DNA of 64,000 nt from positions 3,906,001 through 3,970,000 of the forward strand of contig JAYWIR010000004.1 in NCBI GenBank assembly GCA_036172245.1. Reading direction: 5' to 3'. Positions 1 through 64,000 of the stretch are shown piece by piece. The notes beneath the pieces were generated by a model that was not told the DNA's origin, did no database searches, and was given only the letters and a program-made list of their open reading frames with translations. This stretch comes from Raillietiella orientalis (taxonomy: Eukaryota). Positions within the stretch are counted from its first letter, which is position 1; each line of letters starts with the position of its first letter. The position numbers and the translations under genes are program-made.

Positions 1-3000
1 CAACAGATGGAAGCGTTATCATTTTGTAGCGAGAATGTTACTCGACGATTTCTGCAGGAGGATGCTTGTTCTCAAGCAAACAAGACTGCCGCATTAAGAG
101 ACGGACCCTCCATCACTATAAGAAAATGGAGCATTTTTCATGCTTCTTCACGGAGAGGAAAGAAAGTCTGCAACAAACAAATACGATTCATTCGGAAGTA
201 CATGGACTTCACCGTTTTTATGCTTCTTCTTCTGGCAGTAGCCCAGGGAATCAGTAGAGTGGGCGGGAAGAGCTCACAAAACCTTGAGTGCTTTCCATTC
301 TTGAGTGGAAAGGTCAAGTGTGAGCAGTGCCGCCGCATTCATCGACTGCAAACTTTTGCTTCCAGCAGAGGACCTCCGCCATGTAGGAGTAGCTCAGTTG
401 CTTTTGAGATTCTGCAGCACCGTCTCTTCGAACAGCTCACTCATACTCAAAGCAAGAAGTTTCGTAGGTTCCAGAGTTTGAGGGCTCGTGGTTTAGCAGG
501 CCACTTTCCACAAAACAAAGCTTCAGTCAAGCGATCCATCATCTCTCAAAGCTCCTGAGTAACTGAAAGGAGGAAAGAGAGACCTTACTGGCAAAGCAGA
601 TGGAGAACTCACTGCAAAGAATGAAGAGCTGTGTGGATGCTCAACATATAAGATGATTCCTTCGGAATTCAACAGCTTCCATGCTGAAGGTCGAAGGAAA
701 TTTCCAAATGACGGATCAAAACTGCTAAACACCTCCCAGTGTGGAAATGAAGGACACGTTAGGGAATCCACATCTTCAGATTTTGATCTCCCTGGAAGAA
801 TACTGCCTTCGACAAAGGCAAAGCCAAAAATGGAAAGTGAGTTTTCTGAATTCTCTTTTGCTGAAGCTGCCATTTTCTAGCGTATCCTGCATTCGAGAGT
901 GTATTTCTCTTACCCTTGGATCCAAGGAATTTGGACGAATTGTGGAACCGCTCGCTTGAGATGAAACAATTCTGTGAGTGAGTTTCCCGAGCTTTTTCCC
1001 CACCTTTTTCTCTTTGAGTGCTTTCCAGATGAAGATGTTCCCCAGTCCGAGGCAGCTGTATCCCCAGTGGTAAGAGTTATCTGGAACAAGACCCTAAATG
1101 TGAGTGGAACTTTCAGTTGCCCACCTGGATCTCCCAGAATATCTTAAAAAAAATAGGAACATTTGGTCGAAAACTAGTGATTCTCGAAAAAAAAAAATCA
1201 GGATCGGATGTGTTTTTGCTTTTTTTTGTCTTTTTTGACCTTCAGCTCAGAGATTTACGCAACGGAACTTTGGATGCTGTTTAAACGCAGATTCCCAACC
1301 CTTTGCTCTGCCGAGTGGCAGATTCGAACTGGATTACAGATTTCAGCAGCAGACGAATCACCCCCTTTCGCATCTGGTATGCTCCTGTTCAATTATGTTT
1401 CCAACAATTCCGGTAGGGATGAATCGACCAACTAAGATGGCTTATTAGATGTCTTTGGAGATGATCAGAACAAAGCACAAGGTTTCCGGTCCTAAAGCAT
1501 CACTGGAGAAGCAAATTGGAGGTTTCTACTCTTTGCATGCCTCCTGGGTGAGAACGGAAATGAGCTTCTTACGTGCTTATTCGGAGATTCGAGGAAGCCA
1601 TTACTCTATTTGACTCTTAATGGCATTCAAGACCATGGAACCCATGGAGATGACTACCGTTAACCTTTTTTCACGAGAAGAATTTTCCAGAAGATTATGG
1701 ATAAACCTAAGAGTTTCTCGTGACAGAACCGTTCAACGAATCTACATGCAAAGCGGGAATACCTGTTCCTGATACAGCAGCTTGCGAATGCATTTTCGGC
1801 ACACGATCTTAGCTCAAGACATCCGCTCCTCCAGACTTTCTGCATTCCTGGCATGCTTTCCCCTTCCTGCTTTCCGAATGCAAGTGTTAGTTTCCCTTAT
1901 GAAAGTTCAATGGAGCTTTTTTAAAATTAGCGTTACAAGGAAGTTTCCAGAAACAGTTCACAGGATAGGTGGTTCCTATTCAAAGTTGTTCCAGAAGAAG
2001 TAAATCGGCTAAAACTACTTTCGGGATCGAAGTTGATTTGACCGGAATCAACGCACCTTGTAATGATTTTCTTCCATCCGCTCACGCATGTGCCAGTGAT
2101 GTCACGGACTGCTCTCTTTGGTAACTGTTTGATGGACTGCTTTAGCGATCCATTCTCACTTAGAATGCCCCTCCACAAAGGTGAATCTAACGATCCGTTG
2201 GAAGGAAACTCTAAATCCTCCATAAAGTGGGATACATCTGTAGAGTGACTTTCCTTCTCATCCGCAAGTTCTACCTGCTAGAGGGGAAAAGATGCTACTG
2301 ATGTGAATTTTACAGGACAATCCTAAGAATTTCGACAGGCATTTGAGTTTCCCAGCCTGCAGAAGGAAGTGCCACCTTGCACTGACACCGGTTTAGAAAA
2401 GTTTCTGTTCGTCAGATGATGCACGGATTCTGCTGGTTGCAGGGATGGATCGCTTGTCTTCTAGCGACTAAAGGCAGAAAGAGCTTGCAAATATAGATTA
2501 AAACTTGGGTGAACCTTACTTAGATAATGCATTATATACTGTATATTGTACTCCATACCCAGGAGTGCTCATTATGAGCAAAACTATGCAGACATGGACA
2601 AAAAATCCCTTTGACATGATGTTCACGGGAAGGATAGAGGATCGAACGCTGCTTTTCGTCGCCAACATGAAATCCAATTTCTTCTCATGGAACATCCAAT
2701 TTTTCTGAACAGAACCCTTTCAAGGCTCCTTTGAAGTGATGCTTTCCACTCAGTTGATTGAAAACAATCATGCTTAGACACACTCTGCTTCGGAGAACCA
2801 TTATTCTCACATGTATCCTGATGAGACGGTCCTTCATAACGCGCGTTAAAAGCACATCAGAATCACTGATGTTTCGATACGCTTTTCCAGTACTTCCAAG
2901 TGTTTCTAGGAATCTCTCATTACATGAGTTTGAAGCAAAGTTGGAATTTCATGAATACACTGCTTAATGTGTGAGATGATAAATCCTGAAATACGCTCTT

Positions 3001-4799
3001 AAAATTGGATCGTGATTTCCATACAGGAGCGTTAAAGCTATGGTCCATCCTACGTATTTCTTCCTGAGCGCACATGAGTAATGTCTAACTTCAGGCAACC
3101 AAGGACCTTTTCTTCACTATATCGTAAATGCTCATGAGGGTTCTTACCCCTGGATGCAACGAAAGCATAGCTGCATCTGCATACAATTGAAACACGTGCA
3201 GTATGGTTTGTTCCCTGAGTGCTCCAGCCGAAACACAGAGGGAATGACGTCGATTTCCAGGAAGACCGATGTTTCCGTACGTTTTCTTGAAGAACCTAAC
3301 TAAAGGAAAGCAGTAGCATGATGTAGTCAGGTTTTCGGGCAATTTGCAAGCGAAAGAGAGCATAAGATCCCAGCATTGACTTTCGCCATGTGCAAGCAGA
3401 TCTAGCAATGGGTGTAACCAGTGATGGAATTTCAATGTAGTCTCATTTTAAAATCATCAAGAAAACTGCTCCATGCACTTTACTTCATGATCCAAGGAAA
3501 GTATGTGTACGAGTGTTCAGAGGGTTATGCCGAAAAATCTCTAAAATTCATACCACCTCCAAATTTTTCGAGCTTTTGTAAACGGACGTCAGAGTCGATA
3601 AACTTGGAATTTAAGACTAAAGCGAATAAGAGTGTAAGAACTGATCATCGTGTGACTCGTTTGCATTATTTCGCTTGAGGTGGTGACTCACCACTCTTTG
3701 GTCCCTGTGTGACGAAAACCGCATGTGGGTTTCATTATCTCAGAAGCACAAGAATAACGTATCTCAGTTTGCCAGTATCGAACAGTATGTGCAAACTGAG
3801 CAACGGTAAGTAGCAAGATGGAACAGCAGTAGCTGGTGGCAGTTCTATGGTCAAAGATCAAACATGCGAAGTTCAGCTGTTTTCCATTTATGGTGGCGCT
3901 AAAGAAGCGAAAGTTTTGTCTTCAACTTGGGCGACTGAAAAAGTTTCATTTTCCACAACTGAAGATCAGTAATAGATGTCTTCATGTATGCTAAACCATT
4001 GCAGGATGCTAGAGAGGAGTACTTTAATGTGAACACCTCCCTTTCCATGTTGTTCCTCTTCTGATCCACTTTTGCAGGAAGAAGCTCACCTCTCCAGACC
4101 TTCTCCTCTTTGCGCCATTTCAAATCAAGTGACATTCTGTTTTCTTGGTACAGTCTTTTACTTCATTTATGCTAACAGGAGTTGCACACCGTTAATCAGT
4201 CCTGGATTTCTGGAATCAAATTCGCCATTCATAGGAAGTTTCCATTTCATCTGCTCCATCCATTGTGCTAGGCAAGATCTCACTTTGCGGCTTATTCTCC
4301 TTTGATTAAAACAAAGTACAAAAATTTTCACTTTCTGTATTAGGGACTCGAGAGTATACTGCTATTCTCTTTGTTTGCATTCCACGTGCATCATGTCAGG
4401 ATCCACGCTCTGAATATCAATTCCTTTAATCAATTCCGTGCTCTGAAACGTTTGAATTTTTTAACTTTGCTTTTCTTTTTGTTTTCTTCGAAGTTCAAGC
4501 TTGGGATTCCAATGGGAACTCCCATGGAAAATTCGAAGAATTATCTAAATACTCTCATGGGCAGAGTCTGTACGAAAACTTGTTCGTACTTTCTCCAGGT
4601 TCGTTTCGATTGGTTCACGCGCTCAGTCTCAAAAGACCCAAGTTTTCCCCTTCCATAGGGTCTTTGCTGTTCTTCAGTACTTACATTCCCGAAAGCGTCA
4701 TGCCTGGAAACGTGTCAGAATCAAAAAGAGCGAAGAATTCCATTTCGCATTTCCAGAATTTCCATTCGAGAATGCAGCTTGAGGATAACTGGTTCCCGG

Positions 4800-5540
4800 G
4801 AGAAACTGCGGAGTAATCGGTGACCGTCAGCAGGAAATGCTCGTATTCTGGCACCCTTTTTACCATGGGAGTAGCGTTCTCGATATCCACTTGACACGGA
4901 TTGCGACACAGAGTTGGTGATTTAAAACTGCCTTAAGCTGCTATGACTCTGCTCAGAGAAGTTGCCTCGCACTTTGGAGTGATCCTGATCTTTCCCAGCC
5001 TGACGAGAAACTCATCCCAGGGACTTCTCTCGGCAGCTTCTTCCACGGCGAGTGCTGCTTACGTCGCAATGGGTTTCGACAACCGAACCGCTGGTCGTGC
5101 TGTGCTGAATCGGCAGTCTCCAATCGCTGCGCTGTAAAGAGTAAGAAGAGTGTCTTTGGCTTAATCCCATCCATGAGGATGTGAGGCCATCTTTGCATCC
5201 TCATGGATGCACAAATGGCCTCACATGCTCTCCGAAGTCAAGGAGTGTGCCATCCGGATCAAGGAAGGCTATAAAAGAAGATCCGGAGCAAAAACAAAAC
5301 AAAAAAGCTCTGGTGATCCTTTCTTATTTCTTTTCCTCTTCCCTCCCGGGGTCCTTGTTTCGAAGGCGACGAACACTTGGTTCCGGTATTTCCTCACACA
5401 TATATATGCGTGGTGTATTTTAGTTCATTCACCCCTTAGCTCCTCCTTGCCTTGATCCTTTTCCTCTCAGCTACCTTCCTGAGCGTCACTGTTTCCAATT
5501 TCACCCATTTATTACAAATAAATGAATAAATAAAAGCGAA
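4800..5540 (+). mobile_element. Decayed 3' end of an L1/Tx1-like non-LTR retrotransposon
   Basis: About 5182-5230 reads EAIFASSWMHKWPHML, matching the AAxWPHL C-terminal motif of other copies here. A pyrimidine-rich tract and an AATAAA cluster (~5517-5538) follow. Confidence 0.4.
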
Positions 5541-7150
5541 AACAGTTAGAGGTCGACGTGTGTCGGCGACCCTAAGAGACGACCCTCACTGAGGACGGAA
5601 CCAAAAAGGAGCTGAGGGAGAGGAAGGAGGGTCAGTAAACGAATGGAAAATGGGATGGACTAGTCTCGCGGCGCTCGATATGATTCCTGAGAAACTGCAT
5701 CGGGTAGGGAAGGAAGAGTAGGGATCAGGTGCGTTCCCTTTTGTCGGGTCAGCCTGTCCGCAAATGTTCGGAGGTTCCCTCGCACTTCACATCCCAGACT
5801 GGTCCATTTCGTCCCCCTTCGCGTACAGGCAACGGCGATCGCAAACGTCTCCCCAGTATGAAGCCACACCCTCCTTCCTTTGTGGTGGTCGCCTCTGCTC
5901 GCAGGAGGAAGACGGCCGTCAGCGAGGAGGTGGCCAGTATGCCTGGAGGACTTCCTCGGGACAGCATCGGGAAGATGAAGTGTTCCAGACAGACACTTCC
6001 TTCGCCGACGCAGCCTTCCGCACTCAGTGTCCGTGCGGAAGTCTCAGTAGGTGCACTCTTCGGGTTTTCCACTGATGCGTGGCGACGTTTTTCTGATCGA
6101 GGGAGAGCCCAGTGAACCAGAAAGATGACATTTTGCTGGAGGCGAAGGGAGAGGATGGAGGCATCCGACAGGGAGTGACGTCTTCACAGGAGGTGAGGAC
6201 GTCAAGATTCTGCACTTCCTGAAACTCCATTCATTTCTATGAGTCTTGGGTCGCATTTTTGGGGTAGCTTGGGTATGGCTAGCCGGGACGCCACCCGTTG
6301 GCATGGTAACCCCTGCGAGCGGGCAGGTCACCTCTCACGCTGCAGAATCAGACACTTCTTCCTCATTCCATCGGTTCAGTAGGACGCTCACGGAGTCCTA
6401 AATGACCTCGAGCTGGATTCTGGGAAGCAAGAGTCAAAAATCTCGCTGAGGGGCAGTCTGACCCCCTTCCCACGTGTCTGGGCAGCCTCCTAGACGCGAG
6501 TGGAGGTGGCTATACCTCCTCACTATACCACCTACCTTGCTTGTGGTCTCTGCTTTCACGCTTTTTGAAAAGTCTGGAAGGTGGACCGCATAGGCTTCCT
6601 ACATTGATGCGTTGAGACTTACTCTACCCGACGTCGTCCACTTCTCCCGTCTTGACCCATACGATTGCAGAGGATGCATCGGATTTTCGGGCACACCTTA
6701 CTTCTTCAGGCGTTCCGAAGACGTGCAAACCCCACGAAATTTGGGTTTGGCCACTTGTCTCACTTTCACGGATCGATTTCGTTGTTGATATGCAGTTCGT
6801 GTGGGATCGCTGACCTGTCTGACACTGCCATCGCTCTCTAGCCAATCCACGGAATGCCTTGTGAGGGCAGCGGGGCATAATTCTACGCCCGATGGTGTGC
6901 ACAGCACCATACTTTAGCCACCACGGTGTCTTCGTACACGTCGACGGTGCTTTCCCTTAGATTTATTTTTAAGGGTAGGAAGAATTCCTCACTCCTTAAC
7001 ACGGACTGGAGACTTGAGTAGACGGTGGACCAATGCTGCACTGCACAAATGCAGCGTGGTCCACCCCCAAGGTCGGATGGGCCAACACACCCCGAGGCGT
7101 TGGAGTTCTTCAACGAATTCGGCGTGAGCAAACTTCGAGGAGCAGATACC
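5540..7150 (-). mobile_element. Decayed non-LTR retrotransposon C-terminal part, tail-to-tail with the previous copy
   Basis: Minus frames give a zinc-knuckle-like SVCLEHFIF and ETFAIAVACTRRGTKWTSL, resembling the family C-terminus. A pyrimidine-rich 3' tract follows the stop at 5660. Confidence 0.3.
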
Positions 7151-8699
7151 CCTGACCTAACCTTATAAATAAGGTATACCTCTATCGCGAGCAGACACTA
7201 GCTTCCAAGTCCATATCTGATTCTTTATTGGATGAGGAGACCACCAGGAGCTTCCCGACCGTGCTGACCCAAGGACTCTATGGCCTCCCTTGCTAGGAAT
7301 GCTGAGCAGCCCTCTGTCGAGCAGCCAAGACATACTCTACGGTCATCAACCTCTTTAGACAATAACCACTCAAAGGAAAAATCCAGACAGTCGCGGGAGT
7401 CTACCCAAAAGACGTCCTAGAGTGACCGAACTAGGAGCCGTCCTGAAAACGTGCACGTGGACGAGCAGCAAACTTGCTGGTGGAAAAATTCCGTGATGCT
7501 CATTGTGTTTCTGCATCTATTCAGGGATTTTCACTCGTTTGCTCCTCATCGTGAGGAACTCCAGCAAGCGTTCCTTGCTCCTCTCAGCTGTACGAAATCC
7601 AAGTGGGAATACTTGTTAGCGAACGTGCAAACAAAGTGATCTATTGTGTTTAGAAGAAAGGAACGCAGGGGCGTTCGCCTCTGCATGAGTGACCAGGCAG
7701 ATCTGAAGAGAACCTTCGACCGTTCACTTACCTAGATAGCTGACATCATTCCTTACTTATCGGGATGGACAGTGAGAGTTTCCGTCGGAAGATGCGTTGC
7801 TTCCTTGAACTCAGGGCCTCTTCATGGAACTCCGACTTCAAAAAAAGGTGGAGCAGGCGCACTCTAGAAAAGCGCGCATGCCACGTCGCGACACGACATT
7901 TCCTGCTGGCAGAACGGCATTCGGTAGTTGAGAAGATCCGGTTCGAATAAGGGCTCTCGCCGAAGATCGGAGTTGTGGAAACTTGAGCGAGCAGCTAGCT
8001 GAAGTCCAAAATCCGCTATGCTTCCGGAACGAGGTGATTGGTCAACAACGAAGACGAAGCGCTCTTTCTTCAGGAAGGTTCCTCAGAAAAACGAAACCCG
8101 CTGAAACAACAGCGAGAGTAAACAGTGGCGCACTCTAACGAAACAAATTGGGGCATCGATAGAATACCGGAGTCGCGGCAGACAGCAAGTCCCGGCAACG
8201 AGACTTCGTGATGAAGAATTGAAAGGTCTCGGCATTCTCGAACGCCGAGGAAATGCGAAACGGCAGGCAACGAGAATCACCAGCAAGAACAGAGAAACTT
8301 GCCGCACTTGATTTGTTCCCAGCACGCGCGCGTTCAACGAACAGTTTAATCAGTTGGTCTGATGGCTTTCTCAATCATCTGAGCAATAAGCGGATCCTAT
8401 TAGCACGTGTGTTAATTAAATTCACTGATGCGCCATCGATACTGCCGGAGCACAACGTCTCCTCTAGAACAGACTCGGATAGTTATCCGTCACTGGAAAT
8501 CGCTTCAACGCGGCTAAGATGCAAAATTGAAAAACTGCAGGCAAAATCGAAAGACGTTGTAGGCTGCCGAAAGCGGCACGCAGATGATCTTTCTCTCATT
8601 ACGTTTCCGTTTTTTTTTTTTTCCTTTCCTTCCATCCTCGTTTCCCTAGTAACCGCCGTTAATCTAGTAACCCTAGTGCTGCAACTTCCCTACTAGCTG

Positions 8700-9400
8700 C
8701 AAAGCTCCGCTGAAGTTCGAAAACGGGATGATGCAAGCAAAAATCGATAATCGCAGGTTTAGGAGAACGTAATCTGATGTCGGATGGCTCGTGAAGGACT
8801 CGATTTCTCCTCGAGAGGCGTGGACCAGAGAGCGAAACGCCAGCGCTGCTTTGAAATCGGTTTCCAAGGGGTGCTCGGCGCGCAAGGCGTGAGAAGGCAT
8901 GTCAGGTGGGCTTCCGTGGTGAAATTCACAGACTGTGGCAGGATTTTCCGCCTCAGTCAGGCACCCTGAAGGGAAAGATGAGATCCCTCCTTCTGGGGAC
9001 TCTTTTCCCGCCAGCGCGAACGTGTTTCGAAACAGTAACACTGCTGTGGCAAAGTTCATGGCGCAAACGTCGGGGCAAAACTCGGAGTGGGGCAGTTGCT
9101 TCGGGGAAAGGGATGATCATCTTGAGATCTCGTCCAGATCTCGGTCTCCAGTTCTCGTGAAAAAGCATCCAGAAACGATTCGCTGTGTTCCCTTTACTTG
9201 CGAAAAGTGCATCGCAGCTTTTGGACGCAGACCCTGACCTCCGCATGCTGTACTGTACGGAATGTCACGCTGTATCGAAAACTTGGTAAGTCCGCCTTCG
9301 ACTCGCAAGCAAGAGTGGCGTTTCCTTTCTCGAAAGATAGCAGTGAAAATGGTGGCGCTGCCTCCTAAGAGCTGAAGGCAAAGGTGAGGGCATCTACATG
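8700..9400 (+). mobile_element. Highly decayed non-LTR reverse transcriptase fragment
   Basis: Ordered weak remnants of RT N-terminal motifs (PEGKD, VAKFMAQ, CFGER, CEKCIAAF) in the 8935-9237 frame. Confidence 0.25.
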
Positions 9401-10101
9401 ATAAGGGGATTCGGTCGAAGAATGAGGAAATTCTCAGTAGAAGGGGGTGCAATGGAAGATCGGATACGCTGAGCATCATGGCACTGTTCTTATGACACCG
9501 AGGGCATGTTTCTCTCAGTATTCGCGCATGGTTCTTCTTCATATTAAAAGGTTGCAGTTGTTTTCCACATCAAATTTTGAAGAGAGTAGTATCGCTTTTG
9601 GTTTTTTGTTTTGTTTATTTTTCATCTTTTGCATGGTAGCAAGTGTGCATCTTCCAGAACATTTGGACCTAGGAAATACGGTTTCTTGGGGATCTTTTTG
9701 GTGTCTTTCGGCAAGATCACGAAGAAACCGTATTTTAGGCAAGATCAATCTTTGAAGAGTTCTGATTAACGTTCTGATAAAATAAATGGAATATGTGTGC
9801 AGGTGGCATTGATAGTTTGCATCAGCCAACTCTGTTTAGATAGGGCGCGAGAGATAAACAACAAAGACGAAAAGAAGTTGGAAGCTGGATGGGTTCAAGA
9901 GCTTGCTGGATGATGTTTGTGCAAGGCAATTTTTTCATCTGTTTTCGAAGTTGGTTCTCTCCGCCTGTTTACATAAAGGCAGGAATCAGAAAAGCATCTT
10001 TCGCGACTTCAGGTTTGACTGAGGTCCAGGGATCCCCTTGGAAGACTATCAGTTTGACAAAAAGCTTATTTAATCATGCAAAGTTAGGGCATTATTATTA
10101 A

Positions 10102-10225
10102 CGTAAGACTTGAGACGTCTTAATCTTAAGCTCCGTCTTAAGACTTAAGACGAAGCTTAAGCTCCGTCTTAAGTCTCCGATCTTAAGCTCCGTCTTAAGA
10201 CTTAAGACGAAGCTTAAGATCAGTC
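10102..10225. repeat. Nested palindromic repeat built from CTTAAG units (MITE-like subterminal array)
   Basis: Nine CTTAAG copies. A 43-bp near-perfect palindrome at 10179-10221 has 21-bp arms with 1 mismatch, and a second copy lies at 10123-10161. Confidence 0.9.
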
Positions 10226-10899
10226 TAGGGATGCAATCCATTTTTTTTTCCCCCCCTTCTATCCAAGAAACAAGCATCCTCAGAAACGAGCAAAACGGGA
10301 GAGCATCAAAAATGCAGAATTCATATCGAAGTCTTGTCGATAAAGTGCATTTTCAACAACGAAGATCAGGGAGGTTGCCATAGCGATAATAAGTGGCAAT
10401 AGTAGTAAGACCGGTAATGACAGCAAAGAAGCGAAATCATCACTCTCAGTAAGCGTCATTTATCCAGAAAGCTCTTCAAGAATTCTACAACTGATGAATG
10501 CGGATGGAAAAGGACAGGAGACAGTGAAACAGTAGCCTAAGGTGAAACTGCAAACATATCGAGAATCCTGTCATGCAGCAGGACTTCACAGAACGTATCG
10601 TGAAGTGTTGTGCAATGTAGAATGTTGTGCTTCAGGTTTGCTGCAGTTTTGTTTGATGCATTTGTTGCCATGCAGCTTTCGAGGTTCTTTTGAAAATCTT
10701 TCGGAGTTTGCAATTTTTTCGTTTCTGAAAAATTCCACCCAGGTGAGAAATCACTCATTGCCAAGGTTTCATTAAGAGTTCGGATCCTTTCCTTCCCCTC
10801 TACAACTGTGTGGTTTTGGTGTTTAACCACTGTTTTCGGAAGCAGCTCATCTTCCCACCCATCTCATTCGTTTCGCTTGGAGTCAGCACCTGTCACGCA

Positions 10900-13800
10900 A
10901 CAGCAAGCCGAACCGGAGGAATCAGAAGGCGTTCGTGTAACACAGGAAAAGATCTGAATTCGAAAACGCAGCATTGTACATTCCAAATTCTAGAAACCAA
11001 CATCAATCGCGCCTGAAACTGTGGCTCGTGGCAAATTTCTGGAACGGACACGTGATCCGTTGCAATATGGAGACCCCCCGTGAAGACACCGTATCTTAGA
11101 TGACGGCTTACCGAGTCTCATTGATGTCAAGAATGACTGCTTCAGCCTAATGATCCGGCCTGACAGTGGCCTTGAGAAATAGGCATCACTGTGTGAAACA
11201 GATGACTGCTGCCGTTCGTTTAGAGGGAAGCGATCTCGGCAGATTTATCCGTGACTATCTACGGAACCGGGAGAGCGGGAAGAACACACCGTTAGAAAGG
11301 GTCCTGCCTGCTGAACGGAATCCAGCATTGAGGTTCTCGGAAGACCAGGGAGCGCTTCTCAAGAGAACTCTCCGCCTGTAAGAATAATGCTAGCAACTGT
11401 CTTTGCGAATTATTTAGCAGCAGCAGCAGGAAGTTCTCGGTGAGTGACATGTGTACGAACTGACATTTCAGACCCGTGGCTCGACCGCTGGTGAGCGAGC
11501 CCACGTGACGTTCAGACAGCACCATCGGAGAATTGCATTTCGGGATCCATGGTAACCTCGAAGCCTCCCGAGGATGAAACGCGCCCTCGCCCAGATGCGG
11601 AGTGAGTTTTCCCATGAGACGCCAAATATGATTTTGATCTCTCCTGTTGTTTCTTCAACCGGAAATCGGATCTCTGCCGCCACCCTACTTGTTGGATTCG
11701 GACTCGTGGCATCCTGAGCAATGAGAAGTACAACGGGAAAATCACAAAGGACATCGAAAGAGAGTGCAGTTTCCTTTACCACGGAATGCGTGCTTGCAGC
11801 GCTTCCGGGACGGATTTCGCATCTTGCTGCCGCTTTACTGGAGTCCCATCTCTCCTTCGAGGGTGAAAGGGGAAGCCCCTCAGTCTCTTGTCGTGAAAGG
11901 AGCTGCGCGAGAGACTTTCCAAAGTTCCCCTTCGCATCCAAGCTCGAGTACTCTCCACCTCATAAACATGCGGCATCGACAGACGCCAGGAGTTGCCTGA
12001 GTTTTCTTGATACTCCCTATGGAGTGCATCACCATTCTGTCCGGTCCTCTCCAGATTTTTCACGTGATTCTGCTTTCTGCTGTCGTCCAGCTTTCAGCCG
12101 GCAGTCATCCTCCCTTACTCCTCGGTAGCTGAATCACTCCTCCTCCCCCCTCCAACTCCACTTCTTCCTCCCTCCCGACCTCGCTTACTCTCTTCCTCTC
12201 TCCTCCTCGCAAATTGAATCAGAGCGGACTCTCTTGTAGGAAGCTTTGAAGATTGGAAATGATCCTTTAATCACATTTCGGAGTGATTTCCTGAACGAAA
12301 ACCTCCAAAGATCGCCTCCTGAACCAGCAGCATACGCCCTGTTGATTTACTTCGAAATCCGGTTTCAGAAGAATCCTAACGTCCTTCACGAGGCAGAAAG
12401 GCCCAGAAACTTCAGACAGTGGCAGCACGCATGCCTCTTCCAGTCTTTTCGCGCGCACCTGGTGGCAGCTTCAGGAGCGCGTTGAGTCGGACAGCCGAGC
12501 AACGGCAAGTCCTGCCGACTGCGAGCGTCAGTGCGGACGGACGGGAGAAAGGCCGGGAGCCTTGGCAGTCGCAGTTGGTTTGCATAAAGCATTCGGCTGC
12601 GTAAACCAGGAACTACTACTGGAGCTCCTGGAGCACCTTGGGCTTCCGAACCAACTCCTCCTGTCCTTGCGCTCCTGCTGGAGCCACGCCCTAATCAACT
12701 TGAATTTCAGCGGCTCCCGCGTGTTCAGCGTCGCCGTGCGCAGAGGCATCAGGTAGGGCGACAGCTTAAACCCGTTGCTCTTCAGCATCTACTTTGAGTT
12801 GGTGCTGAGAGCGTACAGGCTGACGCTGGCCGTCCTGCCCAGAGCCTCTCCGTGCACGCCATCTGTGGCAGAATACGCCAACGACCTTCTGCTTCTGTTT
12901 CCCATGTCCACACCGGCGAATCGGTCGAATACTTCTTCGAGCTGATGCGTCGTGGACCGGGCATGAGCGTCAACAGGGCAAAGTGCTCCGTCGTACCGGT
13001 GGGTGCGTCGTAGGAGGGGCAGGCCAAGTGGATCCGCCTGAAGATCCCCACGGGCAGGTACTTCAAGTACCTTGGCGTTCCGTTGGGCGACTTCTCGTCA
13101 GATGTGTATTCGGCTTGTCATCAAAAGGCAGAGATGGCTCTCGGCCCGTTCCTGGACGGCAAGTTCGTCTTACCGGAAAGGAAGTGCGTCTGGAACATTT
13201 TCCTTTGCCCCTTCCTCCGCCCCTTGTTTTTTGTTTGCCCGCCTCCCTATTTGGTGAAACTCCGGGCGCAGTGTCTCCTCCGTAAAGCCTTGTAGGGCGC
13301 TGCACGATCCCGGATTCACTTCAAAGATTTGGTGGCGCCATGCCAGGACACAGGCTTGGGAATCCTGAACATAGAGAAGATTGGACTGCAAGTGCAGTCC
13401 CGTCTTCTCTTCCTTTGTAGGAAATTGTGGTCTTCGCACTGGTATGCTCCGGCTCGCCATATCCTCCAGCGATGCGTCGACAGTGCAGATTTCTTTCGTT
13501 GCTGCCGCGCAACCTACGCCGGAGGACTGGATTTGGCTACCCTCTGAGGCATCTGTCCTTGTTGTTGTTGTTAGCCCATTCCTGGATCTCCTGCCGCCCA
13601 AGAACTGGAATGCTTGGCGTCAGGAAGCTCTAGAGCACTGGACTCCACTTTGGATGTGCGTCCAGAGCAACTGAGACCTCTAAAGGGTCTCCTACGCAAA
13701 CCGCTAGGAGTTATCCTGCAGGACTGGTCGCTTTGGTCCCGGGTAGCCGTCTCACCCCAGGCCGCAGCGCTGTCTGCCCTTGGGCAAAAAACGACAGTAG

Positions 13801-14694
13801 CCAACCGGCAGGGTGGGAGTTCTCCTGCAGCATTTCAGGAGTCGAAAAACTGCTGAGCGGCTGCAAAACGAGCGTGTTGGTGGATGCTGCCACTCCTCGT
13901 CACCGGGAAAAGGGACTCCTTTGATGGAGTGAACTTCTCAGTGTACCCCCCGAAGAACTCGTGGTCCCTTCTCTCTGCGTTGATACTTCGGTGTTCTCGC
14001 TTCAATGGAAACAGGATGTTCTGCTATTCCTGCACTGGGACAGTGCAATTAGCGCAGACATCTGGTTTCCGAGGGAGTTGCCTCCCCGAACTGTCTCAGG
14101 TGCGGGCGATAGAATCGCTTCCGCACCTGCTTCTGGACTGCAGTGTTTTGCGGGAGTTATGGCAAAGACTTGCTTCGGCACTTCGTCGTCCCCAGGACAC
14201 GGCCATCAACCTGCTACAACGCTTCTTCAGCGAAGGCGGACTGAAGAAAGGCGCTGTGATGGCAACACAATCTGTTGCATCCGCGTCGCCGTGACGGCCC
14301 GCCCTAAACTCGAAGGGAGTTCGCAGCGAAAGGATGCCACCAGGATAGCCGCCAACCTTATGGAGGCAGCTGCAAGGTGGCCTCATCTTCCCATAAAAGT
14401 CCCCAGGGAAATCGTCACCGTCAAGCGGTGCTTCTAGAAAAAGAGGAACGTACGATACCAAAGATCCTTTGTCCCCACCCTCCCTTGTTTTTTTTTCGTT
14501 TGTTTGTTTGTTTGTTTAGTTTGTGTCTCCTTCCGTTCCCTTCTTTTTTGAAGCCGGACTGCGTGCCGGTGGTTTTTCCGGGTTGAACTTGAACTTTTTG
14601 TATGGGCGTTTCTTGTGTCTTGGAGGGATACATATCCCTTCAAGTTTGTGGTTTGTTCTCTGAATAAACATCCCGGCGTGACTGGGTTCAAACC
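10900..14694 (+). mobile_element. Degenerate, near full-ORF2 L1/Tx1-like non-LTR retrotransposon with 3' UTR
   Basis: Motifs in order: KAFGCVNQ (~12586), RGIR*GDSLNPLLF (12742-12783), YAND for YADD (12874), FKYLGVP (~13062), PCQDTGLGI (~13338), zinc knuckle ESLPHLLLDC (~14112), AAARWPHL (~14365). A T-rich UTR and AATAAA (14663) follow. Multiple stops and frameshifts; the 5' boundary is uncertain. Confidence 0.85.
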
Positions 14695-15212
14695 TCTTCC
14701 AGTCTGCGCTCTCGGATGAAGCACTTACCAAGTGCTGCCTCAGTAGCAGATGCCCTTCCGTGCTGGCCAGAAGGTGCGACATCAGGCGGGAGCTCGCAAC
14801 GCGGTCGGCTTCTGCGGACTCCGGCGAAAGGGGAGCGAGGTGAAAACGCCAGGAGAGATCCTTGGGAACGAATCCCAGAAGACACCTCTGCAGCTTTCTG
14901 AAATAACAGCGTTCCGATGTTTCGGAAGGGTGACGAGCTACAGCTCTCGGGACTCCACGGATGCAGCAGCTGGATGCATGCAAGAGATCTCACGAGCTGG
15001 GACGCTTCCTAGAAACTGTCTCTTTAGGAAAGGGAAAGAAAAAGAGAGGAAGGAAGGGATTCTTCTTAACACATTTGGTGATTTAATTAATTAGTAAATT
15101 ACAATTAAATAGAATTTCAGTAAAATTTAATGGAAGAAATTGTGTAATGCTAATGTATTAAGTTGATGGATCATTACTTGATTATATATATGTAATTAAA
15201 ATGGACTTAATA

Positions 15213-15401
15213 TACGAGGCGCATCGTAAAAGTAAGGGCCGATCGGATATAAAGAGGGAACAAACAAGAGGAACAAAAATGAATTGGTGGTTCTAAACAC
15301 ATCCATCCCCACGTCATTTTTCTACGCAGTCGCCATTTTTTTCCAAACACTTTGGATACCGTGGAAGAAGCTTTTTGAAACCCTCTGCATAAAATTCCGC
15401 T
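15213..15401 (-). mobile_element. Mariner transposon 3' remnant with terminal inverted repeat
   Basis: The minus strand encodes AEFYAEGFKKLLPRYPKCLEKNGDCVEK* (stop 15314-15316), the typical mariner transposase C-terminus. It ends in TA + CGAGGCGCATCGTAAAAGTAAG, a mariner-type TIR. Confidence 0.85.
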
Positions 15402-15599
15402 GTAATCAAGTAATGATCCGTAGTGATCAAGTAATATTTTCAATATTTATAATTAAGCCTCTGCATTTGCACGTGCCTATAATAACTGTACAGAATATGA
15501 ATGCATAAATAATGTATAATACAGTGAAGACTGACAGAAGGTAAAACGAAAGCGCAATTCTCAATAATCCTAAAAAATTATTTGAAGGTGAGGCCATGG

Positions 15600-17300
15600 A
15601 TTTGGTTTTCCCCTTTCCTAGGAATGAACTCCTGTAGTTGGAAGCTGGAAGCAAGTCACCTGCGAATGTGTGTGTCCTTTCCCGTGGACCGCTGCATCAG
15701 CAAGATGCTTCCAAAATAAAGTCCTTCTGCTGCTCGCTGCTTGCGGAGAGGCTTTGAGGGAAGAGCAAATGACTTCACAAATCTTAATGGTTAAAGTCAG
15801 GAAGAGGAATCCCGTCATTTCTGCAGTTCCGGTTGTCTCTCGGCAACCAGATCCTCCATCCTGCCTGACTGCCAAAGTCTTGCTTTTTTGCGAGGAAGAA
15901 GTCAACAGCAGCAGCGATTTACAGTCTGGGCGAAAATCAACCTGCAGGCTTGTGGAGATTCGCCTGAGTCAGGACGCTACGCGTGTCCTGAGCGAAGAAA
16001 GAATTCATACTAAACTTGGGAAGAGGGGAGGGGAGACTTTCGCGCTAACAGTCTTTCGTGGGGGCTACAAGGAAAATGTTCTTCTCGCGAATTTCACGAA
16101 TCCCTAAGAGTGGAATCCATCAGATGGCAAGAGGATGCCTTACGACACGAACCCTCTCCGTTGAAGTTTTCTCAAGTGTGTTGGAGCAAGCAAAAGTTGG
16201 ACCACGACACGATCCGGGATTTGACGGTCTCTAGGGATTTGTTGGTGCTGCAGGAAGTCCCGATTCAGGATGTGGGATTTCCGGAATGATCCCGAGAGAA
16301 TAGACGCTCGCATGTCGGTGACCGAACACAGCAGAACAGGAACACGACATCTCCACTGAATGCTGATGCGGAACAGCAAAGCAGCGGGAAAGCGGTGGGA
16401 AAACACGTTTTGGACGGAAAGCTTCAATGAGATCCGGAGAGCTGGCTCCTTCCCTCCTGCCTCCATCTCAGGCTTCCTGGTGACATCAACACTGCATGCG
16501 CAACCACATATGGGTGCAAAGGCTCTTTCCATGCTACAATCCTAAATGCCAGCCCATGTTGCTGCCTCCGTTCTTTCAGTTTGTAGGGATTTTTTGTACA
16601 GAATTTTCATCCCCTTCGAAAGAAGCAAAATCTGCAAAATCCACTGGTTGCTGTTTTTTTGAAAAGAAACCTTCGCCTGGAACAAGTAGCCGTATATTTG
16701 GGGATGGAAGACATCGGCGTCCACATTGCATGAAACGTACGTGCATAATTAGCTGAAAGTGGCACCCATGTGAAACGGCCTGAGAATAAATCATTGTGAG
16801 AACCTGAAGGATGTAAACTCAGCTTGAGTTATCACCGGAAGGTAAGAGTCGCTGGTTTGGCTTAGGATGCAAGTTGGAATGCAAACGAGAAGCGATTCTG
16901 TGAACGCTGAGCTTTCATTCGTGGTTTTACTTAGAACTCTTCCTCCAATGAAGGGTTTTGCGAGTCTGCGAAATGATCGAGTCGTTTCTCGTTTAAAAAA
17001 AGAATGCCTTCTTCTCGAGTTCCAAACATTTCCACTTTTCTTCGAACCAAAGCATTGCTCTGTGTCCCGTTCCTCAAGAACTCGGGCACGAAACTCGGCA
17101 TCTCCTTCTGTGTCGTTTAATTCCCTAATAGTGGGAATTCCGCTCTCCGGACGCACTGATCATGAAGTTCTTCCTAAAAACACCGGGAGTAGATGCTTTG
17201 CAACGACGCTTATTCCTCGGCGTGAGAGTTGTTGCTTCCTAACCGACAACCCTGTTACGTCAAATAACTTCATTTGAAGCTTCCCTCTGGATTATGTGTA
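15600..17300 (-). mobile_element. Decayed L1/Tx1-like ORF2 linker/RT fragment
   Basis: AEFRARVLEERD...HSFFKRETTRSFRR resembles the endonuclease-RT linker; weak RT remnants lie downstream. Confidence 0.3.
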
Positions 17301-17599
17301 CGAAATTGAGGTATATGAATGATCTTGGGATTCTGAGAATTTTTAGCTTCCTTATCCTTCGATTCTTTACCTTTCATCCTACAATCGAATGTTTGCCCTT
17401 TCCTGCCATGAGCTTTAAAGATGATTAACCTGCTTCCCTTACATTACTGTCTCGTTTTCATCTTCAGTCCGTGAATAGTTGTAGAGGGAATCCATGATCC
17501 CTGTTGTCGGATTAAAAGCCCTCGACTTGCAGCTTATAAAAGATTATAAGCTGTGACACTCTCGGCAGATGGCAGGAGACATTAATTCCTCCTCCAAGT

Positions 17600-19260
17600 C
17601 CCAGTACCATTCAATTATTGTCACAGGATTTCTTTCGGAACAAACCGGACTACTTTCCTCTTTTATTAGTCAGCAGTCTCCTTGGTCAGGTGAATTGCGG
17701 GCAAGAAGTCGAGGCCGTCAGCATTAATACGCATGGAGAGAACATGGAGAGAAGAACTTTTCTGCACGAGACACGCACCTGTGTAAGATGGAAATCTAAG
17801 CAGACTCCACAGAAGGCTGCAATTTGGTCGCAACAATGATCATGGGATACGGAGGCTGCAGACTGCACTCTAATCGAAACACAACAAACCGCACTGTAAT
17901 GTTGGATAAGAAAATTCGGTAAAGCAAAAATGCAATCCACAGTCTTGCCTGGAGCACAGTTTTCACCTCCCGTAATACAGAAAAGACAAATGACTTATAA
18001 AACGGGGAAAGTCATTCTAGGGCTTCTTCCACGCAGGGTCTCTCAAGATCCCCAGCCATTTCCACGGCTGAGAACATGGGAACAAATAACCCAACCCACA
18101 GAGGCGACGACCACCTGAATTCGAACAGTAGTCTCACGGCTTATGGTGTGAAACTGAGTTCATGTGACCGGCTACTGACTATTGAAGCAATTATCGTTGC
18201 AAGTCTCCAGTTTCGATTTCCCTGCCTATACATACCGGAGTTCGGGACATCTCTCGGGAATGAATGATCTTCTCGTTATCTTCTTGAGTTTGCATTTAGA
18301 GGACTGTCGAATTTCAAGATCAGTTTTTAACTTCGTCTTCCTGAGGAGTATTGTAAGCACTAATGCCGCAAACGTATCTTTCCTCAGCACATTTTCCAAT
18401 CCTCCAATTTGTGAGATGGGAGCGTGAGAAACTTGAAAAGCAGTTGTTCTGCTTTACACATAATATCTTGCAATGATGGTGGACAAGATCAAGGAGACAT
18501 TCCTGTTCTATTTCTCAAAGGAACCATAAAACGTGCTTTCTCTGAAGTGGAGAGAGTAGTGGTATTCCTTTCTCTGTGACCGACTTCCCTCCTTATGGTA
18601 TCAGCTTCACGGCAAAGCAGTCCAAACTCTTCACAGAAGACGAAAATCCCAGGTGGTAAAAGACATATTTGCGGGATCCATGAGAAGGTGCTCTTTCCAC
18701 AGATGAAGTTGCAACCATTGTTTGTGATGATAGCCGTTGTGTGTTATCAAATGTGGTGACGACGGCTTAGCTTTTCTTGGAATATGCAAACTCTCCAAGG
18801 AAAATGATCATAACGACACTGACACGAATTGTAAATTCATCAGAACATTCGTTTACTAAAGCTCTAGTGGCGTACCACGCTTTCAAGTTCCCCTTTCAGT
18901 TGAGAGTGTTATGCATGGCTGAAAACACCTATAAACATTGAGTGAACATCTTGCTTTTTGTGGTGCATCCGAAGCAGGCAGATTTTGTCAGAATCAACGC
19001 GCAGATGTTTTATATGCTAGTCGTTTTCTAGAACCAGATTTGCATCATCTTCGAAACTTGAAACTAAGGAGTAGCTGTAAGCTGTCAGGGCCTACCTTTC
19101 CTTTATTCTAATCTTCTCGTTACTTTGGAGCTCAGCATACATCGAACACAAGAATACTGAGGATAATGCTATGGTAGCTCTAGATATCGGATGGATTCTG
19201 GTAGCTGTGGCAGCTTTCTGGGTGGTATATGTGTTCGAAGCTACGGGAAGGCAGACGACA
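17600..19260 (+). pseudogene. Decayed ankyrin-repeat/TRP-channel-like gene relic
   Basis: Ankyrin-like pieces (INTHGENMERRTFLH, QTPQKAA) and a pre-S1-like LLFVVHP..FYMLVVF (~18950-19030). An exon-like block after the CAG at 19086-19088 has two TM helices: AYLSFILIFSLLWSSA and VALDIGWILVAVAAFWVVYVFE. Confidence 0.35.
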
Positions 19261-19968
19261 AAATGCATACTTTCCAGTCCAGTTATTCCAGGAGTCACTG
19301 GTTGAGTTTTTTTTGGTTGAGTTCTAAGAGTAGCGACATCTGAGCATGGAACCAACCGCAGTACCCTTTGCAGACTCATTCAGCATGCATAGACAACACG
19401 GGAAAATCCAGTGTGATCTAGAAAGTCTGAGATCACAGAAGGGTAGTCGACCTAAGGAAGCAAGAAAATGCATCTTCTAGACATCTGTAAAACAGAAAGG
19501 TGGCTAGAAGAACATGAAGAATCATTGAGCTGGTCTTTCGGAAAATGCCTTTCAGATTTCAGATGAAATATAGGAATGGAAAACTTTAAATCAGAATTTT
19601 CCCGTGATCCTTGTGAAAGGCATTTTTGCTTCATTTTCGTTGACTCCTAATATCCTATAGTATACAACAGTATACTATGTATACTATCGAATATTATGTG
19701 CTTATTAATATCCTATACATTTCTGGTAATCTGTAATCAAAGCTCGGCTGAATTTCTCTTCCATGCATATGGTATAAAATAGGCAGGTGTAATACCAATG
19801 TATTTAATTAAATATGGATTAATATTTTCATGCTATACATGTTTATCAGTAATTTTGTTTTAATCAGATATTTGTGTATGTAATTTTTGGAGAAAGACTG
19901 CATACTATAGCTTTCTTCACTCCCTACAACTTTAACTTCAAGATTTCGACGTCAGATCTCAGGGTTAT

Positions 19969-19995
19969 TATATATATATATATATATATATATAT
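19969..19995. repeat. (TA)n microsatellite
   Basis: About 13 TA units. Confidence 0.95.
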
Positions 19996-22900
19996 TCACC
20001 TCAGTGAATGCGGTAAATATTTACATGTAAATATGTACACAGACCTGCTTGGATTCATGCTGAGAATAGCGCTTTCTTCGAATGACTCGGCTGACGTATG
20101 TGTTAATGATCGAAAATCAAGGAAAGAGAGCAAGCCGATATGCAAGAGGAAATGAGATTTGCAGTTCTGGGGTGAGCACTTCTGTTACACCATCAAAGTC
20201 ACTTAACCGAAGGAACGTCACAAATAGGAATCATCTAGGAATCCATCCGTAAATTGGAATTCTTGAGCATGTCCTCTTTTTGGGTACTGTGCCGCGGCTG
20301 CAGCCATCATAATGCTTGGATTAAAGACTGTGCCAGAAGAAAATGCTTTAAATTGGATTTTCCGAATCTGCAGTCTATAGTTCACTAATGAACCGCTAGT
20401 CCTGAATATCGTTCCTCGTGTTCAAATACTATTAGTTTCTTGAATTAGCCACCCCCAATGATGGCAGTTAATTTTTCAGATTATTTGGACTGATTTGTCA
20501 TCTGCCCAGATGCACTCGTAATGTGAATATTCAAACGGTGTCCTGGACAAATCTCCAAAAGAGGAATGCCGCAATTATTAAACTCTGTGAAGCATTCGTG
20601 GAGTAACTTCGTTCTTTTGTGCAATGCAGAGCCCTTAACTGGAGTGTCACACTCGAATCATCCCGAAATACTCAAATTTCGATGGAAGACATATCGTAAA
20701 AAAACAAACTTGCATCTCCCAACTTGAATCATGAAAAAAATAGACTTGAAGTTCCACTTTATTTTCTAGCCACAGAAAATGGACAGAAAATCAAATACAG
20801 ATGTGTAATACATATTGAATTCGTTACGGGGATGGCAAGCCTGATTTTCATCATTTGAGACTTTTGTAAGTGATCATTTGCTCCCCATTATCGACTTATA
20901 CGAAGCTGTTGCTTTCTTCGGAATTCGGATCATTTGAAGCGAAGGCGCGCCTTCTGAGCTCATTGAATTGGAATGTCTGCTCGCTTGAAGTTTTTCGCCA
21001 AAAAGGAAAACAGATAAAAATAGGTCCCTTTGGGAATCCTCTCCTAAATTCTTATCTGGGAGATGCATAGTGGAGAACGAGCATTCAGATTAACCTCCGA
21101 GCTGCCGTCAGGTAGCGTTCTGAAGAAGTAACATTGGGTGTTGCGAAAATGGAATAGAAACCGATGATTATGTTATGGCGATCATCATCAGAATAATCGT
21201 TCGAGTTTCAGTCATCATCCTATGGGATTCCTCAGAGATCTTCCATCAAAATGCACTTTGCATGGCATTTCGTTTCACTGAAGCTCTCTATGACCCTATG
21301 ACCGTCTCCTGCTTTTTGGTGAGCCTATGCAACTTCGAATCCCCATGTTGTGAGGATGGAGAGTGAGAATCACTGGTCGATGGCTTCTCAAACTTCATGA
21401 TGCCTGGATGATTAATGATCCACGCCTGATCCAGAGCTGGTGAACCGAAAAGAAACCGTCTTACCTGGTAGCAGTCCGATGCCAAAAGATAGTAACCCAT
21501 TAAATAAATCTCAGATTTGAATATGAAGCATCAAAGATCCAGTGCTCAAGGTTTACCAAGCAGTACAGGTTTCCCAGCCCGATCCGTTTTCTAAGAAAGC
21601 ATGACCTCTCTCGTTGCGTGTGCAACCCAACCAGCAATCACCGTGTGGCAAATGTTTCGCAAGTTTCGAAAGACTGCTTGCATGAGAGTAACTATCATGG
21701 AAAATCATAGTCGTCACCCAAAGTAATAGAGCGAATACAATGCTAATCGAACAATCATCCTTAAGCAAAAGACACAGGGGATGTTGAGTTTGCTTCTCTT
21801 ATAGAATTCGTGTGAAACATTGAGCGATCCGTATTTGTACAAGATCACTCCCAGGGGATGCTTACAGAAGCATACATGATCTCATTATTATATGGTGAAA
21901 TGAAAATGAGCCCTTTAATTCGTATAATGGCGGCCACCGCACCCTTATAGCTGATTTTAAAAAAAATAAATAAATAAATAAATTTCAAACAAGATTCGCG
22001 AGATATAACAAATTCAGAGACCAGAGGAAATACGGGCAGGGACAATTGTCTAAAAATCCAAATTCAAAGGATTCATTTTTTCTTTTTTTTCCACTAAAAT
22101 GCGGTCCAAAAAGAACTGTTCACTTCATTTGCGGGAGGATTGGAGCACTGTCACTGCAAGAGAACACGGGTGGAATCCTGATGCTGGTAACGACCCAACA
22201 GTTGAGGATGCCAGTGCAATTTATGAAACAGAGGTTGTGGAAACGAAAAGGGGATCGGGAGCAATCAGTTCTGGAGACCCCAGAGTCCGATTCAGTGGAT
22301 AATTTGTAGGGAGGGAGCACGGACGGAAAAATGTCAAAGGGAACACAAATGTTTGAACAACAGCTGACTCGCAAAAGCGATTTCATGAGCGTGACTCACT
22401 GAGTCTGCTATTTCCTAGACAATAGAAACAGGAGTTGCCTATGAGAAGAAAATATGCATAAGAAGAATGTGGATGTCTCACACGCATGTGTAATGTGTGC
22501 ATGGTGTATGGACCATCAATATAAGCTCGCATTTGTAGTCAAATAAGGGTCCGATGCTAAAGCAGTTCTTCTGATCTTAAGCGGAAGAGGAGCACGAACA
22601 AACACCTTGCCCATAGCTCTGGAATTAAGGAGCATGTCTCACATACAGGGATCTCAGGAAGATGGTCCTAAGAACGACAACGTTCTGCAAGGTCTGGAAA
22701 TTACAAGTATGTACGCGAACCAGCTCGGCAGGATGATTTTCTCCGATATCAAAAGCAGTAGAGACATCCACTCTCGATAATCGATTTGTCAGAAGACGAA
22801 CCTTCCTCCCCGCACAACAACAAAACTCACTCAAGCAGGCGTGGACGAATAGAACCAACGGTTCAGTGAGAAAGGCCATGGCATAAGTGACTCCTCCGGG

Positions 22901-23849
22901 AAATGTCTGCACCTCATCCAGGCTCGTTGGAAAGCTCAGAAAGCTCGAGACACCAAGGGAAGAAAGTCTGTTGGCGCAGTCATTTCAGTGTTTCGAGTCC
23001 CTCCCGGTTCAGAAGCTGACTATGACAATGTGAGAAAGGATGGAGGTGCCAGCCTCCCTCTTGTGGGTTAGCTTCGTCTCCAAAGGGGAACGCAGGTATC
23101 GCACGCATCCTGAGTAACCATGGTCCAATTACTCTGATGAAACAGGGCCATCTGCTCTCGAAACTCGGGCGGGTAGACGAAACCATGATCGGTTCGGAAC
23201 AAAGCTAGGGTGCTCCCAGAATGAGTCTGAATGCCAACCTTTCTTTGTACAGTTCTGGCTTAGCATGTGATGATAAACTCGAAGCAGAAACGGGTCAGGG
23301 GGGTTCGCCAATCGTGGAAACGCGAGAACGGAGATGCGGCAACGACTGCTGCACTCCTTCTACAGCAACCACTCGCCCGCGTCGGAGGCCTTGTGGTTAA
23401 GGCTTCCGCGTGTGGTAACATGGGTCGCGGGTTCGAATACTTCGGCAGAAACTCTGACGCCACTGCGTCGTCGAGTTCCGAGTTTCTCCTGCAATGGCGC
23501 TGGTTGGCCGAAACATTCGGGCGTGGCACCGGCGGTGGATTAAGCCGGAGGCCCCCGATGAAGGCCGGAACAATGGGAGTCGACCTTCGGGTCCTCCCAG
23601 GAATCAAGGAGTGGGAAGTTCCTCCTCCTGTCGTGCAACGGAGAGCAAACCCCCCCACCGCGGGACCCCTCCGGCTCCAAGATGGAGCAGGAGCCCTCAC
23701 GGGCACCTCTCCAGTTGTTCAAAGGAGCGGATCCTCCCCGTTGCGGGTGGGATCCTCCGAGTCGTCGCCTCTTCACAGAGTGCACAAGGAAGCAAGCGAG
23801 AACGATTCGCTGCGGGAAGCTGCAGCGCCCCTTCTGAGTTTCGGAAGCG

Positions 23850-24170
23850 TCCCTTCGGGGTTCTCTTCAGAGGAGTGAACAGAAGCGATTCCCTTGCGGG
23901 TTCCCTCCGGAGAAGAAATTCCTGCTAGCGGATCCTTTCCGGGTTCCCTTCGGAGAAGTTGAAATGGAGAGGACCACCTCCCATTAGGGGGTGTCCCTCC
24001 GGAGAGAATGGGGAAGGAGATTTCCTTCGGAGTTCCCCTTCGGAGACAACCACGGTGGGAGGTACGAAGCGTGAGAGGAACGGACTCCGAGTCCTTCCTG
24101 GATTCATAGGGCGGACCCTCATCCCGGGGTGCCCCCTATCCTGAAGAATTACACTGAAGAATTACACGCC
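23850..24170. repeat. Dispersed CC(C)TYCGGAG short repeats in a GC-rich element-like block, plus a 13-bp tandem duplication
   Basis: About six cc(c)ttcggag/ccctccggag-like units at 23850-24045 (SPKG/SPEG-like on the minus strand). CTGAAGAATTACA occurs twice at ~24142-24167. Confidence 0.6.
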
Positions 24171-24449
24171 CCCCTGCGGGTTGCCGCGGAGGGAGAGGTG
24201 TAGAAACAAAACAGTGTTTAATGTTTAAAAAGAGTCACGTACGCCGCGAGGCACGCGACCGGCTCTGAGGTACTTAGCGAACCAAAAAAAAGAAAACTCT
24301 CAAAAAAAAAAGCTGAAAGGAAAGCAGCATACAGAAGAAAAAAGAACCCAAGGATTTCCATCGTCCTAGGCCAATAGTAACGATCTCCTCGTGGGGATCG
24401 CTACTGGTCTTATATAAAAAAAAAAAAATTACTCGCTGCTAGACGCCAT

Positions 24450-25407
24450 CGTGCAGCCCACCATGTGTGCATGGACACAAAGAACCTCAGCACCTAGCCG
24501 CGGCACTGCTCTCCCTCAGCACCTGGGCAGTAACCAGCCGGCCGAATGGGAGGTCCGATGTGAGATCGGAGAAAGAGCGAAGGAATTAGGTTGGACCACG
24601 GGCCAGATCATGGACACTGCGATCCCAAGTGTCCCATCGAAAGGACTATTGCGCTGAGGTGACAATCCCACAGAAAGACCTCGAGTGACAGGCCCAGCGC
24701 TGAAGAACAACCGAGCCCTCCCCTTGAAGTGGCAGGAGTCGGCACTTCCGCTGTTGCACTGGGGTCTTTCGTGCAACTCCCGCCGCTCCCACCGGACCCG
24801 GGATGCTATGGACCCCAACGGTTGCAGGCACGGGGAACGGGAATCCCAGTTCACGCACCAGCTTGTCGTGCCCTCTTGCCCCTGTGATTGCGTTACGCAA
24901 CGGCCCTTGATGCACGATTGGACAACCCCAGGGACGTGATGAAACTCCTCTTCGTGCGCGATGCCCTTTCGCCTGCCGCATCCCTAGCAGCTCTTTGCTG
25001 CTACCTACGAGGGATTGTGGCGACCTGGAGCTACGCGATAGGAGGACGGCGCGATAGGGACGCCATCTGCTTCGGCCTGCGCTTCATGAGGACGGCAGCA
25101 AGATGTCCCCACCTGGAGTGCACTCGGGTGGAACTTGCCGGCATCCTGGAAAGGATGCAGAGGACGCCATCCAGCGGACAGAGATCCCATCCCGTGCCCC
25201 TCAGAGTTGTTTTCATCGATTTTTTATTTTATTTTTATTTTTGTTTGCCCCTCCTCTCCCCCCTCCTCCTCCGAGGCGAACCCCGTCGGCCTTCGTGCCG
25301 GTTATTCGGTAGGTTCTGAGCATTTTCGGACAATGTAGGGCCGATGACTCTTCACATGGATGTTTATTTTCTATAATAAACGTCCCGGAATGGCAGGGTG
25401 ATAAACC
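24450..25407 (+). mobile_element. 3' portion of the L1/Tx1-like family element with 3' UTR
   Basis: Zinc-knuckle remnant GCRHGERESQF, C-terminus LCCYLRGIVATW...RDAICFGLRFMRTAARCPHL, T-rich UTR, conserved hairpin (25285-25302) and an AATAAAC-GTCCCGG end matching 14663-14694. Confidence 0.7.
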
Positions 25408-25429
25408 AAACGTGGAAACTTCTTTTTAT

Positions 25430-27400
25430 CATGCGAACACGTCCGGAGCCTTGGAGATCAACAGCAGTCGATTGTTGAACGCATCCCACTTTTTCCCAAC
25501 ATATCTACTATGTGAACCAGGAATGAAGCCTTTCTTGGAACATTTAGGTTTCCCGCAAACCCTGTTGGCTTATCTTCTTTCGCTTTAGGTCGATATGTCA
25601 GTAGATATGTTTTTCAGCCCTTGCCCCGTGTTTAGAAGGCCCATGAGATTCGGAAGACAGGAAAAAATCGTATGCTGTTCAATGTTTTTTTTTCCTTCGA
25701 GTTGATGCTAGACGTACACATGAGAACTTGGATGACTTGTCAAGTTTCTGCGCGTAGATGCTGGTCATGTACGGACAGAAAATTCCTTCCCTACAGGTCC
25801 ACCCTAAAGGCTCCTTTTGAGTCTCGAGACGCTGGTGCCTCCCTCAGCTCAAATCCCACAGTGCGCCTTCGGAGAAGAGGAAATGGGGTCCCTGACGCCT
25901 CGAACCCATGATAGGACGAAGCACGCTGGCTACCCCGTAAGGCAATATATCGAGCTTTTCAAGGTGCACCAGTGAATCTTCTGACTCCATGACAGCAGAA
26001 GGCGGGGTACCTAGGTGCATGAGACAAATGCCAGCACAGAGTTGTTTCTTCCATCCTGGCGTGGTTTGATGCTACCAGAAGAAATAAGCCGACACGTAGC
26101 CTCTCCTTTAGTCGCAGCACTGTCTCCTTTTTGAGAGGGAGGGGGGAGGATGACTGTTTTCATCTCACGGAATGGATGACTTTGCTCGTAGTTGCAGGAA
26201 CAATGGAACTCCTTGGCGCTTCGCTTATGGGACAGCTGACCGACGCGGAAACTACCAGTCCAAAGGATTCCTCCAGTGGGCAGATGACTGCTTACAAACT
26301 TGATGTTCTTACTAGAGATTTCGGACAGCTTCGTCCTTCTCTTCATGAGGCGCTATGTGGCGTTGCTGAGCTAGAGTTTCTCGATCATCGAGTACCAGGA
26401 TCGTCGGAAGACAAGAAGCCTTTCCAGCCTCTCCCAGAACTGTCACTGGTGAGAAGAGACCGAAATGCTGCCGCACCCACTTCTGGATTGTGGTCCAGAA
26501 CAATTGGAAGTCCCTGGCTACACTTCCTCCTTCTCCCTGAAGACGCTCAACTGCTTCTCTCGTGAAGGACCGTCTCCTGCCTGATCCTTCCAACAGCAAT
26601 GCTGCCTCTGCGTCAGAAGGAAGGGTGGCAGCCCGCTACGTACGGCTCCACCAAGGAAGAGGGTCATGCACTGCTTCTCCTTGATAATGACATGAGGGAG
26701 AAAAAGAAATGCTTCCCCCTGTCCTTCCCCCTAAATATGAGCTGGTTGCAAACGAGACGGTGCAGCTAATCAGCGTTCGCAACCCCTTGAGTGCCTTATC
26801 TATTTACTTTTTAATCACCGTCCCCACTCTTCCGCTGTTTTCTTTTTTTCGCAACTCGGTCAAGAACCGATGTTTCAGCCGCTCTTTCCGAACCCCCAAT
26901 ATGGCGCAGGGACGGACTTTCTGCACTGTACGTTTTACTTTGCAAACCAGCGCCGAGACGAACTGCATGCTGGAACTGGGAGCTCAGGAATGATGTGGAG
27001 ATTTTCGAGAGTCTGTATTCTTCTTGGCCCACGGAGTCACAGATGCTTCCTCCAGTGAGAGAGTGAAGAAAAAGCACCGCTTGTTTCGAGATTCTCTTCC
27101 ACACTGGCTTTTCGCTAGCCAAAAGCAGTGCGGAAACAAAGCGAGGATCTGGCAGCTCGAACAAGGATCGGTCTTTTCTTCAAACCAATCTCTCCAGGGA
27201 AGCGGGAAACCATATCGGCTGCGAACGGACGAAACATTCAAGCAAGAAGAGCGTGGTAACGCGTGTTTCCTCCTTAACCAGCCAGCATTTGAAGGAGATT
27301 GCGACACTCCCGAATTTCTCTTCGCTTCTCGATTCCCTCTTTTCGACTGCTCGATTTGAATTTCTCTCTACATGCGGATATCGGCCAACCAGCATAAATC
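25430..27400 (+). mobile_element. Decayed non-LTR RT and linker fragments
   Basis: FLEHLGFPQTLL (~25532) is paralogous to LLEHLGLPNQLL (~12625). A linker-like WLFASQKQCGNKARIWQLEQG lies at ~27100. Confidence 0.55.
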
Positions 27401-27779
27401 AGGAAGTCATCATCTTTAAAGCGCTGTTTCTTTGCTTTCAAGTCATCTTCATGCAAGTCCCGCCTTCCCGGTTCTTGCCATTTGCAAAAAAAAAATTAAT
27501 GCTGTTCCTTGTTCTCAGACCTTAATGTAGCAGCTTGCAGCAAGTGGCGGTGAAAGAGGTTGTGGTCTCTCTCAAAGAAAATCAAGTTTTTTTCTCTCTC
27601 TCTCTCTTTAGAACAGTTTGCTCTCAATCCAGATCAGTTCGTGTGAGAACATCTCACTTCTCAGGCTCTCATTCAGTCCGAAACCCGAGCAGCGGTCCTA
27701 AAAGATGGCCTTTTCTTATGGAACATTAGGAACTGCATCACCAATGCTTGCGTTTCCACCACGGCTGACCGGAAGATTT

Positions 27780-28450
27780 TAGCGGTGGGTTACAAACGAT
27801 TGAAGTAAGGAGTTTGGTGAAATTGGTTCGCAAACCAAAGCATGAATCTCTACCTTTTGCGAATGCTTGGATAATCATCGTTGCCATGTTCAGTCAAGTA
27901 TCTTCCCGAATGGATGAGAAGTAAAGGAAGTATCAGAGCAACCGCACATAGCAAAGAGGTTCACAGTGGCAGATGTAAAGTTCGGGATGGGAAGCTACCT
28001 CATGTGTTAGGTCGCCGTGTGCATGCGTTAGGCTGCCTCATGTGTTGAGTCTGTGGCACTCTCTCGTGCTCATTCAATGACATGGCACGCTTCTTCACCG
28101 ATAGAATGCGATGGTGGAAAGGATCTGGCAAGTGGTTCCCTGCAATGAGCTCATTTCTCTCGTCTCCTTCCGGACATGGTACTACGCCCTTCAGAAGGCA
28201 CCCCTGGAGCTTTCAGAACTGCTCGAGAAGGAGGAAGACTAAAAACAAAGACTTCGCTGCCTCCTGGTGGGTGAAGACTGTTCAGGTGACCGTCAGAGCC
28301 CTGATAGTTGGCTCTCTGGGTTCTGGGATCTTCAAAATGAAGATGTGACGCGAGCTCAGGAGATCTCACCGCTATGCCTCTTCAGAATGAGGTGCCTCGT
28401 GGTTACGTCTAACAACCAAAGTGGCCATGACATCTATCCAGACTTACAGA
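27780..28450 (+). mobile_element. Utopia/NeSL-like (restriction-like endonuclease) non-LTR retrotransposon remnant
   Basis: Ordered RLE motifs across frameshifts: LPHVL (twice, ~27995 and ~28033), R*NAMVERI, TTPF, VTVRALIVGSLGS-WDLQNEDV, CLVVTSNNQSGHDIY. Confidence 0.7.
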
Positions 28451-28569
28451 GTGCGACCTCAACTTCCCAGTGGATGAATCGCCTAGAAGATCGAGGTTCA
28501 ACAAGGACTGGAACTGACCGATGCAGATGTGGACGAAGGAGTTTGGAAAATGATATCATGACCTCACAC

Positions 28570-31500
28570 GGGTAGAACAAGATGGATAGGAAGAAAGATG
28601 GTGAAGACTGTGAAGATCGTGGCTTCTTTTATTCTATGCAATTTCTACGTTCACTCAGTAAACAGAGTTGCTCTCAGAGGACGATGAGAAACAAAGTCCA
28701 TATTGAACGGTCTCTCAAATGCTAGTAAATGATGAGAAGGAATCATCAACCTTGAGCAAGTATCAATGGTCACTTTTACTATAATTTCCTGCAATAATTA
28801 TAATCCTTAAAAGACCTAACAGCTCATCTTATAGCAGCTTTGTATTTCAAGAGCAGTAGAACTCCCAATCACCACAGTAGATGAAATTTTGTAACTGCAT
28901 TTTTGTTTTTGCCATTTCTACACTTGTATACCATATGATGAGCCAGAATGGAATCATTAAGTGTAGCTTCCAATTGCGTGTATCCTCTTTGTTCGCGTTA
29001 ATTCTCTTGCTCGTACATGCACTCAGTTTAGCACGAGTTTAGCAAGTTCTAGCAGATGCGCCTAGTTTAGCAATCATCCATGCATTTCATTCCTAGTAAC
29101 TTATGTTCCAGGAACCTAAACTCGTTCGAGACATGATTTCAGCATGGAGCGCGCTGACGGTTTTGTGTCGAGGAATGAAATTTTGGACTCGGACTCTACG
29201 AACCATTCTTCGGCGAATAGGCCCATGAGAAACTGGACACGTGCGTGCCCATCGAAGGAAGAAGAGATGGAGAAATGCTAAATGAAAGAGCGAACGTCAG
29301 CTGTCCTGCGATTTCTAAGCAAAAGCGATGCAGAGGAAAGATGAGAGCATGGAACACGTAAAATGGTAACTTATCCTCGAAAAAGAAAGCCTTCCAAAGA
29401 AGATGCGTTATTGATGGTTCAGGAAAAAAAAATAGGCTTGCTCCCTTACCTGACAACTCCACGGAACTCTCACGCAACTGGCGTCCGAAGAAATCACTCG
29501 AAATTTTAGAGGAGACTTGGCGAATGGACGCAGGGGGGTCCTCTAGGCCATGATGGATACTTTTGCTACAAAGTCACCTGTATGAATCTCCAGAAAATAA
29601 AAACTTTCTTCTGGGTGCGGCTGCGTTGCGGGCAATTTGTCCTTCACGTGGCAGATTCGGTTTCCTTCACGCTAGTAGTTTATCCAATTACCCGATATCC
29701 AAGCCTGCTTGTGCATCTTTCTAATGAAGGGCTTTTGCTATTATAAGGAAATTTTCTCTGTAAAGTGGGTACAGGAAGGATTTCTCTTGAAGCAAGAAGA
29801 TCCAAGGGTCCTTTTCCATCTCCAAATTGGAAGATCATCACCTTCCGATGCTAAAGTCAGAGCTGAGATAGATTCCTTGAGATTGATTCAGCTGATTCCT
29901 TCATCCTCCTTCTTGAAGATCTCCTTTCCAAACTGACTCTCTGCTGAGGAGCCGGTGCAGTAATTTAGGTGAGAATGCAATATGTCACTCACGCGTGGGC
30001 AGTGAAATTACCTCTCGACGGTCAGAAATGCGTTCCGTCCCTTGCATGATGTCCAGGGTTGAGTTTAACCGAGAGTTTCATCTTGACACTCGGATAGGTT
30101 CACATCTCTAGCTGAAGTAAGCAGCTATGCCAGGATTACCGCATCTCCAGTATCAAAAATATCCAGCTGCAAATTGATATAATAGCGAGTGTACGAACAC
30201 TCGTCGAAATCGTGTACCTATCAAAGGTGACAAACTCGCAAATTTTCCCATGCAGGAAGTGAGTAGCAAAAATGGTCAATGGAACAATGATGAAAACCAA
30301 GTACAAAGGGTTGGAGCAGATGAAGAGCGACAGGATGTACAAGGTCAGTTTTCTATCACCATCGAAGTCGTAGTTTTCTAGTCCTGGTCTTTCAAACGCT
30401 CATTCCTTCGTCGTCCATTCACACCAATGATGATAATCAGTTTACTTGTTTACGATGTAAATGTTGTTGATGTAACGAACTCTCCAGCTGGGTGAAATTT
30501 GGCATGCACGTAGAACTCATCAAACCAATGGAGAAAACTGCTTTCTATATTTTCCCTGTGTTTCAGATGTCCAATAACAATCTGATCAGTTAGACAGATA
30601 TCTGAATGAGCATTTATCGGACACTGTTAAGTGCTTCGACGACGGAAGCTGGTCAGTAGATTTCAGTGACCAATAGGTCAACTATTTTCTACGCATGTTT
30701 GTGCATAGAAAATATCTCAAGGGAAGACTTTGAAATGTTTTTTTAATATTTAGTGTCCTTGCTAAATAATGACGCTGATGAGAGTATTAGAGGGAAGAAT
30801 TCAAGATAGGACTGCGCACCCGAGGAACTTTTGTTCCTTGCCTTTAATGGAATGCCTCTTAATGGAACGAATTCCCATTGAAATTTTCCAGCTGAAGCAT
30901 TCAGCATTTCTCTTATTTTCAAGATGTTTGCTCGAATAAACAGAGCAAGGAAGAAAGTCTGCCTTCACACTATTTGCATGTCCACACGGCTAAAGGTACA
31001 CACTTGAATTCGAAGTGATAAGAATGAGTACATATCACAGAGCTCTGGTGAGGAAGAGAGAACATGACTTCGTCTGGACAAGACTGAAATTTCGTCTGGA
31101 ATTCTGAATTCTGAAAACAGTCTCTGGGCAATGCCCGCTCTATTTTGTCTTTCTTCCATACTTCGCCTTAGCATCGAAATAGCAATCCAAAACATCAGAC
31201 AAAAACACTGCGAAGATGAGTAGATTCTCGTTGTCTGCTTTGGAGGAAATAATCTAACTTTGGCATCTTAGAGTCAAGTCATGGATGCATGCGGGATGAA
31301 AATTTGTAGATCCAAACCTCCTGAAGATTCGATGTGCACTTTTTCATAGAGGAATACCATGAGTGTCAGCGGATGGACAAACAGAATACTGGTCAGAAAT
31401 AAACAGCTTTTTCATAAGAATCTCATGTTCAAAAACAACCTGTAATTTCAAACAAATTTTCTTCACCTTCACAAAACCTTTCCGTAACCGTAAACCGATG

Positions 31501-32400
31501 CTGGAAAGTTTGGCCACGGAAAAAGACATTGGCGTGTGCACTATGTTCCAAAAAATAATTATTTCATTACTTTTCTTCCGAAAAATTCATTACTAAGTGA
31601 GGTTCTCGGAAGAAATCGCTTGCCCATAACTTGGTTGTTCATGATAATGGGAGTGTTGCTGAAGAAATAGAAGCGATCTTCGAATCCATGATTACCAACA
31701 CATTGATGATCTAAAGAACGTATGAGAATAAATCAAGGGGCCCGCTTGATCTAGGAAAATTTACTGAACATGAAACCACGGGATGCCAGAATCACAGAGC
31801 TCGTTGTCAGCATTGGTGAATTCAAAGCAAACGAAATCTGACGGTTTAATCAAGCAATCAAATAATAAACAAATGACAAAGGAGACAATCATGATTGACT
31901 AGAACGTACGGGCGTTTTTTCTGCTGTTCTTGGCTGCTATTACAACAGATTTCAGCTAGACCAACAACAAAATCAGAGAATCACGATGGGCATTTTGCTT
32001 TGCGAATTCGGTACAGAAAACGTGATCAACACATCTGAGCGCTTTTTTAAACACTCCAAAGAAGGCAGTTAGCCGTTTGTTTGTTCCAAATGAACTAGAA
32101 CTTCGACATGCCCAAGAGTGGGCATACACACATAAGCCAATGCTGCATGGACCATTATTGAAATACCACACATGGCTTAGTCTGATTCACATCGAGACAT
32201 TAAAGTAGACTCTTTTTTTCTCTTCATTAGCAGCCTTCACTACCGAGTAGGTGTTTCATATGTGAAATGAGTAATGGGGTTTGTGAAACACGGAATGTGT
32301 TCCCCTGCAATCCCACATACAAGGAGATCTCACAGAAATACGAGAGCACTTTGAACCAAAAGAGATCAAAATGCGCTTTCAGCTCCGTATTGAGATAATC
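28570..32400 (-). pseudogene. Decayed ankyrin-repeat TRP (TRPA/TRPV-like) channel gene relic
   Basis: In transcription order: ankyrin-like QTPLLIS (~32280), LGHVEVLVHL (~32100) and ANVFFRGQTFQH (~31520); S1-S2-like NPLYLVFIIVPLTIFA...IISICSWIFLILEMR ending at a GT donor (~30140); S4-S5-linker-like LLPSMGTHVSSF (~29250); S6-like ATIFTVFTIFLPI (~28600). I could not assemble an intact frame. Confidence 0.5.
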
Positions 32401-33349
32401 GTATCTCATCTTTTTCGATTCAGAGATGGGTGATTCGGTAAAAGAAAAAAAAAGGATGAAATGATGGATCTGAAAAAAGTGTTCTGCGATTCCAACATGG
32501 AAAGTGACTTCCCGGAATATGCAAAAGGGGTGTCTCCTCCTGAGTTGATCTTATTGACTCTAATCAATCATCTCATCCTACCGATCCAGCAGTTATTAAG
32601 ATTTCAATAACCTTCGGTGGGATCTCAATCCGCACGTATGTAGATGTCTCACGAAAACAAGGAAATCATTCGTCTCTCGGAATCGACTCATCGCCAAAAA
32701 TCAAATATCCGAAATTCCAATGTCCGACCCTACATCTCTGATCCCGGATTAGTCATCAAGTGATCTGAAGCACTTCTGAATTGGAAGGGTTTAAAAGGAA
32801 ACCACTTTTTCCGATTACATAGAGCAATGTCAGTCCACGACTGAACTTGCGCGGATGGAAGCAAATCCTGATGGAAGCAATTTCCAGGATGATGACCCTG
32901 TACCGCCAAGCACAGTGCAAGGCATTCTGGCTGTAGATCAATCGGAGTACGTTCGGCATGAATTTTTAATTGCATTTTCATCTGCCAGCACGTTTTCTCG
33001 TACATGCAGGAAAGATCTGGTTTTTAAAACAAGTGTATCGAAAGTGATCCATCCCTTTGTGATACTCTCAAAGCCAAACTACGTGCGCAAGCTTGAGTAG
33101 ATGATTCCTTCACGGACTTGCAAATCAAGGACTCTTACTCAATTATATACGCATACAGAATTAATAAAAAAAAAAATATCTCACGGAAAACAGTGGGAAA
33201 ATCATGACGCAGCCTGATGTTTTCACTTTTTCCTCTCGTATTAATCCATTAGGAGCCTGAAGAATTCTCCCAGAGTTCATCAGCTTCAAGCCTTAGCAAC
33301 CATTACGACTAGAGGCATCCTTTTTTTAAAAAAAGTAAAAGAGAAAAAA

Positions 33350-33800
33350 AACACTCAAAAGCTGGAAGAAATCATAAGAACCATAATGGCACGAAACCTC
33401 ATAAAGTTAATTATGGAGCGTTCCAGTATTGGACCGCAAGGCGCTGATGGATCCGCAAATGGTGCCTTGAGCACGATTTTCGGATCTTGTGTGGAACTAA
33501 AGATCAGAATGTCAGGTCTTGAAAATTTCAAGGAATTTTTTCCTAGGGGCTGTTGCCTGGCATGACTCAAATGTGAGCTTCCGTTTCTGCGTTTTCTTCC
33601 AATTCTCCTCCCTTTTGTTCCTATGAAAAGCCTCGCACTCCAAAACAAACCTCGTTGGAAGAAAACCCGGAACTGTGAACGTTTGTACCAGGACGTTGCA
33701 TCTGCTGCGTTGCGAAAATCGCGCCGAAGTGCAATTTTTGTTGTTGTTGTTGTTCTTCTTCTTCTTCTTGAGCCGGAGACGGGAGTGCCTCACCTCCTGC
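33350..33800 (+). mobile_element. Decayed 3' end of the L1/Tx1-like family
   Basis: ICCVAKIA (~33700) parallels ICCIRVAV (~14270) and LCCYLRGI (~24993). It is followed by (TTG)n(TTC)n and AGCCGG as at 14552. Confidence 0.3.
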
Positions 33801-35199
33801 AAGGCAGAGGTACCCTGCCTACCAGATGATTCCCTATCCTTTTCCTGGGACCGAAGGACGAACTCGCCCGAAAGGGTAGGCAGCACAGCAGGCATGCGGA
33901 GCTCGCCAAGGAGAAAAGGAACGGGACTAGGCCTCCTGGCTGATCTCGATCAGGCTACGTCAGCAATTGTTCGAGGAAGGGCGAAGTGAGGAGGGAACAC
34001 TTTTCAGGAATAGCGACGGTGCATCCAGAGACTGCGGGCGAGGCTAGCAGCCGCGCAAGAACGTCCTCACATGGGCTGCCAGCCCATCACGGACTCCTGA
34101 CGTCCCCTCAAGCTGCGAAGAAGCGCCACAAGCGAGCCATCCACCAAGCAGCGGCTGGTGATGACCCAACGACCAGTCTGGTCAATACAACGCTGTTACT
34201 GTGGAAAAGAAAAGACAAAAACACACACACACACACTCGTATGAATACGAGTATGATAGTTCAGTATGATATGAGCATGATAGTTGAGTATGGTAGTTGT
34301 CGTTTCAAATGAGAGACGGTGAATACGGAGTTCCAAATGTCAGTGCTAAGCCATGACCCAAATCGATGACATTTCTGACGTACCCCGGATGTTGTCCATC
34401 CGCCGTTACCAGAGTGCGTACAAAAAGCGGCCAACGAAGGTAACATACCGGGAATGCTCCGACTCTGAGCATGCTGGCATGCTTAGGTAACTCATCAAAC
34501 TGAACTCTGGCGTCCTTGAAGGAAGCAATCTTTGCCTTTTTTTCTAATTATACCAATTTAACTACACAGAAAGCGTTTACCTACGCAGAGTTTACCTCTA
34601 TGCAATCTGAGTTCGCCATGCGAAAGAAGCCGAGAGATCTGCAGACCTCAATCCACTGGGACCAGGAACGATGCAAATCAAGGACAGCACTGTGAACTCG
34701 CAGGAAGAAAAGAACCTTGCATGGCAGCTTCCGAGCACACACCGGAAGTGTGCTGCGTAAGCCAGGAAGAATGCGCAACTGGCCTCTCATCGAAAAAAAA
34801 AAAAAAAAAAACAACTCGTTGGCAGCCGTGTGCCTGTGGTCTCCGAGCGTCGTCCTTAGCGCGAAAAAGAAAAAAAAAGCTGTCATATCTGCACTTCCAT
34901 GACACAGGCGCGCATGCATTTATACAGCACCTACAGCTACCAGTTAACATCCTGGATTACCGGGCGGGCGTTCGAGACACATGAAACGGGTGAACAGGAA
35001 AGATAAATCCTTAACTGCTCATGCGACCCACATGTGCGGTGCGTGGAGAGGAGAAACAGGAGCTTTGCCAAACAAAGATGGTCGTTTCAGAGGACTCCGA
35101 CCACTCGCCATCGCCTTGACCACTCCAGGCTACAAAGAAATTTTCACTTCTGAAATCTGGTGTGAGCAGAACTTGGGAAGATGGCGCGAAAATTGAATT

Positions 35200-37100
35200 C
35201 ACCCTGAAGAAATTGCACCCATTTTTGCATTTGTAGGAAGTCAGTGGAAGATACCTATCGCGGTGTACCATCCTTGGTAGATGTTACTCATGAAGGAGCA
35301 TTTTCCCTTTTTTTCTCTCTGTCTCTTTCTGTAGGGAAAAGGAAGCCAAGTGGAACCAATCGGAAGGCAGCCAGGTTTTCGTTCATCTAAATAGGGCGGA
35401 AGAGCAGTGGTTCGGGATTCCTTAGCAGGAAAAAGACTTTGCAGTCTGCACCTCCCACTGGAGTTTCGTATTTTCCGATGAAATCGGCCAGTGCAACCTC
35501 CGAAAGTCCCCAAGATCTTCATGCATCATGTGCCTTGCTGGTCTCTGGACACTCGCGCAACACGCTCCTTGCGAAGCTTGAACGTGGAGCAACACACCCA
35601 CCTCGCCCATGTCTCAAATTTCTCCCTCGGCTTGGCAGCTCCAAAAAAAACAAAGGAAGTCATCCGTCTGGAACTCATCGCAGCTTTTTTCTCTCCCTTG
35701 CTTCTACCATTATGGAGTAGCTCGGAAAGGTGAATCAAGATGAAGAAAGAAAGGAGGAGAACCAATGGTCCGAAGCGGAAATGTGGAGAAGAGGTACGAA
35801 ATGCGAAAGGGATAAGAAACACTGTTGCATGGACTACTAAAACTCTCAGTCACGAGATGTGGGCTTATAAGATCGTGCTCTGAAATTCTGTTATGACACT
35901 TATCAGGAGTACATATGACATTGGATGTCCGGTAGATGATGTCTCGGGTCCTTCTTGGATGCTTCTCACTGCAGCAAGTACAGGCATGGATCATAATGAA
36001 GCTTTCTTCCTAGTTGCCACTAACTTTTATTTTTTATTTTTTTCTTTTTCCTCGAGGTCGCGCTTGATCGACCCATTTCAGATGGCCTCGCGTGAAAAAT
36101 TCAATCATACAGTGCCGAGCACTTGTGACGATGGATCGGTGGGAATGTAAACTTTCAACATCCTCATCTAAGAATAGTGCAGACACCCTTTCAGTTTCAG
36201 CGTAATCTTCATGAAAAGCTAACGAGTAGACATTTCTTAGTGCTCAACAAAAAATGCACGGACAATGACAGAATAGAAATAGGCTCTATTGAATCTTAAG
36301 ACATGCTGAAATGTTAGGGTGTTAGAGGTAAAAAGGCTCTTGCAGAATGGGAACTCTGACTTTGGAACCGAGGAGTTATCTTGGTAGACGAACTCCTACA
36401 GCATGATCTCCTTGGTAGGATATGGATCGAGAGTTCAACTATTGAGACTATTTTCAGATCGCGTACGACCTGTAAGCAATTTTACTCTTTTTCTTCACCT
36501 ATGTGGTCAAAAGTTGTCTCCATGCCTTCTTTTTGAATCGTTCGCTTCACCTCTTCTCGGTCTGCTTATCATCCAGATGCTTCCGATGCCACTCCTGAAC
36601 CATTCCATTAATTGTCCATCTCATTGGATGTCAAGTCCTTAAACTCTAATCCGCTGGTGCCTGTGACCACTTTTTTATCACTGAAAGTAAAGATAACACG
36701 AAGGTAATTCTTCCATAGCTGTACCGGTTAGAGTTAAAAGTCCGAGCCAACTGCTTATCTCAAAACTTCAGTCTCGTGAGGCAGATTAGGCAGGCAGATT
36801 AAGATTGAATTCACTGGGAGGTGTTGTTTGGGACGATGGTTACTATGAAATAAGCACAGCCGCGAAACCATCAGGAAGAGAGCCTGGAGTTCCTGCTTTC
36901 CTTTTTGCACAGCTTCAGCAAAGCAGCGCGCACCTCTTGTCTCCCCAGACCAAGTTTCCGGTTTGAGAGGGAAGTTTTCTAATGGACTGGCTGAGAAAAC
37001 AGAGACCAGGAGTCTGCTCCTTGAGAAGGGTGCCATTCCATCAGGATTCTCGTTGCATTTCCTGGGTCAGTTCTGCCTACTCGACATCCTCTTTAAAAAA
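35200..37100 (-). mobile_element. Highly decayed non-LTR RT
   Basis: Ordered remnants RRHGDNF (~36520, for RQGD), VYQDN (~36380, for YADD), VLG (~36120) and LPDI (~35930). Confidence 0.3.
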
Positions 37101-38034
37101 ATACATAAAATTTACTAATCGTAGAAAATGCAATCGTAATGTACTTTATGGGAATTACGCGAAATCAAATGAAGAGGGGCAATGATTTGGCTTTCTAGTA
37201 TCTAACGAGACACAGCCAGGAATTCCTGAAACCTCGAACGTACGAAAAGGAATGAAAATAGTTCCAGGAGTTCGAGAAACTCACGTGATGAGGCAGCAGG
37301 AAGCAGTGATGATAGTCTCTCTTCGCAACTCTTCGGGACCCTACGGAGAATCTCTCATGGATTCCCCGATCAGCGAATCACGAAAGGACCAAAGCACGAA
37401 GGAAAACATGAACCTCTTCAACGGTCACGTGAGCTCCTCGCCACCTACTCACAGCTGTCCGGAGAACACTGGACGACTAGCAGGGGTGTCTTTCCATCTG
37501 TGCACTGGCAAAAATCTGTGCTCCGCTCGCCTTGAAGCTAGTCATTCCTCCAGATACATGAAAAAGAACGAAACTTGCTCATTGGTAGATTCTTAAGAGT
37601 CTGTAAGCTACAGTCTGTTGACGGGGAGTGCCACTGATTCTAAGAAGAAGGATTCTTCACCTCTACCGCAATCAGTCCAGACCCTTCATGTCCTCCTTCT
37701 GACGAGGCAGCGTTTCTTGAGGGCTGCTTGATCCCGGCCGATGACCCACCATGTGCTTCCAGATTTGTCCTTGGAGTTTCGTGATAATCACACTCTATCA
37801 CAGATCCTGATGAAACATGATTTTGTCCCTGGAGTATCCCATGCCCGGGAGCGCCATTTCTCTCCTGACGTGCTTCGCCAGCCTCTTGGTCACTTTGAGT
37901 TTCTCTCCTAGCCTCGTCCTTTGCCGGATCCACTGGACCCAGGGATTCCACGAAGATCGCTCGCGCCGATACGCGGATATTGCTTCGGCGGCGAAACGGA
38001 GAGCTAATCTTCACTCTAATCTTCACTTCCAAAA

Positions 38035-38058
38035 GGCCTTTTGGCTGAGATCAAAGTG
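38035..38058 (+). pseudogene. U2 snRNA 5' fragment
   Basis: GGCCTTTTGGCTGAGATCAAAGTG versus recalled metazoan U2 GGCCTTTTGGCTAAGATCAA(A)GTG, 1 mismatch. The rest of U2 is absent. Confidence 0.6.
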
Positions 38059-41000
38059 GAGAGCTAATCTTTCGTGCTCGGTCTCTTCACTTTTGTCTTC
38101 CCTCCTACCCTGGAGGCGCAGCGGACGATTCGTAGGCGCAAATAATGTCCAGTATGGTCACTCTATCTCTGCGACGGTTGCGGCTCAAGGTCCCTTCCCG
38201 GAATGGGTTCGTTCGAGACCGGCAGCTCCCTATTTCCCCGGGTAGTCCTCTTGATCATTTCGTCATTTCTCTCGGCAATATCTTCGAGTTACCAGTGCAG
38301 TGGGTGAGGAATCCCTTCACACCACGCACCTCCTGCGCACGCGATGGGCTCCGTCCCTGGAGGGAGCGTAACTCCCAGAGGCAGCGGTTTGAGCCGCGTC
38401 TCGTGAATAGCGCGGTAACTCCAAAATCTCGAGTGTTCTTTATTGATCACAAGGAGTACTGGCCCACACGATGCCGTCCAATAGGGGAGTGGCAGACCAT
38501 CTCAGAATGCACCAACGCGGAACCCCTTCAACGCTTCCAGTAGCTTCTAGAGGCTTCAGGAAGACTTCCGGAAATCGTGAGCTTCGTAACTTTTGCTTCA
38601 CTCTTTGTGAAAGCGAGAAACCCTACTTTCTTCTTGCGAGAACCCAGAGGGATTCTCCCAAAAGGGGAAAAGCGCTAACGGTAGTGCCACCTTGTATAAG
38701 GGAGGCGCTACCGTTTCCTTTTTCTGACAGGGCGGAAGATCCAAGTCCGTGGGTCTCTTCACTACTCCGTCCTGAAACATTTGATGGATCGTTATGGATT
38801 CCTGAGTATTGGAGGTCTGCCTCGCAATCAGACCTTCCATTTTGGCAATCTCAGAAAAGGCCTCATCGTTCTGTCTTTCACAAGGATATAAAGAGAAAGA
38901 CCAAACTGGGACTGGCAAACCTCCCTCAACGCTTCTCTGAACGGATTATCCATTGAGATTTCTGTTCGGTCCCCGAATCACATCAGAGCACGTACAGAAT
39001 TTAACGCCCGTCAACGTGCTGAGATGACCCATGCAAAATTGCTGTTGCATCTTCTTACCAGTCCGAAAGAAGTCCCATACGCTTTGAGGTGTTCCCAGCG
39101 AATTTGAATTAGGAGGGCACCATTTGGGGCCCATTCGAACCATGACTTCTCTTGCAAAACCAAGTCTTCCTAGAGCTCGTTTAGCCGACTATTCATCTCT
39201 CGATGAAACTGCCATCAAGATTTCTCTCCTCGCATACCAAGAAAAAGGAACAGGGGAAAAGAAAAGCAGACGAGGGAAATTTCCGACTCATGAACGCTTT
39301 GAAGATCAGCTTCTCGAGACATGAGAGGCGGTGCAACACAATGCTCCAGTAAACTCCTAAAACTAGAAAATCCAGAAAACAAGGAGCAGAGGCGAGATAG
39401 AATACCAAGATATTAATCTGCAGATCTCTAAGAAGAAAAAAAAAGCCTCGAGAGAGAAAGGAAAGCATTTGAAACAAACAGCTGATAGCAGCATTTGGAG
39501 ATGCAACAAAGCTGCGAACGCTGCCATACCGAGACGTAATCAAGAATGATGCTGTCAGAAACGATAGGTAGAATAGCAGATCCAACGAGCAACCAAGCCT
39601 GTCATCAAGGATTACACCCACTCGACATTGACTTTTCTAAATAAAGCTGGTACGGGCGCTGAGATGGGAAAAGGAACTCCGGGATTACGAAACCGCTGAG
39701 AAAAACGCACCTCTGCCATCCGGAGATGGCTGAGTTTACTCCACTTCTGACTACAATCCCGGCCACAGATCATCGGAGCAAGAGAAAAATTTCGACGCCC
39801 TGCGAGCATTCATCGCATCCAGGAAACGATCTTGGCAACTTTGCACATTCGGATCAAGGAAACCGCTGGTGTTTCCGACCGTATGTCTACGCAAGACAAA
39901 ACACTGGGAAATTGGGCGTTTTGGTTGTCTCTAAACAAACCCAATCATCCATCACCCCGGCACTGAAACCACTGCAACCACCTTGAGTTGATTCAGCTGA
40001 AATGGAACTGCAGAAAGCGGGAAAGTGCAGAAAGAAATGAATTTTAAGACGACTCTGCATACCAAAAAAGAGAAGAGCTCCATAAAGCGAGATTACGTTA
40101 TTCGGGCGAAAGAGGAACAACTATCGGTTTGGAAAAAGAATCCCTATTCGCGTTGACATGAAGAGTTATGCATCTGTCACCCTAAGAATAAGAAAGACTT
40201 TATTTTGAGCGCAAAAGAGACAGAAGAGACACGAGGACGACAGAGGAGAGGGGAAGGCATAGGAAATCTTCTGTTTACACATTCATGGCTGCGATAAATC
40301 CCATCAAGTTAAGGGATGCAATCAAAATAGATCAGAAGCCCATCAGACAGAAATTAGAGATAGGATTGTCTTCTCTGGAATTGGTAAGCATCCTCAGGTC
40401 ACAAAGCATGAAGCATTCGCAATCGTTCCGCCCCCAGATCAGAGATGCCGATGGAAGGCGTTGAAATTAAGAGAGAAAAAACTTTCTGCAACTAATGCGA
40501 AGAGGTCCATCCGTGAACAAGGTGGTGACCTGAATACAAATCAGATGCCGCCCTCCGTGCTGGTTTAGGGAACATACGAAGCACCGTGGAAGCCACCGGG
40601 CTGCTCACTCGGTATCTGTGTGCATGATGAATCCTGGGCTCAGAACAAGCAAGCATAAGAGAAATCCAGAATCTTGAAAAGAATCCAAAGAATGGGATTT
40701 CGTGGTCTTTTATTACGAACACATGGGAAACCACAATCTCTCGAACTTTTCTCAGACGTCTTCAGATACTCTTTTCCCTTCAAGTTCTCTTTCCCGGCTG
40801 GTAACTGCAGCCGATGGCAGAGAATGGGTACAGACAGAAGCAATTGCTGTTCTCGTGGAACTCATCTACAAAAAAAGACAGGCAAGGAGCGACTCAGAGG
40901 GCATCGCCCTCTGAGTCTCGCGTTTTCATGGGACTTAGAGGTCGCTCAAGAAACAATGAATTCCAAAACCCGTGTGTCTTCCCAGAAATTTGTATCGCAG

Positions 41001-42899
41001 CTTCAAGAATGATCTTATAAGCTGTTTCTTTGGTTCTGATGATGCCCAGAAAATTGAGTATTGATGCTGTCGTGGATGAGAACAAACAGAAATCGGTTCT
41101 CGGAGCAGTGGCAAAGATTACCGCGGGTACAAAGATGAGAAGTTCTGCGAACAAAGCATCGATAAGATTTTGGTGAAGGACTCAAGGGAGAAGTCGCAGC
41201 GTTCCGCGATAATTCTTAGAATGAAAGACACTCCAAAAACGAGGCTTTTTCTTGAGAAATCGTAATGCACTAAAATATCTTTCACGCTCGTCAAGTGTCC
41301 CAACTATTCTCTGAACTCATTTGAAAGGCCATTCAATAGTTATCCGGGATATTCGTCGATAATCAACTCATTGGGTCATTCGGACAATATCTCGAATGTT
41401 CAGAATTTATCCAAACTTCCCTATGTTTCTGGAATGTGACAGCATCTCTACAGCGGATGGGCTCTCATCACGAAAGGACTTGAATTCTCGAATTTTAACT
41501 ATTAATAAATTTTTTCTAACTTCGAATTTTCCCTTTTGCTGCCGTCTTCGCACCCGTAACACGCCTTGCTTCTTGGAGGAGCTTCAAGGTAAAGTTCCAC
41601 GTGCTTTTTTTTCCTACTAAAATTGTGCCCTTCTTTCGAGAAATGTATACATTTTCGAACATTATTAAGAGCCAGGAATTTCCAGAAATGCGTTTAAAAT
41701 ACAGAGCAGCTCCTTCACGGTTTGTCCCCTACATATGCTGATTGCCTGCAAGAGTAGCTCGTACATTTGTTCTTACTGAGAATTGAAAAATGTTCACAAT
41801 TAACTCCACATTGGCTCTCCATCTTCCGATAGTCTTAATTGATCCCCGATGTTCGTCACTCTCAGCTAGTGACGAACTTTAGGAAATCTTCCAAACCCGT
41901 CATCATGATGATCGGATCGAGGAAACTGAGCGATTCCCCCATCCTAAGCAAATGGAAGTACCGAAGGCATCCTAAAGCATCTGCTATGGACCTCAATGGG
42001 TTACTGCTGAGGAAGTATAGGAAGCTGATTCAGACTTCTGGCTCAGTTGCTGGGGTCTTCATCGAGGTCAGTCTACGCTGTCACTGAGAATCGCCACGAT
42101 CCAAGATCAAACCTCAAACGCAGATGATGAAACCCATTGGAACCCCAGAGATGATTCCCTAGTAAGCTTTTGGAAGCCTCTGTATTAACATTTGTTAAGA
42201 TTCTGAACTTGCTTACGGGAAAAAGCCTTCTCTGGATTCTTCGAGGCAGAGACCTAGGACTGCTGAAGGGAATTTACGGAGAGTTTGCTTTCGAGGTGTG
42301 CGATCTTCAGGGTGAAACGAAATCCCATGAAGAAACATCCCCTCTCCCTTTCTCCAAAAATCATTTCCATCTCAACTTTTAAATGTTTCCTTATTCACTG
42401 CATTGGTCATCTACAGGATTTCGGATTTCGCTTTACTGACGCCAGGAATCTCGCGTTTGGAGTGAACATGAGAGGATCCAACGCAACAGACGCGATTCGC
42501 TTTAGAATATCGCAGCATCGCGAGAGCGCATATTACTTCTGTTGTTGATTTTGGGATGGTCGGGGAATGGAGGTCCTGCATTCGGAGGAACTGCTGGCGC
42601 GGAGTTCGAGAAAGTGAGCAGGCATGCCGGCAACGGAACGGCTACGAGCCGGAAGCCGAACGAAGTCTTGGCAATTCCAAGGAACAAAACTATGAACTAA
42701 TCGCTTGATTGAAAAGAAGTTTCTAGAACAATTCTTGTTTGCTATCTAATCATGATTGCTCAGACAATGAGAGACTTCCAGGCACCTCCATTGAAACAGC
42801 GGACGATGCTCGCCAAAAAGCGTGAGCAGATTGAATACTGGTCACAGAAGAAGCAGGTAGCTGCTGCGTTCTTGTCCTTAATCTCTGTACTGATCTAGG

Positions 42900-43700
42900 C
42901 ATCTTTACGCAAGGTAGAAGCATGTGGTATGGCATCCTGATGAGTTCGAATGGTCCCGATGGGTTGGAATGTTGGGATTTTCGAAATGGTAGTTTGTGTT
43001 TTAGCTCAACGGAAATTTCGGACGTCATATCGTCAGAACGAGAAAAGCCCATCTTCAATAATGCAGTTTTTATCTGCAGAGTATTATGGGTAAGTTTGAA
43101 AGAACCAGGATGTTTGGAAGACATTGCCCACGCAATTGCGCCGCAATCAGTGCAAACACTGGGATTCTTCCGTCAGTTCTCTTTGAACAGCCTTACTCTC
43201 GAACCTGAAAGTCTCTCTCTTATCAAAGCCGTCTGAAGTAATGGCTTCTTCTCATCACCTACTATTGATGTACTGTAGAAGACAGAAGGGCAGAGTACAC
43301 TTTGTGCAGTCTGTTTCCCAGCGTTCACAGCTCTGGAATTCAGTCAGAGAGCGGATAGACGGATCTGTCCGTTGCTTGCCTCTTCCACCCTTCATGACTC
43401 CATACGGTTCGCTAAATAGTCAGGAGCAGATTTCGTACAGAGTTTTCCTTTGCATCCTATTGCTCTAGGCATGCTTGTCATTATTACCTCATATGCTTCC
43501 AATAATGGACCTGATCACCTGGCTGATGCTGTCATTTTATCTTCCTGTAGAAAATAACATTCTTCTAGAAGCACACCTAACATCTTCGCGGTTCCAGTTT
43601 CTATCTTCAGTAGGACTTATGAGGTCTCAGGTCATGACTTTCATGAATTCCCATCGGTAAAGGGCTCTCTATAGCCGTGAGTCATGTGAAAATATAAGGT
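42900..43700 (+). mobile_element. Decayed non-LTR RT N-terminal region
   Basis: SSNGPDGL (~42943) matches the SPGPDG motif and is followed by weak downstream RT remnants. Confidence 0.45.
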
Positions 43701-46700
43701 CATGAAATGCTGCTCTTAGATCCCTGAAACTCTTAACTTCAGATCAACGACCAGAGATCCTAAGTCTTAGAAGCGATGAGACATTCTGACATTCTTTTAT
43801 GAAACTGCATTTTGGAGGATTAGCATGCTTAGTGTGTGGAGGGCTCCAGGAGCATCTGGAAGGTTCCGGTCCATTGCCAGCTTTTCGAGCGCTTTTGGAA
43901 AACAAGAAAGATCCTTGTAGTTCTGAGCAATTCAGTAAGCAGTTTTGCTACAACTGATCATTGATAATGTTTCCAAAGAGGTTCTGGACATAATCACACC
44001 ATTTGTTATTTCGCACGAGCATGCAATTCATGAAGCATCTCAATTCTTATTGGTTATTAATTCCAAGGATATTCTTGCCTGTCTTGGATGCGCAAAATGA
44101 AGGGGCATGGTTCTGACTCTCAAATGTACATAAATGATGCAGAATGAGAAGGCAAATGGGATTTGCTTCCATTTCTAAAGAGGAGCAGCGAGTATTGCAT
44201 GTTCGATGTGTGCATTTCTACCAGCCAACGGGATGATTTTGCGGTGAAATGCCGAAACCTGAGAGCACAACCTCCAAAGATGCAGTAAAAATAAAGACTC
44301 AAATGAGTAAACATCAAATCTTCGACAAATCACTCTGCAGCTGATGTTCCGCTCCATTTTCGCGAAGAAGAATTTTAAGAACTGTTGGTACATGTTCACG
44401 ATACCTCTTGAGAGAAAACTTTCGTCTATTCGGATCAAATGTCGGAAGAATTTCCAGTGACTCTGAACTAAAGTTCGACTCGCATTCCTCAAAGCAGTGT
44501 AGCTTACTAGATTAGAACTCTGAAAGATCGCCAGTAGGGGAGAGTGAATGGCATGGAAGGGAAATTGCGGAAATCGATAGTCGTGCAGAAAGGAGTGTTG
44601 CATTTAAAGGACACCTTAAGTGCATCATAAAAGCACATGTGGCCCAATCAAAGATAGAAGAAAAAGAATCAAAAGCTCTTCCAAAGCAATTAAGGAAAGA
44701 AGGACTGCCAAAAGCATTCCGGAGAGTCCTATTTGGGGAGGGAGTCGGAAAAAAGTTAAAAGATGGATTGCACTGAACAGCATTGCCACTATCTGAGCTG
44801 AAGGCACTACCAGAGGGGTCATTTCATTGCGACCACTGCTTCGCCAAGTTTTAGCTAGGGAACGCATTTCGGAACAATCGCGAAAACCTTCCGTCTCTGC
44901 TCTGAAAGATATCCGAAGTGTTGCATTTGGTAACAACAAGAAATCCATTACCGATGGAGATGGTAGCAGAAAATGGCATGGCTCGGTACTCGAAGGACCT
45001 ACAGGGTGCCTCTTCCTTGTTGTTCGAAACATAGCAAACAAATCTCACCGTGGAACATGCAAACGAACGAACACGAAGAAAGCGATCGTCTGCCTGATTT
45101 TCTTCCCCGACAGTCGTTGACATCACTCAGAAATGAAACTGAGCATAGCGGCTGATACTCTCAGAAAAATTAGCTTTCTCTGAGAAGCATCTAGCGAGCC
45201 GTTCCCGAGAACTACAGGATCTCCATCGCATTGTGTGGTTTGTGCGCAGGCTCAGGATGGTGAAAGATAGCCCGGTAATTAGCTGAACGAAGAATCTGTA
45301 GTGTCCTGTTGGAGGGCTTTAACTGATCGCTTTCCATTTTAGGATACCCTCCACGCACATGTGATGTGATTTTGCCCTTGCCTGACAAACCAAAGGTTCA
45401 GGAACAACAAGGATTCGGTCTGCTCCGTGCTTTTCAAGCTCGAACAAATCCACGTAGCAAACTTCCGAATGAGTACAAAAGGCTTCTCTAGCCAGGAAGG
45501 GCTTCATTAATTAAAGACATGGACCCTATACGCTGAAAGTTTCTTGCCTTCCGAACCACTTTTCGCTTTTGCGAATTACCTCTACCGATTACTGTGATCC
45601 AAAGTTTTACAAATGAAGAGCATCTGCACGGAACCCGGAGGAAGGGACCGCTGCAACAAGCCATCTCAGCAAAATGACGAAATAAGATCAACAAGCCGTC
45701 CTCATTCAGGTGGGCTCTGGAATGTTATTCCCTACGTATGTTCTTAACTACTAAATGGCACTCATTGCTCAATCTTTCCACTCCACGGCTCACTCGCGAG
45801 ATCCGTCTCTTGGGTTACTTTTTGATGTCTTTTAGCCAAGCTTCCTCATCGGTCGTGATCACGCCTCTTAAGTGTGGCAATGGACTGCTTCGTGGTAAAA
45901 TCAGAGGCAGGAAAAAAAGCGCATGTATCCAGTCTGCAAGCGGAGATTGCTTGTGCTGTCGAGTAAATTTCAAAAATAAACTTCGCCGACGGTTGGGATC
46001 CCCACCGATTTGTGAAGAGCGCAGGAGTTACGAAAGCTCCGAGTGTTCGAATGCTCTTCGTTTCAGATGCCATGAAAGAATAAAAAGGGAAGACCTAAAA
46101 TGAGGACAATGAATCGAATATTCGATTCTGAAGATAAAATAGTGCTGGCGTTCTCAAAGAGACAGCAGAATATTAACCAATTCTTATCCATGATGCCTCG
46201 GGGACTTCCGTAGATCATGGTCCCTGTTTGAGTGGTCACAGTCTAAAGGCATGACAAAGAGCTCGAGATTCGCAATGAATACTTTAGTAAGGGCTAGAGA
46301 TATTCTAGGAAGGCAAATAGTTATTGGATCTCAACTCTAATGGAAGAGAACTGTTCTTTCGGTAACTTTCGCAGCCATGTTGATCGAGAAGTAGACTTTC
46401 CCATTGGTTTCCTAATTAGGTTAAATTATAGCTTCTCCATTCGAAAAGATGCTCAAGAACCTTACAGTCATCAGCTGTAACTATATAAAGTTCTACAGCT
46501 AGGAATTCGTCTGAACCAGGAAGTTTACGAAGTCTCGAAGCTACGAATCCATCACTTCCATCCGCTCGCTGCTCGATGGTCTGGAGCCAACATAAGACAA
46601 TGACAGTCTGTTCTTTAAAGCGAAGAGAAGTTCTCACAAGATTCGAGCCACGAGAAATTAACGCCAACTTTCTCGTCCCAATCCACATACTTCGAGTAAC

Positions 46701-46981
46701 GCTTTCCCTAAAGATGCATGGGAACTCTGGAAAGACAGATTTGTACCTTGCTGTTCGGATGCCGTTCGAATACTCGTGCTGCACATAAAAAATGAATCCC
46801 ATCTATCGTGTTGCACCTGCGGTCCATTGTCAGATATGTACTTTCAAATGTGAAATCGGTGGGCAATGCCATTCCTCAGAATGAATGCCAGCTGGAGCTT
46901 TTCTGACACATTGGACTAACAGTGGTCGAGCGTTCCTGAAAACCCCAAAATGTGAGAGAATTTGTGTTCGTGCAACATAAT

Positions 46982-47047
46982 TACGGTGGGTCCTCGTATA
47001 ACGCGGGAAAAACGTTTCGTTTTGTACGAATCCGCTTTATACGAGCC
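46982..47047. mobile_element. pogo/Tigger-like transposon or MITE end
   Basis: TA + CGGTGGGTCCTCGTATAACG resembles pogo-type TIRs, with an internal inverted repeat CTCGTATAAcGCGG / CCGCtTTATACGAG. Confidence 0.5.
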
Positions 47048-47540
47048 CTATGGATTATACATGAATAATGTGATAGTATTTACAAAAGATAGAAAATGTA
47101 CTTTAAATGGCTTAACAGTAGAATATTTACCATTTCACTTGTAAAGAGAAAGAAACAACTCAAAAAGTTTATTTATTACTTAAAGTTTAGAAAAAGCTCT
47201 TAGAGTCTTGCTGATATTTAATCGATTTAAGCGATTTTATCGTTCAAGCTCTATCACTGTATTATCTGAGCGTCACATGGTATTAGGCTATCACCACTCT
47301 TTCTTAGGACCGCAGTTCGACTCTACATTTTAGGCTGCCCAGTCAAAGACTCGAGGAATTCTTCCGCTCCGAACTACTGTTCTCAAATATCCCTACAAGT
47401 ATTTCGTACACAAACAAAGACATCCAACCTCACTTACTTCCATATCTGTTGACAAATGGTAATGAAGATCACGGAGAGAACAAGCTTCGGCTAGAAAAGC
47501 GCATCTGCTTATCGGTTTATAGGACCAAGATTTTTCATTT

Positions 47541-47678
47541 GTTCATGGTATACATATTTTACCTCTTCTTCTGAGATAATATCATACGTTCATAGTATAC
47601 ATTTTTACTTCTTATTGTGCGATGGTATCATTCGTTCATGGCATATACATATTTTACCTCTTCTTCTGCGACGGTAGT
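47541..47678. repeat. Minisatellite, 3 x ~46-47 bp
   Basis: Units begin GTTCAT at 47541, 47588 and 47634 and share TATACAT(A)TTTTAC. Confidence 0.9.
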
Positions 47679-49299
47679 CACTCAACTACTGTGCAAATGC
47701 CTTCGTAGTCCAGCAGCGTAGCTCAAATGAAAAATCAGTATACAGATAATCTGATCAGAGCGTTACTGCCATTAAGAAAACCTCGTGCTGGATGACAGCA
47801 TCTTTATGGATGTTCCTTGTTCGCTGCAACGACTCAATTAGCAGATACAAGGAGCATCCCCGAACTCACCACAGCCATTACAGCATGCAGACATTCTGCA
47901 TAGGTTTTCAGCTTTGGAGGAATGCGGATCAACACGCTCGACAGAAAAGCTAAAACCAAAAAATCTTGAAAATGATCGTGCAAAATCTTGAGCATTTTTC
48001 ATGAACGCCGACAACGATCTCTCTTCCCACTTCCCCTCACCGCATTTCATCCTCACAGGTTTGACGAACGCTGAAGAAACCATTACATACCACGACGTCC
48101 CAATCTGATTTTTCAACCAAACACTTACTTCATTTCACTCTGCGTGATTAACGATTATGTGGACAGAGTCATCACTCTCATTATGCGCTGATCTTAGAGG
48201 AACACCTACACTGCGAACATATTGAAACACATCGTAAGCATACGTACCTAACTTAACACCCACTTTTGGTATCTGCGAACAACAATACGAAAACAAAGCG
48301 CCATATGCATCCCATGAGGTGCTCACTGAATCCGAATCTTGATTGACTACCAACTGGGAATAAGCAGCCTCTCCGATCTCTGGATTGCGAAGAGGATTCA
48401 TTCCATTTCGTTAACTTCAGTCGTAGGGAGCTTGAGAGGACTGCGGAAATCCAATTCAGAAAGCAACCGTTGTCAGTTGCAGTGCAACCGTTCCTCTGGA
48501 GAGATGCCGGTCTCACTTTCAGATCCTGTCTGCGGATGCACAAACAGACCTTCAGGTAACTCCGAAGAACTGGCTGTTCAGATTTGCCTATCCGTTCACT
48601 TGCAGCACGTAAGCCGGATGAGAATTGTTTTGCATCTCCTTGACAAAGTGGGCTACAGTGATGGATGAGATTTGCCCTTACTTATGCAGAATGTGGCATT
48701 CAGTCGAACGCAGTATCGGATATTTCCGTCTGTCACAGATCGTTACGTATATCGATGCAAAAAGTAGGTCTTCCAAAATTCACGGTTTCATGTTCTCACT
48801 TCAACCGTGCGTCTGCCAGCGAAGCGTAAGCCACGGAGTTTCCTCATTTTGAGAAAACCCTCAAAACAAATGTCCATATGGAAAAACTCCAAATTCTTCC
48901 TCGAGAGCATTCACCGTAACGTTTAACGTAAGGAAGATTAATTTATCATGGCGCCTTTTAATGCACAAACAAGAAAAGGAGAACGATGGATTTACCGAAT
49001 GCCTACCACGCATGCACCGAAGATGTATCTGGAGCTCGTTTCGTTCCTCGAATGCTTTCCGTCGGAGGACGCTGAAGCCGCTCGTAGAGATAAGTCATCA
49101 GCCACACACCTTCCATAAGTGATCGAACAAACCAGCATCCAGTAACATTCCGATTCTACAGGATATATTACGCTGCCTGCAAAGGTCACCACCGCTGATC
49201 TCCCATCGAGGAAAAAGAAACTTAGAAGTCACCAAACTGACGAAAGAGAAATACGGAGATTCGAGAAAAATTCAAGGCAGCACGAACAACCACACCATA

Positions 49300-49853
49300 C
49301 AGTGTACAGCAAATCGCAAGAGCCGCTAGTGTTTGGCAAGCTTTCCTTTCCCGCCAAGTTCACTGGGAAAAGTTCAGCGCCCGCCTATTCCCGAATCGCA
49401 ATCGCGATCTCCGGGTGCGCGAAGCCGCAGATGCCATCAGCACGGTGGATGGGTTGGCATAGCTGCGACCACCACCTCAGCCGTCCGGTTGCGTTGCGTT
49501 CCACTTTCCGCCCCGCTCGCGCAGCCAAGCAGCTTGCGCGGCGGCACGCGTGGCAAGTGCTTTTCGTTTCGCAAAGCCCGTCGCCCCCCCCCCCCCCCCC
49601 GTCCCTGCCGCCCCGCACCCCATCAACGAAGGGGAACACGCAGATTTGCAAACACCCAAAAATTACTTCCCTCTATGCGGTCGCATCGCGCTTACGTATC
49701 CACCGAGCGTTTCCGTGTTGCGGGATGCGTGGTGCCGAATTCTTGGCATGCGTGTTTCCTTCTTGCAACACGCCCCGGAAGTCGTGTGACGGTGCTCGTG
49801 CCTGTCGCCTCTGACCGTGCAAGCATACATCTCCCGGATCGGAATTCGTGGAA
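49300..49853 (+). promoter_or_regulatory. CpG-rich promoter/5' region of SELENOK
   Basis: Abrupt GC- and CpG-rich block with a C17 tract (49584-49600), directly upstream of ATG 49854. Confidence 0.6.
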
Positions 49854-50580
49854 ATGCCTTACATAGATTCCAGTAAGTTGAACGCTCGAGTCCATGCGAC
49901 AACCAAACCGCGCGTTCGCACCCTTTTCAAAGTCCATCGGAAGACGAAACACGCAAAGCTGCAAGCGTCATCCGCTGTTGCAGTGCGAAATGCAGTGCGC
50001 CCGAACGAGTGAAAATAAAGATGCCCGCTAGCATCCCACTCCGTTTGCCCCGTTGCTAAAAACCTGTGTTCCAGGCGGCCGTTTGCAATCGTCCAGGCCA
50101 TGGAGCCTAGCCTTAATTACAGAGACCTTTTGGAGTGCTCTCCAGTTTGTTAGCCTATTGTGAGCATTGCTTTCATACATCTCGAGCGAAAGTGGAGTGC
50201 AATGCGGACTTTGCATGCAGTCCTTCCGATGCAAAAGTCTCTCGCGTTCGTTGTAATTCAGCACATTGTGCCGTGTGTATCAAATTCGTGAGCATTGTGG
50301 TGTGATTGGAGCATCAAGTGCACCCATCTGATTCCAATCCATGGTTATGCTTTTCAATTTGCAGCTTCCAGTCACTTTTCAACCCTACCTCCACATCCAA
50401 AAGACGTCCTGGATCAAGTGCACCTTACAGGAAAGGTGGCCAAGGGTAGTAATTGCGCTTGCATGCGCACGTTGCTCAAGCGATGCATTTTGCAGACCCC
50501 CTCCGGGTCCCAAACGCTTTGGGACCTTACAAGATGCACCCAGCGGCCCCAGTTGCTCTTTTGCTGGAGGATGACAATAG
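49854..50580 (+). CDS. SELENOK: Selenoprotein K, 89 aa, Sec88; exons 49854-49872, 50075-50159, 50365-50445, 50496-50580
   Basis: Spliced product: MPYIDSSGRLQSSRPWSLALITETFWSALQFVSLFFQSLFNPTSTSKRRPGSSAPYRKGGQGPPPGPKRFGTLQDAPSGPSCSFAGGUQ*. It has the SelK N-terminus (MxYIxxxG..RPWxL..I...FW), one TM helix and a G/P/R-rich tail ending AGGU. The three GT-AG introns have compatible phases. TGA is at 50572-50574, followed by CAA TAG. Confidence 0.95.
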
Positions 50581-50618
50581 TGCACACCCATCCTTGGGAT
50601 GGGGTCACGTTCACACCG

Positions 50619-50695
50619 ATCGAGTCTTTGGCAAATTGTGATGCTTTCTTGGTAAAACAGGGTCCGAGAAAGTGGAAGAGTGCTGAAATCTCGAT
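50619..50695 (+). promoter_or_regulatory. Type I SECIS element (GUGA form)
   Basis: Core GTGAT (50638-50642)/GGAA (50674-50677); helix II GCTTTCTTGG/CCGAGAAAGT (10 bp); apical loop TAAAACAGGGT; helix I TTTGGCA/TGCTGAA extended by ATCGAG/CTCGAT. Confidence 0.9.
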
Positions 50696-52689
50696 GCACC
50701 GATCAAGTTTCCCGAATGCAATTCAATACATTTCTAACAGAATCCAGGATTCCTGATGTTTTGGTTTCCTGCAAACAAATGTATCAGAATAGGAACTCTG
50801 CGAGTAGGTTTCAGCATTTCAGGAGAGCTTTGTCTTTCCACCTCCTCAGCTGGACATTGCCTTGAAACAAACCGAGCAGGTGCACCTGTACGGCGAACCA
50901 GTTGAGGATGACTTCTGATTGGCAAAGTTCCCACCTGCTGCATGGAGCTAGGTGGCACACTGAACAAAAGATAGGAAAAATTGCATTCCCGTCAAAGCAC
51001 ATTCTCTCAACAGAGAAATCTTTTGCGTGAAATGAGAGTATGCTTTTGCCAATTGCTCGCAGTCTTCCATTTCTGCACATTTATTCTGGCTCTCTTGCCT
51101 GCCCTACGATCGCCCCAATCCCTCTGCAATTGAATGGCTGTGCTGTGCTCACATCTCCCCCTCTTTCTGTGGGAAACACCGGGTCTCCACCCCATCAGCA
51201 ACTGCCAGCAACCCCTGACATTCTTCCAAAACAACTTGACATGCCACATGAGGCTTCTTGCAAACTTCATCAATCAAAATTCGTTCTGGACAACAGCAGG
51301 CACAAACAGACCCTCACTTTCAGCCACCATCGTGCGCTAACCCTTTTTCCATAAACGTCAACCGAATTTCGAGTCTTGCATGCAGTTGGTGCTAGGCAAC
51401 CCTCCCCTGTCACGTCTCAACAAGCTCCGCACGGAAGCTAACATGGGGGTAACACTCTGCAAGCCAAACAGAGTTTGTCGCATTCTTCCAGCTAAAACAT
51501 TTCTAGTTGAGTTGCAATCAGTCAAAATCACGTGCTCCAGGTCAACAAGAAAAACCCTAAGCACATTCGACCAAGCACAAGTTTGAAAGTTTGGGCCACG
51601 GTGAGCTTACAACTCTGCTTCAGTGCAAGAAGATAGAATGGCAACTGCTTTTCCTGAAGTTTGCAACCTCCTACACGTGCGAGCAGCATGCTGCAATGCT
51701 GATTTACCTTCAGCATCCCAAACAAGATCATGGAAAAACAACAAAGCACCTACATTGCAACCAATCCAAAAATTTACACCACACAGTACTTTGTGAGATT
51801 GCAAGCAGAACTCCGACCCGGTGACTCCGTGCTTACCTTACCAAACAACTTCACCTGAAGCAAGTTCTTATTCATCTGAAATTCCGAGAAATGATGCATT
51901 GCTGGAAGCAGTGCTTTGGCTTCATCCAACCAGTCTCCAAGCAATGCATCCAAACTTGAACCACTACTGGTCCACTTGTCCCTGTTGCTTGTCAGCACCA
52001 CCACCATGCACACCCACTGAAGCATTGCTGGGAATCATTCAAAAACCGATAGCTGTTGTCATCATCCTGCGGTGATGCAGCATGCATGCATTTCTCTTGC
52101 TACAAACGTGCATGCCGAAAATCCCCAGAGTACGATCCCCACCCATTACCCAAAAAGCAAATCATCACCTCTTTCTATCGCTTGCAAAATTGCCTCCATG
52201 AATTCCAAGCACAATCCACACTTCCAACCTCTCCGCAACCATTCTCTTTTCTTTTTCTCACTGACAAGCGAGAATGCTGCCAGCATTCACAAGATCCCAT
52301 CTTGCTCCAGCTACCTTTCCTCTTACCCATTTTGCAAAAACACATTCGGGTGACAGTGCAACCAGCCATCCCCAACCCAATCCAATTGCAACACCATGTG
52401 CCTCGTTTTCCACATGGCAATGAAAACCACTTCACAAGCGACAATGCAATCCCAATGTTGATGCAAACAGATTCCCTCTTGGCCCTTGGATGCAAACTAG
52501 CTGCTTGCTGGCTTCCCTCAAAGTCTGGAACATGCCCAAGACTCGAAAAAACCATGCACTTTGGCACCAGCAAGGCAGCAACCTCCTTCCTTCCCCTCTA
52601 TCTGGACGAACATACAAGCTGCATTCTGGGGAAATCCGTGCACTGGTCGCAGCGAATCACCATTTCCCCAACACTTCCCACCTTCAAGC

Positions 52690-53370
52690 TTATACGCTTC
52701 TGCGCACTTTCGATTCCTTCTTCTCACGAAGCGCCGCCAGTTGCTCTTCCACTCTTTTCTTATTCTCTTCCATGAACTTCCCGTATTCCACCGGGTCGTA
52801 CGAGTCCACCACTTCGATGCCCACGGATTTCGCAGTCCCCACGAGCAGCCTGCAAATCTCCTCTAAACTTTTCATTTCCAGGAAGTAGTCCTGCGACTTG
52901 ATTTTCGCAATCTCGTAGATGTGCTTTCTCGTCACTTTCCCAACCGTTTCTGAATTCGACGACAACCAAGCGATTAGCGCGCCTCCTCACCTACGCCATA
53001 CCATTCCCCATTCTTCCTCGGTTCACCCCGGCCGCCTGCATCAGCAAATACATCGACGGAGGGGAGGTGAAGGACATCTTGAAACTCCGATCGGGATTGA
53101 TCGTGATGAACGTGGGAACCGGAACTCCGGCCTTCACCTTTTCCGTCTTCTCGTTAAAATCTTTGCAAAATTGCGCAATGTTCACGCCACGCTGAAAGAT
53201 ACGACGTCCGCTTCTCCCGTTCTCTTCCCTACCTGCCCCAACATGGGTCCCAGAGGGGGGCCGGGGGAAGCCATTTGCGCAGGAATTAACGCCTCCAACG
53301 TATTCCCCACGTTTATTTTCGGCTTATTTCTCTTCGCGCTTTTCAAGCGCATAGCCAATTTGCTTGCCAT
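52690..53370 (-). CDS. MRPL11: Mitochondrial ribosomal protein L11 (uL11m), 195 aa; exons 53370-53233, 53191-53002, 52949-52690
   Basis: [29 protein letters not shown]...[12 protein letters not shown]...[16 protein letters not shown]...[15 protein letters not shown] introns of 41 and 52 nt with compatible phases. Confidence 0.97.
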
Positions 53371-54250
53371 CGCCAAACGCACACGCTTCTTCCGATTTTT
53401 CTCTTCCCAGCACGCACCTTCTGCAAAAAAAACGCACTTTCGATCGCACGAACCATCGCAACCGGAACCAACCACCCACCCCACGCACCTCGGCCGACTC
53501 CCCACCAGGGGAAACCCCTGCTCACCGCAACCGGCCATTCGCCTGCCTCCTGCCCAACCAAAACACGCACGCACCTCCAACACAACGCGACACCAGCGCA
53601 TCGCTTTCGCGCAACCACGGTCCAGCAACGTCCACGCGTGGGGGGCGGCAGCGTGGGCAGCCCACCCTAACCATACAAACCCACCACCACCCCAACCGCT
53701 CCACAACCACCACCATGCGCGCAGCGCGCCAACCGGCGCCCACCACCGACTCTCGCAGAAACGCAGCCAACGGCGGCGACTCGCTCTCGCGCATGCGCAC
53801 GCACCCCGCACGTGCGCCTGCAGCCCGGGAGGCGGCCGCGTTGCCGAGCAGCGGACCACGTGCGCGCCGCCCCGCGACAAACTCCGCTCGAAACACAGCC
53901 GACGCCAGCGCGCTGCCGCAGAACACTCTCCTGCTCACCGACCTGCCTCTGCTCGTTCCTGTCGCGCACTCCTCACCCAGGCGCGCATGCACCTGCAGCG
54001 CCGCTCCCGTCCCCGTGCTTTTGCGTTTCCATCCCAGCGCTGCGCACGCGACCGACCACCCTCGTCTTGAGGAGAGCGACCGGTATCCGTCCACCCGCTC
54101 CCCCGGAATGCTGCTCCTCCACGCTTACGCATCCCAGATCGCTCGCGTCTTCCTCAGCGGCCCGCTGTTGCTTTCGAACCGTCGCTCCTGAGACTCTGCC
54201 TCCGATGGGCACTCGAGGCAGCAGCAGCAGGCTGCGCATCCGCTCAGCTC
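53371..54250 (-). promoter_or_regulatory. CpG-island-like upstream region of MRPL11
   Basis: Very GC- and CpG-rich, C-skewed block immediately 5' of the MRPL11 start. Confidence 0.55.
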
Positions 54251-54299
54251 GCACTCCGAGCTGGTCACCAACCAGCTTGGTCATCCGCACCTGCTGGGG

Positions 54300-55300
54300 A
54301 AGGCATTTCTTGTAAAAAAATTAGAATCCGAATCGTAACATCAACAGAATCGTGGGTTCTACCACGCGCGAAGGGCTTGCCAGAAACCGGTACGCAGACC
54401 GGTGAGGTCCGCCCCAGTGGACCGAGAGAAACCCACACACACACATACGCAAAAAGAGAGAGGAAAAAAAAGGTGGGGTTCCTGGAGAGGGCAAGGAAGG
54501 GATCACTCTTCGGCTGGAGACGTCCTCTGCATCCTGTGCAGGATGCCAACATGTGCTGTTTTGACGTTTTCCAGGTGGGGCCATGCTGAGGCGGCCTTCG
54601 AAAAGATCCGCGCCCAGTGGATGGCATCCCTGCCATTTTGGCCTCTTCCTGCCGCGTTCCAGCATGCCGCGATTCCACGGACACAGAAGAAAACTGCTGA
54701 GGACGCGGCTGGCGGCAGATCGGTATACGCATGAGGAGACTGCCTCTGGCTTCTCCCCCCGGAGTTCCTAGGCTCGTCGAAAGACGATTCCGAAGGGGTC
54801 GACGGGCAGAGCAGTCTACCGATAAGTGCGGGAAGGTCTCCTTCTCGCCGCACTTTGCTCAATGGGCGTCGACAAGGACCTGCAGTTGCTCTTCCACTCT
54901 TTTCTTCCAAAAACTCTTCCCGTATTCAACCGGGTCGTACGAGTCCACCGCTTGGATGCCCACAGATTTCGCAGTCCCCACTTTGCTCAATGGGCGCGTT
55001 CCCCCTTGTCCATTGATGGAGGAGTGCTTTGCATGGGATTCCCCAATGCAACACTAGCAACGCCATTTCTTGCCACTTGGGGCCAGGTAGGCACCTTTCG
55101 AACACGTTGGTCGTCACTTCATCTCCTCCGGAGGAATCCGGAGCAGCTCGCACCAACTCCTTTCGGAGGCACACTCGGGTTTGCAGGACCCTCGAGCTGC
55201 CGAATCTTCTACGAACCCAAATGTTTCCACTGTTTGCCACTTCTTGGGACGTGAGTGCTGCATGATCAACGGGAGACGTGGGATGCTCTCCGTCGGTGTT
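54300..55300 (-). mobile_element. 3' portion of the L1/Tx1-like family element
   Basis: Zinc knuckle KCGEKETFPHLSVDC (~54812-54856). The C-terminus FCVRGIAACW...RDAIHWARIFSKAASAWPHL..GILHRMQRT is alignable with 24990-25170. T-rich UTR and hairpin at 54386-54403. Confidence 0.75.
54883..54981 (-). pseudogene. Duplicated fragment of MRPL11 exon 3
   Basis: Close copy of 52738-52842 with a few substitutions and a net 6-bp loss, flanked by the direct repeat CACTTTGCTCAATGGGCG. Confidence 0.95.
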
Positions 55301-55799
55301 TGCCTTTCCTCAGAGCGATGATGTGGGCCGTGAGAAGGGCTCCTCTACGGCGTGACGCTGTAGGGCATCGGGAAGGCGGCATCGGGTCTCCGTGCATCCG
55401 CAAGTGCCCCTCGTCGCCATACTGTGGTTGAGTGAATGGAGCGTTCGGATTCCTCAGGGGTTCATCCGATCCACCGCTGCCCTTCCAGAGGCTTGTCGGG
55501 CCGATGTCATGTTCAGCGTGTTTTCCTCATCAACTGGGACAGTCGTGTCAGAGTCTCGTCCCAGCATGCACGTTGATCCGCTCGTTCTTGAATAGTAGCC
55601 TTCTCGTATGAAATCACGGTAAGCATATCATTCTTTCTGGTTTTCCCCGTTGATCTAGGCTGAGGCTGCTCGCTTGAGGAGGCCCGGTTGGGTTGTCGTC
55701 CTAATGTCTCCTGAACGGTTTCCATAATTTTGGAAGACTCCTCCGTGAGGGTAATACGCACTGCAGCGTGCACGCTTCTTCACCCACTTTTCCCGGAAA

Positions 55800-58750
55800 G
55801 ATGAGACCCAACATTGGTCCTGCTTTCCGTCTCTGGTCCTGATTCCAGAATTTTATGCAAGATCCTGCGTTTTTGCTTTTGTTGTAGTCTCAAGAGAGTT
55901 GTTGTTTGGGGTATGCTCTCGTCCTCCCAATTTCTGGAGGTTGCCCAAACTTTCGCTGCTTTCGTCAAGGGATGTTGTCAAGAAAACCGCATCTCGATTC
56001 CCGTCTTCTCCACAAATACTTCCCACTACCTGTTCCGTTCCACCTGGGCAACTGTCCTCGAAGTCTGCATCCGAAGCAGAGGTACATCCCTCTTCCACCA
56101 TGCTTCTGCTCTCTCCGTTATCACACAGGAAATGCAAAGCCATATCTCTCTTTGGAATGCAGGTACCCCCGAAGGGTCTTACATTTATTGTATCCAATCG
56201 CTGGGAAGCCCAAACGTGGGTTGCGCACCTTCTTGGGAACCTCACGATCTCCACGTCCGGAATATCGTGTGCAGATTTCATGTATTTCTCGTTGCCCTTG
56301 GCTACTTGCGACTGCTCTTCGCGATCCACGCATCTGCACGTGAAGCTACCAGACTCGAGCAACCATGCTTCGGATGGAGAATGGATGCTGGAGAATCGGA
56401 ACCGAGTTCTGGAGCTCCTGCTTCTGCGTGAATTCTTCCCATCTTCAGTTGCAGCGTTCCCACGAGCTCCTCAGGCTTGCTGACCGCACCGCCGTCGGGA
56501 ACGGACGTCACGGAGGTCCTGATGTTGTTCTTGGTTCCCCATTCAAACTACCCCCACGTCTGACGACTTTCTGCACATTCCGTGCGAAAATCAACCTCAT
56601 CGACACCACATACTGCAGTCGCGGAACAAATCTTTGCCAACGCCTACCTAGCCGGAAGACGTGCTCGCTGCGTGTGGACAACTCCCACTCCGTTTCGATT
56701 CTTCGCAGCTGCACAGCCTGGAAGGAATCCTCTCGGAGGAGGTGAGATGGCACCAGAACACGTAAAAGCTAGCTGCTGCCTTCATCCCTGAGCCGCGGTG
56801 CTGCCTGTGAGAGAGGATCAACCGTTCGCAACCGGTACGCCGAGAAACCCTCGTGCGCTGTGACGAGGCTCACGAGAAACCCGTAAGTGAGTGGTCGACG
56901 TGCCAGATGACCTCGGATCGACCGCACTCGGTGCCCGCGAAAAAGGACCAATGAACTCTTTCCCCTCAGAAAGCGAAACACCCGCCCTTTGCTTGGAGCA
57001 GCTCCGAGCTTCCCTCCCGGTGGCAGCATGCGATTTTGCAGCCCGCGGCAAAGGGACTCTGCGTGTAATCAGCACCGACACAGGTTACAGAGAAAGGGGA
57101 AGGACGTCTACCGCAGCTGCGCTGGGTGCAGGGAAACGGAATTGCTCCCGCACTTGCTTCTGGACTGCAGTCCCCTGCCACCACATCGTCAATTCCGTGT
57201 TGCGTCTTCCATCAGAGTCGACGGCTGAAGGGCAGCCCACGAGGGATCGCTGCTCTGAGAGCTGGTGCGCCAGCGGCCTCCCGAGAGTTCGGTGGTTCCT
57301 GCCGTGCTCACCATCCGTACCAGCAAGCAGGAGGAGAGCCGCACTGCCCGAACGGAAGGGTCTGAGTGAACGCCAGGAGGGCACGGGATGAGCCAGAACG
57401 GCTGCATCTGTGGGGGCGCCACGATAAGGGAGCCTGCAAGCAGCCCCCCGTCCGATACATCCGTGATATGAGGGGCTGATGCAAAGAGCAGTCTGCAAGC
57501 CCGCGATCAGGGAGCGACTCGTGGAAGACTCGTCGAGTGTGATCTCTCCGCGGTGGCAAGGGGTTGCTCGGCAGGTCGGCGGGGGATGTCGATCAGCGCA
57601 CGCTTCGAGAGCCGAGCTTCCGCGCACGAAAGGAATCTGCTGACAAGGGCAATCGCGTCCCGTGCTCGTCTGACACCAACTAGAACTCTCAGCCGTTGCT
57701 TTCCGGAAGGAGCTGACTGCGGTCCGCACCTCGCCGCTCTCCTGGTTGCTAGTAGAGGTCAGTGTCCTCTCATCGCGCTGTCTGGAGTGCCACCGTGCGA
57801 AGGCGGGGGTTTGGGCATCCCCGTCTCGAAACGATCCGCAGTTTCCCGACCCACGGAGGTCGCGGGCGCTTCTCCTCCGCCATGCTCTCGCAGCCGGCAG
57901 ACTCAGGCGCGCCCCGCCTTCGTCACGGCAACGAGCCCAGGAGACGCGCCCCAAGGGATGCTTGAGCCGTAGGTGTGCCTTCTTGCCCAGAAAGGGCATC
58001 CTTCCGAGCTCTCAAGAGGACTCCATGCCGCCCATCCTCTGCGGGAACCGAGTGAGGGGCATCCCGGCGGCGTCACCGTACTTCCCCGCCCTCCAAGATT
58101 TCCCTCTTTGTGCCTCCCGGCTGAGCTTTGCTCCCAGGCAATCGGACGAGCGCTGCGCAGAGGTACCAGTGCTGAGCCTGGTCAACTTGGCTCACCTCCC
58201 GAGTGTGCTTCCAGGGGACGCCAAGGACTCAATGGCGCCGGTTCCTCCCCACCCATGTCCTCTTGGGCGATTCGGGCACTCCACTCGCGCTTGCCTGAGG
58301 AAGCGGAAGGAGGAGCCATAGGGGCGTACTGCGCTCCAATAGCCCAAGCTCCCCTTCCTTTGCGTTCTCCTCGGCTGTGGAAGACTCGCCCCCAAGGCAT
58401 GCAGGTGCGGGCGCCCCAGAAGCGGCTCTCATTTGCGAGGGCCTTCCGCTTGGGCTTCCAGGGTGGTGCCCGGGAGAGGCAAGAGCTTGGTTCCCCCTCG
58501 TCCCCCTCTTCCTCTCGTACCTGGCGGCGAAAGCTCCCGTGCCAGTAAACCGTATCGCCTCGCGTGGCCGTTGCCACGGCTACGTTGCACTCCCGGTCGA
58601 GGGCGGCAGTCGACAGTCCCTTGTGGATGGGGGTCCGCCTTTTCCCCAGAATCCCTGCCACTCTCGTTCTTGCTCATCCAGAAAAAACAAAAAGATCTTT
58701 CCTCTGAACAAGAAGAGCTCATCTCCATCGCACGCCGATGCTACCGAACG
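55800..58750 (+). mobile_element. Two or more decayed L1/Tx1-like RT/C-terminal fragments
   Basis: DFMYFSLPL (~56275, for FKYLGVPL), zinc knuckle CAGCRETELLPHLLLDC (~57118-57168) and PPCEGGGLGIP (~57789-57821). Confidence 0.65.
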
Positions 58751-59132
58751 CAAAAAAAAAATCTTGTGAGTGCAGAGACAAGGGGAGCACGTCGTCGAGG
58801 ACATCGACGGCGCCACCTGTCCTCAGGCGAACGAACTCGCTGCTGGGAAGTGTGCGTTTCCGAGGATCAGCGCGCCTCCTCCATGCGCCAAGCAGTAGGT
58901 TCGGATCTCCGGCGCAAGGGTCCCAGTCGGGGAAAAGGGGGTAGAGGGAGGGAGGGAGTCTCGACCTTGCCGCCAAAACTCGCTGCCAGCAAATAGCGCC
59001 AGAAACGACGTTCAGGCGTTCATTTGAGTGTTCCAGTTTCGCGCAGGAAGCCTCCCTCTAGGAGGAAGAGTCCTTCCTCCCGTACGCGGTCAAGAGACGT
59101 CAGCAGAGCCGTTTCGTGACCACTCGCTCCTC

Positions 59133-62100
59133 TCAAAGCCACGTCTGCGTCCTGATGAAGGAGAAAACGGGGGTCGACTTTCCGAATTCCTCGCCTTCCT
59201 CGATAGTCTCGGGCAGGTGCTCGTAGAGCGTTTCCGGGAGCAGGACGGACGTGATCCCTCCAATCAGCATGAGCACGCCGAACACGATCAGAGGGATGAC
59301 TGTGTTCTCCTCGCCCTGGAAATTTGGAATCCTCGCCCCCGGGACCCTCAGCATGATGGGACTCACCAAATGCACTATGTACGGGAAGATGATGAGGCCG
59401 AGACCGGAGACGAAAGACGAGACGCCCATCGCCTGGCTGCGGATCACCGTGGGGAGCAACTCCCCGGCAAAGATGTAAATCGTCGCGAATGATCCGGACA
59501 CGCAGAACTTTCCGATCAAAGCCAGCAGCACGACCACCCAGTGATTTTCTGGAACCACCACCACCACCACCACCACCTTAGCATCGCGCGGGCGCAGTAG
59601 CAGCGGGAGCGCGGCAAACCTGCGGGCACGCTCATACAGCAGATGCAGATGACACCGCCAAAAATCATGGACGAACAGAGAGTCCATTTCCGCCCATAGC
59701 GATTTATGGCGTACCAGAAGAGGAAGGAGGCGGGGATCTGGAAAGAGGTTCACCCGTTCACGAGGAAACGGAGGCGATCCGCCGGCGGATGGTCCGCGAC
59801 GTCCTCGGTGTCCCCGAAATCCACCACCGCGGCGGGAACACGCGATGCGTGGCATGGAAGGGGGAGGGAAGCGCCTCCAGCAAGCAAGAAGCGTTCGAGC
59901 AGCGGCGGTGCGGGACTGCTCTTTGAGACCGCTGTCGCGCACTCGTGGAGGGGCGACCGAAGGCAAAGGGAAAGCGACGTTGGCTGCCCTTTGCGCCGCC
60001 CAAGCCATCTGGCCCGCCAGATGGCTTGGGCGGCTGGCTGGCGGGACCACGGGTGTGTGCGCGGCATCGAGGGTTGCCCTCAGGTGACTCATCATTGCTG
60101 ATGGAGCTCCTGGAAAAAACCGATGCCGAAGAGAACCGAGAAGACGTGGAAGCCGACAGAGGTAGCAACGCCACCGCAGCGACATTCCCTCAGCACTGAC
60201 GTGGACGTCCTCGGTCCTTTCTTCGCACATGGATGTCGACACCCTACGATCCGCGAACCGCCCACCACTCCGCGCAGTCCAGAAACGGCGAAGGGAAACG
60301 GAAGAGCAGCTGCTCAGGAAGAAGTCGCTTTCCTCTTTTGTCTTCTGGCCCGAGGAGCGGCTCTGAGATCAAACGCACCTAGGAGCCGACAGACAGATTC
60401 TTTCGAATCCGTCCGAAGCAGAGCCCTGCCGAAAAGACGGTCTCGAAAGGCAAGAGCATCTCGTTCAAGTGCTCTCCTTCGGGATCGTCCACCTCTGTGA
60501 ACTCTGTCCTCGCACCATCGACCCGAGTATTCAGGTTTCTTCCTTCGGATTCCTTCCTTCCCAGAGCCTCCGAGAAGGACTTTTCTCAAGAGAGAGAGGT
60601 TCACTTCTAGGAGCCGATAGGACGTCCCGAAACGGCCGATCGCTTCAGGCTCAAGGAAAGCTACCGAGAACGGTCGTTGTCGAGTAGCTGTTGCGTGGAT
60701 AAAGCAGGAACCCTGGGCGTGGATGGCCACCCCAGTCAGCCTGGAGGAGCTCGTGCATGTGCGGAAGAATTGGCATCTCCAAGGGATCTTGCAAGGTCAT
60801 CGGCCAACGTCGCTTCTCGGGATCGAACCCGATGCTTCATTCCTCCAGCTATTTCCGCAGCGGGACCCGCGCCTCGATCTCTTCATCCCTTCTCTCCTCT
60901 TCGAACTCGGTCCCTTTGATATCGTTCACGGCGTACCAGAAGACGAAGCTTGTTTCGTCTGGGCGTCCGGCGGATGGTGCACCCGTGTGAAGAGATCCCG
61001 GGCCTCCACCCTTCCAGGTGATCCTTTCTCCCTTCGCTCGCCAATAGCGCCTCCATCGAGCATCCTCCGTGAGTGGCCCCGTGACCGGAGACGAATTGCA
61101 TCACTCGACAAGCAGCGCTCTGCCGCTGCGAAGGAGGGAAAGAGACCTTTCGAGAACGGGGATCGCGAGGGCTCAGGGCAAGCACGGAGCGCGATCGCTC
61201 GCCCGATCTCCGTCCGTTCCCCGTCCACTGCGACCTCCCGAAGTTCACAATGCAATTGAGGTTCGGACGTGCGGGGGAGAGGGGGGAAGGAGGTCGGATG
61301 CGAGGCAGAGCCCAGGCGGAGACGCATGTAAAGCGACGCGACTGCAAGCAGCAGAGAGCGAACCTCCGCGCGCGGGCGGACGGACCGGCCGGCGGAGACA
61401 TTGTTTTGTTTTCTCCCGGCATCGCGGCTCCCGCGTTCGCCGACCGTTGGCTCGCGCGCGCCCGGTGTGACAGCCGGGCTGACTGCGAGGGACGCGTTCT
61501 CCCGGTCTCCTGCTCGCTCGCGCTCCGACGGAGATGCCCGTCTCGAACTCGGGGAGGATTTACCTACCTCGATGGCGGCAACAATCGCGAAAGCAAGGAA
61601 GTCCGAAATTCCCAGATTCGTGATGTTGTAGATGAGCCCGTTGTACACTGTGGCGTTGGTTAACCAGTTGAACGTTATGATCAGAAAGTTCTTCCTCAAA
61701 TTGGGGCTGCGGAGCACTGCCATGAGAGTGGGCTTTGCATCCAAAGCGCGGTCGTTGCTTGCTTTCCCCTCCTAACCATCGACCGATCGCTATGGTTAGC
61801 TTCCCGCCCAGGGAAGATGAGACGACTCACCGTGCTGCCCTGCAAGGCTGGCTGCCCCTAGAAAGGGAACCTGCAATCAGAGAAGAGTCGCGCCAGACAG
61901 TGCACCCGACCCGTGTCGAAATCGAAGGCTCTGGAAGGCTGAAGATCCAGTTTCCCAACTGGAGTCGAACCGACCTCCGTGCGCACCGACCCCGTGAGCA
62001 GCTCCCGCCCCAAGAAGCGAAATTACCAGCAAAATGAGCGAAAAATCTCTTGGGAGCTCCTTTTTGTTGTATTTCGCTATCTGCTGGATGACGATCTCGG

Positions 62101-62729
62101 CTTCTCGAAGTTTACCCTCGTTTATCAACCACCTAGGAGATTCGGGAATGATCCAGTAGTAGCTGCAATTCACTCCGATCGTAACACTCCCAGCTTCGAC
62201 CTACGCTGCAACTCACCCTAGAAGAACGAAAAAGGGGGTGGAAGTCCAGAAAATCAAACGTGACCAGTCGTTCACGAAGTAAGCTATTAGAGGCAGGATG
62301 CACAGGGAGGTGGCGAACACCATGCATATCATCATGGAGGGATAAGCCCGTTTCTTAGGTCCCATGAACTCCAAGACTGAGCCCCGTCTTTCCATCAGTT
62401 GGTGCGAAAGCGGAAACTCACCGAGGATGAAGGGTATCTGAAAGACTGCTGGGAACGTCAGCCCCCCGATGAATCGTAGAACGGTGTACACGTCGTAATC
62501 CGGGCTGAAGGACGTGCATGTCGCTACAGAGTATTGCAAGATCATGGTCAACAAGAACGACCGCTTTCTACCCCATCTGCAAGACCGAATCGTTAGTCGC
62601 TGCCGAAGACACGTACAACTGACACCGATCGGAAATCCATCCGAAAAGAATGTTCCCCATCAGGCTGCCGACGAAGAACGCGATGGTAGCTGCGAGAGGC
62701 CGCCATGCGTCATCGCACACCAAATCCAT
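59133..62729 (-). CDS. SLC22/Orct-type organic cation transporter, 5'-partial; exons 62729-62626, 62576-62422, 62376-62217, 62162-62027, (61857-61831 candidate micro-exon), 61771-61568, 59737-59620, 59548-59367, 59315-59133
   Basis: DLVCD, GWISDRWGRK, LRFIGG, PESPRWL, VYNGL, RYGRK, IGKF, ELLPTVIRSQAMG, LLPET and LPETIEEGE. All introns are GT-AG with compatible phases. Upstream exons were not found in the window. Confidence 0.93.
60340..61000 (-). mobile_element. Possible decayed BEL/Pao LTR-retrotransposon pol fragment in the SLC22 intron
   Basis: FWYAVNDI..EEERRDEEIE...IGFDPEKRRWPMTL and ALLRTDSKESVCRL..FD resemble the Pao pre-RT/RT start. In-frame stops are present. Confidence 0.35.
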
Positions 62730-63064
62730 CTGAAAAAGTGCACACATACAAAGTGCTTGCTTTCAGGACCTGCGCGCATTCGGAAACGTAGTGCGTGAAC
62801 ACGCAGAGTGCCACTGGCTCTGGATCACGACTTCACGACTGTCCCGCGTGACGTAGGTGCAGAGACCGACACGCCTTCGGAATTGGTTCGGGAAGGTGGA
62901 GGTCATGTCGCGACAACCATCTGCCGCTCCTTCCATGTCTGATTGCGAAAGTTCGATCTTCGTCTGCGGCGACAGTCAAGGGAACTTCTGCTCCCTCCAG
63001 CAAGAAGTGCGCGTTTTGCTTCCGTCGAGCGCGAGCGGAACCTGAGCGGCGTCCCAGGAAGCAT

Positions 63065-63120
63065 GACTCATCCGCGCTTCCTTGACGACTGAGACGTCGT
63101 CAAGGAAGCGCGGCTGCGTC
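63065..63120. repeat. Perfect 18-bp inverted repeat (hairpin)
   Basis: CCGCGCTTCCTTGACGAC (63072-63089), a 6-nt loop, and its exact reverse complement (63096-63113). Confidence 0.95.
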
Positions 63121-64000
63121 TCGCCTTGTCAGCCGTCTTTCTGTTGAATGCTCTGCAGAGTGCTGCCAAACACCACCTCATCACAACGGATCGAGCGACT
63201 GCCGTCCTGTCTTTCATTGTGGAGTGGTGTCCGCGGCGAATCCGTGCCTCTGGGAGACTTTGCCCCTGTTACTTTGTCTTGCCCGGCCACTCAGGCTTGC
63301 TTCCTTCTTTCCTTGGAGGAGATCGTCGCAGCCGGAATGATAAGCGGAAACACAGTTCTTCCAAGGGACGAGCTTTGCACCGGCCGCGCCTCCCGGCCCT
63401 ATAAGCGGTCCGGCCTTCGCCTCCTTCTTGCCATGTGAGCTTTCGTTTGCTCCAGGGGGTTCGTCTGGATTGCGCTCTGTTGCTTTCGTGTTTCCTCGTT
63501 CCTGCCTTCTTGAAGTGGCCGCACACTCGATGCGCTCTCGTCGATAGTTCCCTTTTCTGGGGTTTCGCTCACATGGAGGCACCCACGCACAAATTCTCTC
63601 ATAAGGCGATTCTTTGTGCATGCAACCGCTTCATTTTCAGGGCCGTGGTGTTCGTAGAGAGGGAGAGAACCTTGCGTCCCCTTTCCGCATCGTGTTCAAC
63701 TCGACTCGAGTCCCCTTCGCACGGGTGAGTTGAGCAAGTAAAGCACAGTTTCTGACTCTTCCCTCCTTGTCCGCTTCGAAAACCAGAAGCTCCTGTTAAT
63801 CCTACTGTCCTTGAGCAACACTTTGCCACCGGATGATCTGGGAACGCGCCCCACGCCGGCGATGACTCTCTCCCATCTCGGAAAAGAATTTGCAGGAAAA
63901 CGCTTCGCTCTTTCTGAGGCTTTTGTTTCATATGTCCTTGTAGATGTGGAGACTGCTGTCTTAGAAGACGGCAAGCGAATGCTTCAGGCACCGCGAGGCA

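Follow-up and report, generated by a model that had tools for sequence, protein, structure and literature searches.

Locus and gene model

The window, by which we mean the whole stretch of 64,000 nucleotides of Raillietiella orientalis DNA analysed here, carries on its plus strand four predicted exons separated by three GT-AG introns of 202, 205 and 50 nt (Table 1). Joined as predicted, these exons give a single frame of 89 residues, in which UGA is codon 88 and is followed by a Gln codon and a UAG stop (50578-50580). A predicted hairpin and a candidate SECIS element lie downstream, and the gene shares one arm of an inverted duplication with mRpL11.

Table 1. Positions of the features at the selenoprotein K (SelK) locus, in window coordinates
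Feature	Position	Strand	Basis or remark
SelK coding exon 1 (19 nt, begins ATG)	49854..49872	+	sequence and gene model, predicted; followed by a phase-1 intron
SelK exon 2 (85 nt): N-terminal motif and hydrophobic segment	50075..50159	+	PF10961, hydropathy
SelK exon 3 (81 nt): basic, Gly/Pro/Ser-rich tail	50365..50445	+	gene model
SelK exon 4, coding part: Pro-rich tail, Cys82, Gly-Gly-Sec88-Gln-stop	50496..50580	+	gene model
SelK in-frame UGA, predicted Sec codon, penultimate residue	50572..50574	+	frame of joined exons
Predicted hairpin immediately 3' of the SelK stop	50580..50608 (core stem 50587-50603)	+	RNA fold
Type I SECIS, candidate	50620..50694	+	pattern and fold; helix I from 50620/50627
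AATACA downstream of SelK, possible variant polyadenylation signal	50725..50730	+	motif scan
Inverted duplication arm with SelK and mRpL11	49325..55237	.	other arm at G000:C4:3977204-3983117, outside the window

Exon 2 carries the family assignment. Compared alone with the PF10961 (SelK_SelG) profile, it reached 23.4 bits against a cut-off of 23.3 (E 9.5e-5), a marginal score that covers model positions 7-33. A SelK profile search of the genome gave seven matches, the best two of which were both copies of exon 2, and SelK clusters ranked first for this exon in the ESM Atlas (0.84), which we treat as a lead only. An earlier note on this DNA had read the four exons as an 89-residue SelK-like protein ending Ala-Gly-Gly-TGA-Gln-TAG. 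This reading was borne out, with GT-AG at the predicted junctions and exon 2 at the Pfam cut-off. Scanned singly against Pfam, exons 3 and 4 gave no family match. Searches for SelK relatives with single-frame exon pieces returned 2 and 0 candidates, and a further one none at E 0.001; no relative was among them, the queries being too short to be informative, and a pattern search gave 598 matches with none confirmed. Locus L013 was considered as a SelK paralogue and rejected: its score lies below the cut-off, no SelK-like frame could be seen by eye and it has no SECIS match.

The predicted protein shows a single, modest hydropathy peak (1.08, residues 16-37). Its tail (residues 40-89) contains Gly or Pro at 18 of 50 positions, seven Lys or Arg and one acidic residue. 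Stopping at the UGA would remove only two residues. Cys82 (50554-50556) is the only Cys of the protein and lies six residues N-terminal to the Sec, with which it could form an intramolecular selenenylsulfide; we know of no equivalent Cys six residues before the Sec of human SelK. A run of about 16 C (49585-49600) is found within the duplicated arm, about 250 nt 5' of the SelK start.

The two duplication arms (5,914 nt) are 99.9% identical. They differ by two internal substitutions, both outside SelK, so that the SelK region is identical in both, and they flank a GC-rich stretch of 16 kb. Two smaller inverted repeats, 293 and 869 nt long, also lie inside, as does a 107-nt sequence that echoes the 3' end of mRpL11 (54883-54981). 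The duplication and its internal repeats suggest either a recent rearrangement or a misassembly. Since the six machinery genes described below were each found at one locus, the assembly is not doubled throughout. The duplication may still be a local misassembly. Between the arms, a multi-exon MFS transporter gene lies on the minus strand (59133-62700), with an MFS_1 match on one exon frame; we take it to be SLC22-like. In its last exon frame the mitochondrial ribosomal protein L11 gene, mRpL11, matched insect and crustacean proteins at 49-59%, compared with 38-46% for named molluscs, an annelid, nematodes and an echinoderm. The best match reached 67%, and the other exon frame discriminates less well between the groups. 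The BLAST ranks of mRpL11 make an arthropod likely as host lineage, and the genome is probably that of a non-holometabolous one.

SECIS element and genomic Sec machinery

The candidate SECIS element of SelK has a core in which G50638 precedes UGAU (50639-50642), facing GGAA (50674-50677) in a tandem G-A arrangement. Helix II (50643-50652 with 50664-50673) is paired at all ten positions, three of them G-U, and the apical loop of 11 nt exposes an unpaired AAAA (50654-50657), about 11 nt above the core. The predicted fold is stable (-26.1 kcal/mol, z -3.88), and none of 200 shuffled sequences was equally stable. All parts of the element named in the earlier note, the tandem G.A core, the 10-bp helix II and the apical AAAA, could thus be located within 50638-50677. 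The core also conforms to UGAN/KGAW, the SECIS core consensus (PMC3753652). A strict SECIS pattern matched once in the window, at SelK, compared with a mean of 0.8 matches over 20 randomised windows. As one match is expected by chance, the weight of the SelK element rests on its closeness (<100 nt) to the UGA. The Rfam SECIS models gave no match in the SelK 3' UTR, either at the gathering threshold or at E values up to 10. Run on the whole genome, RF00031 picked up the SPS element alone, which scored 23.4 bits where the cut-off is 35; the Rfam model is therefore insensitive in this organism.

We ran one SECIS descriptor on the 400 nt after each stop of the UGA-containing genes. It found an element 19-57 nt past the stop in 12 of 13 genes, missing that of SPS, and none in 12 Cys-homologue or unrelated control genes. 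The descriptor thresholds were chosen after the candidates had been seen, so that 12 of 13 is optimistic. In 134 kb of background, scanned on both strands, the descriptor matched 14 times, the two SelK copies included. A degraded Sep15-like copy on C43 was scanned without a match and left out of the count of Sec genes. Stop-to-SECIS distances are short in all selenoprotein genes examined in this genome (19-91 nt). Of 11 distinct SECIS candidates, those of SelK and two GPx genes have G immediately 5' of the core, and the remaining eight have A; the G-type element of the GPx gene on C31 is weak (z -0.07). A GPx gene on C1 seemed to end with a UGA lying 47 nt 5' of its SECIS; this reading was set aside, because the frame in which the GPx C-terminus runs on stops at a UAA, at 19 nt.

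The earlier note had concluded that the organism retains Sec recoding and had proposed a genome search for the machinery. In support of this, tRNA-Sec (76.4 bits, anticodon UCA), SEPSECS, eEFSec, PSTK and SBP2 were all found, and SPS as well. PSTK matched with E 5e-25, under the family cut-off, and SBP2 was picked out by eye among seven L7Ae matches, using known motifs and a K-rich motif (PMC2673426). The sole SPS found (L030, G000:C34:1291255-1294362) contains an in-frame UGA and, 91 nt past its stop, a weak SECIS of the AUGA type; just beyond SPS lies the end of a convergent GPx gene of the Cys type. Eleven further genes contain a UGA at the expected site, namely TrxR, four GPx, three Sep15, SelT, SelH and MsrB1. 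The full machinery together with these genes leads us to expect Sec recoding in this genome. Searches for SelS, SelO and SelP gave no match in the genome, which is not proof of absence. A SelW-like gene (L031, G000:C18:218985-219200), intronless in its coding region, and a SelU-like gene (L066, G000:C17) have Cys in place of Sec and no SECIS match. The three intact Sep15 copies have near-identical SECIS elements, and the degraded one is a fourth (L032, L033, L034, L035; G000:C63, C89, C73, C43). Immediately after the eEFSec stop (L025, G000:C31:2150066-2153440) begins a ubiquitin-like gene, presumably of the UBL5 type. The K-rich motif of SBP2 (L051, G000:C21:699398-699705 region) is unlike the human and Drosophila versions, yet several type I candidates occur in this genome; the human and Drosophila motifs are described as governing type I SECIS binding (PMC2673426).

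Since the main factors of the eukaryotic Sec pathway are all present, we infer SBP2-eEFSec decoding for SelK; its splicing, Sec insertion, location and function, which we infer as well, would run as follows. The protein encoded by the spliced mRNA would have 89 residues, with a single hydrophobic segment and a basic tail rich in Gly and Pro. As in the established eukaryotic pathway, the SECIS in the 3' UTR would be bound by SBP2 at its kink-turn core, and codon 88, the UGA, would be read by Sec-tRNA that eEFSec delivers; translation would terminate at the UAG two codons past the UGA. The distance from UGA to SECIS would just suffice for recoding, in a 3' UTR as compact as in all selenoprotein UTRs examined here. 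By analogy with mammalian work, the product would span the ER membrane once and take part in ERAD and in the palmitoylation of proteins.

UGA-SECIS spacing and the post-stop hairpin

Spacing is counted here in nucleotides from the UGA to the base that precedes the SECIS core, neither being included. For SelK 63 nt intervene between the UGA and G50638, and 45-52 nt between the UGA and the helix I base. This agrees with the earlier note, which had placed the core 64 nt after the UGA and had called the spacing short. The same 63 nt separate UGA and SECIS in TrxR (L058:1931-2062; G000:C20, UGA near 762838), the other penultimate-Sec gene found in the genome, which ends Gly-Cys-Sec-Gly-stop and has an AUGA type II element. 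The two genes are identical in layout: UGA, one codon, stop, hairpin and SECIS. In MsrB1 the distance is 151 nt in the genomic sequence and 82 nt without a predicted 69-nt intron. Apparent UGA stops near a SECIS were found at 25 nt in the GPx gene on C58 minus, at 29 nt in SelT and at 46 nt in the Sep15 copy on C63, which ends in UGA where its two paralogues have UAA. The SelT value depends on a predicted last intron of 45 nt with a weak donor (L064, G000:C41). If that intron were retained, the frame would first meet another UGA, at 83 nt, which would either be recoded or go against the spacing pattern, and the UGA at 29 nt would come second.

That UGA stops close to a SECIS reveal the minimum distance has been argued for Lokiarchaeota (PMC4989117). 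From Dio1 reporters the minimum has since 1996 been quoted as 51-111 nt (PMC3316567, PMC3753652), a range which includes the 63 nt of SelK, although its reference point may differ. Mammalian distances extend from 207 to 5207 nt (PMC3316567). In a partial literature search, the scope of which left out invertebrate distances, we met no natural eukaryotic UGA-SECIS distance this short, and we claim no record for SelK. With few genes and predicted introns, the present set would place the minimum between 46 and 63 nt, in the quoted range of 51-111 nt.

We consider it very probable that the locus is a functional selenoprotein K gene. This judgement draws on the layout of the sequence, the PF10961 match of exon 2, the predicted fold and the machinery genes. 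Two other readings have to be weighed against it. The gene and its SECIS might be real while the UGA, being too near the SECIS, mostly terminates translation and yields 87 residues without Sec, with Cys82 as a possible redox residue. A spacing of 63 nt is also found in TrxR, an enzyme for whose catalysis the C-terminal Sec is required, and this argues against termination. So does the stability of the SelK element, among the highest of the 11 examined (z -4.38), unlike the degenerate SelK elements described after Sec loss (PMC2500217). We regard termination as improbable, even though 63 nt (45-52 nt to the helix I base) is near the low end of the Dio1 range and mammalian distances begin only at 207 nt (PMC3316567). 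Alternatively, the exon model could be partly wrong, with another first exon or another intron 3 boundary, or the locus could be a silent duplicate. The short first exon of 19 nt, the purely predicted exons, the weak intron 3 donor (GTAGTA) and the two identical SelK copies would all fit such an error. However, three GT-AG introns preserve a single frame through Gly-Gly-UGA, and the Pfam match from position 7 begins at the start of exon 2, leaving six positions for exon 1. In addition, a first coding exon of 19 nt and intron phases 1, 2, 2 are also those of human SELENOK. A wrong model or silent locus appears to us less probable still than termination.

The shared layout of SelK and TrxR is a separate matter. 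In SelK the 40 nt from the stop fold at -16.1 kcal/mol, and 10 of 300 shuffled sequences were equally stable; the TrxR hairpin has 12 bp and folds at -18.0 kcal/mol, a stability reached by none of 300 shuffles. The same 40-nt fold gave only -2.0 to -7.4 kcal/mol in ten other selenoprotein genes. The control is weak, since most of these genes have little room for a hairpin before the SECIS. One may speculate that a compact genome has pressed the 3' UTRs to the limit of SECIS function, that SelK and TrxR converged on a 63-nt module, that UGA codons 25-46 nt from a SECIS serve as stops, that the switch between stop and Sec lies at 46-63 nt, which would narrow the 51-111 nt range, and that the hairpin positions the UGA or pauses the ribosome; we hold this to be possible but rather doubtful. 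It competes with coincidence, in which the identical spacing and the post-stop hairpins reflect no shared constraint, and to which we give even chances. Coincidence bears on the spacing idea only. It draws support from the small number of genes, two, spotted after the fact, from the generally short stop-to-SECIS distances of this genome, from the cramped controls and from the 3% of 1278 window 40-mers that fold at -14 or better. On the other hand, SelK and TrxR have the longest stop-to-SECIS distances apart from SPS, both have a hairpin where the ten other genes do not reach such stability, and hairpins of this sort are predicted in six of eight human C-terminal-Sec mRNAs (PMC6844570).

We therefore treat the common 63-nt layout, beside apparent UGA stops at 25-46 nt, as a small testable lead, built on two genes and two predicted introns. 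The account of how stop and Sec are told apart close to a SECIS still depends on a single reporter study and its broad range. Here, the genome offers natural test pairs, with Sec codons at 63, 63 and 82 nt (the last with a predicted intron) versus apparent UGA stops at 25, 29 and 46 nt, and Sep15 paralogues that differ by UGA or UAA at one site are ready reporter material. Such pairs would be of use for predicting selenoproteins and for designing minimal Sec cassettes.

Comparison with known selenoproteins

Sec-containing TrxR and GPx are described for non-insect arthropods (Strigamia maritima) and as absent from holometabolous insects (PMC4244043; further background in PMC4114682 and PMC2761289). 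Sec use is hence ordinary for this animal, and we dropped the view that its retention is surprising, as rich selenoproteomes are described in non-insect arthropods (PMC4244043). Raillietiella shares with Strigamia the full machinery and Sec-containing GPx and TrxR; it differs in that SelS, SelO and SelP were unmatched in our searches and that SelU and the SelW-like protein are in Cys form.

The SECIS element resembles eukaryotic type I elements of the GUGA_AA variant in its tandem G-A core, its helix II and its unpaired apical adenines. GUGA elements are reported from green algae and make up 12 of 21 sponge elements, that of sponge SelK included, while nearly all other invertebrate elements start with AUGA (PMC3473315). 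In contrast, G starts three of 11 candidates here, and the SelK element was missed by Rfam. GUGA is not special to SelK, as two other elements of this genome have it and the variant was already described (PMC3473315). Like the proximal stem loop of the mammalian C-terminal-Sec mRNAs for SelS, SelK and TrxR1, the SelK hairpin directly follows the stop (PMC6844570). It differs from the mammalian arrangement in that hairpin and SECIS almost adjoin, with about 11 nt between them. In the assay reported, the human SelK hairpin could be deleted without effect (PMC6844570).

The predicted protein agrees with known SelK in being short, in its N-terminal motif and hydrophobic segment that fit the Pfam model, in its basic Gly/Pro tail with Gly-Gly before a C-terminal Sec, and in the SECIS of its 3' UTR. 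In human SelK two residues follow the Sec. Here Sec is the penultimate residue, compared with Sec92 of the human protein, an ER membrane selenoprotein (PMC5981252). The SECIS is of type I here but of type II in human SelK (PMC6844570), and no intron 3' of the stop is needed, in contrast to vertebrates (PMC3316567). In kinetoplastid SelK the UGA-SECIS distance is about 200-1100 nt (PMC1557815), compared with 63 nt in Raillietiella. SelK from this genome is thus one more member of a family that is well known, and selenoproteins are to be expected in its lineage.
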